Shown here: one piece after another, positions 1-5,162 of the stretch
How the letters are laid out: every line of letters starts with the position of its first letter
Numbering within the stretch: position 1 is the first letter of the stretch
IMG/VR virus record: IMGVR_UViG_2667527849_000003
Strand: one strand, 5' to 3'
From: a virus
Taxonomy: Duplodnaviria; Heunggongvirae; Uroviricota; Caudoviricetes
DNA length: 5,162 bases
Program-made: the position numbers and the translations under genes
The notes under the pieces: model-generated
What the model saw: the letters and a program-made list of their open reading frames with translations, nothing else
The model's database searches: none
What the model was told of the DNA's origin: nothing

Positions 1-20
1 CGGGCGGTTTTGTCGTTTAT

Positions 21-31
21 GGAGCGTGAGG
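21..31 (+). promoter_or_regulatory. Putative ribosome-binding site for J (GGAG / GAGGA purine-rich stretch just upstream of ATG at 33)
   Basis: Sequence ggagcgtgagga lies immediately 5' of the ATG at 33..35 that opens the 728-aa ORF; the spacing is typical for a Shine-Dalgarno element. Direct reading only. Confidence 0.4.
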
Positions 32-32
32 A

Positions 33-2219
33 ATGGGTAAAGGCAGCAGTAAGGGGCATACCCCGCGCGAAGCGAAGGACAACCTGAAATCCACGCAGTT
101 GCTGAGTGTGATTGATGCCATCAGCGAAGGGCCGGTTGACGGTCCGGTGGATGGATTAAAAAGCGTGCTGCTGAACGGTACGCCGGTCCTGGACAGCGAG
201 GGGAAGACAAACTTTTCCGGTGTTACGGTGGTGTTCCGTGCAGGTGAGCAGGAGCAGACACCGCCGGAGGGTTTTGAATCCTCCGGCTCCGAGACGGTGC
301 TGGGTACGGAAGTGAAATATGACACGCCGATCACCCGGACCATCACGTCGGCAAACATTGACCGTCTGCGCTTTACCTTCGGTGTGCAGGCACTGGTGGA
401 AACCACCTCAAAGGGTGACCGGAATCCGTCGGAAGTCCGCCTGCTGGTTCAGATACAGCGTAACGGTGGCTGGGTGACGGAAAAAGACATCACCATTAAG
501 GGCAAAACCACTTCGCAGTATCTGGCCTCGGTGGTGGTGGGTAACCTGCCGCCGCGCCCGTTTAATATCCGGATGCGCAGAATGACGCCGGACAGCACCA
601 CAGACCAGCTGCAGAACAAAACGCTCTGGTCGTCATACACCGAAATCATCGATGTGAAACAGTGCTACCCGAACACGGCGCTGGTCGGCGTGCAGGTGGA
701 TTCAGAGCAGTTCGGTAACCAGCAGGTGAGTCGCAATTATCATCTTCGCGGGCGCATTCTGCAGGTGCCGTCGAACTATAACCCGCAGACGCGGCAATAC
801 AGCGGTATCTGGGACGGAACGTTTAAGCCAGCATACAGCAACAACATGGCCTGGTGTCTGTGGGACATGCTCACTCATCCGCGCTACGGCATGGGGAAAC
901 GTCTTGGTGCGGCAGATGTGGACAAATGGGCGCTGTATGTCATCGGCCAGTACTGCGACCAGTCAGTGACGGACGGATTTGGCGGCACGGAGCCGCGCAT
1001 CACCTGTAACTCTTACCTGACCACACAGCGTAAGGCGTGGGATGTTCTCAGTGATTTCTGCTCGGCGATGCGCTGTATGCCGGTATGGAACGGACAGATG
1101 CTGACGTTCGTGCAGGACCGACCGTCGGATAAGGTGTGGACCTATAACCGCAGTAATGTGGTGATGCCGGATGATGGTGCGCCGTTCCGCTACAGCTTCA
1201 GCGCCCTGAAGGACCGCCATAATGCCGTTGAGGTGAACTGGATTGACCCAGATAACGGCTGGGAGACGGCGACAGAGCTTGTGGAGGATACGCAGGCCAT
1301 TGCCCGTTACGGTCGTAATGTCACGAAGATGGATGCCTTTGGCTGTACCAGCCGGGGGCAGGCACACCGCGCCGGGCTGTGGCTGATTAAAACGGAACTG
1401 CTGGAAACGCAGACCGTGGACTTCAGCGTGGGCGCAGAAGGGCTTCGCCATGTACCGGGTGATGTCATTGAAATCTGCGATGATGATTATGCCGGTATCA
1501 GCACCGGTGGTCGCGTACTGGCGGTGAACAGCCAGACCCGGACGCTGACGCTCGACCGTGAAATCACGCTGCCATCCTCCGGCACCACGCTGATAAGCCT
1601 GGTTGACGGGCAGGGGAATCCGGTCAGCGTGGAGGTCCAGTCCGTCACCGACGGCGTGAAGGTAAAAGTGAGCCGTGTTCCTGACGGTGTTGCTGAATAC
1701 AGCGTGTGGGGGCTGAAGCTGCCGACGCTGCACCAGCGATTGTTCCGCTGCGTGAGTATCCGTGAGAACGACGACGGCACGTATGCCATCACCGCCGTGC
1801 AGCATGTGCCGGAAAAAGAGGCCATCGTGGATAACGGGGCACACTTTGACGGTGACCGGCGCGGCACGGTGAATGGTGTCACGCCGCCAGCGGTGCAGCA
1901 TCTGACCGCCGAAGTCACCGCAGACAGCGGGGAATATCAGGTGCTGGCGCGATGGGACACGCCGAAGGTGGTGAAGGGTGTGAGCTTCCTGCTTCGCCTG
2001 ACCGTGGCAGCGGACGACGGCAGTGAGCGGCTGGTCAGCACAGCCAGGACGACGGAAACCACATACCGCTTCAGGCAGCTGGCGCTGGGGAATTACAGTC
2101 TGACAGTCCGGGCGGTAAATGCCCGGGGGCAGCAGGGCGATCCGGCGTCGGTATCGTTCCGGATTGCGGAAATCCGGTCAGCGTGGAGGTTCAGTCCGTC
2201 ACCGACGGACTTAAGGTGA
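33..2219 (+). CDS. J: Lambda-type tail tip / host specificity protein J (gpJ), N-terminal fragment. J-homologous coding runs to about 2170, then the frame reads 49 nt out of frame through the duplication junction to a TGA at 2217..2219
   Basis: ATG at 33 with upstream purine-rich RBS. The translation begins [34 protein letters not shown], which I recognise as the N-terminus of phage lambda gpJ, and the ORF shows J-like sequence across ~712 codons. The tail [19 protein letters not shown] is the frame-shifted read of the second repeat copy. Strand + and frame 0 (33 mod 3). Confidence 0.85.
1617..2170 (+). repeat. Copy 1 of a 554-bp direct tandem duplication inside J
   Basis: aatccggtcagcgtggagg at 1617 recurs at 2171, and ggattgcgg at 2161..2169 recurs at 2715..2723. 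The constant offset of 554 was checked at the start, middle (cgtgagtatc at 1751 and 2305) and end. Encodes [18 protein letters not shown]...[10 protein letters not shown] in J frame. Confidence 0.9.
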
Positions 2220-2724
2220 AAGTGAACCGGGTTCCTGACGGCGTTGCAGAATACAGCGTGTGGGGGCTGAAGCTGCCGACGCTGCGCCAGCGTCTGTTCC
2301 GCTGCGTGAGTATCCGTGAGAACGACGACGGCACGTATGCCATCACCGCCGTGCAGCATGTGCCGGAAAAAGAAGCCATCGTGGATAACGGGGCGCGCTT
2401 TGACGGCGACCAGAGCGGCACGGTGAATGGTGTCACGCCGCCAGCGGTGCAGCACCTGACCGCCGAAGTCACCGCAGACAGTGGGGAATATCAGGTGCTG
2501 GCGCGATGGGACACGCCGAAGGTGGTGAAGGGTGTGAGCTTCCTGCTTCGCCTGACCGTGGCAGCGGACGACGGCAGTGAGCGGCTGGTCAGCACAGCCA
2601 GGACGACGGAAACCACATACCGCTTCAGGCAGCTGGCGCTGGGGAATTACAGTCTGACAGTCCGGGCGGTAAATGCCCGGGGGCAGCAGGGCGATCCGGC
2701 GTCGGTATCGTTCCGGATTGCGGC
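2171..2724 (+). repeat. Copy 2 of the 554-bp direct tandem duplication inside J (in frame +2 relative to copy 1)
   Basis: Same unit as 1617..2170 displaced by 554 bp. About 20 nucleotide substitutions against copy 1, all within the first ~312 bp (last difference near 2482); the remaining ~240 bp are identical. After 2723 the sequence continues caccggcagcgcctgtc (APAAPVTIE), the expected continuation of J. Confidence 0.9.
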
Positions 2725-4066
2725 ACCGGCAGCGCCTGTCACTATTGAACTGATACCGGGGTATTTTCAGATAACGGCGGTCCCGAAACTGGCTGTATAT
2801 GACCCGACGGTGCAGTTTGAGTTCTGGTTTTCGGAAAAGCGGATTGCGGATATCAGGCAGGTTGAAACCACAGCCCGCTATCTTGGTACGGCGCTGTACT
2901 GGATAGCCGCCAGTATCAATATCAGGCCGGGCCATGATTATTATTTTTACGTTCGCAGTGTGAACACCGTTGGCAAATCGGCATTTGTGGAGGCCATCGG
3001 TCGGGCGAGCGATGATGCAGAAGGTTATCTGAATTTTTATAAAGGGTTGATCAATAAAACGCATCTCGGCAAGGAGTTGTGGACGCAGATTGATAACGGT
3101 CAGCTTGCGCCGGACCTGACTGAAATCAGGACGTCCATTACGAATGTCAGCAATGAAATCACGCAAACCGTCAATAAAAAACTGGAAAATCAGAGTGCTG
3201 CAATCCAGCAGATACAGAAAGTTCAGGTTGATACAAATAATAACCTGAACAGCATGTGGGCTGTGAAGCTGCAACAGATGAAGGACGGACGCCTTTATAT
3301 TGCGGGTATCGGTGCCGGTATTGAGAATACGCCAGCAGGAATGCAGAGTCAGGTGCTGCTGGCGGCAGACAGGATTGCGATGATTAATCCTGCGAATGGC
3401 AACACAAAGCCGATGTTTGTTGGTCAGGGCGATCAGATATTCATGAACGACGTGTTCCTGAAATGCCTGACGGCTCCGACCATTACCAGCGGCGGTAATC
3501 CTCCGGCATTTTCCCTGACACCTGGCGGACGGCTGACGGCGAAAAATGCCGATATCAGCGGTAACGTGAACGCGAACTCCGGGACGCTCAACAACGTCAC
3601 GATTAATAAGAACTGTCGGGTTCTGGGAAAATTGTCCGCGAACCAGATTGAAGGCGATCTCGTTAAAACAGTGGGCAAACCTTTCCCACGGGACTCCCGG
3701 GCACCGGAGAGGTGGCCATCAGGGACCATTACCGTCAGGGTTTATGACGATCAGCCGTTTGATCGGCAAATTGTTATTCCCGCGGTGGCGTTTCGCGGTG
3801 CTAAACATGAGCGGAAGAATAACAATATTTATTCGTCATGCCGCCTGATAGTGAAGAAAAACGGTGCTGAAATTTATAACCGAACGACCCTGGATAATAC
3901 GCTGATATATACGGGTGTTATTGATATGCCTGCCGGTCACGGTCACATGACGCTGGAGTTTTCTGTATCGGCATGGCTGGTAAATGGCTGGTATCCCACA
4001 GCAAGTATCAGCGATTTGCTGGTTGTGGTGATGAAGAAAGCCACTGCAGGCATCACGATTAGCTGA
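2183..4066 (+). CDS. J: gpJ-like host specificity protein, C-terminal fragment: second copy of the duplicated segment, an FN3-like domain, and the C-terminal (receptor-binding) region. Possibly non-functional as a stand-alone gene
   Basis: ORF in frame +2 opening at GTG 2183, the first start codon in frame; there is no convincing RBS, so the true start is uncertain. Translation [19 protein letters not shown]... repeats the J segment and continues with J-like motifs ([47 protein letters not shown]) that I recall from lambda gpJ. Stop TGA at 4064..4066 is followed by a hairpin terminator. Confidence 0.75.
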
Positions 4067-4084
4067 ATTTTATAACCCAGATAC

Positions 4085-4109
4085 GGGCACCAGAAATGGT
4101 GCCTTTTTT
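4085..4109 (+). terminator. Rho-independent terminator downstream of J (tJ-like)
   Basis: Stem ggcacc (4086..4091), loop agaaat, stem ggtgcc (4098..4103), then TTTTTT (4104..4109), 19 nt after the J stop codon. Confidence 0.6.
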
Positions 4110-4122
4110 ATTGCAGAAAAGC

Positions 4123-4128
4123 GAGAGG
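4123..4128 (+). promoter_or_regulatory. Ribosome-binding site for lom (GAGAGG)
   Basis: gagagg lies 5 nt upstream of the ATG at 4134. Confidence 0.5.
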
Positions 4129-4133
4129 TAATT

Positions 4134-4205
4134 ATGCGTAAAGTTTGTGCAGCCATTTTGTCCGCAGCCATTTGTCTGGCCGTATCCGGTGCGCCTGCAT
4201 GGGCG
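4134..4205 (+). other. Predicted Sec signal peptide of Lom (24 aa, cleavage after A-W-A)
   Basis: Basic N-terminus (MRK), hydrophobic core (VCAAILSAAICLAV), and AxA-type cleavage motif AWA followed by SEHQ. Confidence 0.6.
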
Positions 4206-4733
4206 TCTGAACATCAGTCCACGCTGAGCGCCGGGTATCTTCAGACCCATACTGATATGCCAGGCAGCGATGACCTGAAGGGCATTAACGTGAAATACCG
4301 TTATGAGTTTACGGACACGCTGGGGCTGATTACGTCATTCAGTTATGCCAACGCTGAAGATGAGCAAAAAACGCATTACAGCGATACCCGCTGGCATGAG
4401 GATTCCGTGCGTAACCGCTGGTTCAGCGTGATGGCGGGGCCGTCTGTGCGCGTGAATGAATGGTTCAGCGCGTATGCGATGGCGGGTGTGGCTTACAGCC
4501 GTGTGTCGACTTTCTCCGGGGATTATCTTCGCGTAACTGACAACAAGGGGAAAACGCACGATGTGCTGACCGGAAGTGATGGCGGTCGCCACAGCAACAC
4601 GTCTCTGGCGTGGGGAGCTGGCGTGCAGTTTAACCCGACCGAATCCGTGGCCATTGACCTTGCTTATGAAGGTTCCGGCAGTGGTGACTGGCGCACTGAC
4701 GGTTTCATCGTGGGTGTCGGTTATAAATTCTGA
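4134..4733 (+). CDS. lom: Lom-family outer membrane protein (Ail/Lom/PagC/OmpX-type 8-stranded beta-barrel), phage-borne lysogenic-conversion 'moron' gene
   Basis: 199-aa ORF with ATG start and good RBS. N-terminal Sec-type signal peptide MRKVCAAILSAAICLAVSGAPAWA. C-terminus YEGSGSGDWRTDGFIVGVGYKF ends in a terminal Phe, and the alternating hydrophobic pattern is typical of outer-membrane beta-barrels. This C-terminal block matches lambda Lom as I recall it, and the position directly downstream of J matches lambda gene order. Confidence 0.9.
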   Translation: MRKVCAAILSAAICLAVSGAPAWASEHQSTLSAGYLQTHTDMPGSDDLKGINVKYRYEFTDTLGLITSFSYANAEDEQKTHYSDTRWHEDSVRNRWFSVMAGPSVRVNEWFSAYAMAGVAYSRVSTFSGDYLRVTDNKGKTHDVLTGSDGGRHSNTSLAWGAGVQFNPTESVAIDLAYEGSGSGDWRTDGFIVGVGYKF

Positions 4734-4760
4734 TTAGCCAGGTAACACAGTGTTATGACA

Positions 4761-4786
4761 GCCCGCCGGTTCAGGCGGGCTTTTTT
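4761..4786 (+). terminator. Rho-independent terminator downstream of lom
   Basis: Perfect 7-bp GC-rich stem gcccgcc (4761..4767), loop ggttca, stem ggcgggc (4774..4780), followed by TTTTTT (4781..4786), 28 nt after the lom stop. Confidence 0.75.
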
Positions 4787-4797
4787 GTGGGGTGAAT

Positions 4798-5124
4798 ATG
4801 GCAGTAAAGATTTCAGGTGTACTGAAAGATGGGGCGGGTAAACCTGTCGTAAATTGTGCGATTGAACTGCGGGCCAGAAGAACCAGTCCGACCGTTGTGG
4901 CACACGTTGTTGCCACTTGCGTGACGGACAATAACGGTGCTTATGTGATTGAGGCTGAGCCGGGGTATTACGAGGTTGCGCTTCACTGTAACGGCTGGCA
5001 GCCAACCCGTGTCGGGGATATTGATGTGGCACCGACTGATGCACCGGGGACACTGAACGCGTTTCTGAATGCACCAAAGGATGGTGATTTACGTCCGGAG
5101 GTGATGAAGTGTCAGCGCCAGTGA
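4798..5124 (+). CDS. stf: Side tail fibre protein (Stf-like) N-terminal domain; ORF of only 109 codons, probably a truncated remnant or disrupted gene
   Basis: ATG at 4798 with GGGG 5 nt upstream, preferred over the GTG at 4792 that the ORF track uses. Translation MAVKISGVLKDGAGKPVVNC...PGTLNAFL...RPE resembles the conserved N-terminus of lambda Stf as I recall it (MAVKISGVLKDG...), and lies downstream of lom as in lambda. Stop TGA at 5122..5124. Confidence 0.6.
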   Translation: MAVKISGVLKDGAGKPVVNCAIELRARRTSPTVVAHVVATCVTDNNGAYVIEAEPGYYEVALHCNGWQPTRVGDIDVAPTDAPGTLNAFLNAPKDGDLRPEVMKCQRQ

Positions 5125-5162
5125 TATAAGACGGTAATTCGCCATTTGGATTGTCCGCTCCA

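Follow-up and report, generated by a model that had tools for sequence, protein, structure and literature searches.

The apparent tandem duplication within the host-specificity gene J of the window (the whole stretch of DNA that was analysed, 5162 nt) is almost certainly an artefact of scaffolding and gap filling in one draft assembly, in which two overlapping sub-contigs, 1-2169 and 2171-5162, are set around a single N. The window is the complete record CXFS01000212.1 (5162 bp) of the Shigella sonnei Illumina draft GCA_001254135.1. Both are equal at 5161 of the 5162 bases; the lone difference is position 2170, which is N in the record and A in the window. Since this N lies at the boundary between the copies, the copy junction is a scaffold gap, and the deposited record holds no sequenced, contiguous passage from one copy to the other. 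The gap character sits exactly between the copies and bounds the repeat on both sides to the base, as is automatic for two overlapping contigs. The initial annotation had weighed a genuine out-of-frame duplication that inactivates J; with an N at the junction in the deposited record, this reading is not supported. That reading was built on the 554-nt period and the broken frame, which rest on a gap placeholder and not on a sequenced base, so that the period, the frameshift and the 49-nt read-through into the second copy are without physical basis. Like its counterparts in other S. sonnei, J at this locus is most probably intact and 1159 codons long.

The window, taken letter by letter, does nevertheless contain a direct repeat with a constant offset of 554: 1617-2169 is found again at 2171-2723 (553 aligned positions), a match far above chance expectation. 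Identity at this offset starts at the first base after 2170, ends at the last base before 2170 and drops to background immediately beyond these limits. Position 2170 is the sole base that separates the copies, and it is unlike both 1616 (G) and 2724 (C). The 554-bp tandem repeat described initially thus stands as far as the repetition is concerned; it is not exact, the copies being 96.4% identical with 20 mismatches, and it includes the N at 2170. All mismatches are confined to 1637-1928, i.e. to the initial 312 nt, and the final 241 nt of the unit are without mismatch. The display of N as A at 2170 turned a visible scaffold gap into a seemingly sequenced junction. Ns seem to have been swapped for a base before the sequence was read, which hides scaffold gaps from a reader who has the letters only.

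Both open reading frames reported at the outset, 33-2219 (728 aa) and 2183-4066 (627 aa), exist in the window, and deletion of either copy yields, as had been predicted, a single J ORF, of 1159 codons. Aligned with annotated gpJ genes, which are 3480 nt long, the de-duplicated sequence shows no indel in J. The 20 differences between the copies cause just 6 amino-acid changes. Translated from GTG 2216, the second frame gives a product of 616 aa that is exactly CST61762.1, “host specificity protein [Shigella sonnei]”, which occurs on one contig only; through this protein record the false split of J has entered the databases. The protein of the first frame and the V-start protein of the second are not on record. 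The former absence is most simply explained by the N, which would give an X in the recorded product; the second frame from 2183 is not on record because the deposited gene begins at GTG 2216. The features of the window are compiled in the table.

Table. Features of the window around the scaffold gap in gene J (positions in window coordinates)
Feature	Position	Strand	Sequence or remarks
Sub-contig A: 32 nt upstream of J and J codons 1-712	1..2169	+	Colinear with 6422-8590 of complete S. sonnei loci; ends at the N
Sub-contig B: J from codon 529 to stop, lom, start of stf	2171..5162	+	Colinear with 8038-11028 of the same S. sonnei loci
Scaffold gap placeholder	2170..2170	.	N in CXFS01000212.1, A in the window; sole difference from locus L096
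Copy 1: end of sub-contig A overlapping B, 553 nt, one Ig_J	1617..2169	+	PF24421 at residues 611-712 of ORF1
Copy 2: start of sub-contig B overlapping A, 553 nt, same Ig_J	2171..2723	+	PF24421 at residues 78-182 of ORF2
Flanks of the copy junction			...GGATTGCGG / AATCCGGTC... (end of copy 1 / start of copy 2)
Direct join of the copies, denied by the artefact reading			...CGTTCCGGATTGCGG to AATCCGGTCAGCG...
ORF1, probably artefactual: true J codons 1-712, then 16 out-of-frame codons across the gap	33..2219	+	Pfam FNIII-A_GpJ, Phage-tail_3, Ig_J
ORF2, probably artefactual: C-terminal part of J, deposited from GTG 2216 as CST61762.1	2183..4066	+	Pfam Ig_J, Ig_J_second, Phage_Tail_Tip, Ig_GpJ_C
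lom (Ail/Lom outer-membrane protein), intact	4134..4733	+	PF06316 across full length
Short ORF, N-terminal domain of side tail fibre (stf), truncated	4792..5124	+	PF08400 phage_tail_N

The assignment of the gene to the lambda-type J family, made at the outset, is borne out by its Pfam domains and by its position in the tail module. Jointly, ORF1 and ORF2 hold all six gpJ domains in order and above the Pfam cut-offs, and the intact homologue in complete genomes has the same six-domain set. J follows the tail genes L, K and I and precedes lom and stf (annotation of NZ_CP065615; gene calls in loci L083-L092). With bacteriophage lambda gpJ it shares the full domain set and the place between tail assembly gene I and lom-stf; unlike its lambda counterpart, it lies within an S. 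sonnei prophage remnant interrupted by IS elements. The protein here is ~27 residues longer than lambda gpJ.

The reference for the unduplicated gene was a set of ten loci from complete or near-complete chromosomes of ~4.8-4.9 Mb that bear an identical Lom. In these loci, the counterpart of window positions 1-2183 is 6422-8601, and that of 2168-5162 is 8035-11028; both alignments hit the same single-copy reference and overlap there by the length of the repeat. All ten loci have a single J, 1159 aa long, which contains S. sonnei-named partial proteins exactly and is one residue off a full-length S. sonnei J. The assembly collection has 1874 blocks with a protein identical to the Lom of the window, complete S. 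sonnei-type chromosomes included.

The provenance of the record fits a join of this kind. CXFS01000001-CXFS01000374 appear in the supplementary list of Page et al. 2016 (Shigella sonnei, study ERP000568, sample ERS025896, run ERR042795), and by this listing the assembly comes from a scaffolder and gap filler that leaves N at joins. In the Sanger pipeline, Velvet assembly is followed by SSPACE scaffolding and then by 120 iterations of GapFiller; joins made from read pairs yield a gap of N, and SSPACE and GapFiller are both greedy and able to produce false joins (Page et al. 2016). About 30% of the bacterial assemblies then in GenBank were made by this pipeline (Page et al. 2016). GapFiller grows both edges of a gap by a single nucleotide per step and settles allelic differences by majority voting, and closure of a gap requires that the extensions overlap and that the size matches the estimate. 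Where scaffolders set a gap of size one between overlapping contigs, features are reported as fragmented or duplicated. The join in J resembles the minimal-gap joins of SSPACE and GapFiller (LINKS is described likewise) in having an N at the join, the same sequence on both sides and an annotated gene that is split or duplicated. It differs from a simple undetected exact overlap in that the overlap extends over 553 nt with an identity of only 96.4%, which suggests contig ends contaminated by paralogues and not simply an exact overlap that was missed.

The layout most probably arose in the following manner. Two sub-contigs were joined end to end on read-pair evidence, with one unresolved N kept at 2170. 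Where they face each other, they share a single 553-nt segment of one J gene (codons ~529-712, the first Ig-like domain). This overlap was neither recognised nor merged by the pipeline, presumably because the sub-contig ends are not identical, and the 553-nt stretch was written twice. Reads of paralogous J genes that entered the contig ends or the majority-vote extension by GapFiller may have produced the 20 differing sites. The final layout may be either a one-N join by SSPACE or an over-extension of a larger gap by GapFiller. Reads that span the junction are presumably lacking. An assembly artefact had already been offered as an alternative in the initial annotation, and this part holds; the contribution of near-identical J genes, also named there, is retained as probable, and the proposed mechanism has to be replaced, the copies resulting from an end-to-end join with one N and not from the collapsing of two genes.

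The variants between the copies are informative about the origin of the contig ends. Copy 1 departs from the reference allele of S. sonnei at 7 positions (1664-1740), copy 2 at 13. Eleven of the 13 variants private to copy 2 are linked and recur as a haplotype in other natural alleles of J (L093, L095; e.g. E. coli EC974 and 06-00048). Differences from the reference crowd toward the gap: on side A, 14 of 24 fall in the last 28% of the length, and on side B, 13 of 25 fall within the first 312 nt. An exact match to the haplotype of either copy was not found in the collections searched; in complete E. coli genomes, which lack both exact copy alleles, the best matches reach 98.5% (copy 2) and 97.4% (region of copy 1). 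A search with the 110-aa protein of copy 2 returned only short E. coli and Salmonella fragments at up to 99% identity, the best match with full coverage being 97% identical. The pattern of the 20 differences looks like natural allelic variation and not like sequencing error, and their likely source is reads of paralogous prophage J genes that shaped the contig ends. Each E. coli/Shigella genome has a median of 3 J-homologous places. Among J alleles, divergence is highest at 1600-1624 and directly after 2169, and an assembly graph that holds several J paralogues would branch at 1600-1624 and just past 2169.

Two further J proteins are of note. P0129, an S. sonnei J of 1159 aa, carries at residues 689-734 a block (717-734, past the repeat unit) that is unlike the common S. 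sonnei allele, which points to exchange among J paralogues or to mixing of paralogues in the assembly of P0129 itself. P0001 (431 aa, from a 2783-nt NCBI contig) contains a different internal J repeat (at ...FVEAVGRA|...) and outscores every single-copy J; here, too, a draft assembly of this multi-copy gene probably has a chimeric or duplicated join.

It is conceivable, at a very low probability, that the isolate truly has a tandem duplication of ~0.55 kb inside J, the junction of which was left unassembled as an N, with the frame across it undefined. Two non-identical copies do lie within one scaffold, the sub-contigs are linked by read pairs, and internal repeats of J fragments occur in other drafts, such as P0001. 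A true junction would, however, create unique k-mers, and assembly would be expected to run through it and not to break there; instead, contig ends and repeat boundaries coincide to the base. A duplication private to the isolate should also match the S. sonnei allele, whereas both copies deviate from it in clusters. Finally, the duplication occurs in no complete S. sonnei-type chromosome, and the split product is known from 1 contig, as against the 1874 blocks with an identical Lom.

Searches for the junction in other sequences argue in the same direction. None of 5426 complete E. coli genomes contains a 121-nt junction probe as one continuous stretch; the matches listed were all in two pieces, at opposite ends of a single unit. 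A 35-mer across the junction was absent from IMG/VR and from a collection with one genome per species. With an 18-mer, the matches (42 and 39, in unrelated organisms) were due to chance; they extend over no more than 19-25 nt, barring a few looser alignments of 31-33 nt at 85-87% identity. No such duplication was found in phage records either, and the junction is missing from the independent assemblies and relatives searched, which included genome, viral and metagenome collections; the split-J product is present on one contig only.

A related variant is that ERS025896 bears a tandem duplication of the region of the first J Ig-like domain with an unassembled junction that is possibly in frame (555 nt), for which we see hardly any chance. 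If it were true, an in-frame unit of 555 nt would lengthen J to 1344 aa and add one Ig-like domain to the tail tip. One form of it, a hidden in-frame duplication of 555 nt due to an extra A in the AAA run at 2170-2172, was tried and rejected: the 1344-aa protein is absent from a collection of 15 billion sequences, and the AAA run is itself partly placeholder, so that this reading is kept as a low-probability case only. The “orphan base” and microhomology at the junction, compared with the Gly codon (GGG/GGT/GGC) that stands before AAT in other alleles and considered as a sign of illegitimate recombination, became moot with 2170 being N.

It is likewise very improbable that, in an artefactual scaffold, the second haplotype stems from a mixed culture or from cross-sample contamination of the sequencing lane and not from a paralogue in the same genome. 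The haplotype of copy 2 does resemble J of unrelated E. coli (L093, L095), and among S. sonnei-named proteins none with exactly this haplotype was found. Against this stand the multiplicity of J-homologous places (a median of 3 per E. coli/Shigella genome) and the existence of S. sonnei-named J variants that differ just past the unit (P0129) as well as of a more divergent S. sonnei paralogue (P0034). Since J is multi-copy and such S. sonnei variants are known, a source within the genome is the simpler one; even if a contaminating strain had supplied the haplotype, the structure would still be an artefact.

With the join between overlapping sub-contigs as the preferred explanation, the split of J is without biological weight, and its value is practical: single-N joins in Velvet/SSPACE/GapFiller drafts can create false tandem duplications and false split genes. 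At first sight, a broken J would not be surprising in a decayed, IS-riddled prophage, and the case resembles the genuine pseudogenisation of Shigella prophages by IS insertions and frameshifts. It differs from it in that every complete S. sonnei-type chromosome examined has an intact J and that the apparent break is a gap placeholder. In the complete chromosomes, IS transposases are called between a gene for a Q-like antiterminator and the tail genes, and further IS elements follow after lom/stf; in the 10 kb fetched upstream, the gene calls include no head or packaging genes from that antiterminator gene to the tail genes. Judged by these gene calls, the element at the J locus looks like a prophage remnant, and the state of J would hence bear little on the viability of a phage.

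Some observations concern the surroundings of J. An intrinsic-terminator-like hairpin follows lom at 4758-4787 (GCCCGCCggttcaGGCGGGC, then a T run), and the T run is one T longer in the window than in the S. sonnei and FDAARGOS_943 references. Within window 4792-5162, stf is cut down to a ~110-aa N-terminal ORF that ends at 5124; gene callers report short stf fragments on the complete S. sonnei loci as well (122 aa in L086). The match to stf of E. coli FDAARGOS_943 ends at 5109, the S. sonnei chromosomes are colinear up to 5162, and an IS element is called ~0.4 kb beyond 5162 in these chromosomes. FDAARGOS_943 (NZ_CP065615.1), the “E. coli” most closely related in this prophage region, carries a frameshifted ipaH effector gene just downstream of the tail fibre genes (L001, 12409-14054), which marks the strain as Shigella/EIEC-like. 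In one complete S. sonnei-type chromosome (CP019689.1), the whole M-L-K-I-J-lom module is present twice (L087, 6454-9933 and 15871-19350; L088). The twin modules of L087/L088 are 9417 nt apart with IS elements between them, and they could reflect either a true IS-mediated duplication or an artefact of long-read assembly.

Follow-up and report, generated by a model that had tools for sequence, protein, structure and literature searches.

A frameshifted J gene in a Shigella sonnei prophage remnant

The stretch of DNA analysed here (the window) is the entire 5162-bp contig CXFS01000212.1 of the draft S. sonnei assembly GCA_001254135.1 and holds the end of a defective lambda-like prophage of Shigella sonnei, with the genes J, lom and stf. 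All features described below lie on the plus strand. The J gene, encoding the tail-tip attachment protein, is interrupted by a head-to-tail tandem repeat of 554 nt (copy 1, 1616-2169; copy 2, 2170-2723) that covers J residues ~529-712, comprising the end of the hub region and the first Ig-like/FNIII domain. The N-terminal ORF (33-2219, 728 aa) carries Pfam domains FNIII-A_GpJ, Phage-tail_3 and Ig_J, crosses copy 1, loses the J frame at the junction and terminates after 16 junk codons. The C-terminal ORF (2183-4066) is in the true J frame from copy 2 on and carries Ig_J, Ig_J_second, Phage_Tail_Tip and Ig_GpJ_C; the depositor's gene call for it starts at 2216 and yields a 616-aa product (CST61762.1) that is recorded on one contig only. 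All J domain matches in both ORFs exceed the Pfam curated cut-offs, and a single-copy S. sonnei J orthologue with ~99% DNA identity to the window matches chain J of PDB entry 8iyk with E = 0 and 2138 bits. Downstream of J lie lom (4134-4733), encoding an Ail/Lom outer-membrane protein identical to the Lom of complete S. sonnei genomes, and an N-terminal fragment of the side tail fibre gene stf (4798-5124) that is cut by an IS3-family element, the end of which occupies ~5100-5162.

Because the repeat period (554 = 3 x 184 + 2) is not divisible by three, J is split into two ORFs in different frames, copy 2 being out of frame with respect to the upstream J reading frame, and the window lacks a single uninterrupted frame for the entire protein. 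J as written is a frameshifted pseudogene. Both the indivisibility of the period with its consequence for the frame and the fact that the window is one whole draft contig had been missed in the initial annotation.

Compared with ten complete-genome loci, the window shows 98.7-99.1% identity and the same IS junction (e.g., CP019689, strain 75/02), and all ten of these S. sonnei-type loci carry a single intact J of 1159 aa in which the unit is present once. The tail genes of the related loci are immediately preceded by IS elements, and the called genes shown there include no head-gene family. The domain order FNIII-A_GpJ, Phage-tail_3, Ig_J, Ig_J_second, Phage_Tail_Tip, Ig_GpJ_C is that of lambda gpJ (PDB 8iyk, 8k35, 8xcg), and the neighbours are alike, with tail assembly protein I upstream and lom and stf downstream. 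Unlike lambda, however, the window belongs to a prophage remnant and its J doubles residues ~529-712 with the second copy out of frame, making a full-length J impossible. The IS3-family cut in stf, the IS-flanked tail module seen in the related complete genomes and the dead J resemble Shigella prophage remnants with IS-driven pseudogenes, except that J is here inactivated by a frameshifting tandem repeat and not by IS insertion or deletion.

One whole Ig_J domain lies inside the repeat unit, and phage structural proteins are known to gain Ig-like domains in frame. A functional variant could be imagined in which the duplicated domain lengthens the tail tip, expressed either as two polypeptides or through programmed frameshifting. 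We consider this vanishingly unlikely, as the first ORF ends in junk codons, the prophage is a remnant with IS elements upstream of its tail genes, no head-gene family shown in the related loci and an IS-cut stf, and the arrangement occurs in no other genome among E. coli, species-representative, IMG/VR and JGI metagenome sequences. A functional in-frame domain duplication was rejected on account of the broken frame.

Distribution of differences between the repeat copies

The two copies abut without a spacer, as seen in a self-comparison at offset 554 and in agreement with an independent repeat search; Tandem Repeats Finder, which has a maximum period of 500, is blind to a 554-nt repeat and gave no output. 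Copies 1 and 2 differ by 20 mismatches, all within 1637-1928 in copy-1 numbering (1637, 1655, 1656, 1658, 1664, 1672, 1676, 1688, 1694, 1732, 1739, 1740, 1820, 1841, 1843, 1853, 1858, 1860, 1901 and 1928), and besides these 20 sites the boundary base differs (G at 1616, A at 2170). The remaining 241 nt of each copy (1929-2169 and 2483-2723) align with 0 mismatches, and the copy-1 block, which holds the Ig_J domain core, is exactly that of the S. sonnei type and of alleles L003, L007, L008, L009 and L012. The initial annotation had reported about 20 clustered differences followed by ~240 identical bp, an estimate that precise alignment bears out, and the two pairs of example strings it quoted are located at 1653-1676/2207-2230 and 1856-1865/2410-2419. 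Confinement of all 20 differences to the first 312 of 553 positions has an exact probability of P = 8.1e-6, and a stretch of 241 nt or more without any difference, wherever located, had P ~2e-4 in 200,000 random placements. The six residue changes listed earlier (V/L, S/N, H/R, H/R, R/Q, R/S) were recovered as V542L, S547N, H567R, H604R, R609Q and R610S. Third codon positions hold 13 of the 20 differences and a residue is altered in just six codons, despite copy 2 now being out of frame.

Both states at 19 of the 20 sites are present among 108 distinct J alleles. Measured against these alleles, the window differs by a median of 16 positions over the 3' 241 nt and of 15-17 over the 5' 312 nt; with the 3' block no less variable in the population than the divergent 5' block, conservation is not the cause of the identical block and was rejected as an explanation.

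A history in which a simple duplication decayed at random while chance, selection or homogenisation left the 3' 241 nt identical would account for the bare fact that the copies differ. This history is highly improbable, being contradicted by the clustering (P = 8e-6), by the pre-existence of 19 of the 20 variants in other alleles as linked haplotypes, by a third-position bias that follows the J frame though copy 2 is out of frame, and by the equal polymorphism of the two blocks. Moreover, 6.4% divergence does not fit a repeat private to one isolate, when other S. sonnei genomes differ mutually by 0-1 nt over 4.6 kb here. The earlier dismissal of evenly spread decay therefore stands, both states being standing polymorphisms at 19 of 20 sites.

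Allelic origin of the patches

Judged from the allele comparisons, the differences between the copies are imported allelic variation and not post-duplication decay, and both copies are built on one S. sonnei-type backbone, also inside the divergent half. In copy 1 and its upstream flank, a foreign tract at 1574-1740 carries 14 consecutive informative sites of the L022 allele group; it is bracketed by backbone-type sites at 1517 and 1820, the closest on each side, and starts upstream of the repeat. Copy 2 contains two foreign tracts. The first, at 2191-2226 (equivalent to 1637-1672), bears an 'ACT' haplotype of the L093/L094/L039 group, and the second, at 2374-2482 (1820-1928), is L121/L039-like. 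Between them lies a core at 2227-2373 (1673-1819) that equals the S. sonnei type, including a rare T at 2293 (1739). A triplet test on copy 2 gave the pattern BBBBB AAA BBBBBB followed by 16 A, where A is the S. sonnei type and B the L093 type; the mosaic pattern is significant by max-chi-square permutation (p = 2e-4), and greedy tiling with known alleles produced the same segments as the triplet tests. The G at 2397 (1843) is found in no other allele, and the A at 2170 is absent at the equivalent site in all 108 alleles, so that both bases unmatched in any other allele fall within copy 2. The remaining 21 window differences from the S. sonnei type all have states that are also present in other alleles.

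This picture only partly agrees with the proposal of two diverged J alleles recombining. Allelic import is upheld, and alignment to other J alleles places the divergent copy 2 sites with L093/L039, the copy 1 sites at 1616-1740 with L022 and the 3' block with the S. sonnei type. The two 5' halves do not, however, represent allele A against allele B, as they share a backbone, which copy 2 follows throughout 1673-1819. This core, together with the copy-1 tract starting at 1574, led us to reject a clean two-parent scheme that assigns each 5' half entirely to a single allele. Nor does the block pattern mark the repeat as such, because the whole window is patchy in the same manner against its closest relatives. 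Further S. sonnei J proteins carry patches of other kinds; one of them, P0009, comes from a 4.9-Mb contig.

Exact matches to the 5' blocks were absent from the E. coli genomes, the best reaching 97.4% for copy 1 and 98.7% for copy 2. Strings specific to copy 2 (the G2397 context and a 94-mer linking the ACT haplotype to T1739) were absent from IMG/VR, and a protein search with copy 2 returned short partial J fragments only, with no exact match.

Possible origins: recombination between J copies or false duplication in assembly

The mosaic repeat would be the product of ordinary prophage recombination, or possibly of an assembly error. We lean towards a real out-of-register recombination between J copies. 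Both copies would have descended from S. sonnei-type J sequence, and short stretches (~40-300 nt) of other J alleles would have entered their 5' halves via homologous exchange between J copies, an L022-like tract (1574-1740) going into copy 1 and L093/L039-like sequence (at 1637-1672 and 1820-1928) into copy 2. The most economical real history would be a single out-of-register exchange or template switch between two non-identical J copies of one cell, which would have fused 2169 of the first to 1616 of the other where the backbone allele has a short GGCA microhomology, and would then have come back into register within the shared 3' block; the resulting head-to-tail repeat would shift the frame and inactivate J. 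What the sequence shows is the build of the repeat, the frameshift and the derivation of the differences from other alleles; we infer which alleles were the donors, how many events took place and that they happened in a cell.

The junction (2166-2175) reads GCGG|A|AATCC, with the A at 2170 unlike both flanks, and the junction identity in the window is GG (2 nt). In the S. sonnei-type backbone allele, GGCA (4 nt) stands at both repeat boundaries, and a join identity of at least 4 nt occurs in merely 1.3% of period-554 registers; this rarity was counted in favour of a real event. Counted against it were the GGAA observed where the microhomology predicts GGCA, the junction being known from one contig alone, and the exact copy 2 haplotype not being found elsewhere in E. 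coli genomes or IMG/VR. The junction was absent from 5,426 complete E. coli genomes, in which a megablast of 2090-2250 gave two-piece, single-copy matches only, and from species-representative genomes, where the sole match of an exact-pattern scan was an unrelated Rhodobacter sequence; scans of IMG/VR and JGI metagenomes gave no matches elsewhere. S. sonnei is highly clonal, and several conversion events private to one isolate are therefore unexpected.

The duplication, the foreign patch and the unmatched bases at 2170 and 2397 would all arise together from a single copy-choice event. In this version, a strand leaving J at 2169 would re-prime at the 4-nt microhomology on a second, non-identical J ~550 nt upstream of its register, copy ~330 nt and return in register to the original template, all in one error-prone step. 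We regard this specific version as rather unlikely.

In favour of exchange between J copies in general, one S. sonnei chromosome can hold the tail module twice (L087). There is also precedent in the mosaics of temperate and defective phages, which have median lengths of 404-494 bp and in which exchange involves small fragments of genes more frequently than complete modules (De Paepe et al. 2014, PMC3945230). As in the window, the imported intragenic stretches measure from tens up to a few hundred nt, the setting is a defective prophage and the flanks are of lower yet still high identity. They differ in that the window patches sit on two intragenic repeat copies with inferred donors, whereas that study describes no out-of-register products.

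The chimeric assembly that the initial annotation had offered as an alternative is possibly the explanation and stays a live one, the window being a single short contig from a draft assembly. According to this reading, the isolate has one intact J here and at least one J-like copy elsewhere; overlapping contig ends carrying paralogue-specific differences were left unmerged, placed head to tail and the join closed, so that the patchwork would wholly or partly be a mixture of paralogue reads. We rate such a false duplication as quite possible, if somewhat short of even chances. The single-copy intact J in all ten complete-genome loci, the uniqueness of the junction and of the copy 2 haplotype, and the position of both allele-unmatched bases (2170 and 2397) in copy 2 are consistent with it. 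J is also multi-copy, E. coli genomes having it at a median of 3 places, and draft assemblies often leave the repeat region as an isolated contig of 0.5-1 kb or at the end of a contig. GCA_001254135.1 was presumably made with the Velvet, SSPACE and GapFiller pipeline, the public assemblies used in assessing it including 299 of S. sonnei (mean 405 contigs), and its authors state that such greedy tools can create false joins (PMC5320598). Variants in tandem on one scaffold have furthermore been described as the hallmark of false 'heterotype' duplications (Ko et al. 2022, PMC9516828), which like the window place slightly different versions side by side, are missing from better assemblies and have copies differing at variant-specific sites. 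Those cases concern diploid haplotypes and usually show a gap or a depth gap, whereas the window would involve paralogous prophage genes in a haploid bacterium and is gapless.

Several features of the join itself speak against an assembly error. The contig contains no N, at the join or elsewhere, and the sequences meeting at the junction have just 2-4 nt in common, when crossing in a de Bruijn graph requires real k-mers and GapFiller closure requires an overlap of ~10 nt or more (PMC3446322). Given these needs, no concrete assembly route to the junction could be reconstructed. The GGCA microhomology in the backbone allele is, moreover, what a real illegitimate join predicts.

Beyond record IMGVR_UViG_2667527849_000003 the case itself has little importance. 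If the repeat is an artefact, it illustrates that short-read drafts can render paralogous prophage genes as apparent tandem duplications and false pseudogenes, affecting pseudogene counts and recombination scans on such assemblies. If it is real, it would be a further example of multi-copy lambdoid tail genes that swap short segments while decaying in Shigella, and were the copy-choice version true, it would represent a natural ectopic template switch between prophage paralogues that generated a structural variant and a conversion tract together.

Gene content and closest relatives

The plus strand of the window carries a lambda-type tail end (J, lom and the 5' part of stf); in related records the tape measure gene, M, L, K and I lie upstream of J, and lom and stf downstream. 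J starts at 33 and is split into two ORFs (33-2219 and 2183-4066), which between them hold the Pfam domains FNIII-A_GpJ, Phage-tail_3, Ig_J, Ig_J_second, Phage_Tail_Tip and Ig_GpJ_C. It is followed on the same strand by lom (4134-4733) and then by stf, the side tail fibre gene, which keeps its first 108 codons (4798-5124) and is truncated by the end of an IS3-family element (about 5100-5162). The single-copy orthologue of the window's J matches lambda gpJ (solved structure 8iyk) with E = 0. By domain architecture, sequence and synteny J is a member of the lambda gpJ family, but the window's J lacks an intact frame. Terminator-like hairpins with T runs lie after J (4085-4104) and after lom (4760-4781), the second T run being 1 T longer at its start (position 4781) than in the S-type allele, the single-copy J allele of the relatives described below. 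IS3-family transposase regions of E. coli match the IS end at 93.8-95.2% identity, and one of these matches is annotated as IS1397-like.

The window spans the full 5162 bp of contig CXFS01000212.1, from the draft S. sonnei assembly GCA_001254135.1, and is not a slice of a chromosome. It begins 32 nt ahead of the J start codon and ends inside the IS, both places where repeat-induced contig breaks would be expected. Its Lom protein is identical to that of ten loci on about 4.8-Mb IS-rich chromosomes, among them CP019689 of S. sonnei strain 75/02. These S-type loci share the stf/IS junction, are 98.7-99.1% identical to the window through that junction to the window end, differ among themselves by 0-1 nt over 4.6 kb and hold a single copy of the repeat unit within an intact 1159-aa J. 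In the CP019689 locus (L087) the whole tail module (M, L, K, I, J, lom) occurs twice in tandem (3686-11028 and 13103-20445, 9417 bp apart with an IS between), with 0 differences over the 4.6 kb compared, indicating that S. sonnei can hold a second J copy as exchange partner.

Anatomy of the repeat and the reading frame of J

Comparison of every base with the base 554 nt downstream placed copy 1 at 1616-2169 and copy 2 at 2170-2723. The 20 mismatches between them all fall within 1637-1928, the boundary base also differs (G at 1616, A at 2170), and the last 241 nt contain 0 mismatches, exactly the pattern of early divergence and identical 3' ends reported in the initial annotation, whose quoted strings and six residue changes (V542L, S547N, H567R, H604R, R609Q and R610S) are likewise correct. 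Such clustering is improbable by chance, both for all 20 differences falling in the first 312 of 553 positions (P = 8e-6) and for a stretch of 241 nt or more, at any place in the unit, without a difference (P about 2e-4).

The initial annotation missed both the single-contig nature of the window and the frameshift. The period of 554 (3 x 184 + 2) does not divide by 3, so the repeat breaks J into two ORFs that overlap in different frames: ORF 1 remains in the J frame from 33 through copy 1, loses it where the copies join and ends at 2219, 16 out-of-frame junk codons further on, while the true J frame picks up again as ORF 2 at 2183. As written, J is a frameshifted pseudogene. The product from the GTG at 2216 (616 aa; CST61762.1, 'host specificity protein [Shigella sonnei]') is on record for a single contig, CXFS01000212.1; negative results of the exact look-up call for caution, since ORF 33-2219 came back as not on record yet is called as a gene of this contig. 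A 24-nt string of the repeat, ACAGCGTGTGGGGGCTGAAGCTGC (at 1699 and 2253), has a third copy, 83% identical, at 3249-3272 in distal J (peptides SVWGLKL versus SMWAVKL), a likeness that may reflect chance or weak internal similarity.

Allelic origin of the differences

The two copies were compared with 108 distinct unit sequences from 171 J loci (IMG/VR, E. coli genomes and S. sonnei-type loci). Both states are known from other alleles at 19 of the 20 differing sites, the only private state being copy 2's G at 1843 in copy-1 numbering (window 2397); the A at the site equivalent to 2170 occurs in 0 of the 108. Third codon positions of the J frame take 13 of the 20 differences and only six codons alter the residue, even though copy 2 no longer lies in frame; the variants therefore arose in working genes. 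The median allele distance from the window is 16/241 nt in the identical 3' block and 15-17/312 nt in the 5' block, which rules out unusual conservation of the former. With the states pre-existing, the third-position bias and an unexceptional 3' block, random decay is rejected.

Copy 1 and its flanks on either side (1300-2700, collapsed numbering) were scored for likeness to the S type or to the L022 group of J alleles. The S-type state is present at 107 informative sites and the L022-type state in a single unbroken run of 14 sites (1574-1740), which begins 42 nt upstream of the repeat boundary; the nearest S-type sites on the two sides are 1517 and 1820. For copy 2, in copy-1 numbering, the comparison was with the S type and with L093, the allele of E. 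coli 06-00048 and the best match to this copy among E. coli genomes (98.7%). Here the informative sites are L093-type over 1637-1672 and again over 1820-1901, and S-type over 1739-1808 and, without exception, over 1952-2168 (16 sites); the maximum chi-square breakpoint lies between 1901 and 1952 (permutation p = 2e-4). T at 1739 is an S-type marker carried only by the ten S. sonnei-type loci and one further allele, L082; C stands at 1739 in every one of the 20 distinct alleles that have 'ACT' as their haplotype at 1655-1658. Both copies therefore have the S type as their common backbone, and on it lie three or more short stretches of foreign sequence, derived from two or more donor types. The differences are thus clustered and their linked haplotypes already exist in other alleles; the proposed recombination between J alleles holds as to allelic origin, but the structure goes beyond the two alleles envisaged.

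Nor is the mosaic peculiar to the repeat. Outside it the window differs from the S type at 21 more single bases (359-1370, 2871-2887 and 4172-4781, several clustered), and all 21 states are present in other J/lom alleles, which gives the entire locus the look of a recombination patchwork. Different patches occur in further J proteins of S. sonnei: P0009 (1159 aa, from a 4.9-Mb contig) carries a foreign one at residues about 697-745, just past the repeat region (e.g., PVTIELIPG to LSRIELTPG), and has Ser6 and ETTARYLG in common with the window. The intragenic tracts are of the size exchanged among temperate and defective phages, where segments have a median of 404-494 bp and small fragments move more often than whole modules (De Paepe et al., PMC3945230).

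Cellular event or assembly error

The junction reads GCGG-A-AATCC, and in the window's own sequence the identity between the two boundaries is limited to GG. The S-type allele has GGCA at both (1614-1617 and 2168-2171), an identity found at only 1.3% of period-554 registers in J, and the observed GGAA is one base off the GGCA expected from it. Microhomology of this kind in the backbone allele is to be expected of an illegitimate join, and we lean slightly towards a real event in the cell. A de Bruijn assembler needs reads across a join to write one whose sides share 2-4 nt, GapFiller closes a gap only where roughly 10 nt or more overlap (PMC3446322), the contig contains no N, and the double module of L087 would supply a partner J. 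If the event is real, one exchange or template switch out of register, between J copies that are not identical, would be a more economical history than a duplication plus several independent conversions.

The caveat of a chimeric assembly was also well placed, the probability of an artefact being a little short of even. S. sonnei is a highly clonal species, and several private conversions following a private duplication would be surprising. The repeat is known from one draft contig, complete-genome loci being single-copy in 10/10, and both unmatched bases (2170 and 2397) lie in copy 2. A search of 5,426 complete E. coli genomes gave two-piece, single-copy matches throughout and no junction, and the junction was likewise missing from IMG/VR and JGI metagenomes; among species-representative genomes the sole match was an unrelated Rhodobacter sequence. 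J is multi-copy (median 3 places per E. coli genome), and drafts often break in it or yield orphan 0.5-1 kb contigs of the same Ig_J region, which is a habitual assembly breakpoint. Very many such contigs, encoding only the Ig_J part, come from E. coli, Shigella and Salmonella drafts (proteins P0016-P0128), in clusters of up to 5273 member sequences. Page et al. assessed their own Velvet, SSPACE and GapFiller pipeline on public assemblies, including 299 of S. sonnei, and warned of false joins (PMC5320598); GCA_001254135.1 is, we infer, a product of it. False 'heterotype' duplications, too, are described as recognisable by two variants in tandem (PMC9516828). The case is either an assembly error or an undescribed yet ordinary example of processes already known, and on either reading the repeat is of little wider interest.

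Follow-up and report, generated by a model that had tools for sequence, protein, structure and literature searches.

In a lambda-like prophage remnant, lom lies between J and stf, flanked by two predicted intrinsic terminators

Lom is often cited as a prophage gene that alters the host surface, hence the value of defining the unit in which it is transferred. What that unit is, and how it is read, is the question raised by a J–lom–stf locus in a caudoviricete sequence of 5,162 nucleotides (IMGVR_UViG_2667527849_000003; hereafter, the window), for which a first-pass annotation had proposed an insulated moron cassette between two terminators. Morons have been defined as extra DNA of atypical composition with a promoter, a gene, and a terminator (Juhala et al. 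2000; Cumby et al. 2012, PMC3594210). Lom is called a moron product in reviews, and lambda lom is reported to be expressed in lysogens and to affect adhesion (PMC1151598, PMC3594210). We consider it probable (roughly 75% for the explanation as a whole) that window positions 4067–4790 hold lom from a prophage remnant of the lambda type, at its usual site between J and stf and with two Rho-independent terminators on the + strand. The terminator-bracketed layout is already known, being annotated in phage 434 and present in lambda; the points worth recording are that the upstream terminator is an element of the phage backbone and that the lom cassette is promoterless.

In the window, J (33–4066, as two ORFs) is followed by a 67-nt spacer, a 199-aa ORF (4134–4733, +), a 64-nt spacer, and a stf-like ORF starting with the ATG at 4798. 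The 199-aa ORF matched PF06316 (Ail_Lom) from end to end (1–199 of 199; E = 4e-129, 428.6 bits against a cut-off of 23), upholding its earlier assignment to the Lom family, and was intact here; 108 of the 116 complete IMG/VR copies were likewise 199 aa long. In the comparison with homologues that the first-pass annotation had called for, the protein was 45% identical to lambda Lom (2.5e-50 to PDB 9wso_C) and matched the solved OmpX and Ail structures at approximately 1e-19, with homology to OmpX, Ail, and PagC over the whole mature protein. Full-length lambda Lom (206 aa) has been solved as chain C of PDB 9wso. By inspection, the protein has an N-terminal Sec signal peptide (MRKVCAAILSAAICLAVSGAPAWA/SEHQ, ending ...PAWA/SEHQ) and a C-terminal aromatic beta-signal (...VGVGYKF). 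From homology to the solved Lom, OmpX, and Ail chains it is predicted to be an eight-stranded outer-membrane beta-barrel, which would be exported and would then form an Ail/OmpX-like barrel within the outer membrane. Members of this family are associated with adhesion and serum resistance. Whereas OmpX, Ail, and PagC are chromosomal, have their own regulation, and comprise ~150–170 aa, Lom here is a 199-aa precursor with longer predicted surface loops. The exact protein was indexed in 1874 blocks of public assemblies. Genome contigs retrieved with Lom were mostly lambda contamination in unrelated assemblies, with a few Escherichia and Shigella loci, and were used for hairpin variants only.

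The prophage that carries this lom is degraded. The window was 99% identical to chromosomes of ~4.8 Mb (CP104423, CP023645, CP102341, and CP019689), and in these the order was a Q-like gene, IS elements, M, L, K, I, J, lom, the stf fragment, and more IS elements. J is intact in these chromosomes (1159 aa), and the 3′ part of J in the window (2183–4066, +; Pfam Ig_J, Ig_J_second, Phage_Tail_Tip, and Ig_GpJ_C; stop TGA at 4064–4066) was 99% identical to it. In the window, a tandem duplication of 554 nt (copies 1614–2167 and 2168–2721, with 21 mismatches) puts J out of frame and divides it into ORFs 33–2219 and 2183–4066. All of the mismatches fell within the first 320 nt of the copies, whose last 240 nt were identical. 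Neither the 99%-identical chromosomes nor the best E. coli relatives have the duplication, which could have arisen by unequal crossover of two J alleles or be an assembly artefact. The stf gene is cut after codon 104 (4798–5109, +; phage_tail_N 1–104 of 134), and its similarity to the intact stf of locus L001 stops at 5109. Positions 5110–5162 (+) are the left end of an element of the IS21 family (TGTCAGCGCCAGTGATATAAGACGG...), and matched NZ_CP023853 directly upstream of an IS21-like istA; the same junction was found in the CP023645-like genomes. In CP019689.1 (loci L173 and L174) the M-L-K-I-J-lom segment occurs twice, 9.4 kb apart and with IS elements between the copies. The remnant is prone to IS-mediated duplication. 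An intact lom in an IS-riddled remnant that is widespread in sequenced enterobacterial chromosomes of ~4.8 Mb, probably those of Shigella, fits retention at the level of the host.

Two hairpins flank lom. The first, GGGCACCA-GAAA-TGGTGCCT at 4085–4104, comprises eight pairs with a folding energy of −14.2 kcal/mol (z = −3.8; none of 200 shuffles was as stable) and runs into six T residues (4104–4109), followed by ATT. Fold, scanner, covariation, lom-less phages, and the annotation of phage 434 together mark 4085–4109 (+) as a predicted, canonical, and conserved terminator behind J, as had been proposed from its appearance. It begins 18 nt after the J stop codon, one fewer than the 19 given earlier, and hairpin and T-tract end 29 nt 5′ of the lom ATG in all J–lom loci examined. 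The 24 nt once given as separating terminator and RBS holds only for the stretch between the last T of the tract and the ATG (4110–4133); the RBS itself (GAGAGG, 4123–4128, +), which we read from the sequence 5 nt 5′ of the ATG and whose counterpart in phage 434 is annotated at the corresponding position, lies 13 nt beyond the T-tract. Tandem t'J terminators beyond J were reportedly described by Luk and Szybalski in 1983. In N15 (L167, 6022–6066), a terminator precedes tail fibre gene 25 and is followed by TTTTTTATTGCCCAAAAGGAGG, which resembles TTTTTTATTGCAGAAAAGCGAGAGG after the J terminator here; the likeness may be a shared junction motif or a coincidence.

The second hairpin, AGCCCGCC-GGTTCA-GGCGGGCT at 4760–4781, has an 8-bp stem with seven G-C pairs, a 6-nt loop, and a folding energy of −18.2 kcal/mol, and is followed by T6 (4781–4786) and then GTGG. 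Here, too, the proposal of a strong terminator with a GC stem and T-tract was borne out, at the level of prediction, by the fold, the scanner, the variants in relatives, and the 434 annotation (4760–4786, +), and stf does begin at once, its ATG lying 11 nt past the second T-tract. Both sites have the features of intrinsic terminators (G+C-rich stem, short loop, and 3′ T run), and both hairpins fold stably, a point on which the first-pass annotation had made its proposal depend. Between the lom stop and the lom terminator we read a 13-nt perfect palindrome (TAACAC-A-GTGTTA, 4743–4755, +), predicted to form a small A/U-rich hairpin, which is the same in lambda and most relatives. In a few relatives it is broken without compensation.

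Chance would rarely supply such a pair of sites. Apart from these two sites, which are both on the + strand, a consensus scanner reported no eight-pair terminator-like site in the window; its remaining three matches had five pairs and were on the − strand. Under a stricter criterion (stem of ≥ 7 pairs, ≥ 4 G-C pairs, dG ≤ −12, and ≥ 6 T in 9), there were two sites on the + strand and none on the − strand, and 300 dinucleotide shuffles of the window gave no site in 296 cases, one site in four, and two sites in none. Neither stem is backed by a T run on the − strand; as the T-tracts occur on the + strand only, both hairpins are oriented with late, rightward transcription. At E ≤ 1, a search of all Rfam families returned only Trp_leader over the downstream terminator, at 21.7 bits against 41, which we set aside as a generic terminator resemblance.

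The two stems differ in how far their pairing is documented by variation. Among 133 loci, the upstream stem occurred as GCACC/GGTGC, GCGCC/GGCGC, and GCGTC/GACGC, with ACCT/AGGT in a more distant allele, and a mismatch or deletion was seen in only three sequences, one of which had a frameshifted lom. In an alignment of 13 distinct sequences, three of the eight pairs had changed on both sides (A-U to G-C, C-G to U-A, and A-U to U-A) and 96% of cells were paired; the covariation score was reached by none of 500 shuffles, and slid registers fell to 33–60% pairing. The downstream terminator was nearly invariant among relatives, and its pairing evidence is weaker than that for the upstream stem, since its few changes preserved pairing as G-U or were confined to the loop. 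Copies of lom with frameshifts or premature stops (L009, L011, and L031, from E. coli and Shigella flexneri chromosomes) kept both flanking hairpins. In L009, the upstream stem is also shortened by a 1-nt deletion.

Relatives that lack lom show to which unit each terminator belongs. A distant search of a phage collection exposed relatives in which the J end and stf start of the query lie only ~255 nt apart. After the J stop, Lambda_ev245, 3W, and Tritos have the hairpin of the window and TTTTTTATT, which lead directly into TGTGGAGTGAATATG, the RBS and start of stf. These and mEp460-like lambdoids share the J end, the hairpin with its T-tract, and the RBS and start of stf with the window but have no lom cassette, so that J and stf are separated by 58 nt. 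A pattern scan of IMG/VR identified 86 such stretches of DNA, and a re-scan of all fetched loci brought the count to 89 lom-less junctions; hence, in at least 89 relatives without lom, stf is immediately preceded by the same hairpin with its T-tract. The same variants of the stem recur among the lom-less junctions, one of which (L234) matches the window exactly in its J end and hairpin. The presence of this hairpin and T-tract in phages without lom makes the upstream terminator an element of the J–stf backbone, not of the lom unit. PY54 and Serratia phages, which we also considered as cases of J next to stf, were not clean examples; HK97 and Lambda_ev245, 3W, and Tritos were.

The lom unit, as delimited by the indel, spans approximately 4113–4785 (+; 673 nt) and contains 21 nt with the RBS, lom, the 13-nt palindrome, and its own terminator. 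Its edges are defined to ±2 nt because both fall within T runs. The cassette adjoins the backbone T-tract directly, and its terminator re-creates the lom-less geometry of terminator, 11 nt, and stf ATG. With only 21 nt from its left edge to the ATG, the cassette has no promoter of its own. As read from the sequences, the indel would be compatible with either insertion or deletion of lom between two T runs. Nucleotide identity to lambda (L002) was ~40–60% over most of lom and 90–100% from ~4660 through the terminator, a jump that marks a mosaic joint within the 3′ end of lom. The first ~30 nt of stf were 90–100% identical to lambda, with divergence beyond about codon 30 and 52% amino-acid identity overall. 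In a minority of loci (L008 and 13 IMG/VR loci, for example L138), lom is followed by other DNA in place of the usual terminator and stf, and a different terminator lies ~104 nt downstream. In P-EibA (AF151091.1, hit H178), similarity stops within the 3′ end of lom. The J–lom junction seems to accept further cargo.

These boundaries bring in a reading in which the hairpins act as DNA, as cassette-boundary or recombination palindromes for the gain and loss of cargo between J and stf. Both edges of the indel do lie in T runs beside hairpins, the mosaic joint near ~4660 (identity to lambda rising from ~50% to 90–100%) is close by, and in an IMG/VR locus (L045) the loop of the J–stf terminator is inverted (TTTC versus GAAA) above an unchanged stem, the signature of palindrome-mediated inversion or template switch. 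We nonetheless consider a DNA role very improbable: the T-tracts are found only on the strand read in late transcription, the strict criterion gave no terminator-like site on the other strand, G-U-preserving changes fit pairing in RNA and not in DNA, and the geometry is that of a textbook intrinsic terminator.

As terminators, the two hairpins have counterparts in known phages. The record of phage 434 (OL657226.1, 18918–19652) annotates the same series at equivalent coordinates, from the central tail fibre through a terminator, an RBS, the Ail/PagC/OmpX porin, a second terminator, and a second RBS to the side tail fibre, and nucleotide identity to the window is ~90% over lom and its flanks. 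Phage 434 is intact, while the window has a frameshifted J and a stf cut by an IS element. The claim that lambda has the same terminator-bracketed arrangement was confirmed by alignment, with hairpins at identical offsets. Lambda lom (NC_001416, 18965–19585) lies between J and orf-401/stf, with a hairpin and T-tract that also end 29 nt before the ATG, and near-identity to the window extends over the last ~75 nt of lom, its palindrome and terminator, and the start of stf. The differences are in the Lom protein (only 45% identical, as above), in the upstream stem, which is unrelated (CGTCCG/CGGGCG), and in the hexamers TATTAT and TATAAA at the junction. The lambda RefSeq record annotates no terminators.

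Measured against the definition of a moron, the locus gave a divided result. It holds extra DNA between genes that adjoin in relatives (an exact indel, with J next to stf in HK97 as well), and a terminator of its own lies downstream of the gene within the cassette (4760–4786). The 21 nt upstream, however, contain no match to a sigma70, sigma54, or sigmaE promoter and are not predicted to supply one, and GC content across lom (0.51–0.585) is like that of the flanks (0.45–0.55), so that atypical composition as a sign of foreign origin was not seen. The description as a moron cassette between two terminators therefore stands for position and for the lom terminator, and fails for the promoter, for the composition, and for the upstream terminator, which belongs to the backbone. 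The classical moron layout is seen with the lom of 933W and other Stx2 short-tailed phages and of the P1-like SJ46. There, an Ail/Lom-family gene is likewise followed by its own intrinsic terminator, but in another genomic context and with no upstream terminator, and the leaders are of 23–31% GC with sigma70-like scores of 9.4–10.7 (lac strength) at 60–80 nt from the ATG. HK97 gp22/23 and N15 genes 22–24 also sit as extra genes among the tail genes, with putative terminators just ahead of the tail gene that follows; their cargo is unrelated, and the HK97 morons were defined with promoters of their own (PMC3594210).

We next turn to what could transcribe lom. The earlier judgement that no convincing sigma70 promoter precedes the gene was confirmed and extended to 430 nt upstream. 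Using a position weight matrix (PWM) on which lac, pRM, pL, pR, and lacUV5 scored 9.2–13, the best sigma70 score at 3700–4140 was 5.6, against a median best score of 8.4 in shuffles, and nothing exceeded shuffle expectation in the equivalent regions of lambda, cdtI, L038, L005, and L008. RfaH ops, sigma54, PhoP-box, and sigmaE patterns had no match upstream of lom. A positionally conserved TTGA(C/T)A ~210 nt upstream was rejected, as it lies within conserved J codons (IDMP) and is without a −10. Among the regions scanned, the only sigma70 candidate near the start was the TATTAT formed at the junction of backbone and cassette in lambda, where TATTAT and TATAAA lie 21 and 18 nt before the ATG with a poor −35 and a score of 3.9. 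The allele studied here has neither hexamer and scored < 3 at that position.

Lom could still be an autonomous moron, with a weak or activator-dependent promoter that overlaps the upstream hairpin and T-tract. Its −10 would lie in the region of TTTTTTATTGC, with a start just 5′ of the RBS; it would drive lom in the lysogen while the first terminator shields it. The expression of the family members pagC and ail depends on activators, which lends the idea some plausibility, and the paired junction hexamers of lambda would be in the right place. Lambda lom is, moreover, reported to be transcribed in lysogens (PMC1151598, PMC7067206; see also PMC3594210), which implies some promoter that is invisible to a simple PWM. 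Even so, we regard the autonomous promoter, in all its parts, as unlikely: the scores of 3.9 in lambda and < 3 in this allele compare with the shuffle median of 8.4 and the 9–13 of real promoters, a −35 would have to lie inside the G+C-rich stem, motifs for PhoP, sigma54, and sigmaE are absent, and the cassette provides only 21 nt upstream of the ATG. Among the papers that our literature search covered, none maps the start site of lom transcription or tests either terminator. The small RNA 24B_1 of Phi24B, described as lying downstream of lom in PMC4426718, is part of the 933W-type arrangement and is not matched by anything here.

By analogy with lambda, the polymerase that transcribes lom here is most likely the Q-antiterminated one of late transcription. 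In lambdoid phages, Q-modified polymerase from the late promoter ignores terminators. During lytic growth such a polymerase would pass both terminators, so that J, lom, stf, and tfa would form one message. In the absence of Q, the first terminator would halt stray rightward transcription from the tail genes and the second would halt whatever enters lom, leaving stf silent; lysogenic expression of lambda lom would then come from weak initiation in or just after the first terminator, or from leak-through. Termination and read-through at both sites are in this sense predictions, drawn from the sequence and from what is known of Q in lambda. Because stf starts 11 nt after a strong terminator, with no room for a promoter, terminator read-through would be obligatory for its expression. 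The term insulated can consequently be kept for ordinary RNA polymerase only, as stf expression would require that both terminators be read through. Where this exact locus occurs in other genomes, IS elements separate the Q-like gene from the tail genes, and late transcription may no longer reach lom here.

If Q-antiterminated polymerase were the sole source of lom message, then lom would be a late gene and not a lysogenic-conversion gene. It would have a lytic role, for example a change to the envelope of the dying cell or its debris, as with Cor or Llp in other siphophages, and the signal in lysogens would come from spontaneously induced cells. A promoterless cassette directly behind a strong terminator is what this would predict, the J–stf junction of other phages carries outer-membrane or exclusion genes (for example, N15 genes 22–24, which include cor), and the promoter-like leaders of lom in other contexts make the contrast specific to the J–stf site. 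An exclusively lytic role is, in our estimation, doubtful, as papers report lambda lom to be expressed in lysogens and to affect adhesion (PMC1151598, PMC3594210), and lambda lom is dispensable for plaque formation (PMC10695390). Moreover, lom is intact in a remnant with a broken J (in the copy in the window) and a broken stf, which suggests selection at the level of the host and not of the virion cycle.

The transferable unit at this locus is an RBS, a gene, and a terminator, promoterless and placed behind a pre-existing terminator, and this sets it apart from the lom of Stx2 and P1-like phages, with their predicted promoters. For this locus the practical point is modest, and the transcription of lom in the lysogen becomes a narrow, testable question. 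We suggest, with little confidence, a more general reading, namely that lambda-type lom cassettes are promoterless passengers gated by the J–stf terminator, either through dependence on Q or through a junction promoter or regulated read-through. If lom were a Q-dependent late gene, its role would be at lysis, in masking receptors or debris, like that of Cor or Llp. If it were instead read from a promoter built at the junction, or by read-through, the difference between TATTAT in lambda and TATTGC in this allele would set very different levels of Lom in the lysogen.

Follow-up and report, generated by a model that had tools for sequence, protein, structure and literature searches.

In the Shigella sonnei lineage, the side tail fibre gene (stf) of a lambdoid prophage has very probably been interrupted by transposition of a 2.13 kb insertion element of the IS21 family, which carries the genes istA and istB; the remaining 5′ portion of stf, stf′, is a pseudogene. 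The DNA analysed, referred to here as the window, is a stretch of 5,162 nucleotides and represents the whole of short-read contig CXFS01000212.1 of S. sonnei (assembly GCA_001254135.1). The features of the window are the following.

33..4066, + strand: gene J (tail tip/host specificity protein), split in the ORF list into two open reading frames, 33..2219 and 2183..4066
4134..4733, + strand: lom, 199 amino acids, an outer-membrane beta-barrel of the Ail/Lom family (PF06316 on an identical gene; Ail/Lom annotation in the Escherichia coli CFSAN029787 chromosomal locus, L001)
4760..4791, + strand: terminator-like hairpin (4760..4781) and T-run in the gap between lom and stf, an 8-pair stem with 7 GC pairs followed by TTTTTGTGGG
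4798..5109, + strand: stf′, the first 104 codons of a genuine stf of the lambda type (identity to CFSAN029787, PF08400, lambda orf-401)
5106..5109, + strand: GAAG, the last 4 bp of stf abutting the insertion sequence (IS) end and the presumed IS21 target site, by comparison with the GACG duplication of the EC958 copy
5110..5162, + strand: left end of an IS21-family element, nt 1-53, in the same orientation as stf (53/53 identity to the copy in locus L002, plasmid pCFSAN029787_01)
5110..5120, + strand: IS21 terminal inverted repeat TGTCAGCGCCA (comparison with complete copies)
5110..5124, + strand: IS-encoded tail of the chimeric open reading frame, read as TGT CAG CGC CAG TGA (C-Q-R-Q-stop)

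The short tail fibre open reading frame (4798..5124, + strand) is evident in the sequence and in the ORF list. It begins with ATG at 4798 and comprises 108 codons followed by TGA at 5122..5124; a GTG at 4792 is a possible alternative start that would add two codons. A first-pass annotation had recognized an Stf N-terminal motif at its beginning. This is borne out by a match to PF08400 (Prophage tail fibre N-terminal, phage_tail_N) of 126.4 bits against a cut-off of 26.6 (E = 9.8e-37) and by identity to lambda orf-401, the N-terminal part of Stf. Residues 1-104 align with profile positions 1-104 of 134, and the orf-401 alignment (52% identity, residues 1-104) also ends at residue 104. An intact relative of 470 amino acids covers profile positions 1-131. 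The same N-terminus is found by tblastn in 311 phage records, where it is annotated as belonging to side tail fibre or tail fibre proteins.

The gene had also been described as far shorter than lambda Stf, and the comparison stands. The intact relative has 470 amino acids and the two lambda pieces have 401 and 314, and the stf of the window is therefore genuinely truncated. A full-length Stf has several hundred residues, with a shaft and a C-terminal receptor-binding part, whereas 104 stf codons remain here before IS21. Accordingly, stf′ is a pseudogene fragment and no functional member of the Stf family. The presence of stop codons in all forward frames, which had been offered as a further argument for disruption, carries little weight. 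The three stops in question are indeed present (frame 2, TGA at 5102; frame 1, TGA at 5122; frame 3, TAA at 5127), but both off-frames are dense with stops throughout the gene, at intervals of a few tens of bases, and the frame-2 TGAs at 5102 and 5105 occur in the intact homologue as well. Only TGA 5122 and TAA 5127 fall within foreign DNA, and off-frame stops of this kind are not diagnostic.

The breakpoint was sought by megablast against 5426 complete E. coli genomes. Positions 4782..5109 of the window are 100% identical to an intact stf in nine of these genomes, and no alignment to stf in the set reaches past 5109-5112. The best intact relative is the stf gene of E. coli CFSAN029787 (470 codons, L001 8017..9429, WP_046880233.1), which is followed by a DUF4376 gene. 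Base by base, the window equals this gene up to ...GGTGATGAAG and diverges exactly from position 5110, where the intact gene reads CGCTTTGAGG... and the window TGTCAGCGCCAGTG...; the intact protein continues from this point with RFEEMV. The junction thus lies at 5109/5110, after stf nucleotide 312 (codon 104), and reads CCGGAGGTGATGAAG/TGTCAGCGCC with the slash at the joint. The first-pass annotation had suggested a disruption near 5100 in a degraded prophage and had proposed an alignment of 5090..5162 with intact stf genes; the comparison with the intact gene locates the breakpoint at 5109/5110 and the foreign DNA proves to be an IS21-family left end.

The foreign DNA begins at 5110 (TGTCAGCGCC...). 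Its 53 bases, 5110..5162, match the start of the copy on pCFSAN029787_01 at 53/53 positions and that of a copy in E. coli EC958 (locus L003) at all but one. When positions 5105..5162 are taken as the query, 2944 matches are found in 2171 E. coli genomes, 1864 on plasmids versus 1080 on chromosomes. At the two loci examined in detail, istA and istB follow about 100 nt downstream of the match, and their PGAP product name is ‘IS21-like element IS21 family’. The name IS21 is used here on the basis of these product names together with the architecture of the element. The complete element is 2.13 kb in length, and in the pCFSAN029787_01 copy istA (390 amino acids) and istB (265 amino acids) are both intact. 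The EC958 copy measures 2131 bp; it lies within an Rpn gene, which it splits, and has a 4-bp duplication, GACG, on its two sides. The values of 2131 bp, 390 and 265 amino acids correspond to the published sizes of IS21.

The properties by which the family is recognized are found in these copies. IS21 elements have TGT.../...ACA terminal repeats; the left one is seen in the window and the right one is known from complete copies. The element ends are TGTCAGCGCCA and TGTCAACGCCA, with termini TGTCA...TGACA, and the EC958 copy starts with TGTCAGCGCCA and ends with TGGCGTTGACA, an inverted repeat matching at 10 of 11 positions. The genes istA (DDE transposase) and istB (AAA+ helper ATPase) are both present in the pCFSAN029787_01 and EC958 copies, outside the window. 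IstA displays the Pfam domains rve and Mu-transpos_C_2, and IstB the domain IstB_IS21 (302 bits). In the window istA would be expected to start at about 5211, past the contig end; in the finished chromosome of S. sonnei FORC_011 it starts 101 nt after the junction. Because the 53 bases at 5110..5162 match the start of an IS21 copy, the last four codons of the open reading frame (Cys-Gln-Arg-Gln) and its stop belong to the terminal inverted repeat of an IS21-family element.

The 4-bp target duplication characteristic of the element is represented by GACG at the EC958 copy. FORC_011 has neither the right end of the present copy nor the 433 bp of stf next to it. After a simple insertion GAAG would recur at the other end, with a predicted right junction GGCGTTGACA/GAAGCGCTTTGAGG. 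The pentanucleotide TGAAG immediately 5′ of the IS end was also considered as a part of the element or as a target preference, an idea prompted by several other copies whose alignments start at query base 1 or 2. Other flanks differ (GGAAG, TGACG) and the EC958 duplication is cleanly GACG; the likeness to TGAAG is therefore attributed to chance.

An identical 108-amino-acid open reading frame is found in six more draft contigs of the CX series and in the finished chromosome CP010829 (S. sonnei FORC_011), such that the junction is present in eight assemblies. All seven draft contigs stop within IS21, 53 nt into the element in the window and in four sister contigs (L005, L007, L009 and L010) and 31 nt into it in two others (L008 and L011). 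At the opposite end, the window, L005 and L007 all start 32 nt upstream of the start of J. Both contig ends are assembly repeat boundaries and not biological ends; the window terminates 53 nt into the IS because the assembler was unable to cross a multicopy repeat. The CX-series S. sonnei drafts are attributed to the Holt collection, for which read length averaged 59 bp (PMC7373316).

The junction was found in none of the 5426 complete E. coli genomes searched. An exact scan of species-representative genomes with a 32-nt junction sequence gave no match, a result that says little for a set where S. sonnei probably lacks a representative of its own. Protein records give another view of its distribution. 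The cluster formed at 90% identity around the 108-amino-acid protein contains S. sonnei proteins of 99, 102 and 104 residues labelled ‘partial’, which occur on 101, at least 1000 and 45 contigs, respectively; the 104-residue protein is labelled multispecies Shigella. Each of the three matches the window protein without a difference and stops at residue 104 or slightly earlier. Five short members that were aligned end at or before residue 108, and every short member among the 40 read of 208 (15 of the 40 are listed) is labelled partial. Cluster members from Shigella boydii and E. coli read on with RFEEMV. This distribution suggests that the junction is species-wide in S. sonnei.

The structure downstream of the junction was followed in one complete genome, that of S. 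sonnei FORC_011, a strain other than that of the window; the window's own strain is presumed to have the same arrangement. The features there are given in coordinates of locus L004.

10001-10312: stf′, the first 312 nt of stf
10313-10740: IS21 nt 1-428
10741-12004: a complete IS600, 1264 bp, in reverse orientation inside istA, with a GTT target duplication
12005-12677: continuation of IS21 to about nt 1098
12678-13854: a second IS600, without its first ~87 nt
13855 onward: stf from its nt 746 on, with 433 bp missing
14476-15099: the DUF4376 gene
15300-18749, opposite strand: four genes with ABC-3, ABC-3, ABC_tran and ZnuA domains

The DUF4376 gene is the last of the prophage remnant, and the four opposite-strand genes directly adjoin it. 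These we take to be the sitABCD metal-uptake operon. The IS21 copy of FORC_011 lacks its right part, ~1 kb, and abuts the second IS600, with AC as a 2-nt microhomology where they meet. The IS600 copies are mutually inverted and 99.8% identical. Assignment to IS600 (IS3 family) is based on a length of 1264 bp, TGAGGT...ACCTCA terminal repeats and the 3-bp duplication GTT/GTT, and a matching element in the pCFSAN029787_01 locus is named IS600 by PGAP. The 3′ part of stf lies 3.5 kb downstream of the junction in the same orientation, with only IS material between, and the match to CFSAN029787 resumes from stf nt 746 at 95%. The tail module upstream is also cut by IS fragments, and the FORC_011 prophage is a remnant riddled with IS copies. 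The first-pass annotation had pointed downstream, to an IS, the remainder of stf, a tfa gene or host DNA; the FORC_011 sequence displays IS21, two copies of IS600, the 3′ end of stf, the DUF4376 gene and the presumed sitABCD genes. It had also entertained a deletion junction. This is partly right, as 433 bp of stf are missing further on, but the deletion does not lie at 5109/5110.

The order of J, lom and stf (J 33..4066, lom 4134..4733, stf′ from 4798) is the same in lambda, phage ASU11 and CFSAN029787. In the gap between lom and stf, records of phage mEp460 carry an annotated terminator under the homologous stretch. The assembly of gene J is a separate matter. The gene has a 554-bp direct tandem duplication with copies at 1614-2167 and 2168-2721; when 1614-1913 is aligned with 2168-2467, at a spacing of 554, the two are ~93% identical over the 300 nt aligned. 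The split of J into two open reading frames arises because 554 is not a multiple of 3. In FORC_011 and CFSAN029787, J is intact (1159 amino acids, with GpJ Pfam domains) and the 554-bp duplication is absent. The J arrangement is different in each of the sister drafts L005, L007 and L008, and L005 has a 1919-amino-acid open reading frame. Two antisense open reading frames are present inside J, 963-1901 (- strand, 312 amino acids) and 2093-3274 (- strand, 393 amino acids), the latter spanning duplicated sequence; they are assumed to be by-products of the codon composition of J.

Between the window and FORC_011 there are 53 differences in 5.1 kb. The differences span 359-4781, with clusters at ~1574-1740, 2170-2482 and 4487-4781, the last of these comprising lom and the lom-stf spacer. 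Over 4782-5162, which holds stf′ and the IS end, there is no difference. S. sonnei is a clonal species, and 53 differences are too many for one, which suggests a consensus of paralogous copies. The J duplication is probably a short-read misassembly in which paralogous prophage J genes have been mixed. The stf/IS21 junction is unaffected by this assembly problem, and the finished genome confirms it.

The following sequence of events, whose order we infer from the FORC_011 structure, would account for the locus. The first event would be the entry of IS21 at the GAAG of stf, behind nucleotide 312 (codon 104), with the element oriented like stf itself. Read from the stf start codon, the frame would then extend four codons into the left inverted repeat of the element and terminate at the TGA inside the repeat. 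The predicted product is a 108-residue chimera whose N-terminal domain is incomplete at its end and which has neither shaft nor receptor-binding C-terminus. The later steps, given here in one possible order, would be the landing of one IS600 in istA, that of another in stf near nt 745, and a deletion from inside the second IS600 to inside IS21 that removed the right part of IS21, stf nt 313-745 and the left end of that IS600.

Transposition directly into stf has to be weighed against a rearrangement, in which an IS21 copy residing elsewhere in the prophage or chromosome had its left end brought against stf codon 104 by an IS21-adjacent deletion or inversion. The truncated IS600, the truncated IS21 and the 433-bp stf deletion in FORC_011 are later IS-associated changes that lend such a history some plausibility, and the target duplication of the present copy is unobservable with the right end absent there. 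The junction falls precisely where the IS inverted repeat begins, as either mechanism would predict. What counts against a rearrangement is the position of the stf 3′ part, 3.5 kb away in the same orientation and separated by IS sequence only, as in-situ insertion followed by local decay would leave it; a rearrangement is consequently judged improbable. That the junction is a chimera of short-read assembly, absent from the genome, could be suspected from the 554-bp J duplication and from the excess of differences from the finished genome. It is hardly credible when six other independent drafts and the finished chromosome of FORC_011 have the identical junction, and when S. sonnei partial proteins on >1000 contigs stop here.

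A natural, stand-alone tail fibre protein consisting of a short N-terminal domain is another reading, one that the first-pass annotation had itself raised. The frame is intact from its start codon, it was called as a gene and its PF08400 match is strong. However, its last four codons and stop match the IS21 terminal repeat exactly, the Pfam match breaks off at profile position 104 of 134, the same DNA continues into a 470-amino-acid protein in E. coli and the short cluster members read are uniformly labelled partial. The end of the frame in IS sequence and the interrupted domain in effect exclude a natural short protein, and its probability is taken as next to nil. It may also be asked whether the IS-capped 108-residue fragment has been retained since it is expressed and useful, for example by binding tail tips of related phages or the J protein of the remnant and so interfering with superinfecting lambdoid phages. 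This is considered very unlikely. The two observations that speak for a retained function are the apparent fixation of the fragment and its intact start, and fixation fits a neutral pseudogene in a clonal species equally well. An IS21 transposition into stf followed by local decay is the preferred explanation.

Comparison with lambda places the gene in a familiar setting. Lambda Stf occupies the same place after J and lom and belongs to the same N-terminal family, with 52% identity over the first 104 residues. In the lambda reference genome stf is also inactivated and is annotated as two open reading frames, orf-401 and orf-314; the split in lambda PaPa is a frameshift. Inactivation in S. sonnei differs in that an insertion sequence and a deletion are responsible and 104 codons precede the foreign DNA. 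The CFSAN029787 prophage has the same J-lom-stf-DUF4376 order with stf uninterrupted, whereas the FORC_011 gene carries IS21, two IS600 copies and the 433-bp deletion. With respect to the IS21 family, the window contains the first 53 nt only, and in FORC_011 an IS600 sits inside the copy, from which ~1 kb on the right is missing. Strain CFSAN029787 (region L001 8017-11825) carries a pINV-like plasmid with ospC4, and a frameshifted ipaH effector gene directly follows its tail fibre genes. The shared stf (100% over the first 312 nt), the pINV-like plasmid and ipaH point to a prophage lineage in common with S. sonnei.

S. sonnei 53G has 12 IS types, IS21 among them (PMC7373316). In this species IS insertion directly accounts for 50% of pseudogenes (Hawkey et al., 2020; PMC7373316), and among conserved S. 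sonnei pseudogenes 24/24 are IS-interrupted (PMC7373316). The disruption of stf is the same kind of event as the IS pseudogenization described in Shigella (PMC7373316), but in a prophage remnant and not in a metabolic gene. It is an IS-inactivated prophage pseudogene, and this kind of event is already known and well documented in Shigella.

Close to the end of a small contig, an abrupt loss of homology followed within a few codons by the stop of a short open reading frame is a typical signature of a repeat (IS) boundary in short-read assemblies. The stf/IS21 junction is a possible marker of the S. sonnei lineage. Its biological weight is small, as it represents one more IS-inactivated gene of a prophage remnant in a species with a documented IS expansion.
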